DNA of 64,000 nt from Candidatus Calditenuaceae archaeon (GCA_025058225.1 JANXEE010000015.1:37808-101807); one strand, 5' to 3'. Positions 1 through 64,000 are shown, counted from the first letter of the stretch. Notes: generated by a model from the letters alone, not told the origin. Numbers and translations are program-made.

Positions 1-1
1 G

Positions 2-136
2 CCTGGAACCAACGCGAGGAAGTTCGCTGAGGTCGTCGCGGCCGCCGCTCTCGCCGGCGAGCTCTCCCTCACTTCGGCCCTCTCCGCGCACCACCTCGTG
101 AAGGCCCACGACCGCTTAGGTAGAGGCAGGAGGTAG
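2..136 (+). CDS. hmgA: HMG-CoA reductase, C-terminal end (rest of the gene lies upstream of the window)
   Basis: Frame 2 reads [44 protein letters not shown] and stops at TAG 134-136. This resembles the conserved class I HMG-CoA reductase C-terminus (AR..A..V.AGELSL..AL...HLV..H). Confidence 0.6.
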
Positions 137-140
137 TCAG

Positions 141-447
141 ACCGGCGGGGACCGACAGCCCGTAGCCCTCCTTCTGTTTTAGGCGGGATCCGTCTTCTCG
201 TACCTCCGGGGCTCGACGGTGGCGCTCAACGCCCCGGCCACTTTCTCCGCCCGGGACGCCCGTTTCATCCGCTCTCCGGCAGTCGTCAGCGGAACTTCCC
301 GCTTCATACCGCATCTTGCCGGAGGGGTTTCGTCTCTGTGGCGTTGCCGAGGGTTTCCCCACGTGCCTCGCGGCACCGGGCCCACCGTAGGAGGGAGGAA
401 CTTCCCCGGGACCTCCCCGAAGCCCGCCCGGCTGCCTGTCCCCCAGA
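141..447 (-). ncRNA. rnpB: RNase P RNA (archaeal type A-like, about 300 nt; ends approximate)
   Basis: The 350-nt gap has only Arg/Gly/Pro-rich shadow ORFs. The minus-strand read has a terminal helix GGGGACAGGCAGCC (430-444) / GGCUGUCGGUCCCC (147-160). It also has a CR-I-like GGGGAAGUUCC (397-407) and a CR-V-like ACAGAAGGAGGGCUAC (162-177). A P4-type long-range pairing links CCCUCCU (389-395) with AGGAGGG (166-172). A TATA-like CTTATAC lies about 25 nt upstream. Confidence 0.75.
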
Positions 448-464
448 GAGTGGGAGGTCGTGGG

Positions 465-488
465 GTATAAGCTTGAGCGGTTGAAGAT
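465..488. repeat. Copy 1 of a conserved intergenic motif GTATA(A/GA)GCTTGAGCGGTTGAAGAT; probably part of the RNase P RNA promoter (read on minus: ATCTTCAACCGCTCAAGCTTATAC)
   Basis: The 18-nt core GCTTGAGCGGTTGAAGAT at 471-488 is identical to 49186-49203. Both copies adjoin a TATA-like element and both lie between gene ends. Confidence 0.5.
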
Positions 489-1405
489 CAGGCCCCCGGT
501 CTTGGAGGTGCCTCACATGAGCCCCCTGCCAGCTCGACGCTCTCACCGGTGTCGGTCTGTTCAGGAGCCTGTGCGATTGCCTCGCCCTTCCTCCTCACGC
601 TAACTCCCCGCACCTTAGCGACGATCTCCGCCACGACCGCCAGCGCGACCTCCTCCGGCGTGTAGGCACCGATGTCGATCCCCGCCGGCGCGCTGAGCGA
701 CCTGATGAAGTCCTCACCGACTCCCCTAGACCTGAGCAGCTCGAGGTTCCTAGCGACCCGCTTCCGGCTTGCGACCAGCCCCACGTAGCCCACCTTCCTC
801 TTCGAGAGCTTCTCGAGGACCTCGATGTCCCTGCCGCCCTTCGTGAGTACGACCACGTGATCCCGATCTCCGAGGTTTAGCGAGTCGATGTCGAATGAGA
901 GGTCGGATATCAACACGTCCGGCTCGGTGGTCAGGGAGGGGGCCGGGTTCACGACTACCGTCTCGAAACCGAGGACCTTCCCGAACTTGACCAGGGACTC
1001 CTCGACGTCGTCCCTTCCCCCCTGAGCCACCACCACCAGCCTCCTTCTGGGAACCCTGGGCTCCACGAAGATCTCGAGCTTGCCGCCGCAGAACGTCTCC
1101 ACGAAGATCTCGTCTTCAGCTGCTCTTCCTCCAGCCATCTTGATTATCGACTCCTCGGGGCCGGCGAGGTGCACCGTGACGAGTCTCGGCCTGTCCTGTT
1201 TGATCGCCTCTATCGAGATCGAGATTATCGGACCCTCCGGACACACGCCTCCGAGCGAGCCGTAGAGGACGTTGCCATCCTCGTCGACGACGACCTTGAA
1301 CCCCGGCTTCCCGATGGAGGAACCCTCGACCCTCACTATGGTCGCGATCGCGTAGGGTTTCCGCTCGCGCTCCAGCTTCGCTATTACCTCGCCGAAGCCC
1401 TTCAA
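488..1405 (-). CDS. XdhC/CoxI family molybdenum-hydroxylase maturation factor
   Basis: 305-aa ORF with an XdhC_CoxI-like N-terminus (YAIATIVRVEGSSIGKPG) and a Rossmann-like C-domain (RLVVVAQGGRDDVEESL, HVVVLTKGG, VGYVGLVASRKR, PAGIDIGA). The start codon is TTG. Confidence 0.8.
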   Translation of the reverse strand: MKGFGEVIAKLERERKPYAIATIVRVEGSSIGKPGFKVVVDEDGNVLYGSLGGVCPEGPIISISIEAIKQDRPRLVTVHLAGPEESIIKMAGGRAAEDEIFVETFCGGKLEIFVEPRVPRRRLVVVAQGGRDDVEESLVKFGKVLGFETVVVNPAPSLTTEPDVLISDLSFDIDSLNLGDRDHVVVLTKGGRDIEVLEKLSKRKVGYVGLVASRKRVARNLELLRSRGVGEDFIRSLSAPAGIDIGAYTPEEVALAVVAEIVAKVRGVSVRRKGEAIAQAPEQTDTGESVELAGGSCEAPPRPGA

Positions 1406-1560
1406 CCCTCAGGAGGACGTTGAGACCGGTATATTTGCGTGCGTCGAGCGCTGGTGTCGCGAACGCCACTTGCGCGATCTACTCATCACCGGCGACGGGG
1501 AGAACTTATGCCACGAGAAGGTCAAAGATGTCTCTGTCCGGGAGCTGCCGGTCAGCAGAG

Positions 1561-1670
1561 TAGCCCGGGTGGGAGTCGAACCCACGTCTCCGGGTGACCT
1601 CTCCCTACAGGGGATCCAAAGCCCGGAATCCTTGGTCCTCTGGCCAGTTTGACCGCTAGACGACCGGGCT
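1561..1670 (-). tRNA. tRNA-Gln(UUG) with two introns (110 nt precursor, about 73 nt mature)
   Basis: Minus-strand read: AGCCCGG UC GUCU AGCGGUC[AAACUGGCCAGAGGACC]AA GGAU U CCGGG CUUUGG[AUCCCCUGUAGGGAGAGGUC]A CCCGG AGAC GUGGG UUCGACU CCCAC CCGGGCU A. The A1-U72 pair and CUUUGGA loop are typical of archaeal tRNA-Gln. The T-arm and acceptor stem are perfect. Confidence 0.8.
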
Positions 1671-1713
1671 ACCATCGATCGAAGGTACCGGGTTGATTTA
1701 GACCTTTACGGCC

Positions 1714-2475
1714 TCAGAGGCCGGCGTCGCGCAGCGCGACGATCTTCGAAGATATCGAGAGCATGAATTCGTCGAGGAACCTTAGGACCGATTCTTGATA
1801 GGCGTCGAAGCTCGATGGATACGCGAGCAACCACCTCAGGATCTCGTCGGAGCTCGCACCCGCAGGAGGTTGACGCTGGAGCCACCTGATGTAATCTATG
1901 ACACCGCCGACGTTGTTGATGATCCTGTCCACAGACGGGGTCAGCTGTGGGTCGTACTCGGCGACCGTCGACTTGAGTCCGGACCAGTAGTTGTTGAGGA
2001 AGTTACTCACCCGCCTCTCGTCGAGCTGGGAGATGTCTGTGACACCTACGAAGAGGAGCTGGAGGAGGTTGTCCCTGCCAGAGATCTGGGTGTATATGGC
2101 GACCGCCTTCTCGAGGCGCGAGACTACGGCCCTTGCCCTCTCGACCCTCCTGGTGAGCTCCGCAGACCCCGACTCGGCAGCCCTCAATCTGGCCTGAAGC
2201 TCGGTTACGGAGTTGCTGAGTGCCGCTAGGTTCGTCTGGAGCGAGTTCACCCTCACCCTGAGGTCGTCACGCTCGAGCCTCAGCTGTGAGAGCTGCGCGT
2301 TGAGCGACTCGAGCTCGGTGCCCAGTCTCTCGTTCAGGGACCTGAGCTGTCTGAATTCCCCGAGGACCTCTTCACGGCCAGTGGAGTACCCGAGGAAGTA
2401 GCCCGAGACCCCCAGCGCAACCCCGACGACCAGAAGGGCCGTCACGAAGACCGTCCTGCTGACCATCCGCATCAC
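1714..2475 (-). CDS. Hypothetical membrane-anchored coiled-coil protein
   Basis: 253-aa ORF with an N-terminal TM helix (VFVTALLVVGVALGVSGYFLG), then heptad-like LxxLxxE repeats. ATGA overlap with the upstream gene at 2472-2475. Confidence 0.6.
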   Translation of the reverse strand: MMRMVSRTVFVTALLVVGVALGVSGYFLGYSTGREEVLGEFRQLRSLNERLGTELESLNAQLSQLRLERDDLRVRVNSLQTNLAALSNSVTELQARLRAAESGSAELTRRVERARAVVSRLEKAVAIYTQISGRDNLLQLLFVGVTDISQLDERRVSNFLNNYWSGLKSTVAEYDPQLTPSVDRIINNVGGVIDYIRWLQRQPPAGASSDEILRWLLAYPSSFDAYQESVLRFLDEFMLSISSKIVALRDAGL

Positions 2476-3161
2476 CCTCCCTGTGTACTTCCGCTATCCT
2501 GCCTCGTGTGGCCCCCTGCGCCCGCGGATCCCCTGAGCTTCGTGAGGGAGTCGTGGATGATGATGGCCGTCGCCACCAGACCGAGCGCTATCAACCCCAT
2601 GCCGATCGGGGTCCAGGCCTCAGTCCGCACCTCTCTGGGTTCAGCCATCACGGTCCTGAGACTGACCGTCTGCATGGTGACCGTGGCACCCGGTACAGTC
2701 ACGGTGAGGTACCTGAACTCTGTGACCGTCGCGGTGACTGTAATGGCCGGTTCGTCGACGATCGAGATTTCGAGCGTGTACGCTCCCCGAGATGGCCCGA
2801 ACGGGTAGACCACGACGTAGTGGGGGCCCGTGGCGACCGCCCTGTAGGAGGCGCGTTCGTAGAAGCCTGCCGGTCTCACACCGGTCTCGAGCGGGTCTCG
2901 TTCCGGCGAGAAGAGAACCAAGTCAAAGTCCTGGTCCAGAGGCACCCTCACCACCACGAAAATGGTCTGGCCCTTAACGAGGTCCACCCTGAAGAAGTGC
3001 AGGTCGCCCGCCTGCAGGTCATACGTGTAAGAGCCGGGTGCGAGGACCGGCGCGTTGGCGAAGTTGGTGCCCGGAGGAGGTGCTGCGGCCTGTGCCGAGA
3101 CCAGTGCGTTCAGGTTAAGCAGCAGCGCCACGACGGTTCCGAACAGCAAGCCCTTACGCAT
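2472..3161 (-). CDS. Hypothetical secreted protein with C-terminal membrane anchor (pre-peptidase C-terminal-like beta domain, tentative)
   Basis: 229-aa ORF with a signal peptide (LLFGTVVALLLNLNALVSAQA), a beta-rich domain (YTYDLQAGDLHFFRVDLVKGQTIFVVV ... YTLEISI) and a C-terminal TM helix (IGMGLIALGLVATAIII). Confidence 0.6.
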   Translation of the reverse strand: MRKGLLFGTVVALLLNLNALVSAQAAAPPPGTNFANAPVLAPGSYTYDLQAGDLHFFRVDLVKGQTIFVVVRVPLDQDFDLVLFSPERDPLETGVRPAGFYERASYRAVATGPHYVVVYPFGPSRGAYTLEISIVDEPAITVTATVTEFRYLTVTVPGATVTMQTVSLRTVMAEPREVRTEAWTPIGMGLIALGLVATAIIIHDSLTKLRGSAGAGGHTRQDSGSTQGG

Positions 3162-3374
3162 GTTATGGTCAACAATCTCTCGAAGGGTCCGACATAAAGG
3201 TTGTCAGGGAGGGCCGGCGCTGCGTGGCGGCTCTCTCAAACGCCTCGCGCTCACTTCCTCGCTGTAACCCTGATCGGTCATCGCCGCAGCAGAAGTCATC
3301 CACCGGCAGATTTAACGGTGTCACGGGTAATGTGTAGTAAGGTTAATATTGTTTGCCATGGTTAACTTTTTGGG

Positions 3375-4082
3375 ATGGCGGAAGTCCTGCTGAGGGTCGC
3401 GGACCTTTACGCCGGTTACGACGGAGCCGCGGTGCTGGAGGGGGTATGGTATGAGGGTTTGAGGGAGGAGTTGGTGCTGCTGATGGGGCCGAACGGTGCC
3501 GGAAAGTCGACGCTGCTCAAGACGGCTGTCGGTCTGATCAGACCGATTCGAGGTTCGGTGGAGGTACTGGGTAGCGATCCCTGGAGCGACAGGTCTGTGA
3601 GGAGGAGGGTTGCGTACGTTCCACAGCAAAGGACTTTGGCCGTCTCATCCCCACTGAGGGTGGTCGACCTGGTGGAGATGGGTGCCAGAGCGGCCCGTGC
3701 CCGCGGCGCTAGGGACCGGTCGGACGACGCGATGGAGAGGGTCGACGTCGCACGCCTTCGAAACGCGAGGTTATTGGATCTCTCGGGGGGACAGTTGGCT
3801 AGGGCCCTCATCGCTAGGGCCTTAGCCCAAGACCCTGACATCTACCTGCTCGACGAGCCCTTCGAGTCCATCGACCGTCCGAGCGAGGAGGCGGTCGTTT
3901 CAGCCCTCGAGGAGGAGAAAAGGCGAGGCAAGCACGTGCTCCTCTCCGAGCACCACGTTCCAGACCCGACGCCCTTCGACAGGGTCGTGCTTCTGAACAG
4001 GCGCGTCGTCGCTATCGGGACGCCCACCGACGTTCTCTCGGACAGGAGACTCCTGACCGAGGCCTATAACGGCAAGTGGTAG
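3375..4082 (+). CDS. ABC transporter ATP-binding protein (ZnuC/TroB-like metal-type)
   Basis: Walker A GPNGAGKST, signature LSGGQ, Walker B IYLLDEPFESID. It lies directly upstream of an ABC-3 type permease. Confidence 0.85.
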   Translation: MAEVLLRVADLYAGYDGAAVLEGVWYEGLREELVLLMGPNGAGKSTLLKTAVGLIRPIRGSVEVLGSDPWSDRSVRRRVAYVPQQRTLAVSSPLRVVDLVEMGARAARARGARDRSDDAMERVDVARLRNARLLDLSGGQLARALIARALAQDPDIYLLDEPFESIDRPSEEAVVSALEEEKRRGKHVLLSEHHVPDPTPFDRVVLLNRRVVAIGTPTDVLSDRRLLTEAYNGKW

Positions 4083-4085
4083 AAC

Positions 4086-5750
4086 TTGGACGCACTGGTC
4101 GCGATCGTCGCAGCAGTTCTCCTCTTCAACGCTTCCGATGTCCAAGAGCTCCCGCACGTTATGGTGACCACCGAAGCACTGGAGGAGCTTGTGAGGGCTG
4201 TTGGCGACGGGGTCGTCGTGGTGGAGAGCGTCCTCGGCGAGTCGAGCCCTTCGACCTTCAGATTGAAGCCGAGCGTCGTCGAGAGGTTACTTCAAGCCGA
4301 CCTCTTCCTCTTCATCGGTTACGGCTCCGAGGCGAGGGTCGGGGAGCTCGCATCGGTCGTCCGGAGGGGAGCACCTACCTACAGGCTCTCCGAGGTGCTC
4401 GGGATGGAGGCCGTCAAGACTGCCTTCTGGGTTTCGCCGAGGGGTGCTTCGCGGCTCGCGGACGCGGTCGCTTCGATCCTCTCCCAGCACTATCCCTACG
4501 CCTCCGAGAGGATCGAGCTCAACAGGCAGAGGTTCACCGGCGAGCTGGAGCTGCTGGACTCCTGGGCCAGGGACCTGGTGTCGACCGTTGGCGGACGGTC
4601 GGCGGTCGTGACGATACGTCCGTCGCTCAACGACTTACTGGAGGGCCTCGGCATGAAGGTCATCACGCTCACCGAAGGGTTCGGGAGCTATGAGCAGCGG
4701 CTCGCCAAGTTAGGAGAGGTAGTCGTCGCGATCACGGACACGGGTGCGCCGATACTCGTCGAGGCTGAGGAGGAGGGAACGACGCTGAGGGAGGTCATGG
4801 TCAACCTGGCCTCCAGGACGGGACTCGGGGTCCATGGTCCCGTTTACTACGAGTGGATCGACGAGGGTCGCGGCATAGTGAATTACCCCGATCTGATAAG
4901 GTGGAACGTTGTGCAGGTCGTCAACGCCCTGAGGACCGCGACCGGTCCCCAACGCACCGATGCGTTCCTATCGCTGTTAACGGTGGGCCTGCTGGCGCTC
5001 GTGGCTGTCACGGTGACCACCTCGGTAGTCGGGAGCTTCGGGTTGATGCGGGGTTGGGCCATCTTCGGCGACGCGCTCTCTCATGGAGCCATCGCGGGGC
5101 TCGTCGCGGCCTACGTAATCGGGGCCGACTTCTACGTCGGAGCCCTAGCGGCGGGGTTGTTGGTTGCGTTGGCCGTCTCCTACATCGAGAGGAGGACGAA
5201 GTTGAGGGGGGACGTCGCCATCGCGATTACCTTCACCTCGATGCTTGCCCTTGCGATCGTGATGCTCTCCAGTACAGGAGGAGCTACACTCAACATAGAG
5301 GACGTGCTGTTCGCCGACGTCCTGGCGGTCTCCGACGAGTTCTTTGTAAGGTCTCTGGTGCTATCGGTGACCTCGCTGGTCGCAGTCCTTTCGGTGAGGA
5401 AGGCCCTGATGATTTACTGCGTCGACCCCCTCTACGCGGAGTCCATAGGCCTGAGGACTTCCTTGCTCCACTACGGCCTCCTCGCGTTGCTTTCGGGAAC
5501 CGTGATCACGGCCTTCATGACCGTCGGCGCCATACCGGCCGTCGCCTCGTTCATAATACCCCCGGCCACCGCCTTCCTTCTCTCACGGGGCCCCGGCTCG
5601 TACCTGGCTATGTCTGCCGCGATCCCTGCCCTGTCAGCGCTCGGAGGGCTGGGACTTGCATACGTTCTCGACACGAACGTGGGAGCAGCGACCGTGCTGG
5701 TCTACGCGGTGGTTTTCGTGGTAGCAATGATGTCGAGAAGGGCGAGTTGA
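4086..5750 (+). CDS. Fusion of a ZnuA/TroA-like substrate-binding domain (N-terminal about 290 aa) with an ABC-3 (ZnuB/TroC-like) permease
   Basis: 554 aa with an N-terminal signal anchor. The cluster A-I binding-protein pattern is present (LKPSVVERLLQADLFLFIGYGSE, KTAFWVSPRGA, ERIELNRQRF). Multi-TM permease follows, with AIFGDALSHGAIAGL typical of ABC-3 permeases. Confidence 0.8.
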   Translation: MDALVAIVAAVLLFNASDVQELPHVMVTTEALEELVRAVGDGVVVVESVLGESSPSTFRLKPSVVERLLQADLFLFIGYGSEARVGELASVVRRGAPTYRLSEVLGMEAVKTAFWVSPRGASRLADAVASILSQHYPYASERIELNRQRFTGELELLDSWARDLVSTVGGRSAVVTIRPSLNDLLEGLGMKVITLTEGFGSYEQRLAKLGEVVVAITDTGAPILVEAEEEGTTLREVMVNLASRTGLGVHGPVYYEWIDEGRGIVNYPDLIRWNVVQVVNALRTATGPQRTDAFLSLLTVGLLALVAVTVTTSVVGSFGLMRGWAIFGDALSHGAIAGLVAAYVIGADFYVGALAAGLLVALAVSYIERRTKLRGDVAIAITFTSMLALAIVMLSSTGGATLNIEDVLFADVLAVSDEFFVRSLVLSVTSLVAVLSVRKALMIYCVDPLYAESIGLRTSLLHYGLLALLSGTVITAFMTVGAIPAVASFIIPPATAFLLSRGPGSYLAMSAAIPALSALGGLGLAYVLDTNVGAATVLVYAVVFVVAMMSRRAS

Positions 5751-5752
5751 CG

Positions 5753-6433
5753 TCACGGCTCCACCGTTGTTCCAGCCTCGCCGTGCAGTACGGCCCTCCT
5801 CACGTTCTCGGGATCGGTGCCGTCAACGAAGAGCAGCCTCACCCTGGACCTCTTGAGGACCGTCAGACCCACCGAGTCGACGAGCCTGTACTCTCCGGCC
5901 ATGTGAGAGACCTCTCCGAGCCTCGCGAGGAGTTCGTCGTACGTCATACTGGGTATCAGCTTGGCATCGGCGTGAAGTTTGGGGTCACGGTCGTAAACTC
6001 CCCTGACATCGGTAGCAACTATGAGCCGATCAGCTCTGATGGCCCCAGCGCAGACGGCCGAGACCGCGAAGGTCGACTGACCTGGCCAGAGACCTCCAGC
6101 GACTGCGATGCTCCTTACGGCTAGGGCCCTCCTCAGCGACTCGATGTCCTTGACAACTTCGGGGTAGGCCTGCTCCCCCAAGGCCAGCAGCATCAGCGCG
6201 GCGTGAATTCTCGTTACGGTGATGGCGATCTCGTCGCAGGTCACCTCGTCCGCACCCAATGTCCTCGCGGCTTGTATGTAGGTCCTCGCGGGGTCACCGC
6301 CACCCACCACGACCACCCATCTGTCAGAGGCGTCGTGAGTCTCCCTGATCACTCGTGCGTATCCTCTGATCAGATCCACGTCAGGCGCTCCCCTTGCGAA
6401 GAGGTGTCCACCCAGTTTGATCACCAGCGGCAA
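5753..6433 (-). CDS. pyrH: Uridylate (UMP) kinase, archaeal type
   Basis: 226-aa amino-acid-kinase fold: VIKLGGHLF, VVVVGGGDPAR, AVAGGLWPGQSTFAVSA, ATDVRGVYDRDP. Confidence 0.8.
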   Translation of the reverse strand: MPLVIKLGGHLFARGAPDVDLIRGYARVIRETHDASDRWVVVVGGGDPARTYIQAARTLGADEVTCDEIAITVTRIHAALMLLALGEQAYPEVVKDIESLRRALAVRSIAVAGGLWPGQSTFAVSAVCAGAIRADRLIVATDVRGVYDRDPKLHADAKLIPSMTYDELLARLGEVSHMAGEYRLVDSVGLTVLKRSRVRLLFVDGTDPENVRRAVLHGEAGTTVEP

Positions 6434-6472
6434 CTCGGTCCTGTCAGATCGTCGCTTAAAGAAAACCGTACT

Positions 6473-7561
6473 TCAGCCAATCGGTAGCCTCGAAGTTAAC
6501 GCCTTGTCGAGCGCGATCATCCCTCCGAGCGCCATGACCCTGTCAGAGGCCATGCCGCCCGACGCGACCACCCTGAGCCTGTACTTGCCGGACTCGGCGC
6601 CCCTCAGGACCTCGTCGAGCCCGGGGTCGTTCAAGTTAGTCCAGAGGTGATCCTCCGCCACCAGCACCATCCCGACTTTTCGCTCCCTGACCATCAGAAG
6701 GGTCTCCGCGGGCCCGAAGGCCGAGGACCTCGGATCCTCCAGGGCCAGCTCAAGCGACCTCTCCACCAGTAGCGCGTCGTAGAGCGGTTTGAGGTCCTTT
6801 CCAAGCCCTCCCCTCCTGAGCACCTCCATGAGGCCCTCGATGCCGCCGGCCGAGGCCGGGACCGTTCTCTTCAACACCTCCCCCCTCGAGGAGAGCGCCC
6901 TCCTCAGGTCGCTGGTGAGCCCGTCGACGAGCGGCTGCGGGGCCACCACCACGACCTCGGGCTCATTGTACCTTTCCATCGCGTCGAGCATCGCGTCCTT
7001 CATACCCGTGACCAACTCCTCCTTCCAGCTCGAAACCCGCTCGGACCCAGAGTACTTGGGCCCTGATGAGGTCTCGACGGTCTTGAGGACGACGTAACCC
7101 TCGTCGCTGATCAGGACGAGCGCGGCCCTCTCGTCGTCGGCGGAGACGACCAGCATGGGCCTGACGGGCTTGCGCTTTCCGACCTCGGAGATGGCTAACA
7201 GCCTCCCGAACCTCTCCCTCGAGACCACCTCGATCTCCCTTCCCCTCTCGACGTGAACCGTGTGATGCTTCTTCAGGAGGTCCTCGTGTCCGGGAGCGTC
7301 CACTATCCGTCCCAGGAACGAGATCCGTCGGATGCTTGGATCGGCCGACTTCCTCTCGACCTCAATGCCGATCCTCAGGGGGATCCTCTTGCTGTCGACC
7401 TCTCCGGAGGCCCTCTCCTTCTTGATCTCACGGGTCGTCTCCGCGAAGACCAGGTCTCCTCTCTCCACGGACCTGTAGAGGTTGATAAGGTCCACCCCCG
7501 ACTCGGGGACGAGTCTCACGGACCTCTTCAGCTCGTCAACGGCTATCGCCCTCACCGCCAC
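6473..7561 (-). CDS. pelA: Pelota/Dom34 mRNA surveillance protein
   Basis: 362 aa. The N-terminal Sm-like domain pattern is DLINLYRSVERGDLVFAETTREIKK ... RISFLGRIV. The central and C-terminal domains are eRF1-like. Confidence 0.8.
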   Translation of the reverse strand: MAVRAIAVDELKRSVRLVPESGVDLINLYRSVERGDLVFAETTREIKKERASGEVDSKRIPLRIGIEVERKSADPSIRRISFLGRIVDAPGHEDLLKKHHTVHVERGREIEVVSRERFGRLLAISEVGKRKPVRPMLVVSADDERAALVLISDEGYVVLKTVETSSGPKYSGSERVSSWKEELVTGMKDAMLDAMERYNEPEVVVVAPQPLVDGLTSDLRRALSSRGEVLKRTVPASAGGIEGLMEVLRRGGLGKDLKPLYDALLVERSLELALEDPRSSAFGPAETLLMVRERKVGMVLVAEDHLWTNLNDPGLDEVLRGAESGKYRLRVVASGGMASDRVMALGGMIALDKALTSRLPIG

Positions 7562-7609
7562 CAGCTTGGACTTCCCCGCTTCAGGTGATTAACCGATCTC
7601 CGGTCGGAT

Positions 7610-8887
7610 TCACATGACCACCAGGAAGAGGAGAAACAAGGGCATGGTCACCGCGGTCACAAGCGCACCCACCTTCATGAACCGGAGGTAGGAGATGGTC
7701 GCTCCGTATCTGCTCTCGAGGACCTCGAGGACGATCACGTTGGACGCGGCACCCAGTATCGTCAGGTTACCGGCGAGGGTGGCGGCCGAGGCAAGCGTCA
7801 ACCAGACATCTGTCTCGGCACCGGTCACACCCAACCCTTTGAGCTGCTCGATGGCGAGCTTCGTGTAGGGAACGTTGCTGATCAGCTGGCTCATGACCAA
7901 CGAGAGCACCGTCAGACTAACCATTCCAAGGGGACCAACGGGGTCGTCGAGCAGAAGGGTCGATAAGACCGGCTGGAGCACCCCGGAGCGCCATATCCCC
8001 TCTATGCTGATGAACATGCCGATGAAGAACAGTATCGTCCCGAAGTCGACCCTCGCGAGGACCTCACGCGGACTCTCCGTGAACGCGAGGAGCGCCGCTG
8101 CCGCCGTGAAGGGGATCAGGCCTCTCGTTGTGATGTGAGGTAGCCCGAGGGCAGCGTTGATGTCGTTCACCATGAGCGCTGTGACCGCCGCGCCCCCACC
8201 GAAGGCCGCCAGCACGAGCTCCCTCTTCGACCTTACGGCCTCCCACGGCGACACCGTCAGCTGGGACCTGACGTCCGGTAGCTTGTACAGCCGCATCATC
8301 AGAAGGCTCGTTATGGTCAAGGAGAGCAGCGTCGGGACTGCCAGCTTCAGGAGGAACTCCGGGAAGGGCGCCCTCATCCCCGATTGCACCGCGATCAGGA
8401 CGTTCTGGGGGTTGCCTATGGGGGTCATCGCGGACCCGATGGTGATCGAGAAGCACAGCAACAGAAACGCGAATTCGTAGCTCCCCCCGAGGGCCCTTCC
8501 GATGGTCACCGCGATCGGCGGTCCCATCAGGGCGACCGTGTCGTTGACGAAGAAGGCCGACATCATCCCGAAGAGCAGCGATGACCCCATCACGAGGGCT
8601 CTGGTCGTCCTCAGCACCGAGAGGAAGTAGTAGGCCACGAAGTCGAGGAGCCCCGAGCGGTCGGCCATACCGACCAGAGCGAACATTCCGATCAGCAGCG
8701 TTATCACGTCGAGGTCCACGAGGGTCATCGCCTCCTCCACCGGGACGAGGTCTGCTAGCAGCGTCACCGCTGTGCAGAGCATCATCACCGACCAGAGGGG
8801 GACCTTCGGGAACCTGCTCCTCAGGACCGTCCCCCCCAACAGCACGGCTAAAACCACCGCCCCCGACAGAGCAGCTTGAGTCGTCAT
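7610..8887 (-). CDS. ArsB/NhaD-superfamily anion permease
   Basis: 425 aa with 10 or more TM helices. The motif TPIGNPQNVLIA is typical of ArsB/NhaD/YbiR permeases. Confidence 0.75.
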   Translation of the reverse strand: MTTQAALSGAVVLAVLLGGTVLRSRFPKVPLWSVMMLCTAVTLLADLVPVEEAMTLVDLDVITLLIGMFALVGMADRSGLLDFVAYYFLSVLRTTRALVMGSSLLFGMMSAFFVNDTVALMGPPIAVTIGRALGGSYEFAFLLLCFSITIGSAMTPIGNPQNVLIAVQSGMRAPFPEFLLKLAVPTLLSLTITSLLMMRLYKLPDVRSQLTVSPWEAVRSKRELVLAAFGGGAAVTALMVNDINAALGLPHITTRGLIPFTAAAALLAFTESPREVLARVDFGTILFFIGMFISIEGIWRSGVLQPVLSTLLLDDPVGPLGMVSLTVLSLVMSQLISNVPYTKLAIEQLKGLGVTGAETDVWLTLASAATLAGNLTILGAASNVIVLEVLESRYGATISYLRFMKVGALVTAVTMPLFLLFLVVM

Positions 8888-8971
8888 TCCAGCCAGTTAA
8901 CCCAGCCTCATCATAGACGTATTCCTGTTCAGCGGACCGGCTGTGCGCCATCCGACGTTGAAGATCGACCT

Positions 8972-9685
8972 TCAGACCGACCTGCGACCCGATCTGAGCC
9001 TCCTTCTGAGTACGGGGTTGTCGTCGACAAGCCTCTTCAGCGCCCAAGAGAACGTCTGGTCTCCATCCAGCACCAGCTCCCGATACACTCCGGTCCTGCC
9101 GTGCTCCTGCCTCCTCCTCAGGACCCTGATCCGATCCCTGAGGGCCCTCGGGTCGCACCCGATCAGCTTCGCGGCGATCTCCGGCGCCGACTCCGCGGGG
9201 AACTCCAGGTGCCCTTCCTCGACGGGGACCACGACTGTCAGGGACTTGTTCATCCCTGAGACCCTCTTACCCACGATCAGCCCCTCCAGTTCTATTTTTC
9301 CAGCGATTGTGTAGAACTCGTGCTCCGCGGGGAGCATCTCTATCAGGGGGAAGGAGATCGACGTGAGATCGTCGAGGTAGATGTAGCCCTTCACGACGTA
9401 GCCGGGCGTCGCTTGGACGACCGCCCTCCTCCAGTAGCCCCCGAGCTCCGACTCCGCGATCAACTGGAGAAGCTCAGGGTTCACGACCCTCGGTATGAAG
9501 ACGTCGACGTCGCTCTCCGGCCTCACGTCGCCCCTCGCGACGCTGCCGTAGACGAACGCGTCCGCGACCCCCTTCGACCTGAGGACCGACATGAGCGTGG
9601 CGGCCCTATCCCGCTTCTCCGAGAGGAGCCTCCACCTCTCCCGGTCGTAGACGACCCTCCTGTAGGCGACCGACTCCAGCCCCAC
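8972..9685 (-). CDS. Nucleotidyltransferase (Pol beta superfamily) domain protein
   Basis: 237 aa. The minimal NTase motif is FVYGSVARGDVRPESDVDVFI (GS...D.D). Confidence 0.65.
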   Translation of the reverse strand: MGLESVAYRRVVYDRERWRLLSEKRDRAATLMSVLRSKGVADAFVYGSVARGDVRPESDVDVFIPRVVNPELLQLIAESELGGYWRRAVVQATPGYVVKGYIYLDDLTSISFPLIEMLPAEHEFYTIAGKIELEGLIVGKRVSGMNKSLTVVVPVEEGHLEFPAESAPEIAAKLIGCDPRALRDRIRVLRRRQEHGRTGVYRELVLDGDQTFSWALKRLVDDNPVLRRRLRSGRRSV

Positions 9686-9747
9686 CGACCCGCGAAGGTG
9701 GCTGAGGTTGATAAAGCGTGGTCCAGGAATTACCCGGGATGCCGAAG

Positions 9748-10020
9748 ATGGTCAGGGCACACGTCTGGGTCTCGGGGAGGGTGCAGGGCGTCTTCTTCAG
9801 GGCCAACACCAAGCGAGTCGCGGAGGAGCTCGGCCTAAGGGGCTGGGTGAGGAACCTCCCCGACGGCAGGGTCGAGGCGGTCTTCGAGGGGCCTGAAGAT
9901 TCGGTGATGAGGGCGATCGAGTGGTGTAGGAAGGGGCCTCCGAGGGCCGCAGTGGAGGACGTCGACGTCAGATGGGAGCAGTACACCGGCGGCGAGGAGG
10001 GTTTCCAGATCCGGTATTGA
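9748..10020 (+). CDS. acyP: Acylphosphatase
   Basis: MVRAHVWVSGRVQGVFFR ... GWVRNLPDGRVEAVFEG ... GPP.A.V matches the acylphosphatase signature. The listed ORF starts at 9718, but the ATG at 9748 gives the usual 90-aa length. Confidence 0.85.
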   Translation: MVRAHVWVSGRVQGVFFRANTKRVAEELGLRGWVRNLPDGRVEAVFEGPEDSVMRAIEWCRKGPPRAAVEDVDVRWEQYTGGEEGFQIRY

Positions 10021-10071
10021 CGGACGCTCCAGACGTGAACCGCTCGAGGGGTTGCTCGCGACCGTAGTCCG

Positions 10072-10554
10072 TCACAGTTTGTAGCCGAGCTTCCTGAGGA
10101 TCTCCTTCCTCTCCTTAATCTCCTCAGGGCCCTCCACGCCGAGCGGTGACTGTCCGTCGATCACGCCGAGCACTCCTCTCCCTTGCTCGGTCTCAGCGAC
10201 GATCACCTGAACGGGGTTCCCCGTGGCGCAGTAGAACCCGACTATCTCCTGAACGTCCCTCAGCCTCGGAAGGACGTTGATCGGGTAAGCGTTCCTCAGC
10301 ATTATCACGAGGAGGTGGCCGCAGCCCAGTCTCAGCGCGTTCTCGACCGCCAGACTCTCGAGCTCCTCGTCGGTCCCCGAGTGCCTGACCAGCCTCTTCA
10401 TGGATGCCTCGCAGAAGGCTATTCCGAACTTTATCCCCGGGAAGGCGGTGACAAGGGCCTCGTGGACGTCCTCGACGGTCTTGATGAAGTGGCTTTGTGC
10501 GAGTATCAGCTGGACTCCCTCCGGGAACTCGACCTTTACCACGTGGAGCTGCAT
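10072..10554 (-). CDS. Adenosine-specific kinase family protein (PF04008-like; family recalled, not searched)
   Basis: 160 aa conserved archaeal pattern: QLILAQSHFIKTVEDVHEAL, FGIAFCEAS, LVIMLRNAYPINVL, GVIDG. Confidence 0.65.
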   Translation of the reverse strand: MQLHVVKVEFPEGVQLILAQSHFIKTVEDVHEALVTAFPGIKFGIAFCEASMKRLVRHSGTDEELESLAVENALRLGCGHLLVIMLRNAYPINVLPRLRDVQEIVGFYCATGNPVQVIVAETEQGRGVLGVIDGQSPLGVEGPEEIKERKEILRKLGYKL

Positions 10555-10979
10555 ACCGTTCCATTTAGAGGCCAGAGGTTATACTTTGCTGGTCCACGGA
10601 CTCGATCCCTGAACGTGGCTGGAGCGCGCATCGGGGAGAGGCGTACCAGCTCGATCGATGCAACGCCATCTGTCAGGCGGCGCTCGATGGGTCGGAAGAG
10701 TTTTGCCGGTGGGCTAGTTCGGGGAGGAGGCGACGGACCTGTGGCGCGAGTCCCTACACGATCTCAGGCAGCCGCGGAGGGACTACGAGATCGGGGTTAC
10801 GGCGTCTCGGCCTTCCTCGACCACAAGGCGGCCACGAAGGCGCTAACACGCCGGCGCAGGTCGAAGCGTTCAGGGAGGGGAAGACGGTGGTCCGGGAGTC
10901 GGTGACGGAGGAGATCAGGGTCAGGCTCTGAGCTCCATCGAATGGCTGGATCATCGCCGAGCCATCCTGTTCCTGCAGA

Positions 10980-11076
10980 TGGGGCCGGCCGGATTTGAAC
11001 CGGCGACCTCCCGGGCCCTTGCCGAGGCCCTCGCGGTCCCAAGCCGGGCGTCCACTCCATGCTGGACTACGGCCCC
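10980..11076 (-). tRNA. tRNA-Pro(UGG) with an intron of about 22 nt at the anticodon loop
   Basis: Minus-strand read: GGGGCCG UA GUCC AGCAUGGAGU GGAC G CCCGG CUUGGGA[CCGCGAGGGCCUCGGCAAGGGC]CCGGG AGGUC GCCGG UUCAAAU CCGGC CGGCCCC A. The precursor is 97 nt and about 75 nt after intron removal. Confidence 0.85.
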
Positions 11077-11176
11077 CCGACGACCTCCTCCGGATTCGCT
11101 AAATACCTTCGCCGGCGGCGGGGCGGACGCTGATCACCAAGAGACCGTTTTTACTGAGGGCGTCAGGAGGAACCCG

Positions 11177-11839
11177 ATGCGGGTCTACCTGCTCTCGCAC
11201 GTCCTGAGGGAGGACGACCCTGTCTACCCGGGGACGCAGCCGCTGAGGCTCGAGCAGGTGAGGAGCATAGCCCGAGGGGACACCTCGAACTCCTGGAGGA
11301 TGAGCTCTGGGAACCACGTCGGGACGCACGTCGACGCGCCGAACCACTTCGACGACTCAGGACTCAGGGTCGAGGACCTGAGGGTCGAGGACCTCGTGAT
11401 CGAGCGCGGACTGGTACTGGACGTCCCTGAGGAGCCGGGAGGCGTGATCGAGGTCGAGGACCTGAGGCCCCACGAGCGGCTGATCGGGAAGTGCGGGATG
11501 CTGATGGTCAGGACCGGCCTGCAGGCCTACAGAAGGTCCGACCCCTCCAGGTACTCGGGCGAAGGGGTGTCGCTCCACCCTGAGGCCGCCTCTTACATAG
11601 CCGGCTTCGGGACCGTGAGGGCCTTCGGGATCGACGCGATCAGCATCAGCTCGCCGCTCAGGAGGGAGATGGGTAGGGAGGCCCACAGGAGGCTGCTGAC
11701 CTCGAGGAGGTTCCTGATAGTCGAGGACATGGACCTCGCTGGGAAGCCGGAGAGCTACGACGTCGTCGTGGTCGCGCCGCTCAGGGTCGAGAGGGTCGAC
11801 GGCGCGCCCTGCACGGTCATCGGGATCATGCTCGGCTGA
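11177..11839 (+). CDS. Cyclase family protein (kynurenine formamidase-like fold)
   Basis: The motif HVGTHVDAPNHF (HxGTHxDxPxH) is present. The start is set at ATG 11177 because the listed ORF start (10979) overlaps tRNA-Pro. About 220 aa. Confidence 0.75.
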   Translation: MRVYLLSHVLREDDPVYPGTQPLRLEQVRSIARGDTSNSWRMSSGNHVGTHVDAPNHFDDSGLRVEDLRVEDLVIERGLVLDVPEEPGGVIEVEDLRPHERLIGKCGMLMVRTGLQAYRRSDPSRYSGEGVSLHPEAASYIAGFGTVRAFGIDAISISSPLRREMGREAHRRLLTSRRFLIVEDMDLAGKPESYDVVVVAPLRVERVDGAPCTVIGIMLG

Positions 11840-12539
11840 TGGAGCTGTGCCTCCTCGACTCGTAGACTCCCCGGCCGTAAGCGACTCTGGCCGGCACGCC
11901 AATCACCACGTCGCCGTCAGATACGTCCCTCGTGACGACCGCCCCCGCACCTATCACCGCCCGGCTCCCTATCCTGACGCCTGCCATGATCAGAGCGCCC
12001 GCACCTATCACGGAACCGTCGAGTATTTCGGCACCCCGCAGGTCCTCGCTGGGAGGATAGCGGTCGTTCATCACCACGACGTTGGGTCCCATGAAGACGT
12101 TCGAACCGACCTTCGTGAGGTGTGGAAGGTAGCACATCGACTGTATGGAACACCCCTCTCCGACCGTCACCTCACCGTCGAGCTGTGTCCCGGTCCCTAT
12201 CCGCGTTCGCCTGCCGACCCTGCTACCGGACCTGATCAGGACGTTGTGCCCGAGCTCCACGCCCTCGCCAAGGACCACCTGCTCGTATATCACGCACCCC
12301 CTCCTAACGACGCAGCCCTTCTCCAGCTCGCTTCCTGAGCTGACTTCGTCGAGGGACTCGACGTTCCGGCCCGAGATCGAGAGGAGCTTCGACCTAGTCG
12401 GATAACCGACGGTCACCATCGCGTCCACTATCGCCCCCTCTCCGATCCTCGACGGGCCCAGAACGACCGCTCCCTCCATCACGATACCCTTCACCAAGGC
12501 CCTCGGACTGACGTACCCTTGCACGGAAAGAACCCTCAC
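11826..12539 (-). CDS. Left-handed beta-helix (hexapeptide repeat) acyl/acetyltransferase
   Basis: 237 aa with repeated [LIV]G.... hexapeptides (VGRRTRIGTGTQLDGEVTVGEGCSI, IGAGALIMAGVRIGSRAVIGAGAVV). Confidence 0.75.
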   Translation of the reverse strand: MRVLSVQGYVSPRALVKGIVMEGAVVLGPSRIGEGAIVDAMVTVGYPTRSKLLSISGRNVESLDEVSSGSELEKGCVVRRGCVIYEQVVLGEGVELGHNVLIRSGSRVGRRTRIGTGTQLDGEVTVGEGCSIQSMCYLPHLTKVGSNVFMGPNVVVMNDRYPPSEDLRGAEILDGSVIGAGALIMAGVRIGSRAVIGAGAVVTRDVSDGDVVIGVPARVAYGRGVYESRRHSSISRA

Positions 12540-12655
12540 GTTCGCGTGCTATAAATCGAGGTGGGCTCCGCACCGGTCACGTTATTCGCCTCCTGTCACA
12601 GCCCTTCGAAACCGCGCGGGGAAGCTAATATGCGCGCCCTCGGGCGAACATCGGG

Positions 12656-12913
12656 ATGAACTACCGTGAGCTGGTGAAGCTGGTGGTCGTCAGGGCGGAC
12701 GCCCAGCAGATCGCGGAGAGGCTACTTGACGTCGTCATGACCTCTTACAACGCCGGCCTTGTGACACCGAATGAGGGCGAGAGGCTGGCTGACGCCTTCC
12801 AATCGGACAGGCTCTCTGATGCGGACGTCCTTGAGTCGCTGCTCGAGTTGGCCCACAGGACCGAGCCTGAGAAGTTTCGCTCGTTGATCGAGGAGTTGGG
12901 TCTGCGGATATGA
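12656..12913 (+). CDS. Hypothetical small helical protein
   Basis: 85-aa ORF with normal composition. ATGA overlap (12910-12913) with the downstream LLM oxidoreductase suggests translational coupling. Confidence 0.45.
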   Translation: MNYRELVKLVVVRADAQQIAERLLDVVMTSYNAGLVTPNEGERLADAFQSDRLSDADVLESLLELAHRTEPEKFRSLIEELGLRI

Positions 12914-13908
12914 AGATCTCGATCGAGCTGGCACCCCGTCTCCCGCTCTGGGCGTTGCGAATTCTATCGAGCATGGCAGAAAAAGTCGGGTTCGAGGCGG
13001 TCTGGTTGTCGGAGCACTACTTCAACAGGTCCTCGGTGGTCGCGGCCGCCTACCTCCTCTCTCACCTGAAGCGGCTCGCTGTGGGTGTTGGTGTCCTGAA
13101 CCCCTACGTCCTTCATCCTGCGGTGATGGCACAGGTCGCTGCATCGCTGACCGAGGTCGGTCCTGGGAGGGTAATGTTGGGGGTAGGAGCCGGTGACGTC
13201 ACGACGCTTGAGGCCCTCGGATACCTCAGGAAGGACGCCGTTGAAAGGGTGAGGGCCTGTGTGAGGACGGTTAAGGGGCTTCTGCAGGGAGGGGGACTTA
13301 ACGACGGCCTCAGGTTGGACTTCAGGGCAGCATCACAGGTTCCCGTTTACGTGGCGGCCCAAGGGCCCAAGATGCTCGAGCTCGCAGGAGAGGTTGGTGA
13401 CGGTGTGCTCATCAACTCAGCGAACTTGCCCCACCTCAGGGACTCGGTCGGTCTGGTCAGGTCCTCCGCCTCAAGGAGCGGAAGGAGCGTCTCAGTTGAA
13501 GCTGAACTGCTCGTCTCGGTCCACGAGGACAGCAAGAAGGCCATCAAGACCGTGAAACCGTACGTGGCGGTGATGTTGGCCGGGTCGTCAGCTGACTTCG
13601 CGAGGGTTTTGGGATTCGATGAGGACCTCCTGTCACGTCTGAAGGTGCTGGTTGGGAGAGGGAGGTGGTTGGATGTTCAGGAACTGATACCCGATGACGT
13701 GGCCTCAGCGCTCTCGGTTGCAGGCAACCCGCGCGAGTTCGCGACTGCGCTGGAGGGGCTGCCGATTGAGGAACTGGACGGCCTCGTGTTGGGAGGTCCT
13801 ATAGGCCCTAACCCGCGTCCTGCGATCGTCGAGGTTCACCGTGCGCTGATGAGGTCGATCTCTCGAGGAGCTCGATCAGCTCCCCGATCCTCTGCTCAAA
13901 GGCCCTGA
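12910..13908 (+). CDS. Luciferase-like monooxygenase (LLM) class flavin/F420-dependent oxidoreductase
   Basis: 332 aa. The TIM-barrel LLM pattern is GFEAVWLSEHYF, LAVGVGVLNPYVLHPAVMA, VMLGVGAGD. The last 30 or so codons overlap the convergent gene, so the exact stop context is uncertain. Confidence 0.75.
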   Translation: MKISIELAPRLPLWALRILSSMAEKVGFEAVWLSEHYFNRSSVVAAAYLLSHLKRLAVGVGVLNPYVLHPAVMAQVAASLTEVGPGRVMLGVGAGDVTTLEALGYLRKDAVERVRACVRTVKGLLQGGGLNDGLRLDFRAASQVPVYVAAQGPKMLELAGEVGDGVLINSANLPHLRDSVGLVRSSASRSGRSVSVEAELLVSVHEDSKKAIKTVKPYVAVMLAGSSADFARVLGFDEDLLSRLKVLVGRGRWLDVQELIPDDVASALSVAGNPREFATALEGLPIEELDGLVLGGPIGPNPRPAIVEVHRALMRSISRGARSAPRSSAQRP

Positions 13909-14284
13909 GGTCCTCAGCAGACGGCTCCATGCCACCGTACCTGATGTCCTCGAACGTCCTGATCAAATCATCGAACGAGTCGCTCGAGCCCAGTCTCGAG
14001 GTGACGAGCGTGACCACTTCCCTGAAGGTCATCGAGCTCCTCACCCCCATGATCCCGTCGTTCCGCAGCTCCGTCACGAGCGCTCTGACGATCTTTATGG
14101 CGTGCTCCCTTCCGGCCCCTCTTGACTGGAGGAGGGCCTTCACCTCTGCGAACCGTTCTCTGGTTGCCCTTCTCTCGGCCCTCTTCCCCCGCAAGCTCCT
14201 CACCAACTGAAGTATGGCAACGGCGATCATCGCGTTCATTGCGACCCAGAATATCGGGCTGTAGAACAACTCAACCATGCTCAA
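13808..14284 (-). CDS. Hypothetical membrane protein with a DUF4129-like C-terminal region (tentative)
   Basis: 158 aa with an N-terminal TM helix (IFWVAMNAMIAVAILQLV). The pattern MTFREV ... FEDIRYGG..PS.EDL resembles DUF4129. Confidence 0.5.
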   Translation of the reverse strand: MSMVELFYSPIFWVAMNAMIAVAILQLVRSLRGKRAERRATRERFAEVKALLQSRGAGREHAIKIVRALVTELRNDGIMGVRSSMTFREVVTLVTSRLGSSDSFDDLIRTFEDIRYGGMEPSAEDLRAFEQRIGELIELLERSTSSAHGEPRRSQDAG

Positions 14285-15119
14285 TCGGCTGCACCAAGTA
14301 ATCTATTACCAGCATGGGAATATAACTGTCGGGAAGTACGGTCGCTGCTATTCCTGGCAGCTCAACGTTCAACGAGAACTCAGACGAGACTGACTCCTCC
14401 TCTAGGCTATGGGGATCGGGCGCTACAGCCGTTAGGGTGCTGGGCCTTATCGAGTAAGGGAGCACCGACACCAACTCGGGCCTGCTCGCCGGGGGGACCG
14501 CACGCACCTCGCCCGTGGTCGTCAGATACTTTATGAACGGTAATGCCAGATAAACTTCGTCGAGTCTGAAGACGCTAAACGAGACCGTCAGGGCTGTAAT
14601 GCCCTTGGTAACGTCGGGCATCAACAGATAGGCCTCCGGCCTCAAGCGGACCTCGGTGAACGTCACGGTCACGCGCAGGTCCTTCTCGACGACTAGGCTC
14701 GTCCGGAAGGGCACGAACCTGCCATCGGCCCAGTAAACTGACAGGGAGTGGTTCCCTCGGGGGACCCTCAGCAGCAGTTCGCCGTTGAACCCTACCCTCC
14801 TCACCTCACCGGCTAGGAAGACGACGGCTTCACCGTATCTGGCCCTCCTCGGCTGGCCCCAGTCGATCGAGTGGAGCACCACGACCTCTACGTCGTGCAG
14901 GGGGGGCTGCCCCGATCCGATCTCGGAGATCTGGAGAACGTCTATGAGTGGTGTCGAATCTGTGCCGAGGGGCGGGCTGTTCAACAAGAGTAGGAGTAAC
15001 GCAACCGCTAGGAGGGCCGGCGCCAACCTGCTTAGCCTACGCACCCTAAGTTCCCCGACCGGGCTCAAATATTTGCATTTCCGGGGAATACCCAGCCAGG
15101 TTCTCGGCCGAACGAACAT
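14271..15119 (-). CDS. Hypothetical secreted/membrane-anchored beta-rich protein
   Basis: 282-aa ORF with a hydrophobic N-terminal segment (LAPALLAVALLLLLLNS). It overlaps the downstream gene by 14 nt. The start codon is uncertain. Confidence 0.5.
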   Translation of the reverse strand: MFVRPRTWLGIPRKCKYLSPVGELRVRRLSRLAPALLAVALLLLLLNSPPLGTDSTPLIDVLQISEIGSGQPPLHDVEVVVLHSIDWGQPRRARYGEAVVFLAGEVRRVGFNGELLLRVPRGNHSLSVYWADGRFVPFRTSLVVEKDLRVTVTFTEVRLRPEAYLLMPDVTKGITALTVSFSVFRLDEVYLALPFIKYLTTTGEVRAVPPASRPELVSVLPYSIRPSTLTAVAPDPHSLEEESVSSEFSLNVELPGIAATVLPDSYIPMLVIDYLVQPIEHG

Positions 15120-15148
15120 CGCTAATAAGCGTCGGTCGTGAGGGAGTC

Positions 15149-15715
15149 GTGATGGTTGAGGAAGAGACCGCCATGGGCAGGTTGGAGGGGCATGAGAGGG
15201 TGGTCGTGGTGGGTGGCGGTGCCAACAGGCTCTACAGCTGGGGATACGGCGAGCTCGTGGAACCCGGGACGCTTGACCTCACGCCCTACGAGGCGGCCTA
15301 CCTGACGGAGGAGGGGGGCCTCGTGGTCCTCGACGAAGGCGGTGAGAGGCTCGGGTTCCCGTCACTCGTCAGTCGCTTCTCGAGTTCCATCAAGGGCTTC
15401 TGGATCAGCTACGTCATCTATCGGGACCTCAAGAGGAAGAGGTATCACGTGAAGCACGGAATAGTTCCAACCCTCTTCCTCATGGTCTACGAGAAGGGGA
15501 AACGCGACAGCGCGAAGTACTTCGTCTTCCCGATGTTCGAGGGGTTCCCGGTCAAGGTGTCGGAGTTGATGGAGCTGGTCCGGCACTCGAAGAACATGGG
15601 AAAGCAGCTGCTCCTCGCGATCGTCGACAGACGGGGCGAGGTGATCTATTACACCTGCTCAGAGGTATCTCCGGTGAACGTCGTGGCCGAAAGGTCCATC
15701 TCGACAGGGGACTGA
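15149..15715 (+). CDS. endA: tRNA-splicing endonuclease family subunit (EndA fold; the catalytic His appears absent, so probably the structural subunit)
   Basis: 188 aa. YVIYRDLKRKRYHVKHG ... LMVYEKGKRDSAKYFVF ... RHSKNMGKQLLLAIVDRRGEVIYY aligns with the EndA C-terminal domain. Tyr and Lys of the catalytic triad are present. The EHS(V/K)Y position reads DSAKY. Confidence 0.75.
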   Translation: MMVEEETAMGRLEGHERVVVVGGGANRLYSWGYGELVEPGTLDLTPYEAAYLTEEGGLVVLDEGGERLGFPSLVSRFSSSIKGFWISYVIYRDLKRKRYHVKHGIVPTLFLMVYEKGKRDSAKYFVFPMFEGFPVKVSELMELVRHSKNMGKQLLLAIVDRRGEVIYYTCSEVSPVNVVAERSISTGD

Positions 15716-15718
15716 ATC

Positions 15719-16567
15719 ATGCGAAAGGCTTCGGCGCTGATCAGATTGACCCGGCCTCCTAACGGCCTGATGATGTTCGTCGCTGTTTTAGTTGGGTACT
15801 ACGTCTCCTCAGGCAGGCTCCCCGACGCGTCTACGCTGGCGCTCTCCTTCTTCACTGCGTACTGCCTCAACGGCTCCTCCATGGCGGTCAACGACCTCGT
15901 CGATGTCGAGGTGGACAGAGTCAACGCTCCTCATCGTCCGATACCCTCTGGCGCGGTGGGCCGGCTCGAGGCCAAACTGCTCGCGACCGGTTTGGGCGTC
16001 ATCGGACTCTCCTCCTCGGCTCTGCTGGGAACCGTGCCCGTGCTGATCGCCATCACCTCGTATCTGCTGGCACTCGCCTACAACGTCAGTCTGAAGCAAA
16101 CGGGCCTGCTAGGGAATTCGGTGGTCAGCGCCACAGTTGCGGCGCCCTTCCTCTTCGGGTCAGCGGTCGCGGTCGGCACACCCGACATCGGTTCAGGAAC
16201 CCTGGCAGCGCTCGCGTTCCTCTCGAGCCTCGGGCGGGAGGTAGTCAAGGGAATCGCAGACATCGAGGGCGACTCCGTTAGGGGCATCAGGACCGTTGCG
16301 AGGGTCAGAGGCGTAAGGTTCGCGTCATTCCTCGGCGCAGGCGCGGTGCTGGCCGCGGTCGTCTTGAGCCCTCTGCCCTACCTAACGGGGACGCTCGGAT
16401 GGGCCTACCTTCCGCTCGTTGCGGTTGCAGATGCGGGATTCGCCTTCTCCTCCTACGGTCTGGTGAAGGGTCTGAGCCCCGGTGCCGCGAGGAGGGTGAA
16501 GAGCCAGTACCTACTCTGGATGTTCCTGGCGTTGGTAGCCTTCCTCGTCGGCTCCGCAACCCGGTGA
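15719..16567 (+). CDS. UbiA-family prenyltransferase, probable digeranylgeranylglyceryl phosphate (DGGGP) synthase
   Basis: 282 aa with about 8 TM helices. The Asp-rich motif is NDLVDVEVDRVNAPHRPIPSG, and a second motif region is KGIADIEGD. Confidence 0.8.
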   Translation: MRKASALIRLTRPPNGLMMFVAVLVGYYVSSGRLPDASTLALSFFTAYCLNGSSMAVNDLVDVEVDRVNAPHRPIPSGAVGRLEAKLLATGLGVIGLSSSALLGTVPVLIAITSYLLALAYNVSLKQTGLLGNSVVSATVAAPFLFGSAVAVGTPDIGSGTLAALAFLSSLGREVVKGIADIEGDSVRGIRTVARVRGVRFASFLGAGAVLAAVVLSPLPYLTGTLGWAYLPLVAVADAGFAFSSYGLVKGLSPGAARRVKSQYLLWMFLALVAFLVGSATR

Positions 16568-17623
16568 CGAATCGACGTCGTGACCCTCGTGCTTCAGGAG
16601 GTTGTAAAGGGCGATAAGTGCTGCCGGTGCGGCGAGCTCCGTGGGCAGCGTCACATCCGGGCATAGATCCAGGACCGCGGTCGCCAATCTGAAGACGCCC
16701 TTCGGTATCCCTTCCCTCGAACCCAAGAGGATGTTCACCCTCTTGGCGCCGTGGACCCTCTTCACGACCTCAGAGGGCAATCTGTAGATCTCCTCGCCCT
16801 CCGGCTCGAAGACTAAGATCGGCTCCGATCTCCTCTCCAGTACCAGCTGATACAGGTCCTGCACCTTGACCCTGACCTCCCTGGGTCGTCTGCCGTAACT
16901 GCGCCTCTGGACCTCCAGCCTGGAAGCTATGCCCTCGAAGACGTTTTCGATGAAGGTTGCGAGCTCCCTCGCGTCCACGGAACCCATCGGCGCGATCACC
17001 AGCTCCCCGACCTCAAACGTCTGAACGAACCTCCCGATCCTCCTCCCGACCTCCTTCGCCCCCTCGACGGTACCGAGGTAAGGCATCTGCACGACGGAGA
17101 CCCTGTTGAAGAACCTCCACGAGCTCGACTTAGAGGGGCCCATCTTCCTCAGCTCGGTCCGCCCGTTCAGCACGGAGATCGCTGTCCTGTCGCCGACAAC
17201 CTCGATCGAAACGATCTTGTCCGGGTTATCGAGGTCAACCCTTGCATCAGTGGCCTGCTGAATCAACGCACCGACCTTTGCGTTCAACTCGATGCTGGTG
17301 AAGCTCCTGTGGGCCCTTCTGTGCGTCCTCACGGCGAAACTCTCGTGTGGAGCGATCCTCTCCCTCGAAAGGGCAGTTGCGACCTCGAGGATCTGCGCGG
17401 TGTTCGTCGGGACGACAGCCTCGGGTTTGATCACCTTCTCGGCTTCAGGAACCTCGTCGTTGATCAGCCGAAGCAGCCGATCCTGGTCGCTGCACTTCTC
17501 CACGATCACGATCCCCTTCAGTCCGTAGGGCGACTGGACTACTTCCGCTCCGGGGTCGAGGAGCTCTATCTTCGACTTGACGACGGCCTCAAGCCCTAGG
17601 GGCGTCTTAACTATCAGCATCAT
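16511..17623 (-). CDS. THUMP-domain RNA-modification protein with a C-terminal SPOUT-like methyltransferase region (C-terminal assignment tentative)
   Basis: 370 aa. The THUMP pattern is SFAVRTHRRAHRSFTSIELNAKVGALI ... VDLDNPDKIVSIEVVGDRTAISV. The C-terminal NILLGSREGIPKGVF ... VTLPTELAAPAALIALYNLL resembles the SPOUT knot region. Confidence 0.7.
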   Translation of the reverse strand: MMLIVKTPLGLEAVVKSKIELLDPGAEVVQSPYGLKGIVIVEKCSDQDRLLRLINDEVPEAEKVIKPEAVVPTNTAQILEVATALSRERIAPHESFAVRTHRRAHRSFTSIELNAKVGALIQQATDARVDLDNPDKIVSIEVVGDRTAISVLNGRTELRKMGPSKSSSWRFFNRVSVVQMPYLGTVEGAKEVGRRIGRFVQTFEVGELVIAPMGSVDARELATFIENVFEGIASRLEVQRRSYGRRPREVRVKVQDLYQLVLERRSEPILVFEPEGEEIYRLPSEVVKRVHGAKRVNILLGSREGIPKGVFRLATAVLDLCPDVTLPTELAAPAALIALYNLLKHEGHDVDSSPGCGADEEGYQRQEHPE

Positions 17624-17626
17624 TCG

Positions 17627-18076
17627 CTACTGTATGACGATCCGCTCGACGCCGAAGTGTCTCCTGGCCAGCTCAACCGCTGCCTTCAGGTTCTTCCCTC
17701 CCTTTCCGATCGCCTTCCCCTTCTCCTCCTCCGGGACCTTCACCCGGGCCTGAAGTTTCCCGTTCCTCTCGAAGAGCTCCACCTCTGCGACGCTCGCTGG
17801 CTGTAGGGCGTTCGCGATGAACTTCTTCGGGTCCGAGGAGAACTCAACGACTTTGATCCTCTTCTTCTGTATGTTGCGGAGCTCTTGAACGGTAGTTCCT
17901 TTTCTGCCGACGGCCTTACCCACGTCTCCAGCGTTGACCACGTATACGACCACGTCGTCGATGAGGACGCAGTCCACGGGCTGTACGTTGGTGACCTGCT
18001 GGAAGAAGGAGATGTAACGAAGTTCGCTTTCGGTTATCTTGACCGATTGACGGCCTCCTTCCGACATCGGAGTCAC
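17627..18076 (-). CDS. nusA: Archaeal NusA-like protein (two KH domains)
   Basis: 149 aa with two GxxG KH motifs (AVGRKGTTV, AIGKGGKNL). ATGA overlap with rpl30e upstream, the conserved L30e-NusA order. Confidence 0.85.
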   Translation of the reverse strand: MTPMSEGGRQSVKITESELRYISFFQQVTNVQPVDCVLIDDVVVYVVNAGDVGKAVGRKGTTVQELRNIQKKRIKVVEFSSDPKKFIANALQPASVAEVELFERNGKLQARVKVPEEEKGKAIGKGGKNLKAAVELARRHFGVERIVIQ

Positions 18077-18384
18077 CCTTTGCCCAAGCTGCTGGTGCCG
18101 GGGTCGATGATCGCGACCGTCGACGCGTGGAACGGTTTCCCGAGGAGCCGGGACAGTTCGCTGGAGCTGATCGCCGTATCGATCAACTTAGAGCCCCTCA
18201 TGGCGGTCACCGCTTGAAGCTCCCTCTTGAGCCTCTCCGGACAGTCGCTGGATATCAGCACGATCGAGGCGTCACCGCGCATCAGCGCCAGATAGGACTG
18301 CCTGAAACCGAGGACGAACTTTCCGGTCCTCCGCAGAACCCTGAGCTCCGTCTTGATGTCCATCACGCTTCTGCTCGACCTCAC
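18073..18384 (-). CDS. rpl30e: 50S ribosomal protein L30e
   Basis: 103 aa. GKFVLGFRQSYLALMRGDASIVLISSDCP ... LGKPFHASTVAIIDPG matches the L30e/L7Ae-fold pattern. Confidence 0.85.
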   Translation of the reverse strand: MRSSRSVMDIKTELRVLRRTGKFVLGFRQSYLALMRGDASIVLISSDCPERLKRELQAVTAMRGSKLIDTAISSSELSRLLGKPFHASTVAIIDPGTSSLGKG

Positions 18385-18494
18385 TCTCTACCTCTTGTTT
18401 TAAAATGTTCTCCGGGCCAGCCCGCCTGTAAGGACTTCGGGACCTGTAAAGCCGCAAAGCTCAAATTCCTGGTAGAACGTGCGTCATACCGGAT

Positions 18495-18653
18495 ATGAAG
18501 CTCATCAGCGTGAAGCTCCCTGAGGCCCTGGTCGATGGCATGGATGAGCTGATAAGGCGCGGCGTGTATCCGAGCAGGTCCGCGTTGCTGCGGGCCGCTG
18601 TCAGGGACCTCCTGAGGAGGGAGCTCTGGGGCGAGGAGGAAAAGGGCAGGTGA
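18495..18653 (+). CDS. Ribbon-helix-helix (CopG/Arc-MetJ-like) small DNA-binding protein
   Basis: 52-aa ORF below the track cutoff: MKLISVKLPEALVDGMDELIRRGVYPSRSALLRAAVRDLLRRELWGEEEKGR. The beta strand (ISVKLP) plus two helices (SRSALLRAAVRDLL) is the classic RHH pattern. Confidence 0.6.
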   Translation: MKLISVKLPEALVDGMDELIRRGVYPSRSALLRAAVRDLLRRELWGEEEKGR

Positions 18654-18727
18654 TCTCTTCCCCGCAGGTCAGCGCAGCCGTGTGAGAGGTCGAGGTAGAT
18701 ATTGTAGGTCGCTGATGTCGGGGAGGT

Positions 18728-19489
18728 TTGAAGCTGGAGGTCGTCGACCTTTACGCGGGAATAGAGGGGAGGCAGATCCTCAAGGGGCTTAACCTGACGG
18801 TATCTCAAGGAGAGGTGCACGCGTTGATGGGGCCCAACGGCTCAGGGAAGAGCACGACCGCGTACGTCATAATGGGTCATCCGAAGTACCAGGTCGAGAG
18901 CGGCGACATACGGCTCGACGGCCAGAGCATTCTGGACCTCACACCAGACCAGCGGGCTAAAATGGGCATCTTCCTCGCCTTCCAGTACCCTCAGGAGATT
19001 ACGGGCATAACGATGGCCAACTTCCTCAGGAAGTCCTTCCTCTCGATCTACGGCGAGGAAGGGAAGAAGGTGACAGCTTCCCAGTTCCAGAGAAGGCTGG
19101 TGGAGCACTTCAAGACCATGCAGTTCGATGAGGCCTTCACGAAGCGGTACCTGAACGAGGGGTTCTCCGGAGGCGAGAAGAAGAGGTCCGAGATCGTTCA
19201 GATGCTGACGCTCAAGCCCAAGATCGCGATCCTCGACGAGACCGATTCAGGACTCGACATAGACGGCGTCAAGGTCGTGGCTTCGGCTGTGAGGAGGATG
19301 GTGGGGGAGGACAACATAGGGGTGCTGGTGATCACACACTACGCTCGTATCCTGAACTACCTGAAACCTGATTACGTTCACATCATGTACGACGGTCGCG
19401 TCATCGTCAGCGGCGGTTTCGAGCTCGCCGATGAGCTGGAACGAGTCGGTTACAAGGGGATCGAGGAGAAGTACCTGAGCAGGGCGTGA
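18728..19489 (+). CDS. sufC: Fe-S cluster assembly ATPase SufC
   Basis: Motifs: GPNGSGKST, GHPKYQVESGDIRLDGQSILDLTPDQRAKMGIFLAFQYP, NEGFSGGEKKRSEIVQM, ILDETDSGLDIDG, ITHYARILNYLKPDYVHIMYDG. The start codon is TTG. Confidence 0.9.
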   Translation: MKLEVVDLYAGIEGRQILKGLNLTVSQGEVHALMGPNGSGKSTTAYVIMGHPKYQVESGDIRLDGQSILDLTPDQRAKMGIFLAFQYPQEITGITMANFLRKSFLSIYGEEGKKVTASQFQRRLVEHFKTMQFDEAFTKRYLNEGFSGGEKKRSEIVQMLTLKPKIAILDETDSGLDIDGVKVVASAVRRMVGEDNIGVLVITHYARILNYLKPDYVHIMYDGRVIVSGGFELADELERVGYKGIEEKYLSRA

Positions 19490-19501
19490 TCGGTTGCTGA
19501 T

Positions 19502-19717
19502 CTATCTGACGGCCCTTAACAGAATAAGCGCTATCAAGGCCAGAGCGGCCACAGCGACCAGTGAAGTCACCTGACCGTCCGAGACTATTATGGGTATGGG
19601 GCCGATGAGGAGTATGCCGAAGCCCCTCGCCTCGCCGCCGGGTAATGACGCCAACAAGGCGAGCATCAAGACCGCTAGGATAAGGACGGACAGCAGGGCC
19701 AAGACAGCTGACCTCAA
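19502..19717 (-). CDS. Small membrane protein, DUF131-like (paralog 2)
   Basis: The proposed TTG start at 19717 overlaps the stop of the upstream paralog (TTGA). It has two TM helices, and the motif GFGILLIGPIPII is shared with the neighbour. Confidence 0.5.
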   Translation of the reverse strand: MRSAVLALLSVLILAVLMLALLASLPGGEARGFGILLIGPIPIIVSDGQVTSLVAVAALALIALILLRAVR

Positions 19718-19956
19718 ACCACGACCCCGAGCGCGACGAGTAGAACAACGAGCAGTATCAGAGCGGCCACAACCAGCGCCCACACTACTTGGCCCCTGAA
19801 GAATATCGGGATCGGGCCGATCAGCACGATGCCGAAGCCCTCTGATCTGCGGTCGCTGGTACCCCCGGCAGCTCTCAAGAGCAGGGCGACCGCTATGATT
19901 CCGAGTCCTGAGACGAGGACGATCAGGCCGAGCAGCAGCGTCTCTGAGTAGGTCAT
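19714..19956 (-). CDS. Small membrane protein, DUF131-like (paralog 1)
   Basis: The start is set at ATG 19956 (MTYSETLLLGLIVLVSGLG...). It has the motif GFGIVLIGPIPIFF. The longer listed ORF would overlap the upstream gene. Confidence 0.55.
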   Translation of the reverse strand: MTYSETLLLGLIVLVSGLGIIAVALLLRAAGGTSDRRSEGFGIVLIGPIPIFFRGQVVWALVVAALILLVVLLVALGVVV

Positions 19957-19961
19957 CCAGG

Positions 19962-20462
19962 TCAACCCCTCTCTAAAATGGCCTCGAGGGCCGCCAAACC
20001 GAAGTTCATCTTCTTCACCCTGAAGACCGGCCTCTCCGTCAGCGCCTTCCTCAAGGCCCTCCTTAGCCCTATGGAAGTCGGCCAGTAACACTCGTAGACG
20101 ATCGCTCCGGCACCGGGCTTGAGCAGCCTGTAGGCCTCGTTGAGAAGCTCCCTCTTACCCCTGACCGAAATGAGGGCGTTCAGGAAGATGGCGGCGTCGA
20201 AGCCCGAGGGTGCCAGTTCCGGGTTGTGCTCGATGACCGGTGAGTAGAGGACCTTGTAGGACGGGCAGTTCCCCTGCAGGAACGCCTCCACCTTCAAGCG
20301 TAGCTCCTCTCTGTTCACCAGCACGAGAAGCTCACCGCTGTTCCTCATTGAGGCGACGACGTCCTTCTCGACCGAGGGGCCAGCGAACCCGAACTGCACA
20401 ACCCTCTTGCCGTTGATGGGCAGCTCGGCGAGGAGCTCCTTCATACCCAAACTCCTTTTCAC
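19962..20462 (-). CDS. Putative SAM-dependent methyltransferase (short, degenerate motif I)
   Basis: 166 aa. FDAAIFLNALISV ... LLNEAYRLLKPGAGAIVYE resembles the class I methyltransferase post-I/II region. The glycine-rich motif I is weak (VVQFGFAGPS). Confidence 0.5.
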   Translation of the reverse strand: MKRSLGMKELLAELPINGKRVVQFGFAGPSVEKDVVASMRNSGELLVLVNREELRLKVEAFLQGNCPSYKVLYSPVIEHNPELAPSGFDAAIFLNALISVRGKRELLNEAYRLLKPGAGAIVYECYWPTSIGLRRALRKALTERPVFRVKKMNFGLAALEAILERG

Positions 20463-20463
20463 C

Positions 20464-20910
20464 TCATTGGGCCGGCTTCACCTGATTGACGGGTATCGAA
20501 ATCGGGAAGGGGTAAGTGCTCTCGAGGAGCTCCAGCGTCACCTCCTTTCTGATTCTGTCGACGCGCGTCACCTTGCCCGTGAACCCCTTGAAGGGCCCGG
20601 CCACCACCTCAACCGTCATGCCCTCGTTTATGGTCTCGATGAGGGGCCTCTCGACCAGATGCCTGAGCACCTCGTCGTGGGAGATCTGGACGATCGCCTT
20701 GGACTTCACGTGCCTCAGCTCCTTGACGAGCACAGCCACTCTGTCCCTCTCGGTCCCCTCGACGAAGACGTACCCCTTGAGCGCGGGTAGGGTGACAACG
20801 GCCTGTACGTCCCTCGAGCCCGGGGGGATCCTACCCCAGATGAGCTGTGCGACGTTCCTCTCCTGGCCTGCGGTCGTCCTCACGGCGTACAGCTTCCCCA
20901 AAACCCTCAC
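20464..20910 (-). CDS. spt5: Transcription elongation factor Spt5 (archaeal NusG)
   Basis: NGN domain (LYAVRTTAGQERNVAQLI ... LKGYVFVEG) plus a KOW motif (GMTVEVVAGPFKGFTGKVTRVD). The GTG start at 20910 overlaps the secE stop (GTGA). 148 aa. Confidence 0.85.
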   Translation of the reverse strand: MRVLGKLYAVRTTAGQERNVAQLIWGRIPPGSRDVQAVVTLPALKGYVFVEGTERDRVAVLVKELRHVKSKAIVQISHDEVLRHLVERPLIETINEGMTVEVVAGPFKGFTGKVTRVDRIRKEVTLELLESTYPFPISIPVNQVKPAQ

Positions 20911-21074
20911 CCCAGAATCGCGAGGAAGATGAACCTGATCACCATGGAGATGAGCCCGAGAAGTGCCACGCCGATGAGCACGATCCTCGCAAGGATGAAG
21001 TACTCCTCCCTCGAGGGCTTTCTCGAGACCCTGAAAAGTACTACCGTCGACCTGAGGAAGTCCCTGAACCCCAT
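20907..21074 (-). CDS. secE: Preprotein translocase subunit SecE (Sec61 gamma)
   Basis: 55-aa ORF below the track cutoff: MGFRDFLRSTVVLFRVSRKPSREEYFILARIVLIGVALLGLISMVIRFIFLAILG. It has a single C-terminal TM helix and the conserved position immediately upstream of spt5. Confidence 0.75.
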   Translation of the reverse strand: MGFRDFLRSTVVLFRVSRKPSREEYFILARIVLIGVALLGLISMVIRFIFLAILG

Positions 21075-21120
21075 TCCGGTTCACCCCCCTTTAAGCCAGA
21101 AGATAAACCCGTTCAGCCGG

Positions 21121-21594
21121 TTACGGTTCCTCGACCCATTCGTGCGTGCCATCGGTGAAGACCTCTTTCTTGAACAGTGCCGGCTCCCTCTTGTAGCGCT
21201 CAACCATCTCCGTCAGGGCTCTCATGACCTCTGCCCTCCTTGGACCCATCGAGGCCACCAGCACGATAGGCTCGCCCGGTCTGAAGGATCCGAGCAGGTG
21301 CCATATTCCGGCATATGTCAGACCGTAACGCTCCTTCGCCTCCGAGACTATGTCCATCAGCGTGACCTCGGCGTTCTCGACGTAGGCCTCCATCACGACC
21401 TCCGAGACCCGTTTACCCCTTCTGCTCGTCGATCTGGCTATGCCCATGAAGGTAGCAAGGGCGCCGGAGGAACCCTCGCGGTAAACGGTCTCCAAGTCCC
21501 TGTAGACGGCCAGCAGGTCCACCGCTCCCTTGGGGTAGACGCCGGTCGCCGGCAGTGAAAGGGCCCTCGACAGCTCACCTTCCGCCTGCGGCAA
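21121..21594 (-). CDS. moaE: Molybdopterin synthase catalytic subunit MoaE
   Basis: 157 aa. GALATFMGIAR ... MEAYVENAE ... IWHLLGSFRPGEPIVLVASMGPRRAE ... YKREPALFKKE fits the MoaE pattern. Confidence 0.8.
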   Translation of the reverse strand: MPQAEGELSRALSLPATGVYPKGAVDLLAVYRDLETVYREGSSGALATFMGIARSTSRRGKRVSEVVMEAYVENAEVTLMDIVSEAKERYGLTYAGIWHLLGSFRPGEPIVLVASMGPRRAEVMRALTEMVERYKREPALFKKEVFTDGTHEWVEEP

Positions 21595-22681
21595 TGACGC
21601 TCACCCTCCCGGCTACCCTACGGGCGAGGTTCCTGAAGACTTCGGCCGCCTCGGAACGAGGGGCCCTGACGATGACGGGTGTGCCGTCCTCGCTGCCCTC
21701 GAGTATCGTCTCGAGCAGGGGGACCTCCGCCAGCAGGGGCACTCCCGCTTCGAGCGCAGCCTTTCTGGCGTGGCTCTCACCGAAGACCCTGAGCGTCCGC
21801 CCGCAGCCCTCGCACTTGACGTAAGACATGTTCTCCACGATTCCTATGACGTTTACGTTAAGCCTCTGGAACATCCTGAGGGCTTTCATGGCTATCGTGA
21901 CCGCCGCCTGTTGAGGGGTCGTCACGATGACAACGCCTCCGACCGGCACGGTCTGAGCCAGCGTCAGAGGTGCGTCACCGGTACCCGGCGGGAGGTCGAC
22001 GACGAGGTAGTCCAGCTCACCCCAATCGACCTCTGTGAGCAGCTGTCTGACAGCAGATCCCACCAGAGGCCCCCTCCAGATTACCGGGGTGTCGTCCTGA
22101 AGTATGAGACCGAGTGACATCATCCGAATCCCATAGGGCCCCTCCGCCGGCTCCAGCTTGTTGCCCTTGACGTTCGACCCGTAGCTGTAGTTCCGTATGA
22201 AGCGAGGGATCGTCGGGCCGTAGACGTCCGCATCGAGAAGCCCTGTACTGGCTCCTGCCTCGGCGAGCGCGACCGCCAGGTTCACCGAAACTGTTGACTT
22301 CCCGACGCCACCCTTACCGCTAGCGACCGCGATCACGTTCTTCACACCCGGCATCGGACTGAGCCCAGGAGTCTGGGGCCTCACGCTCATGACCCTCGAC
22401 TTCACCTCCATGGAGACCTTCTCGACGCCCTTCAGAGACTCGACGGCCTGTAGCACGGACGCCTTCAGCTCCTCGTTGAAGGGACATGCAGGTGTCGTCA
22501 GCTCCAAGGTGAAGGACACGTGGCCCCCCCTGACAGTGAGGTCCTTGATCATCCCCATCTGCACCACGTCGACGCCGAGCTCTGGGTCCTTCACTTTCCT
22601 GAGGGCCTTGAGGACGTCCTGCTCGGTGAGCTTCATCCGCTGTGCGAAGGCGGTCATTACTGATAAATATGACATCCTCAC
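21575..22681 (-). CDS. Mrp/NBP35/ApbC-family Fe-S cluster carrier ATPase with N-terminal MIP18/DUF59 domain
   Basis: DUF59 (VKDPELGVDVVQMGMI), deviant Walker A (ASGKGGVGKST), DLPPGTGD, and a CxxC pair (VKCEGCG). Confidence 0.9.
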   Translation of the reverse strand: MRMSYLSVMTAFAQRMKLTEQDVLKALRKVKDPELGVDVVQMGMIKDLTVRGGHVSFTLELTTPACPFNEELKASVLQAVESLKGVEKVSMEVKSRVMSVRPQTPGLSPMPGVKNVIAVASGKGGVGKSTVSVNLAVALAEAGASTGLLDADVYGPTIPRFIRNYSYGSNVKGNKLEPAEGPYGIRMMSLGLILQDDTPVIWRGPLVGSAVRQLLTEVDWGELDYLVVDLPPGTGDAPLTLAQTVPVGGVVIVTTPQQAAVTIAMKALRMFQRLNVNVIGIVENMSYVKCEGCGRTLRVFGESHARKAALEAGVPLLAEVPLLETILEGSEDGTPVIVRAPRSEAAEVFRNLARRVAGRVSVIAAGGR

Positions 22682-22691
22682 CCGAGACCGG

Positions 22692-23225
22692 TTAGACGGT
22701 TCGCATCCTCTCCCTGATCATGAAGGCCCCTATCACCGTCTTGGCATCTCTCACCTCACCTCTGAAGATCATCTCCATGAGTTCGTCGAGCGTCATCGTG
22801 ACGACCCTGATCCCTTCCTCGTCGTCCTGGGGTGAAGGTGGCTCCTTGGGAACGGCCCTTGCCATGAAGAGGTGCATCACCTCCTCCGTGTAGCCCGGAG
22901 CAGGATAGAAGGTCCCCAGACGCTCGAGGGAGCGGGCCTCGTGACCTGTCTCCTCGAGCAGCTCTCTTCTGGCGCAGCTCTCCGCGTCTTCGTCGGGTTC
23001 GAGCGTCCCCGCGGGGAACTCGATGAGTTCCGCGTTCACGGCCCTTCTGTACTGTTTGATCAGGACCAGCTTCCCGTCTTCCCTAAAGGGCACCACGACC
23101 GCGGCGCCCCTGTGCTCGACGATCTCCCGTTCGACTACCCTCCCCTCGATCAGGGCCCTCTCCACCCTGAGCCCCACCGCCCGTCCAGAGTAGACCCTCC
23201 GGACTTCAAGGACCTTGACCCTCAA
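22692..23225 (-). CDS. NUDIX hydrolase (ADP-ribose pyrophosphatase-like)
   Basis: 177 aa. The Nudix box is GTLEPDEDAESCARRELLEETG. Confidence 0.85.
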   Translation of the reverse strand: MRVKVLEVRRVYSGRAVGLRVERALIEGRVVEREIVEHRGAAVVVPFREDGKLVLIKQYRRAVNAELIEFPAGTLEPDEDAESCARRELLEETGHEARSLERLGTFYPAPGYTEEVMHLFMARAVPKEPPSPQDDEEGIRVVTMTLDELMEMIFRGEVRDAKTVIGAFMIRERMRTV

Positions 23226-23246
23226 GTCGTGGAATCCTGGACCTCG

Positions 23247-25310
23247 ATGTATATTATCTCAGCACTTCATCCTGTGCGGTTGCGAAACATCGTTTTTAGC
23301 TCCGTCGAGCACATAAGAGGTGTGGAGCTTCCGGCGAGGGATAACTTCGCTCTGCTGCCTCCGTGGACAGAGGTCGTGATGTATCTGGTGCTCCTGCCCT
23401 TCGCGGTGGTCTTCGCCTACGGTTTCTTTCAGAAGATGTCCGAGTACGGCTTGGAGGCGGTCAAGGCCGTACTCAGGAACCCTTTGCCCTGGATCAGGGG
23501 TGTGATGAGGTACGCGGTAACACAGAGGAAGCTCCTCAGGGAGCTGGGACCGGGGGTGATGCACGTCACGTTGAGCTATGGCATACTGGCGCTCTTCATC
23601 GGAACCGTCCTGGTCGCGATCGACTACGACATCTTCGAGAAGCTCGTCGGAGGCAAGCTGCTTCAGGGCGCAGGCTATCTCGTCTTCGAGGCGACTCTGG
23701 ACCTCTTCGGGGTGCTGCTGATGTACGGGGTCATCGTCGTCTTGGTCAGGAGGTACGCGGGTGAGAGGAGGCTCAGGTCAAGGCTCGAGTACTACTCCTA
23801 TCTCTACGGCATAGCCTTCATCGGGATCACAGGGTTCGTGCTGGAGGGCCTCAGGCTTTACCTGACGGACGTCCCGTGGGGCGGCTTCTCCTTCGTAGGT
23901 CAGGCCCTTTCTGTATCTCTTTCCACTCTCGGTGTTCCAGAGGCCCTAGCGGGGGAACTGTACCCGTGGTTGTGGTGGTCTCATGCGATCGTAGCGTTCT
24001 CACTGGTGGCAGCCATTCCTTACACGAACCTGCTCCACACGGTCGTCGCCGTCTTCTATGCAGGGCTTTCCTACTCTGCCCCGAGGCCTCCGGTCCTCGC
24101 GAAGACCCCCTTCAAGTTGGAGGAGCTCGACCCTGAGGCTGAGGTTCGCGTCGGCTTCCGGAAGGTGGGAGGACTGGACTGGTATCAGCGGATGGGGCTC
24201 GACGCCTGCACCGATTGCGGCCGCTGCGAGGCAGCATGTCCAGCGTTCGCTTCCGGCACTCCACTGTCCCCTAGGATGGTCGTCCAGAAGCTCAGGTTCG
24301 AGATGTGGCGCGCCCGCAGGGACGGTCAGCGGGATGTCTTCGAATCCGGCGTGCTGACGTATGAAGAGCTCTTCGCCTGCACCACCTGCGGCGCCTGCAC
24401 GGAGGTCTGTCCGGTTACCATCAGCCCGATGGAGTACATTCTGGAGGCGCGGAGGGCCCTGACGTTCGAGGGTAGGCTCGAGAAGAGGGCGGTGGAGGCG
24501 CTGACCAACCTCGGCAGGACCGGCAACATGTACGGTCTTCAACCGTCGGCACGACAGGAACTCCTCTCGGAGCTCAGGGCCCTCGGCGTCAAGACGATCG
24601 AGGAGCACCCGGACGCCGAGTACGTCTACTGGGTCGGATGCCTGTCCACGTTCGACCAGAGGGCCAGGCAGATCACCAAGAGGCTGTCGGAGACCCTCGT
24701 CAAGGCGGGACTGAACTTCGCGGTGCTGGGCCCCAGCGAGTCCTGCACGGGCGAGTCGGCCAGAAGAATGGGCGAGGAGGGGAGGTTCCAGGAGCAGGCC
24801 TACAGGAACGTCGAGACGCTCAGGGCCCTCAACGCGAAGAAGGTCATCACCCACTGCCCCCACTGCTATCAGGTCCTTAGGAACGAGTACAGGGAGTTCG
24901 GGTTAGACCTGCAGGTCGTCCACCACTCGGTTCTGCTGGGAGAGCTCGTTAGGGCCGGGAAGATCAAGGTGAGAGAGGCGATGGCCGTCACCCTACACGA
25001 CTCCTGCTACATCGCGCGCCATAACGGGATCGTGGAGGAGCCGAGGGTTGCGCTCTCAGGCACCGAGGTCAGGGAGATGCCCAGGAGGGGAAGGGATACG
25101 TTCTGCTGCGGCGGAGGCGGAGGCAACTACTGGTACGAGGTAAAGCGAATCAAGCGCGAGAGCGTCCAGAGGGTCGAGGAGGCCATGAGCACCGGTGCGA
25201 AGGTGATAGTCACTGAGTGCCCCTTCTGCTTGGCCATGATGGAGGACGCCGTACGCGTTATGGGCGCCGAGGGGAAGGTCGAGGTAAAGGACATCGCGGA
25301 GCTCTTCTGA
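23247..25310 (+). CDS. Membrane-bound Fe-S oxidoreductase: NarI/HdrE-like cytochrome b domain fused to an HdrD-like domain (2x[4Fe-4S] plus two CCG domains)
   Basis: The N-terminal part has about 5 TM helices with His in TM2 and TM5. Cys motifs: CTDCGRCEAACP, CTTCGACTEVCP; CCG-type motifs CTGESARR, CPHC, CCGGGGG, CPFC. The start is uncertain: ATG 23247 or in-frame GTG 23322. The listed 22872 start overlaps the NUDIX gene antisense. Confidence 0.8.
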   Translation: MYIISALHPVRLRNIVFSSVEHIRGVELPARDNFALLPPWTEVVMYLVLLPFAVVFAYGFFQKMSEYGLEAVKAVLRNPLPWIRGVMRYAVTQRKLLRELGPGVMHVTLSYGILALFIGTVLVAIDYDIFEKLVGGKLLQGAGYLVFEATLDLFGVLLMYGVIVVLVRRYAGERRLRSRLEYYSYLYGIAFIGITGFVLEGLRLYLTDVPWGGFSFVGQALSVSLSTLGVPEALAGELYPWLWWSHAIVAFSLVAAIPYTNLLHTVVAVFYAGLSYSAPRPPVLAKTPFKLEELDPEAEVRVGFRKVGGLDWYQRMGLDACTDCGRCEAACPAFASGTPLSPRMVVQKLRFEMWRARRDGQRDVFESGVLTYEELFACTTCGACTEVCPVTISPMEYILEARRALTFEGRLEKRAVEALTNLGRTGNMYGLQPSARQELLSELRALGVKTIEEHPDAEYVYWVGCLSTFDQRARQITKRLSETLVKAGLNFAVLGPSESCTGESARRMGEEGRFQEQAYRNVETLRALNAKKVITHCPHCYQVLRNEYREFGLDLQVVHHSVLLGELVRAGKIKVREAMAVTLHDSCYIARHNGIVEEPRVALSGTEVREMPRRGRDTFCCGGGGGNYWYEVKRIKRESVQRVEEAMSTGAKVIVTECPFCLAMMEDAVRVMGAEGKVEVKDIAELF

Positions 25311-25314
25311 GCCC

Positions 25315-26475
25315 TCACAGGATCAGCATCAGCAGCGCTATCAACGGCACCTCGATCAGTATCGCCCTCGTCAGCAACGGGTAAACTTCGTTGAGGGGGG
25401 TCTTGAAGTACTCTGACGAGAGGACGAAACAGCTGTGCGCCGGGCTCAGCATGACGCCGATGTGGCCTCCGGCGAATGCTAAACCGACCATGTAACCGTC
25501 CAGCAGTCCCAACAGAGGAGGAAAGGTCAGCGCGACGAACGCGAACTCTATCCCGGTAGCCAAGCCTATGATCAGGGGCACCGTGAAGACCGCGATCGGT
25601 CCGTACGGTCCCAGCATCTCCGCGAGGTCCACGTTAAGGCCTGTCGCCACGATGTAGTTCGAGAAGACCAGCGAGCCTATTATTATCATCATGACGTTTG
25701 GGTTGGTTCCAAGCTTGAAGGCCTCAACGAACTCCTTGAAGCTCATCCTGCTCTGAATCACGTAGGCAAGGAGGGTCAGCCCTATCGCAAGAGGTAAGGG
25801 CAGCAGGAACGAGAGCACCGCCACCAGCCCCAGAGGCCACAGCGACACAAGGTCTCCCAGCAGGCCGAGGTCGTCCACCGGACGGAGCTTGGGTATCATC
25901 ACTAACCCGGCGATCGCCGCGGCCAGCGCGGCCGGCCACGTCCTCGAGATCACCTCGACGACCCCTACGTGGAGCACCGCCGACGCCAGGATTACCCCCT
26001 GGTACAGCGGCCAAACGGAGATCCAGATGTGTCGCCACCAGTAGTTGACGAAGGTCCTGACCTTCTTGTCCATGTGAACCCTCTCGTAGAGCTGATCCGC
26101 TATGGTCGCCGAGACGTAGGCCCCACCGGGCATGGGGAGCAAACCGATCGTGGCGGGGATCCCGATAGCCGCAGCCCTAGTTCCAAGCTTCACCATACCC
26201 CTGTAGATCCGCTCGCCGTCCCGCCTCATAGCATGCGAGAGGGTCATGGAGAAGACCAGAGACGTTGCGACCTCTAACATCCTCTGATTGAAGGAACTGA
26301 TCGTGGCGTTCAGCAACTCGAGAGGCTGGAGTGAGGCGAACCCGAACAGCAGGGCGCCAACCGCCACCGCGTAACCCACCTTCATGCGCCTCGTTAGGAC
26401 GAGCGTCACGATGACGGCGACCGATGCGCAGAACAGCAATATCTCGTAATACTTCAAACCCGCTGAACGTACCAA
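25315..26475 (-). CDS. Polytopic membrane protein, DUF401-like putative transporter (family tentative)
   Basis: 386 aa with 10 or more TM helices. The motif IGLLPMPGGAYVSA resembles the DUF401 signature. Confidence 0.6.
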   Translation of the reverse strand: MVRSAGLKYYEILLFCASVAVIVTLVLTRRMKVGYAVAVGALLFGFASLQPLELLNATISSFNQRMLEVATSLVFSMTLSHAMRRDGERIYRGMVKLGTRAAAIGIPATIGLLPMPGGAYVSATIADQLYERVHMDKKVRTFVNYWWRHIWISVWPLYQGVILASAVLHVGVVEVISRTWPAALAAAIAGLVMIPKLRPVDDLGLLGDLVSLWPLGLVAVLSFLLPLPLAIGLTLLAYVIQSRMSFKEFVEAFKLGTNPNVMMIIIGSLVFSNYIVATGLNVDLAEMLGPYGPIAVFTVPLIIGLATGIEFAFVALTFPPLLGLLDGYMVGLAFAGGHIGVMLSPAHSCFVLSSEYFKTPLNEVYPLLTRAILIEVPLIALLMLIL

Positions 26476-26584
26476 TTAACACCGGCATGTATTAACCCTT
26501 CTTATTTAGGAGGTTGAGGAGCCACATTACTAGCATTTAATAGACACCGCGTGAATGAAAAGGTCACGAGAAGTGTGAACGCGT

Positions 26585-27016
26585 TTGAGCAAGGTGGAGA
26601 GAATCGAGAACCTGAACCCTAGTTCTAGGGGCGTGAACTTGGTCGCAAAGGTCGTCTCGAAGTCTGAGCCAAGAGTTGTCAGCAGCCAGTACGACGACGC
26701 GAACCACAAGTTGTCCATCGCTACGATAGCCGACGGGAGCGGCGCTATCTCGCTGGTCCTTTGGGACGACGACATCGATAAAGTGGAGGTGGGTAGTACC
26801 GTTAAGATAACGAACGCTTACGTTAAGGTCTTCAAGGGAAAGATGCAACTGAACCTCGGAAGGTACGGCAGCATCGAGACCGTCTCTGAGGAGATCGGTG
26901 ACGTCAACCTCGAGAACAACCTCTCCGAGAAGACCGTACCAGCCGGTGGGTTCTTCAACCCCTCTCGATCTAGGACTCCTAGAAGAAGGTCCGACCGGTT
27001 TAGGTCTGAGCTCTGA
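26585..27016 (+). CDS. ssb: Single-stranded DNA-binding protein, crenarchaeal single-OB type with a basic flexible tail
   Basis: 143 aa. IENLNPSSRGVNLVAKVVSKSE ... IATIADGSGAISLVLWDD ... VKITNAYVKVFKGKMQLNLG parallels Saccharolobus SSB. It has an R/S/P-rich C-terminal tail. TTG start (GTG 4 codons later is possible). Confidence 0.8.
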   Translation: MSKVERIENLNPSSRGVNLVAKVVSKSEPRVVSSQYDDANHKLSIATIADGSGAISLVLWDDDIDKVEVGSTVKITNAYVKVFKGKMQLNLGRYGSIETVSEEIGDVNLENNLSEKTVPAGGFFNPSRSRTPRRRSDRFRSEL

Positions 27017-27053
27017 GAGCTATTTTATCAAAGACCTCGAATCTAAACTTACC

Positions 27054-27060
27054 TTTTTTT
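27054..27060 (+). terminator. Oligo-T tract (T7) downstream of ssb, a candidate archaeal intrinsic terminator
   Basis: ACCTTTTTTTAAG lies 38 nt after the ssb stop, in an AT-rich spacer between convergent genes. Confidence 0.4.
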
Positions 27061-27092
27061 AAGTTTGTCGCCCGGCGTTAGAACCGCAGGTC

Positions 27093-28424
27093 TTAGTCCT
27101 TGGACGGTCTCCCCGGTCTGACCAATAGGAGGCCGTTCCGTTTTCCGACGACCGTGACCTCATCGCCCTTCTTGACCTCCTCAACCGCGATAGCCTTCCT
27201 GTACTCACCCCCGATCACCACGTAACCGACCGAACCTGAAGCGATGTCCTCCGCGGCCCTCCCGTACTCCTCCAGAGCCATCTGAAGCGTCTTCCGCCTA
27301 GTAACTCTGGCCACCTTGTAAATGATGAAACCCGCGAACGCGCCGGCGAAGGTTCCCACCAGTATCACGCTTGTCATGGCCTCCTCAAGCCAAGTCTGTG
27401 CGATGTAGATCACCCCGGGCGGTGACCTGATGAGGAGTATCGAACCGAGCACCATTAAACCGATGCCGAACGGGAGCGCGATAAGCGTCCCCCCGGTGTA
27501 GATCTCGTATAGTATCAAGACCGATCCTAGAATTATGATACCTAGCCCAACGAGGTTCACGCTGAACCCTTGTCCCACAAGTCCAAGCAGTATCAGTATT
27601 CCCCCCACCAGCTCGGTACCGATGCCGGGGTTGGTCAGTCCTACGATCAGTATGAGGAAACCTAGTGACGTTAGGAGCGTAGAGAGTATCGGGTCGCTGA
27701 GGAAGTGAAGAACTTCAGACCTCACGTCCTTCGAAACTCTCTCCACCACAGCACCCCTCAAGTACAGCGTTGCCTCGCCTCCAAGCCTCTTTACGACCCT
27801 GCCGTGCGCCTTCTCCAGGAGATCACCCACGTCATTAGCGACTAAGTCTATCACTCCTCTGTTAAGCGCCGCATCGGGCCCCAGATTGTCGTTGTGTGTC
27901 ACGAACCTCGCCGCTTGAGTCTCGTTACGGCCGTGAACCCTCGCCATGGTCCTCATCTTCTCGACCAGGAAGTTGATCAGCTTGGGGTCCTCCGAGGGCA
28001 CGCCGTTGACTACCGGTTGAGCGGATCCTATTATCGTGTAAGGCGCCATCACCGCGAGGTCTGCTGCCATGAGGATGTAGGTCCCTGCGGAGAGCGCCTG
28101 TGCGCCTGAGGGGTAGACGAACACGATAACAGGTGTGGGTGACGACATTATCGCGTCGACTATTGTCAGCGTCGGGTCTCCGAGTCCACCGAACGTATTG
28201 ATCGTTATGATCACCGCGTCATAGAAGTTCGATGTTGAGAGGAACTGTACGATCCACTCGGCGATGGCTGTCGAGATGTAACCCTGGACCTCCAGCAGGG
28301 CGACGCGCGGTCTCGGTTGGGATTGAGCTGAGACGAAGTTGAACGCCAGTACGAGCAGGAAGATCAGCAGGAGTACCTGGGCTGACCTCTTGCCTCTACT
28401 GGGATTCTCCCTTCTTAATCTCAT
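27093..28424 (-). CDS. NfeD-family membrane-bound serine protease (ClpP-class N-domain, multi-TM middle, C-terminal OB/NfeD domain)
   Basis: 443 aa. VIITINTFGGL ... SGAQALSAGTYILMAADLAVMAPYTIIGSAQPV matches the PH1510-type protease domain. About 5 TM helices and a C-terminal OB (VVIGGEYRKAIAVEEVKKGDEVTVVG). Confidence 0.85.
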   Translation of the reverse strand: MRLRRENPSRGKRSAQVLLLIFLLVLAFNFVSAQSQPRPRVALLEVQGYISTAIAEWIVQFLSTSNFYDAVIITINTFGGLGDPTLTIVDAIMSSPTPVIVFVYPSGAQALSAGTYILMAADLAVMAPYTIIGSAQPVVNGVPSEDPKLINFLVEKMRTMARVHGRNETQAARFVTHNDNLGPDAALNRGVIDLVANDVGDLLEKAHGRVVKRLGGEATLYLRGAVVERVSKDVRSEVLHFLSDPILSTLLTSLGFLILIVGLTNPGIGTELVGGILILLGLVGQGFSVNLVGLGIIILGSVLILYEIYTGGTLIALPFGIGLMVLGSILLIRSPPGVIYIAQTWLEEAMTSVILVGTFAGAFAGFIIYKVARVTRRKTLQMALEEYGRAAEDIASGSVGYVVIGGEYRKAIAVEEVKKGDEVTVVGKRNGLLLVRPGRPSKD

Positions 28425-29232
28425 GTCCCGCTACTCCGGCGGCAGTTGCTATCACTCCCCCAATTTCGCGGCCCTCCGTGACTATGATCAGGTTCTTCTC
28501 CCTCGCGATCTCAGTCCAGGTCTGGAGCTCCCTGAGCCTCAGTGCTATCGGGTTCGCTGCGTAGGCCATCGCGGCCTCTGCCATCTTCTGGGCCGCGAGG
28601 TACTCGCCCTCTGCCATGATCACCCTGCTCCTCCTCTCCCTCTCGGCCTCGGCCTGCTTCGCGATCGCCCTCTGCATGTCGGCTGGGAGCGCCACGTCCC
28701 TTATCGCGACCGCGGTTATCTTCACGCCCCAAGGCTCCGTTGCCTCGTCGAGTATCCGCTGGATCCGGACGTTGAGCTCGTCCCTCTTGGTGAGGAGGTC
28801 GTCCAGCTCGACTTGGCCTATCACGTCCCTTAGCGTCGTCATCGACAGCATGCTCGAAGCCATCAGGAAGTCCCTCACCCTCAGAACTGCTGCCTGCGGG
28901 TCCTGGACCCTCATGAAGACCACAGCGTCGACCTCAACCGTGACGTTGTCCTTGGTAACGATCTTCTGCTTCGGGACGTCCAGCGAGACGATCCTGAGGT
29001 CTATCACCCTCGGAGAGTCGATGATCGGTATGAGGAATATCAGTCCCGGCCCCTTTATGCCTATCATCCGGCCTAACCTGAACACGACGACCCTCTCGTA
29101 TTCTTTCACGACCCTTATCGCGGCCCTCAGGAGCGCCAGGACTATTATCACAAGTATCAGTAACCCGAATAGCGTTCCGACACCAACTTGTAACGCGAAC
29201 GTCATCTTTTCGGAATTATAACTCACGAGCAC
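28396..29232 (-). CDS. Stomatin/SPFH (band 7) protein
   Basis: 278 aa with an N-terminal hairpin anchor. VKEYERVVVFRLGR ... GPGLIFLIPIID ... VPKQKIVTKDNVTVEVDAVVFMRV, plus a coiled-coil AEAERERR region. The 3' end overlaps nfeD by 29 nt. Confidence 0.9.
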   Translation of the reverse strand: MLVSYNSEKMTFALQVGVGTLFGLLILVIIVLALLRAAIRVVKEYERVVVFRLGRMIGIKGPGLIFLIPIIDSPRVIDLRIVSLDVPKQKIVTKDNVTVEVDAVVFMRVQDPQAAVLRVRDFLMASSMLSMTTLRDVIGQVELDDLLTKRDELNVRIQRILDEATEPWGVKITAVAIRDVALPADMQRAIAKQAEAERERRSRVIMAEGEYLAAQKMAEAAMAYAANPIALRLRELQTWTEIAREKNLIIVTEGREIGGVIATAAGVAGHEIKKGESQ

Positions 29233-29263
29233 GTAATAAGGTGTTACCCTTCAGGCAGAGGTG

Positions 29264-30700
29264 TTAGCCAGAAGTCGCAGCGCCCTCCTTCCGTACGATC
29301 CTGCGTCTGGTCTCGCCCCGCGTCAGAAGACATGAGTCCAGTACCCTGAAGGTCATCGGCAGGTAACTGAAGGCTTTACCCCATACTAGGACCTGTCCCT
29401 TCTCGAGGTTTGGGAGTATCGCCCTCAGGGTCTCAGCGTCCACGTCGAGGTTCCTAGCGAGGTGTTCTATGTCTGAGCCGTTGCGCAGGTTGAAGGCGAA
29501 TACGTTATCGGCCTGTCTGTAGATCAGGGCAGGTATCGAGTCGGGCTGATTCGTGATGAGCACCGTTGAGATGCCTATGTGCCTCATCCTCGTCACGACG
29601 TCCTCCCAGTAGGTCTCCCTCAGGTACAGGTGCGCCTCCTCCGCGAAGAGTATCAGCGGATCGAGCTCCCCGGAGAAGAGCTTCTCTCTGAGGCAACTCA
29701 ACACGTACTCCACCAGTATCCTCCTCTGCAGGGAGCTGAGGCAGCTCATGTCGAGCACCACCAACCTGCCGTCCTCGGTCGAGAGGGCTTCGAGAAGTTT
29801 TTCGTCAAGGGTCGCTTCGTCGGAGAATAGGCCTGATGCTTCGAGCGTTGAGAGTCTGTTGAGGATCGCGTCCCTCACCGACTCGTTCATCGGTGCTGTG
29901 GACACGACCCTGTGCAACGACCTGAAGCTAAGTCTACCCCTCTCCCTCGCGTCCCTGCAGGCCCTCAGAAGCTCCCTCAGGCTGGTCTGTGGAAGGCCGA
30001 GCGCAAAAGTCATGACGTCCGCGAGCACCTCCTGTGAGACCTTGGAGAGCGGTATGAGGTAGTCTACCCCGGGCGACAGCGTGATGAGCCTGTTGTTGAC
30101 GTAGCTTTGACCTCCGTCCTTCGTAACCCCGAGGGAGACGTACTCTCCGTTCAGGTCGAACACCAGCACCACGTAGCCGATGGTGGCCAGAGAGGTCGCA
30201 AGAAGTTTAGCCAGGTGAGACTTACCCGATTCCTTCCTTCCCGTGATGATCGTGACGCTGCCCTCTACGTCCCTCGGGTCGATCAGCACCTCTTCTCCTA
30301 TCTGAACGAGTGTCTCTCTGGCCCTAGGCTGCGTTCCGATTATCTCATGAGGTGATGCCTTCCTGACCTTAGTACCGTACCTGGAGGGAAGGGAGATGGA
30401 GGGACAGCCGATCACCTTCCTGAGCTTCGTGATCACGAGCCTCGAGTCCCTAATCGCCCTCACGTGGGACTCCACGTCCATCGGATCGTATCTGATCAGA
30501 CCCCCCAGCGTGTCCGAAGTGAGATCCCGCAGGGTCTCCTCAAGAGTCCCGGGGACGTCGGCGTACTCAACGTCTATCACCTGAAGGACGAGCGTGCTGT
30601 TGCCGTCGGAGGCCAATACGTATTCTCCCCTTTCCAGGTCGAGATCGCGCCCCAACGCCATGAGCTCCACTCTGTCTCCGACCTTCCGATAGATCCTCAT
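29264..30700 (-). CDS. HerA-like hexameric ATPase/helicase (HAS-barrel plus FtsK/HerA-type P-loop)
   Basis: 478 aa. N-terminal barrel (GEYVLASDGNSTLVLQVIDV), Walker A ITGRKESGKSHLAK, VLVFDLNGEY, Walker B-type LILFAEEAHLYL, ISTVLITNQPDSIP. Confidence 0.8.
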   Translation of the reverse strand: MRIYRKVGDRVELMALGRDLDLERGEYVLASDGNSTLVLQVIDVEYADVPGTLEETLRDLTSDTLGGLIRYDPMDVESHVRAIRDSRLVITKLRKVIGCPSISLPSRYGTKVRKASPHEIIGTQPRARETLVQIGEEVLIDPRDVEGSVTIITGRKESGKSHLAKLLATSLATIGYVVLVFDLNGEYVSLGVTKDGGQSYVNNRLITLSPGVDYLIPLSKVSQEVLADVMTFALGLPQTSLRELLRACRDARERGRLSFRSLHRVVSTAPMNESVRDAILNRLSTLEASGLFSDEATLDEKLLEALSTEDGRLVVLDMSCLSSLQRRILVEYVLSCLREKLFSGELDPLILFAEEAHLYLRETYWEDVVTRMRHIGISTVLITNQPDSIPALIYRQADNVFAFNLRNGSDIEHLARNLDVDAETLRAILPNLEKGQVLVWGKAFSYLPMTFRVLDSCLLTRGETRRRIVRKEGAATSG

Positions 30701-31623
30701 GTCCCATCAAAGGGAGATAGCACCGCAGCCCTAACGTTGAGGGCCTGTAACGCGTCAACGCCGAGCTTCCGCGTCAACTGCGACCTTAGCGCTGAGATCT
30801 CCGACCAGCCCTGTCTAGAGTATGCGTGGGCGATGGTAAGCGTCTCCGGATAACCGGAGATAAGGACGTCGCTAGATATCAGGTCGCTGAGCGTCTCCTT
30901 CCACCTTCTCACCGACCAGACGTCAACCCTCAGAGGCAGGCCATCGGGCGATAACTTCGAAAGCGTCACCACCGGACGGTCCTCCCTCACCACCAAGGCC
31001 ACCTCCTTTAACCCAGTCAGTTGTCTCTGAAGGCCTTGCAGCTTCAGTGCCAATAGGCTCGACTTCGTAACGCCGATCAAGTCCTTACCGGTGGAGGACT
31101 CCTGGACGGCCCGCTCGACTTTCGTGAGCGGGGAGTCGAGGAGCAGCAGCTCGGCGTCGGTGTAGGTCGCCGCATAGACTTGAAGGGAGCGCTCGAACCA
31201 CCTGAGCTCGCGTAAGATGGCTGACTCTCCACCCACGTCATCGAGTCCGTCAAGCGGCACGTACTTCGGCACCGGACCGAACACCGTCACCTCGAGCTTG
31301 TCGTCGGACCTCCTCACCACCACACCCTTCAGGGAGATCAGCGCACCAGACCCCCAGAGGCCCGCCTTGATCACCGAGGCGTCGACCGCAGCCAACCTCC
31401 TTTCAACTCCTGGTTCCAGCTCAACGACATCGCGGACCCTCACGTCGGTCAGCTGATGGAGGTCCTCGTTGCCGTCATCAGTCGCCAGCACGACCGGCTG
31501 AACTTCACGCCCCCTCCTCGGGAAGGACAGAAGGCACTCCTCCACAATATTCATAAATAGTGGTGCGTCCTCTTGAAGGTTGATGCGGCCCATGATGTCC
31601 ATCATATTGGACCAGTCTCTCAT
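30697..31623 (-). CDS. NurA-like nuclease (RNase H-fold; assigned from motif pattern only)
   Basis: 308 aa. ATGA overlap with the HerA-like gene. Candidate catalytic motifs lie in NurA order: LAAVDASV, ILRELRWFERS, LLLLDSPL, SGYPETLTIAHAYS. Confidence 0.6.
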   Translation of the reverse strand: MRDWSNMMDIMGRINLQEDAPLFMNIVEECLLSFPRRGREVQPVVLATDDGNEDLHQLTDVRVRDVVELEPGVERRLAAVDASVIKAGLWGSGALISLKGVVVRRSDDKLEVTVFGPVPKYVPLDGLDDVGGESAILRELRWFERSLQVYAATYTDAELLLLDSPLTKVERAVQESSTGKDLIGVTKSSLLALKLQGLQRQLTGLKEVALVVREDRPVVTLSKLSPDGLPLRVDVWSVRRWKETLSDLISSDVLISGYPETLTIAHAYSRQGWSEISALRSQLTRKLGVDALQALNVRAAVLSPFDGT

Positions 31624-31670
31624 GAACCATCAATTGATTCAACATCGGTATTTAATAAATCTATATTCAG
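31624..31670. promoter_or_regulatory. AT-rich divergent promoter spacer with TATA-like boxes
   Basis: A 47-nt gap, ACCATCAATTGATTCAACATCGGTATTTAATAAATCTATATTCAGG, lies between divergent starts. The spacing implies short or absent 5' leaders on both sides. Confidence 0.4.
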
Positions 31671-32147
31671 GTGAGGCCGATGTTTCAGGAAAATTCAGCT
31701 GAAAAAGTCAAGGTGAGGCTCAAGGTCGGCACCTATGAGGTCGAGATTGAGGCCGGTCTGGACCAGATCGAGGAGGGGGTGAGGAGGGTCGTTGAGGCCC
31801 TCAGAGCAGAGGAGGGTGCGGCCGTTCAGCGCGCGGTGAAGGATCAGGAGCGGGTCAGGCCCCAGACGTGCAGGCAGGTGATTGAGAAGCTGGTGGCAGA
31901 GGGTTTCTTCGCTGAACCCAGGGCCCTGTCCGACGTTACTAGGGAGGTTGCGAGGAGGGGTTACGGGTTCGACTCGACTGCGGTCGGACACGTGCTCTTG
32001 GATCTGGTGAGAGAGGAGAAACTCGTGAGGGAGGGCGCACCGAGGAGGTACGTCTACGTCGCGCCGTTGATGCCTCCATCGGCTGACGTCACAACCTCGT
32101 CCGCTCGCCAAGCCTCTCAACTAGAGCCTGAAGGCCGTGCTTCGTGA
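31671..32147 (+). CDS. Hypothetical protein: small N-terminal beta/alpha module plus C-terminal winged-helix-like domain
   Basis: 158 aa. KVKVRLKVGTYEVEIEAGLDQIEEGVRRVVEAL, then IEKLVAEGFF ... LSDVTREVARRGYGFDSTAVGHVLLDLVREEKLVREG. The low-complexity tail overlaps the convergent gene. Confidence 0.5.
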   Translation: MRPMFQENSAEKVKVRLKVGTYEVEIEAGLDQIEEGVRRVVEALRAEEGAAVQRAVKDQERVRPQTCRQVIEKLVAEGFFAEPRALSDVTREVARRGYGFDSTAVGHVLLDLVREEKLVREGAPRRYVYVAPLMPPSADVTTSSARQASQLEPEGRAS

Positions 32148-32649
32148 TCTCGTAGTCCCCTCGCTCAGCGCTCTTCACGTAACCTGATCTCTTGAGTTCT
32201 GTCAGGGCCGCTGTTAGCGTCCCCCTCTTCAAGCCCAAGGCCTCGGAGAGCGCCTTGAGCGGGACGGCCGATTGCTCCCTTAGTCCTAGGACGTTCTCCA
32301 GCCACTTGGTCGCCAGTAGTGCGAGTATCTGGTCGGCAGCGGGGAAGCTGTGCACTGTCGGCTTATGTACGAATCCGATGGACCTGTCGTAGACCACGTA
32401 ACCTTCGAGCGCTTTTATCACCTCCTCAGCGGAGACGTTGACGGCCAGACGCTTCGCGAGCGAGTAGGTAGGCAGGACCTTATCGAAGAACGCATTCACC
32501 GCCCTGATCACGCCCTCCGGATCGCCTTCGATTGAGGTCTGAAAGTTTTGGTGCTCGATGGTGACCCTGATCCTCTGATCGCTGGCAGACACGTTATCCT
32601 GTCGTGGCTCCGTTATTAGAAAGTTGTGCGGCCGGCATCGACGGAGCAT
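32089..32649 (-). CDS. Hypothetical protein with the same architecture (N-terminal beta/alpha module plus C-terminal wHTH)
   Basis: 186 aa. IRVTIEHQNFQTSIEGDPEGVIRAVNAFFDKV, then LKALSEALGLKRGTLTAALTELKRSGYVKSAERGDYEITKHG (MarR/ArsR-like wHTH). The start codon is uncertain. Confidence 0.5.
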   Translation of the reverse strand: MLRRCRPHNFLITEPRQDNVSASDQRIRVTIEHQNFQTSIEGDPEGVIRAVNAFFDKVLPTYSLAKRLAVNVSAEEVIKALEGYVVYDRSIGFVHKPTVHSFPAADQILALLATKWLENVLGLREQSAVPLKALSEALGLKRGTLTAALTELKRSGYVKSAERGDYEITKHGLQALVERLGERTRL

Positions 32650-32691
32650 CAGCGTCCTGCGGTCGGTGAATGGAGCGGTGAGGTGCGACCG

Positions 32692-33903
32692 CTAGGCAAG
32701 GATCTTCGGTGGCAACAGTGAGTCGTTCAATTCCCTGATCGTCTGAAGCCTCCTGAGGACCTCCTTCCTTATCTCCCTCGGAGGTTTGAGCGGTTCTACG
32801 AGCCTTCCGTCGACCAGCAGGGGCCTCAGAAGTGGTCTCACACTACCACCGCACGTGGGACAGCTCTCGAGGACCCTCGATACTGGAACCACAGAGTCGT
32901 GGAAACGGTCACACCGATAGACCTGTTTCCTGCCAGGCAACTTACCTCTCTTAGAGAGGGGTTTGCCACCGACCTCGACGATGTCCAACGCCAGGTCCAC
33001 AGAAGGCGGGAACGCGATCGATGTGCCAACGCCGAAGCCGTCTACAACGTCTGCGAGCTCCCTCGCATCGTCCTCGTCTATACCGCCACTAACGAAGACC
33101 TTCACCCAGTCGTAGCCATGAACCCTCAGGGTCCACTTAACTTCCTCGACGATAGCCCTCATGTTACCTCTCCTCGAGCTGGGTGTGTCTAACCTTACAG
33201 CGTGAAGCCTCCTCCCCAACACCTCAGCTGCCCTGAGGGCTTCTACGCGCTCGTCGTCGAAGGTGTCGCAGAGAGCTATCCGCGGTACCTCCGGAGGCAT
33301 CAGCTCGTCGAAGGCCCTCCATGCTCTCTCCTGATCGCCGAAGACTATTATGAGCGCGTGGGGCATCGTACCGATTGGGCGTTCTCCAATCATCTCCGCA
33401 CCCAGTACCCCCGAGACCGCGTCGCAGCCTCCTATGAACGCAGCCCTGTCCACGGCTGGAGCGACTGCTGGATGGACGCACCTTATCCCGAAGAAGACCA
33501 ACTGCTTGTCCCAAGTGGCCAGCCTAACCCTCGCTGCCTTCGTGGCGACGCTCGATTCGTGCCGGAGGGCCCCGAGGATAGCAGACTCGTAAACGCCGAA
33601 CTCCGAGTAGGGCCCCTCTATCTCCATCACGGGCTCGTAGGGCCTGAAGATCTCGCCCTCCTCCATCGCGAAGACGTTGACCTCTCTACCCTCCAACAAC
33701 CTGATCGCTTCCTCTAGCCCCGCGAAGACGGCCCACGAATATCCCCGAGGAAGGCCGTAGCTGTGCACGTCCGCACAAACCCTGCTCTCCCCCAGCCCGC
33801 TCCTCTTCACGATCTCCTCTGTTCTCAAGAAGTAGATGTCGGTCACCAGACCTTTGAGTATTGAGCCCTCGTCGGCGTAGTAGAGCTTTGGCTTGGGGCT
33901 CAT
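32692..33903 (-). CDS. pncB: Nicotinate phosphoribosyltransferase (archaeal-type NAPRTase)
   Basis: 403 aa. LVTDIYFLRT, EGEIF.P.EPVMEIEGPY, GTMPHALII, VRLDTPSSRRG, FGVGTS, and a C-terminal CxxC zinc knuckle (CPTCGG). Confidence 0.85.
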   Translation of the reverse strand: MSPKPKLYYADEGSILKGLVTDIYFLRTEEIVKRSGLGESRVCADVHSYGLPRGYSWAVFAGLEEAIRLLEGREVNVFAMEEGEIFRPYEPVMEIEGPYSEFGVYESAILGALRHESSVATKAARVRLATWDKQLVFFGIRCVHPAVAPAVDRAAFIGGCDAVSGVLGAEMIGERPIGTMPHALIIVFGDQERAWRAFDELMPPEVPRIALCDTFDDERVEALRAAEVLGRRLHAVRLDTPSSRRGNMRAIVEEVKWTLRVHGYDWVKVFVSGGIDEDDARELADVVDGFGVGTSIAFPPSVDLALDIVEVGGKPLSKRGKLPGRKQVYRCDRFHDSVVPVSRVLESCPTCGGSVRPLLRPLLVDGRLVEPLKPPREIRKEVLRRLQTIRELNDSLLPPKILA

Positions 33904-34027
33904 GGCCTTTCCTAAGTCGGTCGTGGTCGCGACATTTAACGTGTCGCTTTCAGACGGCCCCTATCGACCTCGGTATTCTTGGCCGGCTTGGAAACGTAGA
34001 TTTTCAGGCATCACCTTTCACTAAGCG

Positions 34028-35050
34028 ATGAGGGAGCTCCCAATACCTCCACACTTCAGACCAGAGGTCGTCGGCGACGTTTGGCGGGTCGATTACTACG
34101 AGAGGGCCCGTGAGGCGAGGCGATGGGCGAAGACGTACGGCCTGAGATCCGCTTCGGCTGACGATTTCAAGATCGCACTGCTGCTGATCGATGTCCAGAA
34201 CACGTTCTGCATCCCGTCGTTCGAGCTCTTCGTCGCAGGGAGGTCTGGACTTGGGGCCGTCGAGGACAACGTGAGGCTCTGTCAGTTCATCTACAGGAAC
34301 CTCGAGAACATAACGCGGATATATTTGACGATGGACACCCATCAGGCCTACCAGATCTTCCACGAGACCTTTCTCATCGACAGGGACGGCAACCACCCTG
34401 AGCCCTACACTAAGGTAACCGTTGAGGACGTGAGGCGCGGGCGTTGGTCGGTTGATCCTGAGGCCTGCAACGCTCTTGGTGTCCCCCGGGATTGGGCCCA
34501 AAGGCACCTCCTCCACTACGTCGAATCGCTGGAGAGGTCGGGGAAATACGAGCTGACGGTCTGGCCTTTCCATGCTATGCTGGGAGGAATAGGTCACGCC
34601 CTAGTCCCTGCGATCGAGGAGGCGGTCTTCTTTCACGCAGTTTCTAGAGTCTCTCAGCCCTTCATCAGGATTAAGGGCATGAACCCCTTCACGGAGCACT
34701 ATTCGGCGCTGCAACCGGAGGTCAGAGCCGGACCGAACGGTGAGAGACTCGGCGCGCTCGACGTGGAGCTGGTCGAAGAGCTGAGCCGGTACGACGCGAT
34801 AGTAGTCGCCGGTCAAGCGAAGAGCCATTGCGTAGCCTGGACTGTTGAGGACCTGATAGGTGCATTAAAGGAGAAGGACGAAGAACTCGTCAGGAGATTA
34901 CATCTGCTCGAGGACTGTTCGTCTCCTGTTGTGGTCAAGGGTATCGTGGATTACACTGACACTGCTGAGCTCTATTACAAGAGGTTCGCGGCAGAGGGTG
35001 CGAGGATAGTCAGGTCTACCGAGAGCATCTCTTCCTGGGCGGCACCTTAA
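34028..35050 (+). CDS. Isochorismatase-family cysteine hydrolase, long form (nicotinamidase-like, inferred from context)
   Basis: 340 aa. LLLIDVQNTFC (Asp), a large insertion, and VVAGQAKSHCVAWT (nucleophile Cys). It is divergent from pncB. Confidence 0.7.
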   Translation: MRELPIPPHFRPEVVGDVWRVDYYERAREARRWAKTYGLRSASADDFKIALLLIDVQNTFCIPSFELFVAGRSGLGAVEDNVRLCQFIYRNLENITRIYLTMDTHQAYQIFHETFLIDRDGNHPEPYTKVTVEDVRRGRWSVDPEACNALGVPRDWAQRHLLHYVESLERSGKYELTVWPFHAMLGGIGHALVPAIEEAVFFHAVSRVSQPFIRIKGMNPFTEHYSALQPEVRAGPNGERLGALDVELVEELSRYDAIVVAGQAKSHCVAWTVEDLIGALKEKDEELVRRLHLLEDCSSPVVVKGIVDYTDTAELYYKRFAAEGARIVRSTESISSWAAP

Positions 35051-35103
35051 TTATTACTTCAACAGCCTCACCAAACCCGGAATAGCGCCCGACGTAGCCG
35101 TAG

Positions 35104-35256
35104 TCAACAACCGAAGGCGATGACTCTGCTGAACTCAGGCCTCATTAGTCCTAGCTGACCGACCACCCAGAAAAGCGTGTTCGCAGTGGCGAGTGCTCCC
35201 TGAATGATCGCCGCTATTATGAACCTTGATGCCCAGACGGACGGTCTGATCGTCAT
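35104..35256 (-). CDS. Possible small membrane protein (50 aa), weak call
   Basis: ATG 35256 to TGA 35104: MTIRPSVWASRFIIAAIIQGALATANTLFWVVGQLGLMRPEFSRVIAFGC. It has one hydrophobic helix and lies next to an AT-rich spacer. There is no other support. Confidence 0.25.
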   Translation of the reverse strand: MTIRPSVWASRFIIAAIIQGALATANTLFWVVGQLGLMRPEFSRVIAFGC

Positions 35257-35373
35257 TTCGATTATTATTAATTATTGGCCTACAATTAACTTTTCCCCAC
35301 GTTATATTGAGTATTTAATATGCATAAAATCTTATGTGACTTTATGAATTACAAATATCGAGAACGCATCGGC

Positions 35374-35670
35374 CTATTCGCCGCCGAAGATCATGCCCAT
35401 CCCTGAAAGGGCCCTCTCGTCCTCTTCCTGTAGTGCCCTGACGACCTTCTCAAGCTCCTCGCCCTTGACCTCCATTAGCTCCGATCCGACTAGCTCCCTT
35501 ATCCGGGACTCCTGTTCTTCGGTCCCCATCACCCGCAAGTACTGTCCCTGAGCACCGGTGAGCTGAAAGGCGTCCCTAGTGATGACGTTGGCCTTCGAGC
35601 CCACCTCGTCCGAGAGAATCTTATCCAAGACCTTCGAGACCGACTCGCCGCTGCCCCTGTACAGCAACAT
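35374..35670 (-). CDS. Hypothetical acidic 98-aa protein with a ribosomal-stalk-like C-terminal tail
   Basis: The ORF has normal composition and ends ...LQEEDERALSGMGMIFGGE. I recognise no family. Confidence 0.5.
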   Translation of the reverse strand: MLLYRGSGESVSKVLDKILSDEVGSKANVITRDAFQLTGAQGQYLRVMGTEEQESRIRELVGSELMEVKGEELEKVVRALQEEDERALSGMGMIFGGE

Positions 35671-35777
35671 CCGAGTTTTCGTCCGCGCGGTGCCTGATTA
35701 GTGTGTCGTGAAAGGGCGGTCGCGATCGGAGCATCAGTACACGTTTTTATCTCAAACAGCTGTTTGAACGTTCACGG

Positions 35778-36242
35778 ATGACCCGTGGGGTTATGGGTGA
35801 GTTCAGGTTCCTCTTGAACGGAAAGGTGGTGACCGTTAAGGCACCGCCGTGTTACACGCTCCTCGAGGTTCTCAGGTACGTGCTCCGTATGACCGGGACC
35901 AAGGAGGGCTGCGCGAGGGGAGACTGTGGTGAGTGCACGGTCCTTCTGGACGGCGAACCAGTCCACGCGTGTCTGACGGTAATGACTCAGGTGGAGGGCA
36001 GAAGCGTCACGACGATAGAGGGCATCGATCCCCAACATCCGTTGGTTAGGGCATTCGTGGAGGCCGGTGCTGTACAGTGCGGACATTGCACACCTGGGCT
36101 GATCATCTCCTCTTATGCCCTGCTCAGCAGGAACCCGAGTCCGACCGAAGAGGAGGTGAGGGAGGCGATAAGGGGAAACCTCTGCAGATGCACCGGCTAC
36201 TCGAAGATCGTGAGAGCCGTACTGAGCGCGGCAGGTGTTTGA
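35778..36242 (+). CDS. Molybdenum hydroxylase small subunit, [2Fe-2S]-binding (CoxS/XdhC-type)
   Basis: CARGDCGECTV ... C (plant-type cluster) and QCGHCTPG ... LCRCTGY (second cluster). Confidence 0.9.
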   Translation: MTRGVMGEFRFLLNGKVVTVKAPPCYTLLEVLRYVLRMTGTKEGCARGDCGECTVLLDGEPVHACLTVMTQVEGRSVTTIEGIDPQHPLVRAFVEAGAVQCGHCTPGLIISSYALLSRNPSPTEEEVREAIRGNLCRCTGYSKIVRAVLSAAGV

Positions 36243-37119
36243 TTTGGAGGTTCCGCTTCACGACGTTGACGTCTTGGTCCCGAAGAACCTGACAGAGGCG
36301 TTGAGGATACTCTCTGAGAGGAGGGACATCAGGGTGCTCGCTGGAGGGACGGACCTCCTCGTACAGTTGCGGTCTGGTGCGGTCTCCAAGTCTGACTTAA
36401 TCGATATTTCGAGGTTGCAAGAGCTGAGGTACATCAGACACTCTGACGGGTACATCGCCATAGGAGCCCTGACAACGTACTCCGATATCGCGGGGTCAGA
36501 CATCGTCAGGAGGTACGCACCGTTACTCGCTGAGGCCGCTGAGACGGTCGGTTCCGTGCAGATAATGAATAAGGGCACGATCGGCGGGAACGTAATCAAC
36601 GCCTCACCGGCTGCCGACTCGCTGCCGCCGCTCTACGTACTCGACGCTAAGCTAAAGCTGGTGAGCGTGGACGGCACACGCGCCGTGGGGATCTCAGATT
36701 TCTACAGGGGTTACAAGAAGCTCGAGATCAGACCGAATGAGCTCCTTGCAGAGGTCAGGCTCAGGGCTATGGGTGCAGGCGAGGTGGGGCACTTCTTCAA
36801 GCACGGTCTCAGACAGGGAGACGCGATATCGGTCGTCAACGGGGCCGTGGTTCTGGACCTCGATGGCGATAAGGTCGTTAATGCCGCGATCGCGCTGGGG
36901 GCAGTCGCCCCAACAGTCGTCAGGGCCCCCGAGGCTGAGAGGGTCCTGAAGGGAAAGAGGTTGAGTGAAGACGTCATGTGGGAGGCCTCGAGGGAAGTCC
37001 TGAAGTCGATCTCGCCGATCGATGACGTAAGGGGCTCAGCCGCATATCGACGGGAACTCTCGGTGAACTACCTCTACATGACCCTCTGGAGGCTGGCGCG
37101 GGAGGTCGGTGCTTTATGA
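36235..37119 (+). CDS. Molybdenum hydroxylase medium subunit, FAD-binding (CoxM/XdhB-type)
   Basis: 294 aa. VLAGGTDLLVQLR, GTIGGNV, C-terminal CO-dehydrogenase flavoprotein domain (DDVRGSAAYRR). 8-nt overlap with the small-subunit gene. Confidence 0.85.
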   Translation: MFDLEVPLHDVDVLVPKNLTEALRILSERRDIRVLAGGTDLLVQLRSGAVSKSDLIDISRLQELRYIRHSDGYIAIGALTTYSDIAGSDIVRRYAPLLAEAAETVGSVQIMNKGTIGGNVINASPAADSLPPLYVLDAKLKLVSVDGTRAVGISDFYRGYKKLEIRPNELLAEVRLRAMGAGEVGHFFKHGLRQGDAISVVNGAVVLDLDGDKVVNAAIALGAVAPTVVRAPEAERVLKGKRLSEDVMWEASREVLKSISPIDDVRGSAAYRRELSVNYLYMTLWRLAREVGAL

Positions 37120-39413
37120 CCTCGAAGTCCTCCTACGTCGGTGCACCAGTAGTCAGGAGGGACGCGTTCGAGAAGGCCACGGGTACCGCGATGTACGCCT
37201 CCGACCTCTTTCCCGACGACTTTCTCTGGGTCTCAGTGCTGCGCAGCAGGTATCCGCACGCACACATCAGGAGAATCGACACGGCTAAGGCAAGGTTGCA
37301 CGCTGGGGTCGTCGCGGTCCTGACGCATGAGGACGTCCCGGTGAACAGGTTCGGGGTCTTCGTGAAGGACAGGCCCGTGCTTTGCGACGACAGGGTTCGC
37401 TACATCGGTGATCCGGTTGCCTTGGTAGCCGCCGAGACGCGTGAAGCAGCGCTGGAGGCTGTCAAGATGATCGAGGTGGATTACGAAGAGCTTCCCGCGG
37501 TGACGGACCCGATCTCCGCCCTCAGGGCTGACTCGCCCAAGGTCCACGAGGGCGGAAACGTCTGCAGGCAGACCAGCCTCAGGTTCGGCGACGTCGAGGG
37601 CGCGTTCGCGAGGGCGGACGTCGTCGTCGAGGGCACCTACACCACCGGGACTCAGATACACGCCTTCCTTGAGACGGAGGCTGGGATCTCCTACCTCGAC
37701 GAAAAGGGAAGGGTCGTGGTCGTTGCAGGCGGCCAGTCGCCCCACAGGGATCGGGCCGAGATAGCGCACGCGCTCAACCTCCCACCGGAGAGGGTCAGGG
37801 TGATTACGCCGTACGTCGGTGGTGCCTTCGGGGGAAAGGACGACGTAACCGTCCAGATTCACCTCGCCCTCGTGACCATGAAGACCGGCAGACCCGCAAG
37901 GCTTGTCCTCTCGAGGGAGGAGTCGATGCTCTCGGGGACCAAGAGGCATCCGGCGATCATCAAGATGAGGACGGCCGCCTCAAGGGACGGTCGACTGCTC
38001 GCTAACGAGGTCGAGATAGTGTATGACACAGGAGCTTACGCTGCCCTCGGGCCGGCGGTGCTGGACGTTGCCATAGAGAACTGCAACGGCCCTTACAGGA
38101 TATCGAGCGCAAAGATCGACGCATATCTCGTCTATACGAACAACATGGTCGCGTCGGCGTTCAGGGGTTTCGGAGCACCTCAGGTGATGTTCGCGATGGA
38201 GAGGCAGATCGATCGGATCGCCAGACGGATCGGTATCGACCCTATCGAGTTAAGACTGATCAACGCGATAAGGAAAGGCGATGTCTACGTCTTCGGGAAC
38301 AGGATGGAGGGCAGTGTCGGGATATACGACTGCCTGAGGATCGCTAGGGAGCACCCGCTATGGCGTGAGCGGAGAAGTGGTGAGGGCCTCGAGTATCCTT
38401 GGCTCAGGAGAGGCGTGGGTGTTGCTGCAGGGATGAAGGGCTACACGATAGGCGCGCTCCCTGACAGGGGCAGCGTCTCTGTTGAGCTCCGTCGTGACGG
38501 TTCTATCGCGGTCAGCGGAAGCTTCACCGAGATCGGGCAGGGCGTCGTCGAGTCGGTCGCTCAACTCACGGCTGAGCTCTTCAAGGTGCCAGTGGGTAAG
38601 GTGCACGTCCTGTTCGCTGACACAGAGCGTTCTCCCGACACGAGCGTCACGTCGGCCTCCAGGCAGATCTTCCTAGCCGGCAACGCACTCAGGAAGGCCT
38701 TCGAAGAGGTCGTTGAGAGGGTGAGGGATCTCATCGAGTTGGATACCGGTAGGCGTCCGACCGGCGTCACGTTCACGGAGGAGGGCGTCGTCGCGGGTGC
38801 GGATGAGGTCATACCACTGGGTGAGCTCGCGGAGAGACTGGAGTCTCGTGGCCTCGGCAGAACGGTCATAGGGACCTACGAGGTGCCGAAGGTCGAGCCG
38901 ATAGCCGGAACTCTCGAGATCCCGCACCTCTTCTTCATGTTCGGTGTAACGATCGCCGAAGTGATCGTCAATGTCCTCACAGGTTCTGTGACCGTTCCGA
39001 GGGTCGTCGCAGTGATCGATGCAGGGAGGGTCATCAACCCCATTAACTTCACGGGTCAGATAGAGGGCGCGGTTGTACAGGGGCTCGGCTACGCTCTGAT
39101 GGAGGAGGCGAAGATCGTCAACGGTTACCTGCAGACGAAGGACCTGTCGACTTACCTGATCCCGAGTTCCAAGGACGCCCCTGAGATAGAGGTGATTCCC
39201 GTTGAGAGCTATGAGGAGGAGGGGCCTTTCGGTGCGAAAGGGATCGGTGAGGTCGGAATCCTCTCGGTGGCACCTGCTGTGGTGAACGCGGTGGCCGAGG
39301 CCTGTGGTGTCGAGCCGACTTCGATCCCCCTAACTCCTGAGAAGCTCTACTGGTTGCTCAAGGAGGTCGGTGTTGTTGACAAGATCAGAGGCGCCGGCGG
39401 CCGACTTGAGTAA
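37116..39413 (+). CDS. Molybdenum hydroxylase large subunit (xanthine dehydrogenase/aldehyde oxidoreductase family, molybdopterin-binding)
   Basis: 765 aa. VGGAFGGKDD, GFGAPQ, AKGIGE. The CODH-specific VAYRCSFR loop is not seen. ATGA overlap with the medium subunit. Confidence 0.9.
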   Translation: MTSKSSYVGAPVVRRDAFEKATGTAMYASDLFPDDFLWVSVLRSRYPHAHIRRIDTAKARLHAGVVAVLTHEDVPVNRFGVFVKDRPVLCDDRVRYIGDPVALVAAETREAALEAVKMIEVDYEELPAVTDPISALRADSPKVHEGGNVCRQTSLRFGDVEGAFARADVVVEGTYTTGTQIHAFLETEAGISYLDEKGRVVVVAGGQSPHRDRAEIAHALNLPPERVRVITPYVGGAFGGKDDVTVQIHLALVTMKTGRPARLVLSREESMLSGTKRHPAIIKMRTAASRDGRLLANEVEIVYDTGAYAALGPAVLDVAIENCNGPYRISSAKIDAYLVYTNNMVASAFRGFGAPQVMFAMERQIDRIARRIGIDPIELRLINAIRKGDVYVFGNRMEGSVGIYDCLRIAREHPLWRERRSGEGLEYPWLRRGVGVAAGMKGYTIGALPDRGSVSVELRRDGSIAVSGSFTEIGQGVVESVAQLTAELFKVPVGKVHVLFADTERSPDTSVTSASRQIFLAGNALRKAFEEVVERVRDLIELDTGRRPTGVTFTEEGVVAGADEVIPLGELAERLESRGLGRTVIGTYEVPKVEPIAGTLEIPHLFFMFGVTIAEVIVNVLTGSVTVPRVVAVIDAGRVINPINFTGQIEGAVVQGLGYALMEEAKIVNGYLQTKDLSTYLIPSSKDAPEIEVIPVESYEEEGPFGAKGIGEVGILSVAPAVVNAVAEACGVEPTSIPLTPEKLYWLLKEVGVVDKIRGAGGRLE

Positions 39414-40788
39414 GGTCGAGCGTGTGCTGATCCGGGGTAGGGCGGTCATCCCTGTCTCGAAGAGAGGTCTGGTCATCTCAAAGGGGGTTGTCCTAATTGA
39501 TAACGGAGAGATAGCATACGTTGGAGAGCAAGAGGGGTCTGCGGGGCGCTGGTCTAAAGATGACCTCGTAATAGACGAACCCTATGGTGTTGTGTTGCCT
39601 GGTTTCATAGACACGCACGTTCATCTCGCTCAGGCCCTGATCAGAGGGTTCGTGCCGGACTCGGTCACTCTGATTCCGTGGCTTAGGGACTGGGTTTGGA
39701 GGCTGCAGGGACTTTACGAGCATGAGGACGGCAAGGCGAGCGCGGAGCTCTGCGTCCTCGAGATGCTCAGGACCGGTACGACCACGTTCCTCGAGGCCGG
39801 TCTTCACTCGAGATACGGGATAGACGGAGTCGCGGAGTCCGTGCTCAGGTCTGGAATCAGGGCGATGCTCTCGAAGAAGGTGATGGACATGAAGGGGTAT
39901 GCGACCGTGGAGGACGCGCTTCCCGAAGGAATGGTTGAGGACGGAGAGGAGTGCATCGAGCAGTTCCTCGACGCCAGGCGTAAATGGTCCGGTGCTGGTG
40001 GAGGGCGTCTCGACTTCTGGATCGGCCTCAGGACTCCCGGTGCTGTATCGGACGAGATGTTCGAAAGGGTATCGGAGCTCGCTGATGAGACGGGCGCAGG
40101 CGTCACCATGCACCTCGCAGAGGTGAAGGAGGACCTCCGGTACTTCGCGTCCAGGGGTCTTACTCCGGCCACCTTCCTGAGGAGGTTCGGACTTTTGGGG
40201 AGGAAAAGGGTTTACGTTCACTGCGTTTGGCTCTCAGAGGACGACATGGATGTCTTCGCCGAGACCGGTACATCGGTGGTCCACTGTCCCTCTTCGAACG
40301 CGAAGCTCGGGTCCGGTGTGGCACCGGTCGTGAGGATGCTCGATAAGAGGGTCAACGTCTCGCTCGGATGCGACGGCGGTCCCAGCAACGACTCCTACGA
40401 TTTGGTCAGGGAGATGAAGGTGGCTGCGCTCTTTCAGAAAGCCCTTCACGGGCCCGACCGCTTCACCGCCTGGGACGCTCTGGAGATGTCAACTGTGAAC
40501 GGTGCTAGGGCGCTGGGCCTCGAGGACCTGATAGGGTCGCTGGAGGTCGGTAAGAGGGGTGACGTGGTCGTCATCAGAACGAAGGGGCCCTCACTGACGC
40601 CCTACACGGACCCCGTCTCGCTGATCGTGTACGCGGCTACCGGACGCGACGTCGCTCACGTCCTCGTTGACGGCCAACCGGTGGTGATGGACGGGAAGGT
40701 ACTGACTCTGGACGAGGAGGAGGTCCTGAGAAACGCCGAGGAGCGCTTCGAGGTCGTGAAAGAGAAGTTCCTCAGAGCCCGGACCTGA
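39370..40788 (+). CDS. Metal-dependent amidohydrolase (MtaD/guanine-deaminase/chlorohydrolase subfamily)
   Basis: 472 aa. PGFIDTHVHLAQ (HxH), MHLAE, VHCVWLSEDD, SLGCDGGPSND. A strong GGAGGT lies just upstream of the GTG/TTG cluster at 39370-39376. An alternative GTG is at 39424. Confidence 0.8.
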   Translation: MLLTRSEAPAADLSKVERVLIRGRAVIPVSKRGLVISKGVVLIDNGEIAYVGEQEGSAGRWSKDDLVIDEPYGVVLPGFIDTHVHLAQALIRGFVPDSVTLIPWLRDWVWRLQGLYEHEDGKASAELCVLEMLRTGTTTFLEAGLHSRYGIDGVAESVLRSGIRAMLSKKVMDMKGYATVEDALPEGMVEDGEECIEQFLDARRKWSGAGGGRLDFWIGLRTPGAVSDEMFERVSELADETGAGVTMHLAEVKEDLRYFASRGLTPATFLRRFGLLGRKRVYVHCVWLSEDDMDVFAETGTSVVHCPSSNAKLGSGVAPVVRMLDKRVNVSLGCDGGPSNDSYDLVREMKVAALFQKALHGPDRFTAWDALEMSTVNGARALGLEDLIGSLEVGKRGDVVVIRTKGPSLTPYTDPVSLIVYAATGRDVAHVLVDGQPVVMDGKVLTLDEEEVLRNAEERFEVVKEKFLRART

Positions 40789-41968
40789 CCCCTCTCCTTG
40801 CCCTGCTGAAGATCTGCGACTCCAGCGACCAGATCCTAGAGAAGGCCTCGCCGGCCCTCTGGTCGAACCGGCTGGCTGCGGAGTACGTGATCAGCTCCTC
40901 GGAGTAGACCGAGTAAGGACTTCTCCTCCCCCTCACCAGCAGCGCGCCCTTCTCCAGCCTCATCCTCACCTCACCGGTGACGTACCTCTGGGTCTCGTCG
41001 ATGAAGGCGTCCAGCGCCTCCCTTAGTGGGTCGTACCAGAGCCCTGCGTAGACGAGCCAGGACCACTCGTCCTCGACGTGCCTCTTGAAGGCGAGGGCCC
41101 TCCTGCTCAGGACCAGCTTCTCCAAGTCCCTGTGGGCCCTGATGAGGACCGTCGCGGCCGGTGCTTCATACACCTCCCTTGACTTGAGGCCGATCACCCT
41201 GTCCTCGATGTGGTCTATCAGTCCCAGGCCATGCCTCCCGGCCCTGAAGTTGAGCTGCTGTATCATCACGTCGAGCCTCATCCTCTCGCCATCGACGGCC
41301 ACCGGCACTCCCCTCTCGAACTCCACCACCAGTTCCTCGGCATCCCTCCACTCAGCGGGTGGTCTGACGAACTTCAGCGCCTCCCATGGTGGCTCAATCC
41401 AGGGGTCCTCGAGCTCGCCCGCCTCGAGAGACCTCCCCCAGAGGTTCTCGTCGATGCTGAACCTGCTCTTGACGAAGTCGATCTTCAGCCCTCTGGACCT
41501 CGCGTACTCGATCTCCTCGTCCCTGCTCATGCCCCACTCCCTCACGGGCGCGATCACCTTCATGTCGGGCACGAAAACCGCGAACGTCGCGTCGAACCTC
41601 AGCTGATCGTTGCCCTTGCCGGTGCAACCGTGAGCGACGCCGTCGCACCCCTCTGCCCTGGCGATCTTCGCCACCTCCTCAGCGATCTGGTACCTTGCCA
41701 GCGCGGTAGAGACCGGGTACTCACCCTGGTAGAGGGCGTTGGCGCGGATGGCCCTCGATACGAACTCCTCCGCGAACCTTGCCTTACCGTCGATCAGGTA
41801 GTGCTTGATGGCTCCCGCGGCGTATGCCCTCCTCTCGACCTCCTCGAAGTCCTCGGGCTGACCGATGTCAACGGTCACCGTGATCACTTCGGCATTGTAT
41901 TTCTCTTGGAGCCATTTGATGGAGACCGTCGTGTCAAGTCCTCCGCTGTAGGCCAGTGCAACTCGCAT
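40772..41968 (-). CDS. argG: Argininosuccinate synthase
   Basis: 398 aa. ALAYSGGLDTTV, AHGCTGKGNDQLRF, SIDENLWGRS. Confidence 0.95.
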   Translation of the reverse strand: MRVALAYSGGLDTTVSIKWLQEKYNAEVITVTVDIGQPEDFEEVERRAYAAGAIKHYLIDGKARFAEEFVSRAIRANALYQGEYPVSTALARYQIAEEVAKIARAEGCDGVAHGCTGKGNDQLRFDATFAVFVPDMKVIAPVREWGMSRDEEIEYARSRGLKIDFVKSRFSIDENLWGRSLEAGELEDPWIEPPWEALKFVRPPAEWRDAEELVVEFERGVPVAVDGERMRLDVMIQQLNFRAGRHGLGLIDHIEDRVIGLKSREVYEAPAATVLIRAHRDLEKLVLSRRALAFKRHVEDEWSWLVYAGLWYDPLREALDAFIDETQRYVTGEVRMRLEKGALLVRGRRSPYSVYSEELITYSAASRFDQRAGEAFSRIWSLESQIFSRARRGVRSGL

Positions 41969-41998
41969 GAGCCTAGAGCTGCCGCGTCGGCTTTATTT

Positions 41999-42268
41999 TT
42001 AATCCCGCTTGGAACCGTCCTCGATTTGCTCGAGACCGCAGTAGGGGCAGACCTTCTCGTCCAGGTCTATCTCCTCCATGCAGTACCAGCAGAACCTCTT
42101 GTTAGGGTCCTCGGGGGTCACAGGCTCCGAGGGCGGCGCTCCGATGCCCAGAACGAAGATCGCCAGCCCGACGATCACCAAGATGCCCAGGGGCAGGAAG
42201 CCCATCAGGAGGAATATCACACCGAAGACGGCGGTGATGACACCCGACAGCACCATGCCCTGATTCAT
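41999..42268 (-). CDS. Small membrane protein with a C-terminal zinc-ribbon (CxxC...CxxC)
   Basis: The start is set at ATG 42268 (ATGA overlap with the upstream gene): MNQGMVLSGVITAVFGVIFLLMGFLPLGILVIVGLAIFVLG ... CWYC ... CPYCG. 89 aa. Confidence 0.5.
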   Translation of the reverse strand: MNQGMVLSGVITAVFGVIFLLMGFLPLGILVIVGLAIFVLGIGAPPSEPVTPEDPNKRFCWYCMEEIDLDEKVCPYCGLEQIEDGSKRD

Positions 42269-42567
42269 GACCTCGACCTCAGCCTCTGCTCCTTTCCCTC
42301 GCATTGGACGACCCCGGAGACACGCCGTATGAAGGAGACGCAGTTGTAGCATATGAGGAATGGGGTCTGGGTGCCAGTGACGGGGCAGTCCACGTACTCC
42401 CTCTTCATCCTCGAGATCATCTTGGAGCTCAGCGCCCCCTTCATCTCCTCAGCGAGCTGCCTGTCGATCCTGAGGGCCTTCGGTGCCACCTTCACCTCCA
42501 CGTGGAACTTCGTCTCCCTCAACGCGGTAACCTGCTCGCGGATCCAAATTAAGTCGCGGTCGATCAC
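42265..42567 (-). CDS. Hypothetical 100-aa Cys-containing protein
   Basis: An ORF with plausible composition and Cys pattern CP-x10-CYNC-x15-C. It is translationally coupled to the downstream small membrane protein. Confidence 0.45.
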   Translation of the reverse strand: MIDRDLIWIREQVTALRETKFHVEVKVAPKALRIDRQLAEEMKGALSSKMISRMKREYVDCPVTGTQTPFLICYNCVSFIRRVSGVVQCEGKEQRLRSRS

Positions 42568-42753
42568 CGGTTACCGTTCCTCGTCAGCCAGGCAAAGTAT
42601 AAATGAGAGGCGATTGAGATGTGGTGAAGCTGGTGGTGCCTATTGCTTCGGCCCGTGAGATAGGAGGAACCTGGTGCTCCGACGTCGCCGATCGAGACGC
42701 GTCTTTCTGTGCCAACGGGCTGCGGCATCCGCTCCTTGCATGAGGTGAAGTGA

Positions 42754-44289
42754 ATGTCGTGGAGAGGAATCGTTCGGGACGCATATCTCTCCCTTCCTGA
42801 GAGGGTGCAGGTCTTCGACACGACTCTCAGGGACGGTGAGCAGACACCCGGGGTGTCGCTGAGGAGGGACGAGAAGGTCGCTATAGGCCGGGCTCTCGCA
42901 GAGCTCGGAGTTGCCGTCATCGAGGCAGGTTATCCCGCGGTCTCCAAAGGGGAGTTCGAATCGGTGAGGGAGGTGTCAAGGCTCGGCCTCGGGTCTAAGG
43001 TCTGCGCTCTGGCGCGTTGCGATCGAAGGGACATCGATCAGGCGGTCGACGCCGGCGTCGATTGGGTGCACGTCTTCATAGCAACATCCGAGATCCACAT
43101 GACGCACAAGCTGAAGATGACGCCTGAGCAGGTCTATCAGACTGCGATCGAATGCGTCGAGTACGCCAGATCCAGGGGCGTGGAGGTCCACTTCTCCTGT
43201 GAGGACGCCACACGGTCCGAGAGGTCGTTCCTCCTGAAGGTCTACAAGGGAGCAGCTGAGGCAGGAGCCCACAGCCTGGACATACCCGACACCGTCGGGG
43301 TCGCCATCCCCCTCGTGATGAGGGAGCTGGCCAGGAGCGTCAGGGCTGCCACAGGCCTTCCGGTTGCGGTTCACTGCCACGACGACATGGGCTTAGCTAC
43401 TGCCAACACGATCGCCGGAGTAGAGGGAGGTGCGGAGATCGTTCACGTCACGATCAACGGCATCGGCGAGAGGGCCGGGAACGCTAGCCTAGAGGAGGTG
43501 GTCGTTGCCCTCAAGTACCTCTACGGCATCGACTCAGGAATCGACCTGAACAGGCTGGCGAGCGTCTCGAGGATGGTTGCGAGCTTCACCGGTATGCAGG
43601 TCCAGAAGAACAAGGCCATCGTCGGGGATCACGCCTTCTCCCACGAGAGCGGTATCCACGTTCACGGCATCATCAACAACCCCTACACCTACGAGCCCAT
43701 CATGCCTGAGGTCGTGGGTAAGAGGAGGAGGATAGTGGTGGGGAAGCACTCCGGGACACACGCTGTGATGGAGGTCCTCAAACAGCACGGCTTCGAGGTG
43801 AGCTTTGAAGAGGGCAAGAGGGTGCTCAGCAAGGTGAAGGATTACGCCGACAATGGGTTGAGGCTCACGGAACATCTACTGCTGAGGCTCGTGAGGGACG
43901 ATCCCAAGTTAGTCTCTGCTCAGCCTTTCGAGGTGGTTTCGTTCAGGATAGGAGTTGACGACAACGGCTTCTCCAGTGACATCGAAGTCCATGTCAAGGG
44001 TGAGTCCATCAGGGGTGAGGGCAGGGGAACGTCTTCTGTCGCTGCCTCCATCGAGGCCGTGAAGAACGTCATCTCAAGGGTATTAGGTCCTATCGATGTC
44101 GCCGAGTACTCCGTTTACGTCCCGCCCAACCCCGACAGGTATCCCGCGGAGGCCGAGGCCCTTGTGAGGTTCAATGGGGTGACGCTGGTGGGAAGAGGTC
44201 TTGCCCACGATCCAGCCCTTGCGGTCGCGATGGCAATAGGTGGCGCTGTGTCACAGGCGCTGGCCGAGAAGGGAGGTCATGTGAAGTGA
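42754..44289 (+). CDS. leuA: 2-isopropylmalate synthase / (R)-citramalate synthase family (LeuA/CimA)
   Basis: 511 aa. FDTTLRDGEQTPGV, HCHDDMGLATANT, HVTINGIGERAGNA, and a C-terminal LeuA-dimer regulatory domain. Confidence 0.9.
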   Translation: MSWRGIVRDAYLSLPERVQVFDTTLRDGEQTPGVSLRRDEKVAIGRALAELGVAVIEAGYPAVSKGEFESVREVSRLGLGSKVCALARCDRRDIDQAVDAGVDWVHVFIATSEIHMTHKLKMTPEQVYQTAIECVEYARSRGVEVHFSCEDATRSERSFLLKVYKGAAEAGAHSLDIPDTVGVAIPLVMRELARSVRAATGLPVAVHCHDDMGLATANTIAGVEGGAEIVHVTINGIGERAGNASLEEVVVALKYLYGIDSGIDLNRLASVSRMVASFTGMQVQKNKAIVGDHAFSHESGIHVHGIINNPYTYEPIMPEVVGKRRRIVVGKHSGTHAVMEVLKQHGFEVSFEEGKRVLSKVKDYADNGLRLTEHLLLRLVRDDPKLVSAQPFEVVSFRIGVDDNGFSSDIEVHVKGESIRGEGRGTSSVAASIEAVKNVISRVLGPIDVAEYSVYVPPNPDRYPAEAEALVRFNGVTLVGRGLAHDPALAVAMAIGGAVSQALAEKGGHVK

Positions 44290-46013
44290 ACGCGGCCAAG
44301 AAGCTCGTCAAGTCAATGGAAGAGTTAGGAGTAGAGGCGATCTTCGGCATCCCGGGAGGCGCGAACCTGCCCTTCTATGACGCCCTCGTCGACTCGGACA
44401 TCTGGAGCTACCTGATGAGACACGAACAGCAGGCGACTCACGCGGCTGAGGGTTACGCGAGGGTGAAGAGGAAGCCCGGCATAGCTTCAGGCACCTCAGG
44501 TCCAGGGGCGACGAACCTCATAACAGGTATAGTGAACGCTGCCATGGACAGCGCACCGCTGGTCGCTATTACTGGCCAAGTCACCAGGCCCTTCATGGGG
44601 ACCGATGCGTTCCAGGAGTCAGACATAGTCGGCATGGTTCTTCCTCACGTGAAGTACGCCACGACCGTCCTGCGCTCCGAGAGGCTCACGCAGGAGTTCG
44701 TGAACGCCTACTTCTGTGCCTCATCGCCCAGAGCCGGACCCGTTTTGATCGATGTCCCGCGCGACGTCTTTCAGGAGGAGGTCAGTGGTGAGTTCACGCT
44801 TGAACCGGAGCCGGGTTTCGCGAGGTCACCGCGAGAGCCGAGCGGAGAGGCCATACTGAAGGCTGTGGAGCTGATAGAGCGCTCCAAGAGGCCGCTGATA
44901 CTCGTCGGTGGAGGAGTGTGGAGCAGTGACGCGACCAGCGAGGTGCTCGAGCTGGCGGAGCGGGTGCACGCGCCCGTCGTGACCACGACCCCCGGGAAGA
45001 CTTCCGTGCCTGAGGACCATCCGAACGTGTTGGGTGTAGTCGGGATGCACGGCCGCGTCGAGGCCAACCTCGCGATGGTGGAGGCCGATCTCGTCATCGC
45101 GATAGGATCGAGACTCTCCGACAGAGCCATCGGCCCAGCCAACGAGTTCAGGAAAGGGAAGAGCCTGATACATTTAGACATTGACCCATCTGAGGACTCG
45201 AAGGTCGTCAAACCGGACGTCTTCATTCAGTCGGACTGTAAGCTGGCCCTGAGAGCCCTCCTGAGGACTCTGAGGGGTTCGAGGTCAGATGTCGATCCGG
45301 AGTGGATACCACGCCTCAAGGAGGTCGGAGCGGTTTACGACGAGTACATGCTCTCCCAGGACGACTCCGGAGCTCTCTCCTCTTGGAAGGTGGTCAAGCT
45401 CTTGAGGGACGAGCTGCCCAGGTCGGCGATCGTGACGACCGGTGTCGGACAGCACCAGATGTGGGCCCAGCTCTTCTACAGGGTCCTGGAGCCGGGGACG
45501 TTCATCACGAGCGCGGGCCTCGGGACTATGGGCTTCGGCTTGCCGGCAGCCTTCGGCGCGAAAGTGGCCGCACCGAACAGGGTGGTCGCGAACCTCGATG
45601 GCGACGGCAGCTTCCTGATGACCTGTCAGACGCTCGCCAACATCGCGGAGAACGACGTCCCGGTCATCACGGTGATCTTCGACAACAGGAGCCTCGGCAT
45701 GGTACGTCAGTGGCAGGACCTCTTCTACAGGAGGAGATACAAGGACGTCGACTTCACGGACCTGACCAACCTGGTGAAGCTCTCGGAGGCCTTCGGGGTT
45801 GAGGCGCACTTCGTCCAGGACTACAACGACCTGAGGTCCCACGTCAGGAGGGCCGTAAGGGACGATCAGGCGATGGTGCTGGACGTGCCCGTCAATCGCG
45901 ATGAGAAGGTCTTCCCTATGGTTCCCCCGGGCAAGCCGCTGGAGGAGACGATATACCCGCCAGGGTTCTCTCCGAGGCCTGTCCTGGACCTCAAGGGCAC
46001 CTCGACCCGCTGA
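44286..46013 (+). CDS. ilvB: Acetolactate synthase large (catalytic) subunit, ThDP-dependent
   Basis: 575 aa. GIPGGANLPFYDAL, SGPGATNL, ThDP motif GDGSFLM ... N. GTGA overlap with leuA. No ilvN is seen downstream. Confidence 0.9.
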   Translation: MNAAKKLVKSMEELGVEAIFGIPGGANLPFYDALVDSDIWSYLMRHEQQATHAAEGYARVKRKPGIASGTSGPGATNLITGIVNAAMDSAPLVAITGQVTRPFMGTDAFQESDIVGMVLPHVKYATTVLRSERLTQEFVNAYFCASSPRAGPVLIDVPRDVFQEEVSGEFTLEPEPGFARSPREPSGEAILKAVELIERSKRPLILVGGGVWSSDATSEVLELAERVHAPVVTTTPGKTSVPEDHPNVLGVVGMHGRVEANLAMVEADLVIAIGSRLSDRAIGPANEFRKGKSLIHLDIDPSEDSKVVKPDVFIQSDCKLALRALLRTLRGSRSDVDPEWIPRLKEVGAVYDEYMLSQDDSGALSSWKVVKLLRDELPRSAIVTTGVGQHQMWAQLFYRVLEPGTFITSAGLGTMGFGLPAAFGAKVAAPNRVVANLDGDGSFLMTCQTLANIAENDVPVITVIFDNRSLGMVRQWQDLFYRRRYKDVDFTDLTNLVKLSEAFGVEAHFVQDYNDLRSHVRRAVRDDQAMVLDVPVNRDEKVFPMVPPGKPLEETIYPPGFSPRPVLDLKGTSTR

Positions 46014-46098
46014 TCGGGCTTCCCCGACCAGCACTACCGTCGGTCGTGACTCCGGCATCAGACAGGAATAAAGGGAGCGAGTTGAGGTTTGGGGTGGG

Positions 46099-47808
46099 TT
46101 GGTGGGTGCTTCAGGGATCGCCTCCAAGTACAAGTTCCTCTTCAGGCCTCCAGGTGCGGACTTCGCGCCCCTTCTCCTGATCGCGACGGCCCTTGTCACG
46201 GCCTTCGTCGTGGAGCAGGGTGAACTCTCAGCGGCCGATTGGATGCTATGGATGGGGTCCCTCGCGCTCGCTCCGATAGCTGTGAACGTCGTCGCTTCGA
46301 GGTCTGTTTACGGCGGTTCGGATGTCGTTACGTTACGGAGGCTAAACATGCTCTCCCTCCTCGAGAACTACTTCAGCCTCGCGGCCTCAGCCATCGGGAC
46401 CCTCTACGGGGTCGTGGCTCAGGGCAATCAGGTCAACTGGAGGGCCTACATTGCGTCGGTCTCCTTCTCGGGTTACGTGAGGGTCACGGTGCTCGCGGCC
46501 CTCGATGGGCACCCAAAGGGTTACCCGGTCGGGTTAGCAGAGGCCCTTATCAGGTATTTCGTCGTCCTCGGGAGGCCCGAGCTTTACCATCACGCTTCCG
46601 TCTCAATGGCGGTCACGCTTCTGGCGCCCCTCGGATCGTTGGCAGCGCTCTCCAAAGGCTTCTCGGGCACGACTCCTCTGAGGCTGGCAAGGGGGTTCGC
46701 CAGAGCTATCCTCTCAGGCAACGCGGACCTCCTCGAGAGGGAGCTCAGGTTCCTCTCCACCTACAGGGACTTCACGTCCACGGCGATGGTCTTCAGAACA
46801 TCCTCGGGAAGGAAGTACGCACTGCTGGTCACGGACTTCCACTTCGGTCCGTTCAGGAACGTCGGTAGCTCCATGATGAACTATCAGGTCGAGCTGGAGC
46901 TTTCAAAGAGGGGTACGGAGGCTCTGGTGGTGAAGGGGTGCGCAGGCCACGAAGCCGACATCGTCGACACCTCATCTGTGAGGAGAGTAGTTCTGGAGCT
47001 GGCAGATCGCGTCTCGAACGGTCATGGGCCCTCATCGAACTCGATCTCGATACTCCCACACCGTGAGCTCGATGGCGTCTCGTTCGTGGGACTCAAGGCT
47101 TGCGGGAAATCGCTGGTGGTAGCGACGCTTCACCCCATGCCGATGGAAGACTTCCCCAAGTCTCTCGAAGAGCCCTTCCGAGGACGGGGCGTCAGGCTGA
47201 TCGATCCCCACAACTCATTTCGGGACGGATACGACGGTCTCACCGAGTTCGAGGTGGGGAAGGTACAGAGGGCGCTCGAGGAGTTCCTGAAGGTTGACGG
47301 CGTCGCAGGCAGCGCTAGGGTCGCGCTGGTAAAGGAGGTGCCGGAAGACCTCGGTCCGACGGAGGGGATCGGTCCCTCCGGGATGTCGGTGCTCGGGGTG
47401 GAGGTGGGAGGCGTGAGGCTGGCGTTGGCCGTGGTCGACGGTAACAACGCTCTTCCCGACGTGAGGCCCTCGGTCATCGAGGCAATCAGGGAGGAGGGTT
47501 GGGACCATGTCGAGTTCCTCACGACCGACACGCATGCCGTGAACGGCGTCAGGCTCGGCGGGCGGGGTTACAGGACCATCGGTGAGGTGGTGAGCTCGAA
47601 GGCCCTCGCTGAGCGGCTGAGGAGGCTTGCCAAGAGGGCCCTGAGCTCGATGGAGGAGGCGGAGGTCTCCGTCGTGGACACGTCCCACCCGAATGTCCCT
47701 ACTCTGAGCAGCGAGGCCCTTGAGAGGCTCTCGGTTCTCATGCAGAAGTCGATCGCTGTCTACGTCCTGATCATGGTTGCCTCCGGCCTGTTGCCTCTGA
47801 TCCTCTGA
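46099..47808 (+). CDS. Large archaeal membrane protein (N-terminal multi-TM region, large soluble domain, C-terminal TM); possibly DUF2070 family (tentative)
   Basis: 569-aa ORF with about 6 N-terminal TM helices, a soluble region of about 330 aa, and a terminal TM helix (IAVYVLIMVASGLLPLIL). Confidence 0.55.
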   Translation: MVGASGIASKYKFLFRPPGADFAPLLLIATALVTAFVVEQGELSAADWMLWMGSLALAPIAVNVVASRSVYGGSDVVTLRRLNMLSLLENYFSLAASAIGTLYGVVAQGNQVNWRAYIASVSFSGYVRVTVLAALDGHPKGYPVGLAEALIRYFVVLGRPELYHHASVSMAVTLLAPLGSLAALSKGFSGTTPLRLARGFARAILSGNADLLERELRFLSTYRDFTSTAMVFRTSSGRKYALLVTDFHFGPFRNVGSSMMNYQVELELSKRGTEALVVKGCAGHEADIVDTSSVRRVVLELADRVSNGHGPSSNSISILPHRELDGVSFVGLKACGKSLVVATLHPMPMEDFPKSLEEPFRGRGVRLIDPHNSFRDGYDGLTEFEVGKVQRALEEFLKVDGVAGSARVALVKEVPEDLGPTEGIGPSGMSVLGVEVGGVRLALAVVDGNNALPDVRPSVIEAIREEGWDHVEFLTTDTHAVNGVRLGGRGYRTIGEVVSSKALAERLRRLAKRALSSMEEAEVSVVDTSHPNVPTLSSEALERLSVLMQKSIAVYVLIMVASGLLPLIL

Positions 47809-47867
47809 GTCCGGTCGTCGGAGATCGCGGCTAAGCTTTTATCGAGTGGGACATCGAGTCTGGTGGG

Positions 47868-48713
47868 ATGCTTCTGGGAGCACACGTCTCGATCTCCGGA
47901 TCGATCGCCAGGTCAGTCGACAGGGCCGAAGAGCTGGGATGCACTACCTTTCAGATCTTCACGAGGAACCCCAGGGGGTGGAGGTACACCAGGCTGAAGG
48001 AGGAGGACGTCGATGACTTCAGGAGGAGAAGGAGGGAGGCTGGTTATGAGGTGGTCGTAGCCCACATGCCTTACCTCCCCAACATCGCGTCGCCGGTGAG
48101 GGAGGGGTGGGAGAAGTCGGTCAGGTCGCTGATCGAGGAGCTGAGGAGGTGCGACCTGCTCGGCATCGAGTACCTCGTCTGTCACCTGGGCAGCCATCTG
48201 GGCAAGGGGGTCGAGGTGGGCACCTCTCAGGTCGTAAAGGCAGTCGACAGGGCCCTCGGAGAGGTCGACCCCAAGTGTCAGCTGCTGCTTGAGAACATGG
48301 CCGGACAGAAGGGTAGCGTCGGTTCGAGGTTCGAGGAGATCAACGCGATCTTCACGAAGCTCTCCCACCGCGACAGGGTCGGAGTATGCCTCGACACCTG
48401 TCACCTCTACGCAGCCGGCTATGACGTGCGGACTGCCGGTGGTCTGGAAGACGCGATCAGGTCCTTCGACGAGCTGGTCGGCGTCGGCGCCCTCAAGGTC
48501 CTTCACCTTAACGACTCAAAGGGGGGGCTGGGCAGCAGGCTCGACCGGCACGAGCACATAGGCCTCGGAAGGATAGGGAAGGAGGGCTTCAGGAGGATTA
48601 TCAACCACGAGAAGCTCCGGAGGCTTCCGATGATAATCGAGACTCCCGAGGACGAACACGGTGACTACAGCAGAGATCTGAGGGTTCTGAAGTCGCTCTA
48701 CGAAGGGAGCTGA
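47868..48713 (+). CDS. nfo: Endonuclease IV (AP endonuclease, TIM barrel)
   Basis: 281 aa. GAHVSISG, FQIFTRNPRGW, LENMAGQ, VCLDTCHLYAAGYD, HLNDSK ... GSRLDRHEHIGLG. Confidence 0.9.
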   Translation: MLLGAHVSISGSIARSVDRAEELGCTTFQIFTRNPRGWRYTRLKEEDVDDFRRRRREAGYEVVVAHMPYLPNIASPVREGWEKSVRSLIEELRRCDLLGIEYLVCHLGSHLGKGVEVGTSQVVKAVDRALGEVDPKCQLLLENMAGQKGSVGSRFEEINAIFTKLSHRDRVGVCLDTCHLYAAGYDVRTAGGLEDAIRSFDELVGVGALKVLHLNDSKGGLGSRLDRHEHIGLGRIGKEGFRRIINHEKLRRLPMIIETPEDEHGDYSRDLRVLKSLYEGS

Positions 48714-48716
48714 GCG

Positions 48717-49184
48717 TTGGATCTCCTGAGGAGGCTGTGGCTATACGGCACGTCGCTGCTGAGAGATCCTAGGACGTACAGGTTCGTAGCCGTCGGTGTC
48801 GCTACGCTGGTTCTGGCCGAGGGGCTCATGTTCGGCATGGTCGACTTGCTGGGCGTTGAGTCGCTGCTCAGCGCGATAGTCGTTACCGAGTTGGTTCTGG
48901 TGGTGAACTTCTTCATCAACGACAGGTGGACCTTCAGGTCCCACACCAACCCTAACAACAGGTTCTCGGCCAGGCTTCTGAAGTTCCACGTCTCGAGGCT
49001 CGGGAGCATAGCGGTCAACCTCGCTACGTTCTACACTCTGAACAAGGTCTTCCTGGTGCATTACTTGGTTGCGTACTTCCTCGCGGTCGTGGTGGCTTTC
49101 GCCTTCAACCTCCTGACGAGCTTCTTCTGGGTCTGGAGGGTCTTCCCCACGAGTTACGAGAGGGTCAGGCGAGGATCCGTATAG
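48717..49184 (+). CDS. GtrA-family membrane protein
   Basis: 155 aa with 4 TM helices. The motif is VNFFINDRWTFRS. Confidence 0.8.
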   Translation: MDLLRRLWLYGTSLLRDPRTYRFVAVGVATLVLAEGLMFGMVDLLGVESLLSAIVVTELVLVVNFFINDRWTFRSHTNPNNRFSARLLKFHVSRLGSIAVNLATFYTLNKVFLVHYLVAYFLAVVVAFAFNLLTSFFWVWRVFPTSYERVRRGSV

Positions 49185-49203
49185 AGCTTGAGCGGTTGAA
49201 GAT
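49179..49203. repeat. Copy 2 of the intergenic motif GTATAGAGCTTGAGCGGTTGAAGAT
   Basis: The 18-nt core at 49186-49203 is identical to 471-488. It lies in the 36-nt gap between the convergent GtrA and SWIM genes, and its TATA-like part overlaps the GtrA stop codon. Confidence 0.5.
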
Positions 49204-49220
49204 TGAAACCTGAGGGCTCA

Positions 49221-49541
49221 CTACCCCCAGTCCAACCACTCGTCGATCAGGTACCAGAACCAGTAGTCCTCTTCATCGACCGCAATGTAGTTCCCCTCGG
49301 TGATCGCCTCCTTAACCGCGACCAGATGGTAGCATGAGGGTTTGTGGCCCCTGATGACCCTGAAGAAGTAGTCGTCGCAAGTGCAGTAGTTGACCTCGGG
49401 CATGACGACGTAATCCCTCTTCCTCCCCACCACTACCCAGACCACGCGGCCGCTGGGCGTGAAGACATAGCGCTTCACTCTCCCCTCCTCGGTGAGCCTC
49501 CGCGCCTCCTCCTCGGGCTCAAGCCTCCTCCTCGAACTCAA
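49221..49541 (-). CDS. SWIM zinc-finger protein
   Basis: 106 aa. The CxCx(n)CxH signature is YCTCDDYFFRVIRGHKPSCYHLVA. Confidence 0.7.
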   Translation of the reverse strand: MSSRRRLEPEEEARRLTEEGRVKRYVFTPSGRVVWVVVGRKRDYVVMPEVNYCTCDDYFFRVIRGHKPSCYHLVAVKEAITEGNYIAVDEEDYWFWYLIDEWLDWG

Positions 49542-50328
49542 GTTCTCCCAACCTTCCGAGCAGCTCGCCCGATGTGCTCAACACGTCCGCGTCGAGGACG
49601 TTGAACGCCCCTGACCTGAGCAGAGGGCTCGTCCTCCCGGAGCTGGGGAGCGCTGAGACATCGACGCCAGGCGCCATGGGGCTGAAGTGAGCCAATATCA
49701 GCAACCTGACGCGGCCTCTGACCCTAGATACTGCAAAGGCCTCCGAGTAGCCCGGTCGTGAGGCGACTGCCCTCGCGAGCCTCGACCTCGAACCCTCGAT
49801 CAGCAGGTGCACCTTCATCCTCACGTTCCCCTCCGGCGTCCTGATCACCGCGGTCGGGTGGGTGTGTCCGATGACGTAGGTCTTGGCGTTCAACGACTCC
49901 GGGAGAGGCCACGTATGACCGTGCATGACCCAGTACTCTCCGATCCTGATTCCCCTGCTGCCAGCGACCCTTCCGAGACCACCGATCAGTTCCGAGATGC
50001 CAGCGTCGTGGTTCCCCGGCAGCACCACTATCTCTTCGAACGCCTTACTGAGCCCCTCGAGCATCGCCCTCACGCCCACCTCCTCCCTCCAGCTCACGCC
50101 GGTGACCCTGTGCTTGACGTCTCCCATCAGCACTAGGACCTCTGCTCCGGATCGCTCACCAAGCCCCAAAAGGTACCCAGTGACTTTGGGCGCCTGAGGC
50201 GGTACTCTGATGCCCTTCGATGCCAGCTCCAGCTCGTACCCCAAGTGTACGTCCGTCACCAGCAGATACCTCCGTCCGGAGCTCTCGATCACGACGGCCG
50301 GTTGCTGGTCCAGGAATCTCAGCGCCAA
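49519..50328 (-). CDS. Calcineurin-like metallophosphoesterase (COG1407/PdeM-like, tentative subfamily)
   Basis: 269 aa. TDVHLGYE, LMGDVKH, LPGNHD, MHGHTWP, IGHTHP. It overlaps the SWIM gene by 23 nt. Confidence 0.8.
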   Translation of the reverse strand: MALRFLDQQPAVVIESSGRRYLLVTDVHLGYELELASKGIRVPPQAPKVTGYLLGLGERSGAEVLVLMGDVKHRVTGVSWREEVGVRAMLEGLSKAFEEIVVLPGNHDAGISELIGGLGRVAGSRGIRIGEYWVMHGHTWPLPESLNAKTYVIGHTHPTAVIRTPEGNVRMKVHLLIEGSRSRLARAVASRPGYSEAFAVSRVRGRVRLLILAHFSPMAPGVDVSALPSSGRTSPLLRSGAFNVLDADVLSTSGELLGRLGELEFEEEA

Positions 50329-50364
50329 TACCCAGAGATTGGGATGTGGTAGGTGGTCTAAAAA

Positions 50365-51477
50365 TCACCGCTTCGTGAGTTCCGCGAGCCTCTCCGGGAG
50401 GAAGTCCTTCACGATGAACTCGAGCCCGTACTTCGAGAACGCCTCGAGCTCTGCCTTCCTCTTCAACTTCTCGAAGTACTTCACCTCCCTCCTCCAGGGA
50501 TCGGTCTGGTATCTGGGGTCCTCGACCAGCTCCGAGAGCCGCTTCTCGTCCACATCGGTGAACTTCATCGACGGTAGCTTGTATTTCGTTATGTCGGTCG
50601 CGTAGACCCCTGCCCAAACGGCGTCGGGGACGTTGATCTGCTTGATGTGGGCCGAGAGGGCAGATCCGTGTATGAGGACGGAGGCTATGTGCATGCCGTA
50701 AGGGTCCGCGTCGGCGAAGACGTAGATCGGGAGGTTCAGCTCCTCCCTTATTCTCCTAATCAGCTTCCTGCAGTTCCTCGGTGACTGCCCGGCCGTGTGG
50801 ATGAGCAGAGCCTTGAACTTCTTGTCGGCCCGCTCCTCAACGAACCTGCTGAAGACTGCACCCTTCTCGATTACGAAAGCCATCTCAGCACCGCATCTCA
50901 CGAACTCCGCGGTGGTGAGCGCAGGACCTATCGCGTAGCCGTCGGGATGAGTCGAAAGGTCGACGCGGTTTCCCCTGAAGCCCGGTATGGTGTATTCTAT
51001 TACGAGGTCTCCGTATATCGAGGCCCTCTCCTCCGGGAAGATGTTGAAGTCCTCCCTCGGGTGTCCCAATACGCTCTCCAGCTCCAGGATGATGTCGTCG
51101 CTCTCGTCCTGATCCTCGAAGTCCACGTTTTCACCCAACGCGACGTAGTACGTGTCCCTCAAGGTCGAGGTCTTTCCCGATTCTATGAGCTGTTTCGCGA
51201 ACTTCATCAACCAGACCATCTGCGCGAACGGTCTGACGTGTCTGATGTTGCTAAGGGTCCTCACGGCCTTCTTCGGGCCGAGCACGTACTGCCTCAGGGC
51301 GTCGTCGTAGACGATGTTCTTAGTCGTCCTTAAGGGCAGCTCCACCGAGGGCCACCTCCCCCTCCTCAGGTCTTGAACGATTCTGGTACCGGTAGCCTTC
51401 AGCTTCTCGACTACCTCAGCCTTCACCTTATCGGCCCTGTAGACGGCCTTGTCCTGCCTCTCGCCCTTCATCTGCAA
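50365..51477 (-). CDS. top6A: DNA topoisomerase VI subunit A (Spo11 family)
   Basis: 370 aa. The winged-helix region has STLRDTYY (catalytic Tyr region). The Toprim domain has FVIEKGAVF and VFADADPYG. Confidence 0.95.
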   Translation of the reverse strand: MQMKGERQDKAVYRADKVKAEVVEKLKATGTRIVQDLRRGRWPSVELPLRTTKNIVYDDALRQYVLGPKKAVRTLSNIRHVRPFAQMVWLMKFAKQLIESGKTSTLRDTYYVALGENVDFEDQDESDDIILELESVLGHPREDFNIFPEERASIYGDLVIEYTIPGFRGNRVDLSTHPDGYAIGPALTTAEFVRCGAEMAFVIEKGAVFSRFVEERADKKFKALLIHTAGQSPRNCRKLIRRIREELNLPIYVFADADPYGMHIASVLIHGSALSAHIKQINVPDAVWAGVYATDITKYKLPSMKFTDVDEKRLSELVEDPRYQTDPWRREVKYFEKLKRKAELEAFSKYGLEFIVKDFLPERLAELTKR

Positions 51478-51514
51478 GACCAGTTCTGTCGCCGGCTCTT
51501 AACGTCATCCGTAG

Positions 51515-52510
51515 GTGGACCTCCGGTTGTCCGCTCGGAATAACGGTAATTATTCAGTGGGGTGCGAGTGGTCGGTAGGTGCGACGATTTTGGCTGAAGG
51601 CATAGACGAGCGGGAGCTCTTGTGGATGCTACGTCACCGGATTCGGCGTAAGATCATCGAGGCCATCGGTGACTCAGGAAAGATCGGTGCGGTGGCCCTC
51701 AGAGAGAGGTTGGGCATCAGCACCGGCTCCCTCTACTACAACCTCAGACAGCTCAGGGACCTCGTGGCCCAAGACGACAAGCGGAACTACGTTCTGACGA
51801 AGCTCGGCGAGCAGGTCTACAGGTACCTGAAGACCAGGGAAGACGTTTCGTTCGAGGAGATGGAGGTGGGACGGAGTCGGATGCTCGAGCTGGTCAGTCA
51901 GCTCTTCATCCCCACTTGGTTGATCAGCCCTTCCATGGAGAGGGTGAGGTTCGGGGTGTTGACAGCGGCCCTCTCGGTCGCGGTGCTTTCGGCCCTCCTC
52001 ATCAACGGGAAGTTCGTGCTCATCTTCCTGCACGTCTACAAGTTCAGGAACTTCTCGATGGACTATTTCGCCGTATGGATGGCTGCGTCTGCTCTGCTCA
52101 CTTACAGCTACTTCTCCCTCCTGTCTGAGGTCTACGAACGCTTCTCCGGGAGGAAGTCCGAGAGGTTCAAGGGCTTCAGGGGTTTCATCGCATCCGTTCT
52201 GCTCTTCGGTGGCCAGTGGAGGCAGGCGCTGACTCTGATTCCGTTGGGACTGTTGCCTATGTCCATCTACCCGACCGCGGCCTTTGTGGACAGGGTCTTA
52301 AGGCTCGGGCAATTCGAGTCGACCTTCCCGCTGCCGAACAGCGTAACGGCCAACCTGGTCCTGGTGGCTTCCCAGGTGATCTCTTTCCTGGTCTTCGCAG
52401 CAGGGCTTTCCTACGTGAGACGGATTAGATGGCACGTCGCCGCGCTCATCTCCTTCTCCCTGATCTACCTCTCCATAATCGTGTCCTATCTCGTGACCTC
52501 GTCGGGGTGA
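51515..52510 (+). CDS. ArsR-like winged-helix domain fused to a multi-TM membrane domain
   Basis: 331 aa. RRKIIEAIGDSGKIGAVALRERLGISTGSLYYNLRQLRDLV ... YVLTKLG, then about 6 TM helices. GTG start is listed; an internal TTG/ATG start is possible. Confidence 0.6.
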   Translation: MDLRLSARNNGNYSVGCEWSVGATILAEGIDERELLWMLRHRIRRKIIEAIGDSGKIGAVALRERLGISTGSLYYNLRQLRDLVAQDDKRNYVLTKLGEQVYRYLKTREDVSFEEMEVGRSRMLELVSQLFIPTWLISPSMERVRFGVLTAALSVAVLSALLINGKFVLIFLHVYKFRNFSMDYFAVWMAASALLTYSYFSLLSEVYERFSGRKSERFKGFRGFIASVLLFGGQWRQALTLIPLGLLPMSIYPTAAFVDRVLRLGQFESTFPLPNSVTANLVLVASQVISFLVFAAGLSYVRRIRWHVAALISFSLIYLSIIVSYLVTSSG

Positions 52511-52511
52511 C

Positions 52512-53852
52512 TCAGGCCCTAGCCTCTTGGTCCGAGATCTTCAGGACCTCGTCCAGTACCTCAATCCCCCTGTCAACGTCGCTCTCGGTAGCTATGAGGG
52601 GCGGCGCGATCACGAGGTTGTTTACGTAACCCAGCACGTAAACGCCGCGCTTCAGGGCCTCCGTTGCCAGCCTCTCTGCCATTATCTGGTTGCCAGCGTA
52701 TTTGTCGGCGTAGACGTTGAACGGTTCGCCGGTGCCTCTGTCGATGGTAAGGTCTATGGCCCAGAACATGCCCAGTCCCCTCACCTCACCTATTGAGCGG
52801 TGCCTCTCCTCCAACTCCCTCAACCTCCTCTCGAGGTATTTGCCGACCCTCGCGACGTTCTCCCATATCCTGAGACGCTTGTACTCCTGAATCGCTGCCT
52901 TTGCAGCCGCCAGCGCCACCGGGTGGGCCTCGTAGGTGTGTCCGTGTGCGAAGAAGTTGTCCTCGAAGTGTTCAGCGATCTCCTTGCTGACGGCCGTCAT
53001 CGCCAGCGGCATGTAGGATGAGGTCAGGCCTTTGGCTGTGATCAGGATGTCCGGCTTAACCCCCCAGTGCTCCACCGCGAACCACTTACCCGTCCTGAAC
53101 CATCCGGTCATGACCTCGTCGTCCAGGAGGAGTACGCCGTTCTCCCTCGCTATCTCCTGCAACCTCTCCATGTATCCCTTGGGAGGAACTATCACACCGT
53201 TGGTCCCGACGACCGGTTCGAAGAGGATCCCGGCGATCCCGAACTCATTCTTGATCATGTGGTCGATCACCTCGACGCACGCTATGCCGCAGTCGGGATA
53301 CTTCAGCTTGAACGGGCATCTGTAGCAGTAAGGCGGCGGTGCGAAGACGACGTCCCCAGCCTTACCGAAATGCTCGACGAACCACCTCCTCACCTCTCCG
53401 CTGGCCGCGAGCGAACCCATCGTGGAGCCGTGATACGAGAAGTACCTCGAGAGTATCTTGGGCTTTCCGGTCTTGAGCCTGGCGATCTTGATGGCCGCCT
53501 CTATGGCGTCGGTTCCGGAGGTGGCGAAGAAGAACTTCTCCAGCCCAGCCGGGAGCACCTCTTTCACCAGCCTCGCGACTTCGGCCTTGACGTCTGTGGT
53601 CATCGAGGGTATGATGTACGGGAGCGAGACTATCTGAGAAGCGACGGCCTCAGCGATGGCTTTATTAGAGTAGCCGAGGTTGACGCAGACCAGCATCGAG
53701 GAGAAGTCGAGGATAGACCTCCCTGAGGTGTCCAGAACATAGCATCCCTCGCCCTTCACGAGGTGCGGCGGGCTCCAGCCCCTCTGCTTCCTCCAGGTCC
53801 CGAAAAGGTGGGCTCTAGTGGTACCAACCACGTCGTCCTGCAACGCCGTCAC
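52512..53852 (-). CDS. Class III PLP-dependent aminotransferase (omega-amino acid/ornithine type)
   Basis: 446 aa. FATSGTDAIEAAIKIAR, LLDDEVMTGWFRTGKWF, DILITAKGLTSSYMPL (PLP Lys). Confidence 0.85.
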   Translation of the reverse strand: MTALQDDVVGTTRAHLFGTWRKQRGWSPPHLVKGEGCYVLDTSGRSILDFSSMLVCVNLGYSNKAIAEAVASQIVSLPYIIPSMTTDVKAEVARLVKEVLPAGLEKFFFATSGTDAIEAAIKIARLKTGKPKILSRYFSYHGSTMGSLAASGEVRRWFVEHFGKAGDVVFAPPPYCYRCPFKLKYPDCGIACVEVIDHMIKNEFGIAGILFEPVVGTNGVIVPPKGYMERLQEIARENGVLLLDDEVMTGWFRTGKWFAVEHWGVKPDILITAKGLTSSYMPLAMTAVSKEIAEHFEDNFFAHGHTYEAHPVALAAAKAAIQEYKRLRIWENVARVGKYLERRLRELEERHRSIGEVRGLGMFWAIDLTIDRGTGEPFNVYADKYAGNQIMAERLATEALKRGVYVLGYVNNLVIAPPLIATESDVDRGIEVLDEVLKISDQEARA

Positions 53853-53900
53853 ACCAAACAGCCTTCTTAAATAAGCAACTCTTGTAACTATACGTCAAAC

Positions 53901-54272
53901 ATGGGTCACGACCCAACTAAGTTGAGGGTGGTCCTCACGGTGACGTACTCCGCCGTTACGGTGGCGGTCTCCCTGATGCTGATGGGGCGCGGTATTCTTC
54001 ACGAGTGGCCCGATTTCGTGCACACGACGTACGGCTTTCCACTCACCTGGGGCGTTCACGTGACCGAGACCTTCACGGGGCCCGCGAACTTCTGGATGGT
54101 CGACACTTCTGCCCTGTTGTTCGATTTGCTCTTCTGGGAGGTCGTTGCCGTAGCGCTGCCGCTGGCGTCGCTCCTCTTGGTCCCAGGAGCTCGGACGCGG
54201 TCTCGAGGGCCGCGTGGTCCAGACCCGCGCCCCCGAACTGAACAGCGTTTAGACTTAAATAAGGAACGATGA
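53901..54272 (+). CDS. Hypothetical membrane protein
   Basis: 123-aa ORF with two hydrophobic helices and a basic, disordered C-terminal tail. No family recognised. Confidence 0.4.
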   Translation: MGHDPTKLRVVLTVTYSAVTVAVSLMLMGRGILHEWPDFVHTTYGFPLTWGVHVTETFTGPANFWMVDTSALLFDLLFWEVVAVALPLASLLLVPGARTRSRGPRGPDPRPRTEQRLDLNKER

Positions 54273-54312
54273 CGATAGAAAGGGGCTACCCCCAGAAGGT
54301 GAAAGAAAGCTC

Positions 54313-56217
54313 ATGTTTAGCTCGATCAGGGAGGAGATCTTCAATTATCTAGCGACGTTGGGTCAGGGCCAGAGGGTTGCGACCAAGATAGACTACGAGG
54401 GGCCGAGGATCTCAATATACACGGACAAGGACGACGTGTTCGCGGACCGCAACAGGATCGCTCGGGAACTCGTGAACCTGATAAAGAAGCGCGTCGTCAT
54501 CAGACCCGATCCTTCTATCAGAACACCGAGGGAGGTCGTGGAGGCAGCCATCGCAGAGGCCTTCGGTAACCATCAGTATTCCCTCCGCGTAGACGAGGAG
54601 CTGGGAGAGGCGATAGTGACCATCAAGACGAAGGACGTGGTCGTCCCGATAGACGAGACGACGATAGCTGAGCTCGAGAACAGGCTCAAGTGGGTCGTGA
54701 CCGTCAGGAGGGCTCCGCCGATGACGTCGACGACCGTTGAGAAGGTCAGCAAGTACATCTACGGCGCAGGACCGGAGAGGATAGAGATCCTGAGGTCGAT
54801 AGGCGAGAGGGTCTTCAGGGACAGGCTCTTCCAAGGGAACGAGGTCGTCGTCACGTTCCTTGGAGGAGCTATGCAGGTCGGACGGTCATGTCTGCTGGTC
54901 AAGACGAAGGAGAGCACGGTCCTGATGGACGCTGGAATAAACGCCGGCGCGAGCAAAGTCTCTGACGTCTTTCCCAAGTTCGACGCGTATCCCGATCTAA
55001 TTGACGAGTTGGACGCGGTCGTCATAACTCATTCACACATGGACCACCACGGTGCGCTGCCGCTGCTCTTCAAGTACGGCTATAGAGGACCCGTCTACAT
55101 GACGGAACCGACGTTGCCTCTAATGACGATGGAGCACTTAGACTACCTGAACCTCGTCGGGAAGGAGGGAGAGTTCGCTCCCTACTCCGAACACGACATC
55201 AGGACCGTCGCCCAATACACGGTGACGCTCCGATACGGCGTGGTGACCAACATCACTCCAGACATGAGGCTGACGTTCTACAACGCGGGTCACATAATAG
55301 GATCAGCGATCGCGCACCTACACGTAGATGACGGTTTCCATAACATCGTTTACACCGGCGACTTCAAGTACGAGGAGACTGAGATGCTCAGTCCGGCGAT
55401 CACGAAGTTCCCGAGGATCGAGACGCTCATCATGGAGAGCACCTACGGCGCAACGCCCGTCCCTTACACGCGGGAGGAGAGCGTCAGGATGCTCGCTGAG
55501 AGGATATCGCAAACGGTGAGGGGTGGCGGCCAGGTCCTCATACCGGTGCCGGCGGTCGGCAGGGCCCAAGAGATCATGCTGGTCATAAGGAGACTCTTCG
55601 AGCAGAAGGTGATACCGGAGGTCCCCGTCTTCGCGGACGGCTTACTCATCGAGTCGACCGCGATTCACATGATGTTCCCCGAATACATGTCGGTCAAGCT
55701 TCAGGGCGAGATGGAGCAGGTCGGGAACGTCTTCCTCTCGGACTACTTCACACTGGTCAGGAGCTCCCAGCAACGCGAAGAGATCCTCCAGTCCTCGGAG
55801 CCGGCAATAGTCCTCGCGACCTCAGGTATGATGGAGGGAGGGCCGGTCCTGGCGTACTTCAGGAAGCTCTGCGGCGATGAGCGCAACCTGTTGCAGTTCG
55901 TCAGCTACCAGGTCGAGGGGACCTTGGGCAGGAAGATCCTGAAGGGCATGAGGGAAGTGCAGGTCACTAACGAGGAGGGGAAGCTGGAGGCGCTGACCGT
56001 GAAGATGAACGTCGACAAGATCGATGGCTTCTCCGGCCACTCCAGCAGACAACAGCTCATAAACTACCTGAAGAGGGTCTCCACCAGGCCGAGGAACGTC
56101 GTGTTGTTGCACGGTGAGCCCGAGGCCATTCAGTCCTTGTATTCAGTCGCAAGGAAGGTGGTTCCGGGAGCCTCGATATACGCACCGAACAACTTGGACT
56201 CATTGAGGCTGGCGTGA
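54313..56217 (+). CDS. aCPSF1 / FttA: beta-CASP metallo-beta-lactamase ribonuclease with N-terminal KH domains
   Basis: 634 aa. Two KH-like N-terminal domains, then GGAMQVGRSC, VITHSHMDHHGALP, and beta-CASP motifs. The length is typical of archaeal CPSF1. Confidence 0.9.
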   Translation: MFSSIREEIFNYLATLGQGQRVATKIDYEGPRISIYTDKDDVFADRNRIARELVNLIKKRVVIRPDPSIRTPREVVEAAIAEAFGNHQYSLRVDEELGEAIVTIKTKDVVVPIDETTIAELENRLKWVVTVRRAPPMTSTTVEKVSKYIYGAGPERIEILRSIGERVFRDRLFQGNEVVVTFLGGAMQVGRSCLLVKTKESTVLMDAGINAGASKVSDVFPKFDAYPDLIDELDAVVITHSHMDHHGALPLLFKYGYRGPVYMTEPTLPLMTMEHLDYLNLVGKEGEFAPYSEHDIRTVAQYTVTLRYGVVTNITPDMRLTFYNAGHIIGSAIAHLHVDDGFHNIVYTGDFKYEETEMLSPAITKFPRIETLIMESTYGATPVPYTREESVRMLAERISQTVRGGGQVLIPVPAVGRAQEIMLVIRRLFEQKVIPEVPVFADGLLIESTAIHMMFPEYMSVKLQGEMEQVGNVFLSDYFTLVRSSQQREEILQSSEPAIVLATSGMMEGGPVLAYFRKLCGDERNLLQFVSYQVEGTLGRKILKGMREVQVTNEEGKLEALTVKMNVDKIDGFSGHSSRQQLINYLKRVSTRPRNVVLLHGEPEAIQSLYSVARKVVPGASIYAPNNLDSLRLA

Positions 56218-56223
56218 GGCTGC

Positions 56224-57549
56224 TCAAACTCGATATTCGTCGAGAGTGCTGGTGTGACCTCTCCTCGACCTCGGCTCGGAGCTCCTCCTCTTCTGGCTGC
56301 TCTTGAGGGGTGCAGGGAGTTCAAGCCTTCCGTAGACGCCGTCGAAGCCCGGGATCACTCTCAGTTCGTTACGTCTCATCATCTCGATCACCTTAGCGAG
56401 CACAGGGCCGCTCAACCTGGCTATCTCCTCTATCGGCGCCTCGAGGAGTACCTGTATCTCGTTGCTGAAGGCGTTGACCAGCTTCACGTACTCGGTCCAG
56501 AGGGTCTTCGACATCAGGTTGACCGTGTTGGGGTCCTCTCCCCTGCTGAGGGCGATCAGCTCCTGTAACGGCAGGAGGTAGACGAAGTCGTTCGCGTGAT
56601 CCGGCCTGTAGCCCTCCGGTCTGTCTGCCAACTCCTCTACTCGATCTTCGACTCCCTTCGTCAGCCTCCTCCCGCACTTCGGGCAGACGTATCGCACCCT
56701 CTTCGCCTCGTTCGGGCTCAGGGGACCGACACCGCACTCCCTGTGACCCGACCAGTGGTACTTCCCGTAGCTGGGAGGGACTTCGACGGTCATGACGATC
56801 CTCGATGCACTGGATGAGCGGGTGAGGGCAGCGTGAACGCTCTCGTAGGAGAGCTCCTCCACCTCGAGGACCACCATCTCCCTTCCTATGCGGTAGGGAT
56901 AGGGGCTGTGAGAGTCAGAAGAGCTGAGTAGCAGGAACCTGTCGAGCTCGCTCACCCTCCAGTTCATCGGCGGGTCGCTGCTGAGCCCGGTCTCGATCGC
57001 GTAGATCTTGTCGGTCTCATCCTCATAGCACTCATAGACCGAGTCGACACCGCTGAAGGCCCCGAAGATCGACCACCACGGAGTCCACGCATGTGCCGGG
57101 AAGACATAGCACCTCCGATCGGTTTGGAGCACAACCTCAACCAGCTCGCTGGGCCTGACGTTGAGCACGGGCCTCCCGTCGGACTCGACGTTTCCGTACC
57201 TCCTCAGGGAGTCAGAGAGCTGCTCAGCCACCTCCAAGCCGGGCATCAGAATCACGTGATGTATTTTCCGGACTCTGCCGGCGTACTCATGCACGGTAGC
57301 GACCTCCGTTTGAGTGACGAACCTCACCCGCCCGCCTCCTCTGTACTCGTAGATGCCAGGCGAAACCTCGCGTGTGTTCTCGGTTAGCTCCTTCAACCAG
57401 AGAGGGTGAAGCGCGTCACCTGTCCCCATCAGGTCTATTCCCTTGAGATCAGCATAGTAGACGAGCTCGTCTAGGGTCATCCTAGTGGATGTGGCACCCG
57501 AATATCTCGAGTGTATTTGCAGGTCAGCGAAGGCCCTCAGTCCGATCAC
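56224..57549 (-). CDS. Endonuclease Q (PHP-domain DNA repair endonuclease with zinc finger)
   Basis: 441 aa. DLQIHSRYS, GTGDALHPLW, KIHHVILMP, DGRPVLNV, PAHAWTPWWSIFG, SSSDSHSPYPYRIGRE, GKYHWSGH, CPKCGRRLTKGVEDRVEELAD. This pattern matches my memory of Pyrococcus EndoQ. Confidence 0.75.
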   Translation of the reverse strand: MIGLRAFADLQIHSRYSGATSTRMTLDELVYYADLKGIDLMGTGDALHPLWLKELTENTREVSPGIYEYRGGGRVRFVTQTEVATVHEYAGRVRKIHHVILMPGLEVAEQLSDSLRRYGNVESDGRPVLNVRPSELVEVVLQTDRRCYVFPAHAWTPWWSIFGAFSGVDSVYECYEDETDKIYAIETGLSSDPPMNWRVSELDRFLLLSSSDSHSPYPYRIGREMVVLEVEELSYESVHAALTRSSSASRIVMTVEVPPSYGKYHWSGHRECGVGPLSPNEAKRVRYVCPKCGRRLTKGVEDRVEELADRPEGYRPDHANDFVYLLPLQELIALSRGEDPNTVNLMSKTLWTEYVKLVNAFSNEIQVLLEAPIEEIARLSGPVLAKVIEMMRRNELRVIPGFDGVYGRLELPAPLKSSQKRRSSEPRSRRGHTSTLDEYRV

Positions 57550-57587
57550 CCTTCGACCTCAGCTCGACGCTCATCGTCCGATCTCCT

Positions 57588-58631
57588 TCACCTAAGACCC
57601 TCCGTTATGGCCACCGCAACAGCTACAGCAGGGTCCTCCATTCCGTCCCTGAATCTTCTGGCTTTCTCTTCCAGACTCTTCCTGAAGGACGCGTCGCGGG
57701 CCAGCTCCAGAGCTCCGATGACGGATCGCTCCTCAGCCTCTATTAACCTAAGGAACCCTCTCCTCAGCAGGAACCTGTGCACGGCCGGCAGCTCGCCGGG
57801 GTAGAACGAGAACGCAGGGACACCGAGGAGGGCGGCTTCCTGTGCGGTCGTCCCGCCCCCCGAGAAGACAGCATCTGCGTTCGCGATGAGCGGCAAGAGA
57901 AGGGTCGGCTCAACCAGCATCTTGACTCGATCTCCACCGTCCCGAGCCAGCATGGAGGCGTCGTCCCTGTAACGGGTCACCACGAGCACGTCGCCGTCGT
58001 AACGCGTGCTAAGGATCTTCACGATCCTTGAAGTGCTATCGAGCCCCCTCTCCGAGACGTAGCTGGCCTTCCTCTCAGGTAACCTGACTAAGACGTACCT
58101 CCCGTGGGAGGCGGAGGTACTGTGGGCGTTGAGTCTCCTCATCCACGCTATCGGGTCCAGTCCTTTGTATCGCAGGAACCTGGTCGACGGCGTGGCCCAT
58201 CTCCTCCACTCCCTGATTGGTATGAACCGGGGAGTAGCCACGAGATCGGAGAGCGGTACGCAGGCCCTGTTGACCGGTGAATGTGGCGTGTCCGAGGCGA
58301 GGTAGTGCTTCATCGAAAGACCGTAGGAGACCCTGCAGAGCTCAATCGATCCGCTCGACACGGTTAACTTCGGTCTGATCTCTCTCACAATTTCTATCAA
58401 CTGCGCTTGCCTCTCGGTGCTCGCCAGCAACTTCCCCTCAAGGCTCTCATCGCCGAACCTGCCTGCCCTCAGGACCTCGAGACCCAGATCTCTCTCGATC
58501 CAGTCGAGCTGCTCGTAAGACCTCGTGACGTAGGAGGTTTCGAACCCGCGGGACTTCAGCTCGAGGCCCACGGCCCAGAAGAACAGCGCCTGTTTAGGCG
58601 TGAGGACGTCGAAGAGGACGTCGCAGGCCAC
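57588..58631 (-). CDS. DUF354-like protein with GT-B glycosyltransferase/epimerase-like fold (tentative)
   Basis: 347 aa. The N-terminus is DVLTPKQALFFW. The C-terminal nucleotide-sugar-like motif is SGGGTTAQEAALLGVPAFSF. The start lies 6 nt after the crenactin stop. Confidence 0.6.
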   Translation of the reverse strand: MACDVLFDVLTPKQALFFWAVGLELKSRGFETSYVTRSYEQLDWIERDLGLEVLRAGRFGDESLEGKLLASTERQAQLIEIVREIRPKLTVSSGSIELCRVSYGLSMKHYLASDTPHSPVNRACVPLSDLVATPRFIPIREWRRWATPSTRFLRYKGLDPIAWMRRLNAHSTSASHGRYVLVRLPERKASYVSERGLDSTSRIVKILSTRYDGDVLVVTRYRDDASMLARDGGDRVKMLVEPTLLLPLIANADAVFSGGGTTAQEAALLGVPAFSFYPGELPAVHRFLLRRGFLRLIEAEERSVIGALELARDASFRKSLEEKARRFRDGMEDPAVAVAVAITEGLR

Positions 58632-58637
58632 GATCTC

Positions 58638-59903
58638 TCACCTGAACCTCATCCACCCCTCCATCCTCTCCCAGGACCACTCGTAGTTCGCGGGGACCGA
58701 GTAACCGAAGACTATGCAGCCCCTCCACACCGTGAACTGAGGTTCTTCGGAGGACCTGACGTTGACGTTCTCCACCCCTCTCTCCGAGAGGTCCTTCTTC
58801 ACTCTGGTGGCAGCGTCCGAAGCTGTGCCCCTCAGCTCCTGCGGAGCCGACCACGAGAGGTTTCCTCCGGACAGTATTACCTGCGAGTACAGGTAGGGCT
58901 GCAGCTCCACGGGGCATCTCTCAACGGCGGATATCACCGCATCGGCGACTGTTGTCGTTCCGTAGAACACCGTGTCTCCGAACTTGACGTCCTTGGGCCT
59001 GGGCATTCCGCGCTTGAAGTAGCTCTCGAAGACCTCCTTGTTGGGGTCGAATACGTACTCGCCGATGAGGAACCTGGTCCATGAGCTCTCTCCTAGGTCG
59101 ACGGTGATCCTCGTTCCCGGTATTTTGATGGGCCTTCTCACCGCTGATGGGTTGGACTTCGCGAATGAGACGGCCCTGTCGAGGTCGAGGGGCAAAAGGC
59201 CCAGCTGCTCCTTCACCCTCCTCACGAATGCCTCCTCCTTGGCCAGGTCGCCGTACCCAGCGTCCTTGAGGATCTCCGCAGTTATCGCGTTGGCGTCCGC
59301 ACCACCTCTGTTGAGGGCGACTATCGCTCCCCTGATAGGCGCTCTGGAGATCGGCGTGACCTGGGTGTTGCCGTGACCGCTCTCCACGACGACGCATGAG
59401 GTTGCCTTATGGGCTATCGCCACCGCCAAGGGCTGAGGTATTATCGTTGAGGAGTGAACCAACCCCTCCTTCGCCAGCTCAGAGTGGACCTCGAAGAGCG
59501 TTTCGTACATGTATCGGGGCGAGACAGCAGAGAGTGCGGCCACCAAGTAGAACCCCGCGAACCCGATGCCCTTCGGCCTGAACTCCTCCAGCGAGGCCCT
59601 GGTAAGCTCTCTTACGACCCTCCACGCCCTAGAGTCGTCCCTGTTCACCAGCCCGCTCCTCATGGGGTAGACCATCCTGCTCAGCAGATCGGCTCCGCTC
59701 TCCAGGAACAGCACGACGTCCTTTCCGACCACGACCTCCTTCTCGACGCCCATTATCCTCGAGACGATCGAAGGCTCCGGGAAGTAGCCTCTGTTCTCGA
59801 TCACCTGAGGTCTCTCCCCGAGTGTTATCGGACCGTACTTGTAGTCGCTGGTGCCGTAATCGGCCCCGAAGATGTACCGACGCTTGTAGTCCTCCTCGAA
59901 CAC
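58638..59903 (-). CDS. Crenactin (archaeal actin homologue)
   Basis: 421 aa. FGADYGTSDYKYGPITL, IIPQPLAVAIAHKATSCVVVESGHGNTQVTPIS, ALNRGGADANAIT, WTRFLIGEYVFDPN, VILSGGNLSW, EPQFTVWRGCIVFGY. Collinear with Pyrobaculum crenactin as I remember it. Confidence 0.9.
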   Translation of the reverse strand: MFEEDYKRRYIFGADYGTSDYKYGPITLGERPQVIENRGYFPEPSIVSRIMGVEKEVVVGKDVVLFLESGADLLSRMVYPMRSGLVNRDDSRAWRVVRELTRASLEEFRPKGIGFAGFYLVAALSAVSPRYMYETLFEVHSELAKEGLVHSSTIIPQPLAVAIAHKATSCVVVESGHGNTQVTPISRAPIRGAIVALNRGGADANAITAEILKDAGYGDLAKEEAFVRRVKEQLGLLPLDLDRAVSFAKSNPSAVRRPIKIPGTRITVDLGESSWTRFLIGEYVFDPNKEVFESYFKRGMPRPKDVKFGDTVFYGTTTVADAVISAVERCPVELQPYLYSQVILSGGNLSWSAPQELRGTASDAATRVKKDLSERGVENVNVRSSEEPQFTVWRGCIVFGYSVPANYEWSWERMEGWMRFR

Positions 59904-59993
59904 GTCTATCGTGAGAGGTCCCGGCTCGTCTAAGAGCTTATCGTGCCGCCTCGACCATCGCCGAGTTTCAGCCTGCGTCGCCTTCCGTTAATC

Positions 59994-60197
59994 TCACTCG
60001 ATCCTGACGTACCTCGACGGGTCCACCGGTTTCTTCTTCCTCGGAGAGTTCCTCAGCAGTATTCCGCAGTACGGGCACCTGACGCTGTCGGTCAGGTGGT
60101 AAACCCTGCACCTCGAACAGTACCTGTATCCGGCCGCGTAACTCCTCCTGATGATGATCTTCTCCTCCTTCTTGACCTGTCCCTGCACGACCGACAT
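59994..60197 (-). CDS. Small basic zinc-ribbon protein
   Basis: 67 aa. CSRC-x13-CPYC, a Lys/Arg-rich tail, and a TATA-like box about 30 nt upstream of the ATG. Confidence 0.5.
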   Translation of the reverse strand: MSVVQGQVKKEEKIIIRRSYAAGYRYCSRCRVYHLTDSVRCPYCGILLRNSPRKKKPVDPSRYVRIE

Positions 60198-60455
60198 CGC
60201 GGCAATATAGGGTTGCGGTTCAGATTAAAATATTACATATAGATTGCATATACTGTTAATACGGCCAGTTCATATCTACGAGGGATTAATATTTAAATTT
60301 ATTGTCTCATATTTAAGAGATAAGCGGCAGAGAGTTTGGCAGGGCGTGCGACGGAACAAAGCGAACCGGCGGAGGCCTACCGCGCCAAAAGTTACGTCGA
60401 GGCGAAATTCCAGCTCAGAACGTTTTTTATGTCAACTTCCGTATCATAAGAACCG

Positions 60456-61259
60456 ATGAGAGAGCTCTTCTCCATGTGGCGGTACACGCAGATGATCACA
60501 GCCTTCGTCGTCTCTGCAGGCCTCTACGCGGCTCTGCTCTTCGTCTTCGCGGCCCTACCGATCTGGATCATCCCAGGTGTTACGGCTGTAAGGCCGGGCA
60601 ACGCCATCCCTCCCTTCACGAGCCTGATCTTCGGGCCTGCGGCCGCTTGGGGTTCGGCCGTAGGGAACCTGATAGGCTTCGACATCTTGGGTGGCGCGCT
60701 GACCATAGGTAGCATCGGTGGGTTCATCGGTAACTTCTTCCTCGGACTGGTACCCTACAAGATCTGGCACAGGGTCTTCAGGGAGGAGCCGCACTGCAGG
60801 ACGCTCTCGAGCCTTCTGAAGTACGAGTTCGTGATACTGGTGCACTCGGGGGTAGTAGCCCTGATAATCCCCTACTGGACCGAACTGGTCGGCTTCCTGC
60901 CGTTCACGTTCCTGGCCTTCATCATCTTCTTCAACGAGCTGATCTCCGCCGGAATCATAGCTCCTGTCCTGATGGCCCTCGTTTACCCCAGAGCCAAGAG
61001 GGTCGGATGGCTTTGGACCGACGTGATGAAGGGGTACCAGTACACGCCAACGCAGGTCAAGTCACACCACAAGCTCGGAACGCTGCTGGTCTTCATCGCT
61101 GGAGTGGTGGGCGTTTGGGTGACGATGTTCGTTGGAGTAGGGTTGGGCCAGCCTCTGATGCAGTTCGCCCCGGTGTTCGCCGGTGCGCCGTTGCTGACGG
61201 TTGGTGGCGTCTTCATCCTGATATTCGCCATCGGCATGGCGTTGCTCTCGAAAGACTGA
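60456..61259 (+). CDS. Membrane substrate-capture protein, probable ECF transporter S component (QueT-like, tentative)
   Basis: 267 aa with about 7 TM helices. VRPGNAIPPFTSLIFGPAAAWGSAVGNLIG is present. It lies directly upstream of ecfA-ecfT. Confidence 0.65.
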   Translation: MRELFSMWRYTQMITAFVVSAGLYAALLFVFAALPIWIIPGVTAVRPGNAIPPFTSLIFGPAAAWGSAVGNLIGFDILGGALTIGSIGGFIGNFFLGLVPYKIWHRVFREEPHCRTLSSLLKYEFVILVHSGVVALIIPYWTELVGFLPFTFLAFIIFFNELISAGIIAPVLMALVYPRAKRVGWLWTDVMKGYQYTPTQVKSHHKLGTLLVFIAGVVGVWVTMFVGVGLGQPLMQFAPVFAGAPLLTVGGVFILIFAIGMALLSKD

Positions 61260-61343
61260 GTTTTTATTTCTTAGATCTCCGTACTCCGATCGCCCGGCGG
61301 ATCTCAGCATATATTTTGAGGGGGTGTGAATTGTAGTTGGAAT

Positions 61344-63023
61344 ATGACGAAAGCGGTCGAGGTAAGAGACGTCTGGGTGAAGTATCGAGGTTCAGCGGAC
61401 TACGCCCTCAAGGGCGTGAGCTTGGAGGTCTCCGAGGGCGAGGTCGTCGCGATCGTGGGTCCCACAGGTGCAGGGAAGACGACCCTCTGCAAGGTCATGA
61501 CAGGTCTCATCCCAAACATGGGCGTCTACGACGACTTCAAGGGTGAGGTCCGAGTATACGGCGAGTCCACCTACTCCAAGCGGGTCGGCGACATCAGCAA
61601 GTCATGTGCTATGGTCATGCAGGACTACGAAACCCAACTGTTCCGCACGACGGTCGAACTTGAGGTCGCCTTCGGACCGGAGAACCTACTTCTCGATAGG
61701 GAGGAGATTCGAAGGAGGGTACAGTGGGCTCTCAAGCTGGTGGGGCTGTCTGGGCTGGAGAAGAGGTACTCGTTCTCGCTCAGCGGAGGTCAGAAGCAGA
61801 GGCTCGCGATAGCCTCCTTGCTGTCGTTGCAACCGTCCGTCCTGATACTCGATGAGGCCACGAGCGACCTCGACCCTCGGGGGAAGAGGGAGGTCTACGA
61901 CGTGATGCGCAAGCTGATAGACGAGGAGGTCATCAAGTCGCTGGTCTTCGTCGACCATCACTTGGATAAGGTGGCGGAGTTCGCGGACAGATTGGTGACG
62001 GTGGTGGATGGGAGAATCCTGGTCGAGGGAGAGGCTAGGGATGTCCTCGGCCGAGTTGAGGAGCTCAGGTCGCTCGGCCTCAAGCCCCCTGAGGTAGCGG
62101 AGATCTGTTGGGATCTGGGAGTCAGGGCCAACTCGGTCCCAGTTCTGCTCGATGAGGCCCTCAGAGTCTTCCCGAAGGTCAGGAGTGTGAGGATGCCCGA
62201 GCGGAGGATAATCAGGGGTGAGCGCGTGGCCGCGGAACTGAGCGACCTGTGGTTCGCCTACGAGGGGCAGAACTGGGTGCTGAAAGGAGTGAACCTGAGG
62301 GTTCACGAAGGCGAGATGCTGGCGCTGATCGGGCAGAACGGCAGCGGCAAGACCACACTCGCTCAGGTGCTCATGGGGATTCTTAAGCCCAATCACGGGA
62401 AGGTATGGATCTTCGGGAGAGACGCAACCCCTGAAGACGTCTCCGAGAGGGCGAGGGACGTCGGGTACATCTTCCAGAACCCGGACTATCAGATCTTCTC
62501 GCAGACGGTCTATGAGGAGCTGGCCTACGGCCTTAGGGCTCGGGGCCTCAGCGAGGCAGATGTCGAAAGGAAGGTAAAGGAGGTGGCAGACATGACGGGC
62601 ATATCTCACCTCCTCAATGAGGATCCGTTCTTCCTTCAGAAAGGCGAGAGGCAGAGGGTCGCGGTGGCTTCCATCCTAGCTCTGAACCCCAGGATCATCA
62701 TCCTAGACGAGCCCACGACCGGCCTCTCACCAGGTGAGACGAGGGCGCTGATGAACACGGTCCTCAACCTGAACAGAGGGGGAACGACCGTGATCACCAT
62801 CACTCATGAGATGTGGGTTGTCGCCGAGTACTGCACGAGGACCGTAATGATGGCGGACGGCCGCGTGGTTCTCGACGCCCCTACTAGGGAGGCCTTCTCC
62901 AGTCGGGAGACCCTCATCGCCCACGACATCTTTCCTCCGGAGACCTGTGAGCTGTCGAGGAGGGTCGCTGGTCTGACGCTGCTGACGCCGAAAGAGTTCG
63001 TCGAACACGTGGAGGTCGTTTGA
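61344..63023 (+). CDS. ecfA: ECF transporter energy-coupling ATPase, fused EcfA1-EcfA2 (duplicated ABC domains)
   Basis: Two full ABC cassettes: GPTGAGKTT / LSGGQKQR / ILDEATSDLD and GQNGSGKTT / LQKGERQR / ILDEPTTGLS. The ATG at 61344 is preferred over the GTG at 61326. Confidence 0.9.
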   Translation: MTKAVEVRDVWVKYRGSADYALKGVSLEVSEGEVVAIVGPTGAGKTTLCKVMTGLIPNMGVYDDFKGEVRVYGESTYSKRVGDISKSCAMVMQDYETQLFRTTVELEVAFGPENLLLDREEIRRRVQWALKLVGLSGLEKRYSFSLSGGQKQRLAIASLLSLQPSVLILDEATSDLDPRGKREVYDVMRKLIDEEVIKSLVFVDHHLDKVAEFADRLVTVVDGRILVEGEARDVLGRVEELRSLGLKPPEVAEICWDLGVRANSVPVLLDEALRVFPKVRSVRMPERRIIRGERVAAELSDLWFAYEGQNWVLKGVNLRVHEGEMLALIGQNGSGKTTLAQVLMGILKPNHGKVWIFGRDATPEDVSERARDVGYIFQNPDYQIFSQTVYEELAYGLRARGLSEADVERKVKEVADMTGISHLLNEDPFFLQKGERQRVAVASILALNPRIIILDEPTTGLSPGETRALMNTVLNLNRGGTTVITITHEMWVVAEYCTRTVMMADGRVVLDAPTREAFSSRETLIAHDIFPPETCELSRRVAGLTLLTPKEFVEHVEVV

Positions 63024-63823
63024 AGTTGTCAAGGTACGTCCTCTACGCTGAGGGAAAGAGCTTCTTCCATTCCCTCGACCCGAGGTCCAAGATAGCGCTG
63101 GTCGTCTGCGTCTTCGTGTGGTCTTCGGTCTTCAATCACCCGCTCTACACGGGCACCGTGCTGGGCGCAGTGCTGGCGCTGGTGCTGATCTCGGGCGTTG
63201 CTTCACGCCTGAAGCTCTTCTGGTTCGGCCTCGTCTCCCTCGCAACCATGAGTCTCATCCTCTGGCCCCTGTTCAGGAGAGGGGGCGAGAACGTCCTCTT
63301 CGAAGCCATGGGGATCGTCTTCACCCAGGAGTCGGTGATGTACGGTCTGGCTGTGGCTTTCAGGTTGGTGGCGATGGTCCTCTCAGGCCTGCTTCTTCTC
63401 ACGACCACCAGGATTGAGGACCTGGAGCTGGCCCTCACGAGGTTGGGCATGCCCTACTCGATGGCCTTCGGGATCTCCGCGGTCTTCAGGTTCATCCCTG
63501 CCATGGTCGGTGACGGTCTCACGATCCTCGCGGCCCAGAGGGCTAGGGGAGTCAACGTGGTTAGCGGTAACGTGTTCTCGAGGATGAAGAACTCCGCAGC
63601 GATAATCGTCCCGCTCTTCATAACCACGATGCGTCGCTTCGGGGAACTGCCCCTAGCCATCGAGTCGAGGGGGTTCGTGCCAATGGCGAGGAGGAGCTAC
63701 CTGCTGGAACTCAGGTTCAGGGCTAGGGACGTGGTCTTCACGGCTACTGTCCTCTTCCTTGCGGCACTCTCGATCTACATGAGGTTAAACGGATATGGAG
63801 TGGTCTTCCCGCACGTGATCTGA
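63020..63823 (+). CDS. ecfT: ECF transporter transmembrane component EcfT (CbiQ family)
   Basis: 267 aa with about 5-6 TM helices and the conserved coupling-helix motif AQRARGV. 4-nt overlap with ecfA. Confidence 0.85.
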   Translation: MKLSRYVLYAEGKSFFHSLDPRSKIALVVCVFVWSSVFNHPLYTGTVLGAVLALVLISGVASRLKLFWFGLVSLATMSLILWPLFRRGGENVLFEAMGIVFTQESVMYGLAVAFRLVAMVLSGLLLLTTTRIEDLELALTRLGMPYSMAFGISAVFRFIPAMVGDGLTILAAQRARGVNVVSGNVFSRMKNSAAIIVPLFITTMRRFGELPLAIESRGFVPMARRSYLLELRFRARDVVFTATVLFLAALSIYMRLNGYGVVFPHVI

Positions 63824-63824
63824 G

Positions 63825-64000
63825 TTGGTCAGGAGCAGGGCCCTGTACTTCGACGGTCACGAGCTCCGCCTCATAGACGACCACGTGGTTGAGCGCGGCG
63901 GAGAGGCCCTGATCAGGGTTGGGCTGGCCGGGATCTGCGGTACCGACCTCCAGATATTGAGGGGTTACGCGAGCTTCAGGGGGGTTCCGGGGCACGAGTT
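63825..64000 (+). CDS. Zinc-dependent alcohol dehydrogenase/MDR family, N-terminal fragment (continues beyond the window)
   Basis: From TTG 63825, the frame reads LVRSRALYFDGHELRLIDDHVVERGGEALIRVGLAGICGTDLQILRGYASFRGVPGHE. GICGTDL and PGHEF are the catalytic-zinc motifs. Confidence 0.7.
   Translation, partial: MVRSRALYFDGHELRLIDDHVVERGGEALIRVGLAGICGTDLQILRGYASFRGVPGHE

Follow-up and report, generated by a model that had tools for sequence, protein, structure and literature searches.

The window analyzed here is a 64,000-nucleotide stretch of DNA from Candidatus Calditenuaceae archaeon (GCA_025058225.1 JANXEE010000015.1:37808-101807). Within it, genes for a NurA-like and a HerA-like protein stand apart from mre11-rad50 and are accompanied by two small winged-helix genes. 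This arrangement raises the question of whether the pair is the end-resection machinery of the lineage, a defence or plasmid/virus-control module, or a separate DNA-processing system with winged-helix partners of its own.

Gene organization of the locus

All four reading frames of the initial annotation were recovered by ORF listing (Table 1). The ATGA shared by nurA and herA (TCAT on the plus strand) is present as described, a sign of translational coupling, and the same 4-nt overlap recurs in the related loci L003, L005, and L006. The P158 and wHTH genes are convergent, with 3' ends that overlap by 59 bp. Their reading frames stand, but the lengths first given, 158 and 186 aa, are probably too long: shorter products (155 and 167 aa) are favored both by the family alignments and by the gene calls of the source assembly and related ones. 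The ATG of P158 is preceded by GGTGAGG (31670-31676). The divergent spacer is AT-rich, as first noted, against a window average of 60% G+C; its 47-nt length (28% G+C) applies to the GTG start, whereas the ATG start gives 56 nt (36% G+C).

Table 1. Features of the locus; positions are counted from the first letter of the window
Feature	Position	Strand	Product	Basis or remark
HerA-family ATPase gene	29264-30700	-	478 aa	ORF call
NurA-like nuclease gene	30697-31623	-	308 aa	ORF call
nurA/herA stop/start overlap ATGA	30697-30700	-		ORF coordinates and sequence
Divergent spacer nurA/P158	31624-31679	.		AT-rich, sequence
P158 gene	31680-32147	+	155 aa	158 aa if from GTG 31671
wHTH protein gene	32089-32592	-	167 aa	186 aa if from ATG 32649

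A HerA-family ATPase and a divergent NurA-family protein

From its sequence, we assign the 478-aa protein to the HerA family of hexameric-type P-loop ATPases. It matches the Pfam DUF87/HerA central domain (PF01935) above the cut-off (E = 2.3e-13; 51.2 bits against 23.2 with the 478-aa query). The best match of the family profile (40 sequences) is Sulfolobus HerA (4d2i; E = 2.6e-18), with query residues 108 to 472 aligned to residues 94 to 471 of the chain, nearly the whole ATPase. The motifs originally read from the translation (GRKESGKS, VFDLNGEY, FAEEAHLY, and ITNQPDS) are all there, and the Walker A motif GRKESGKS and the Walker B-like LFAEEAH are invariant in 40 orthologs. HerA orthologs occur in all related loci, at 35 to 86% identity. 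A HAS-barrel had also been proposed; the 478-aa protein has no Pfam match to one at E ≤ 1, and the alignment of the family profile to 4d2i starts only at residue 108, which leaves residues 1 to 107 unassigned. Against the NCBIfam HerA equivalogs NF040937 and NF040819, the protein scores 29.1 bits with a cut-off of 800, and orthologs from Nitrosocaldus, Conexivisphaerales, and Caldarchaeum score 16 to 28 bits.

Profile comparisons place the 308-aa protein in the NurA family as a divergent member with predicted nuclease activity, in line with the first reading of the locus. The query alone falls below the cut-off for Pfam NurA (PF09376; E = 3.9e-4; 20.4 bits against 21; residues 223 to 270 only), and 52 of the 62 profile-detected relatives match this family (best E = 4.6e-14). 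The family comprises 197 representative relatives, and its profile matches Sulfolobus NurA (2ygk; E = 3.2e-5) in an alignment that pairs LLDGSL with ILMDGSL and GYPETLRLAH with GYPFPLLKAH. The four motifs noted earlier (AAVDAS, ELRWFERS, LLLLDSP, and GYPETLTIAHAYS) were all found in the translation. Putative catalytic residues D81, D163, and H266 are invariant across 62 sequences and E144 is nearly so; the motifs of D163 and H266 align to those of Sulfolobus NurA, and all four residues correspond, by order, to D51, E105, D126, and H411 of Pyrococcus NurA, for which catalytic roles have been reported (PMC3300031). An AlphaFold2 model of the 308-aa protein, made from 4 sequences only, has a pLDDT of 35.6, too low for an RNase H/PIWI-like fold to be read from it.

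Related small proteins with winged helices

The P158 and wHTH proteins are, by profile comparison and predicted structure, related and similarly built, with a beta-beta-alpha module at the N terminus and a winged helix after it. This common layout had been suggested from two module sequences, VKVRLKVGTYEVEIEAG and IRVTIEHQNFQTSIEGD, both of which occur in the translations, and the modules of the two proteins align by hhalign (91.6% probability, E = 8e-7). In the wHTH protein, a middle helical region separates the module from the C-terminal winged helix-turn-helix. An AlphaFold2 model of P158 (121 sequences) places the winged helix at residues 61 to 127 (pLDDT 82 to 91), with a hairpin (residues 9 to 26) and a helix (30 to 55) at a pLDDT of about 50 to 60. 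Foldseek returned generic winged-helix matches for P158, led by the Hop2 wH 2mh2 (E = 1.4e-3).

P158 belongs to no family in Pfam, PADLOC, or NCBIfam, and all 238 clusters of its relatives in the protein database are labelled "hypothetical." Residues 116 to 170 of the wHTH protein match Fe_dep_repress (E = 4.4e-6), MarR/HTH_24, and similar Pfam entries. Neither small protein has a Pfam family of its own.

Orthologs of the wHTH protein occur in related loci, and most Caldarchaeales carry a third small gene, a tandem wHTH paralog (hhalign, 99.8% to the wHTH family). In Nitrosocaldus and Conexivisphaerales, the distal gene of the cassette matches the P158 profile (1e-11 to 4.5e-14). On these profile similarities, we classify the small proteins of the cassette as paralogs. 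Across Caldarchaeales, P158 is more conserved than NurA (40 to 55% versus 25 to 32% identity).

Conservation and genomic context of the cassette

The same cassette recurs in Caldarchaeales, Nitrosocaldus, Conexivisphaerales, and Nitrososphaerales, at about 55 loci in total, often with the third small paralog. In 48 species genomes of Caldarchaeales, the genes stay in the order wHTH, P158, NurA, HerA although the flanks change; the order also holds in Nitrosocaldus, Conexivisphaerales, one Nitrososphaerales MAG, and one MAG labelled Bathyarchaeota. Such recurrence indicates that the arrangement is not due to chance, and the small genes prove to be conserved neighbors of the HerA/NurA pair far beyond close relatives.

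Separation from Mre11-Rad50, first noted for the window, extends to all of these loci: no Mre11/Rad50-like or Rad50-sized family recurs within 8 to 10 kb of the cassette in the approximately 55 loci. In the window itself, no more than two ORFs reach 700 aa; relatives annotate one as a Fer4/CCG protein and the other as a molybdopterin dehydrogenase. Neighbors of the cassette are housekeeping genes (NaPRT, stomatin/NfeD, GatD/GatE, ogg, and cdvB/cdvC). Twenty-two loci have the 8-oxoguanine glycosylase gene ogg immediately downstream. In 21 loci of Caldarchaeales, the genes directly after herA encode a CdvB-like protein (weak Snf7, with a winged helix at the C terminus) and Vps4/CdvC (MIT, AAA, and Vps4_C); other subclades have ogg/RsmB or stomatin/NfeD in their place. 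Cassette divergence tracks taxonomy, and G+C content is ordinary. Gene tables of the window's relatives and of more distant loci contain no cas genes; no cas, methylase, toxin, integrase, or mobile-element genes recur as neighbors in the approximately 55 loci; and IMG/VR, phage, and plasmid collections yielded no relatives.

A conserved palindrome in the divergent spacer

Close upstream of the nurA ATG, at 31629-31638, the spacer between nurA and P158 contains a 10-bp palindrome, ATCAATTGAT; a TATA-like element, ATTTAATAAA, lies at 31650-31659. Both are kept in the window and in L003, L005, and L006, and the remaining spacer varies. A single copy of the palindrome is present in the window, which by itself is no more than chance would give. 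Across the class, 38 of about 50 loci have in their spacer the motif TTG[C/A]GCAA and, after it, a TATA box; a single further match was seen in about 850 kb. For TTGCGCAAC, 10 of 10 matches fall in the spacer, as do 22 of the 26 matches to GCTCAAnTTGAGC. The clade of the window lacks the class-wide TTG[C/A]GCAA motif and carries ATCAATTGAT instead. A palindrome adjoining a TATA box is a conserved, class-wide cis element. It abuts the TATA box, and could in part be a strong BRE/TATA promoter or else the site of an unrelated global regulator.

A second HerA/NurA pair in Nitrosocaldus

By synteny, the cassette HerA of Nitrosocaldus cavascurensis is NCAV_1723: locus L055 matches the run from lysA NCAV_1712 to HerA NCAV_1723, PII NCAV_1724, and glyoxalase NCAV_1725. 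The published gene listing for this species also names nurA NCAV_1103, herA NCAV_1104, and mre11/rad50 NCAV_1257/1258. With NCAV_1723 and NCAV_1103/1104 in one genome, the cassette is a second pair in N. cavascurensis, and the proposal of a separate HerA/NurA pair is borne out for this species. In the 2018 listing, NCAV_1723 appears without its adjacent NurA.

For AOA ancestors, the reconstruction of Abby et al. 2020 contains two HerA/NurA family pairs that are co-distributed, one of which was lost in Nitrosopumilales and Nitrosotaleales. Families 76G-FAM000368 and 76G-FAM003221 have the distribution of the cassette, being found in Nitrosocaldales and Nitrososphaerales and lost in Nitrosopumilales and Nitrosotaleales. 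They are probably the cassette HerA and NurA, a match made by synteny and distribution rather than by sequence. The second pair figures in these lists only as an HR helicase and a nuclease, both putative. The published AOA gene descriptions and tables that cover this pair mention, in the parts available, neither its small winged-helix genes nor the cassette nor the promoter element, and a full-text literature search found no paper on them.

A probable ancient second HerA-NurA machine and its alternatives

We consider it fairly likely that the locus encodes an ancient second HerA-NurA machine, a vertically inherited, fixed Nitrososphaeria cassette with two or three small paralogs that acts as a core module rather than mobile defence. 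The initial proposal of a separate module with winged-helix partners of its own is supported by class-wide conservation of the cassette and by the distinct pair in N. cavascurensis. By homology, NurA and HerA would be made from one translationally coupled transcript, and the HerA ring translocase would use ATP to feed DNA into a NurA dimer, whose D-E-D-H metal site would cut, so that the pair would degrade or resect DNA ends. The gene arrangement suggests that the pair works apart from the Mre11-Rad50 operon and is linked to winged-helix partners of its own; one or more of these probably bind the spacer palindrome and in this way control both the operon and their own gene. The role of this predicted complex would be repair or recombination-type DNA processing within a core chromosomal module.

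Strong conservation and repeated duplication suggest that the small proteins may also be DNA-recognition partners of the enzyme pair. We regard as tentative a more specific model in which they are not just repressors but physical subunits of the second machine, serving in DNA recognition or loading. They would assemble into hetero-oligomers by way of the shared N-terminal module and act in the place of Mre11-Rad50, while the class-wide palindromic operator would provide autoregulation. If true, thermophilic and terrestrial Nitrososphaeria would share a conserved complex, not described before, that processes DNA ends or DNA structures.

It is unlikely that this is instead the sole, canonical HerA-NurA end-resection pair of the lineage, divergent and unlinked from mre11-rad50, with the small genes as ordinary local transcription factors. 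Among solved structures, the profiles do best match the canonical Sulfolobus HerA and NurA, and "DNA double-strand break repair nuclease NurA" is the NCBI name for the members from Nitrosocaldus and Conexivisphaerales; the housekeeping context with one copy per locus set, and ogg downstream in 22 loci, also fit. Yet NCAV_1723 is an extra HerA beside the separate, arCOG-typical NCAV_1103/1104, and Abby et al. give AOA ancestors two family pairs. Two or three conserved paralogous small proteins also exceed the needs of a simple autoregulator, and P158 is better conserved than NurA itself.

HerA-family ATPases serve in anti-phage systems. A chromosomally fixed form of defence or plasmid/virus control, in which HerA would drive NurA on foreign DNA and the winged-helix proteins would act as sensors or specificity factors, seems to us quite unlikely. 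In PADLOC, the best match of the 478-aa ATPase is mad8, the ATPase model of a defence system (1.9e-22), with several HerA models next (up to 7e-17). These matches point this way, as do anti-phage HerA complexes among the PDB matches and the CRISPR-associated HerA/NurA paralog pairs of other archaea (PMC3973734). Against it, the ATPase is the only component matched for HerA-Sir2, HerA-DUF4297, and MADS in PADLOC; NurA-like and P158 have no match there, and for the wHTH protein the matches are confined to generic wHTH portions of CasR/Csa3/CARF models (E ≥ 2.6e-4). The class-wide conservation of position and vertical inheritance differ from those of defence islands, and the housekeeping context, normal G+C, and lack of cas, methylase, toxin, or integrase neighbors and of viral, phage, or plasmid relatives speak against the variable-island option raised at the outset. 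HerA was originally proposed to be FtsK-like, and a DNA pump that segregates or resolves chromosomes at division would suit the cdv genes after herA in 21 loci. This reading is very improbable, as that adjacency is confined to one subclade and a nuclease partner with a predicted intact catalytic site better suits DNA degradation.

Comparison with known systems

The bacterial anti-phage Sir2-HerA and DUF4297-HerA complexes (PDB 8wiv, 8j4u, 8xau, and 9c1m) share the HerA-type ATPase core, the likeness lying mainly in the C-terminal half of the cassette ATPase. The effector of the cassette is NurA rather than Sir2 or DUF4297, and its setting is neither a defence island nor one with detected mobile-element relatives. 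The CRISPR-associated HerA/NurA pairs described from Thermoproteales and from other archaea (Bernick 2012; Vestergaard 2014, PMC3973734) are likewise stand-alone paralogs beyond the repair operon; compared by context rather than sequence, the cassette differs in having housekeeping neighbors and winged-helix partners in place of a cas/CRISPR context, of which neither the window nor any related locus shows a sign.

Canonical HerA-NurA (Sulfolobus 4D2I and 2YGK; Pyrococcus NurA) belongs to the same two families, Pfam DUF87/HerA and NurA, and provides the best solved-structure matches for both cassette profiles. The two share D-E-D-H residues, Walker motifs, similar sizes, and adjacent, coupled genes. 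The cassette pair is very divergent from it, with HerA far below the NCBIfam equivalogs and NurA borderline in Pfam. In contrast to the canonical herA-mre11-rad50-nurA operon, none of the roughly 55 cassette loci adjoins mre11-rad50. In N. cavascurensis, a more typical nurA-herA pair exists alongside the cassette. Two or three small winged-helix proteins always accompany the cassette pair, together with a palindromic promoter element that is conserved.

Gene content and conservation of the cassette

All four open reading frames of the cassette (the wHTH gene, the P158 gene, nurA and herA) were recovered in our ORF listing, with every motif quoted in the initial annotation in its place and with the ATGA overlap of nurA and herA. 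The source is a hot-spring metagenome-assembled genome (MAG) of the order Caldarchaeales ("Aigarchaeota"), deposited under the label Nitrososphaerota/Thaumarchaeota. The two small proteins had been given as 158 and 186 aa; their ORFs are present, but family alignments and the genes called in the source assembly and its sisters favor shorter products of 155 aa (P158, with its ATG behind GGTGAGG) and 167 aa (the wHTH protein). The spacer between nurA and the P158 gene is AT-rich as described, with 28% G+C over 47 nt and 36% over the 56 nt to the P158 ATG, against 60% for the window. At the other end of the P158 gene, the convergent P158 and wHTH 3' ends share 59 bp. This overlap is also found in sister genomes and amounts to at most a few bases in remoter loci; antisense interference is possible.

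When one genome per species was scanned, the NurA-like gene turned up in 48, and every one of these belongs to Caldarchaeales. The order wHTH(+), P158(-), NurA(+), HerA(+) holds in essentially every sufficiently flanked locus, and in remoter Caldarchaeales loci identity to the window proteins is 42-55% for P158, 35-47% for HerA and 25-35% for NurA. A five-gene layout in Nitrosocaldus and Conexivisphaerales recurs in two further MAGs, one from Nitrososphaerales and one carrying the label Bathyarchaeota. The cassette is a real, well-conserved feature, and its spread over these groups makes the module as old as the class Nitrososphaeria.

Coordinates of cassette features, cis elements and neighboring genes (window positions unless a locus is named)
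Feature	Coordinates	Remarks
herA	29264-30700(-)	478 aa
nurA	30697-31623(-)	308 aa
nurA-herA ATGA overlap	30697-30700	
nurA/P158 spacer	31624-31679	
Palindrome ATCAATTGAT	31629-31638	Window's clade; directly upstream of nurA start, between TATA box and start
Inverted repeat AACATCGG / CCGATGTT	31641-31648 and 31677-31684	
P158 start	ATG 31680	158 aa from GTG 31671
wHTH start	ATG 32592	186 aa from ATG 32649
P158/wHTH 3' overlap	32089-32147	Sister genome, L003 9477-9535
Class-wide palindrome + TATA	L019:7745-7775	Caldarchaeales
Class-wide palindrome + TATA	L055:9957-9975	Nitrosocaldus
Class-wide palindrome + TATA	L057:10016-10035	Conexivisphaerales
Class-wide palindrome + TATA	L059 spacer	Related locus; reverse strand
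Second wHTH paralog	L019:6335-6811; L022:5437-5907	Caldarchaeales
Second P158-family paralog	L055:8258-8788; L057:7142-7693	
Stomatin/Band_7, NfeD-like and SSB-like OB-fold genes	26585-29232	Directly downstream of herA
ogg, RsmB/F-type methyltransferase, PUA protein	L009:10182-12243	After herA; related locus
CdvB-like (and Vps4/CdvC) region	L022:9574-11417	CdvB-like gene directly after herA
Cas12f1-like_TNB gene	L057:7877-9007	376 aa
tRNA-Pro(TGG)	10980-11076(-)	97 nt (ARAGORN)
ATG ORF overlapped by tRNA-Pro	10979-11839(+)	Overlapped at its start

Divergent NurA and HerA

Taken alone, the 308-aa protein is a borderline Pfam NurA (20.4 bits against a cut-off of 21), and a single-sequence search returned no PDB match. 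Searched with a profile, 1.84 billion representatives yielded 197 relatives. Pfam NurA is matched by 52 of 62 aligned relatives (best, 4.6e-14), and the family profile matches Sulfolobus NurA 2ygk (3.2e-5). In the alignment of relatives, Asp81, Asp163, and His266 are invariant and Glu144 is nearly so; in order and motif context, D81/E144/D163/H266 match the catalytic residues D51/E105/D126/H411 of Pyrococcus NurA (PMC3300031). An AlphaFold2 model built with four homologs had a pLDDT of 35.6, too low for use. By sequence profile, we file the 308-aa protein as a divergent NurA.

The 478-aa partner scores 51.2 bits for the HerA central domain (Pfam DUF87; cut-off, 23.2) and stays far under the NCBIfam equivalog cut-offs of the repair HerA. 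A single-sequence search matched solved HerA-like proteins in the C-terminal half only. With a profile of 40 orthologs, the top match is Sulfolobus HerA 4d2i (E = 2.6e-18, residues 108 to 472), which outscores the anti-phage HerAs. The N-terminal 107 residues carry no assignment, so that the HAS-barrel proposed for this protein is a guess. In the Caldarchaeales records examined, NurA and the small proteins alike are entered as "hypothetical," an annotation corrected here.

A probable second HerA-NurA pair

We first favored the cassette as the lineage's sole HerA-NurA pair, because its members in Nitrosocaldus and Conexivisphaerales bear the NCBI name "DNA double-strand break repair nuclease NurA" and because the one nurA given in the Nitrosocaldus cavascurensis paper is NCAV_1103, beside herA (NCAV_1104), with mre11/rad50 at NCAV_1257/1258. 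The gene order in the Nitrosocaldus locus L055 is Orn/DAP decarboxylase ... GatD, GatE, three small genes, NurA, HerA, P-II, glyoxalase. That paper gives lysA as NCAV_1712, an "extra" HerA as NCAV_1723, PII as NCAV_1724, and glyoxalase as NCAV_1725. From this synteny, the cassette HerA corresponds to NCAV_1723 and not to NCAV_1104, and the cassette NurA is absent from the genes listed there. Further, Abby et al. 2020 reconstruct two HerA/NurA family pairs. Like rad50 and mre11, one of them is universal; the other disappeared in the common ancestor of Nitrosopumilales and Nitrosotaleales. That loss fits the database rarity of the cassette family, which does occur in Nitrosocaldales and Nitrososphaerales. 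We rejected the sole-pair reading on locus-tag synteny and the two family pairs, which support, in a related order (Nitrosocaldus), the proposal that the cassette is separate from the canonical pair. No additional HerA/NurA paralog was found in the 64-kb window or in ~0.9 Mb of related loci.

Small winged-helix proteins

The C-terminal winged helix-turn-helix of the wHTH protein is of a generic type. P158 falls in no Pfam, NCBIfam, PADLOC, or PHROGs family and has no meaningful sequence match in the PDB; weak RecX-like matches (E = 0.017 and 0.66) were put down to composition. Its family comprises 238 database clusters, every one "hypothetical." AlphaFold2 with 121 sequences predicts a confident winged helix at residues 61 to 127 (pLDDT 82-91), preceded by a low-confidence N-terminal beta-hairpin and long helix. 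A Foldseek search with this model returned generic winged-helix domains only. The top match, Hop2 (E = 1.4e-3), is itself of this generic kind and gives no evidence of function.

The initial annotation was right to see the same layout in the two small proteins, because profile-profile comparison finds their N-terminal beta-beta-alpha modules homologous (91.6%, E = 8e-7). Most Caldarchaeales carry a tandem second wHTH paralog (hhalign, 99.8%), Nitrosocaldus and Conexivisphaerales carry a second P158-family paralog instead, and the window's clade and Calditenuis have a single wHTH gene and a single P158 gene. The small-protein family has been duplicated repeatedly, and in different ways, inside the cassette. 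A limited search found no literature on winged-helix partners of HerA-NurA in Thaumarchaeota.

A conserved element in the nurA/P158 spacer

Two elements of the spacer, a TATA-like ATTTAATAA and the palindrome ATCAATTGAT, are conserved across the window's clade, while adjacent bases vary. The rest of the class has a related but different arrangement, in which TTGCGCAA or GCTCAAnTTGAGC abuts the TATA box (ATTTATAAGCA); the palindrome consensus outside the window's clade is TTG[C/A]GCAAcATTTATAAGCA. The composite of palindrome and TATA box lies in the spacer of 38 of ~50 non-redundant loci, including those of Nitrosocaldus, Conexivisphaerales, and Nitrososphaerales, with one further match beyond spacers in ~850 kb. 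All 10 exact matches to TTGCGCAAC, and 22 of 26 matches to the 13-nt palindrome, fall within the spacer. The window's clade has swapped the class-wide palindrome for its own.

Non-coding conservation this deep points to a conserved DNA-binding protein acting at the spacer element. P158 is a candidate binder, since its recognition helix and wing are invariant in the family alignment; the wHTH protein or a global factor is the alternative. The regions upstream of the wHTH genes yielded no conserved motif. The window spacer also holds a perfect 8-nt inverted repeat, its arms 28 nt apart, which brackets the TATA-like element and covers the P158 ATG with its second arm; it may be fortuitous or form a small regulatory hairpin.

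Genomic neighborhood

The window's flanking genes, encoding NaPRT, stomatin/NfeD, and an SSB-like OB protein, are kept in the closest relatives only. Here the stomatin/Band_7 gene overlaps the gene for an NfeD membrane protease-like protein, which is followed by that of the small (143-aa) SSB-like OB-fold protein. Elsewhere, ogg, an RsmB/F methyltransferase, and a PUA protein are cassette neighbors in 21-22 loci, a CdvB-like gene in 21, Vps4/CdvC in 16, and GatD/GatE in 17. The 8-oxoguanine DNA glycosylase (Ogg-HhH, 3e-55) and its two companions follow herA in L009 and ~21 other loci. The CdvB-like gene, whose product gives a weak Snf7 match and ends in a winged helix, follows herA directly in L022 and 20 others, with Vps4/CdvC next in 16 of those 21. 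In the Conexivisphaerales locus L057, a gene with a TnpB-type domain separates the wHTH gene from the distal P158 paralog; it resembles an IS200/605-type insertion, the rest of the cassette being intact. Farther away in the window, the length of the tRNA-Pro(TGG) suggests an archaeal intron.

The cassette had also been considered as a possible defense or plasmid/virus-control module, or part of a variable island. PADLOC does match the ATPase, and only the ATPase; a literature search on MADS/mad8 brought up nothing relevant. Cassette G+C is ordinary, the neighbors are housekeeping genes, and cas genes, methylases, and integrases are not recurrent near the cassette in related loci. Searches of IMG/VR and of phage and plasmid collections found no relatives, and this reading is not upheld.

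Proposed function and relation to known systems

HerA-NurA is essential in the thermophilic archaea tested, and its targeting and regulation outside the Mre11-Rad50 operon are poorly understood. By homology, NurA and HerA would be co-translated, and a HerA ring translocase would feed DNA to a dimeric two-metal NurA nuclease, resulting in ATP-driven degradation or resection of DNA ends. Genomic context suggests that the pair has its own winged-helix proteins in place of a Mre11-Rad50 linkage, at least one of which probably binds the spacer palindrome and controls the divergent promoters. The number of these small proteins, their paralogy, their shared N-terminal module, and the strong conservation of P158 hint that they may also serve as hetero-oligomeric DNA-recognition partners. 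We infer complex formation, palindrome binding, and nuclease/translocase activity of the cassette proteins from such homology and context.

A very divergent HerA-NurA pair, probably a second one, has persisted through the whole history of the class, with two or three winged-helix proteins and an operator-like element. Three items are open to testing, namely the promoter element, the proteins that may bind it, and those that may be partners in a complex. The pair could explain the two resection-type machines of these archaea and the loss of one in marine ammonia oxidizers. The enzyme families are already known, and in published supplementary tables the second pair is tabulated, undiscussed. As far as a limited literature search shows, the fixed cassette, the small-protein family, and the class-wide operator-like element are undescribed. 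Stand-alone CRISPR-associated HerA/NurA pairs occur in other archaea (PMC3973734); in contrast to these, the window's cassette stands outside a cas context.
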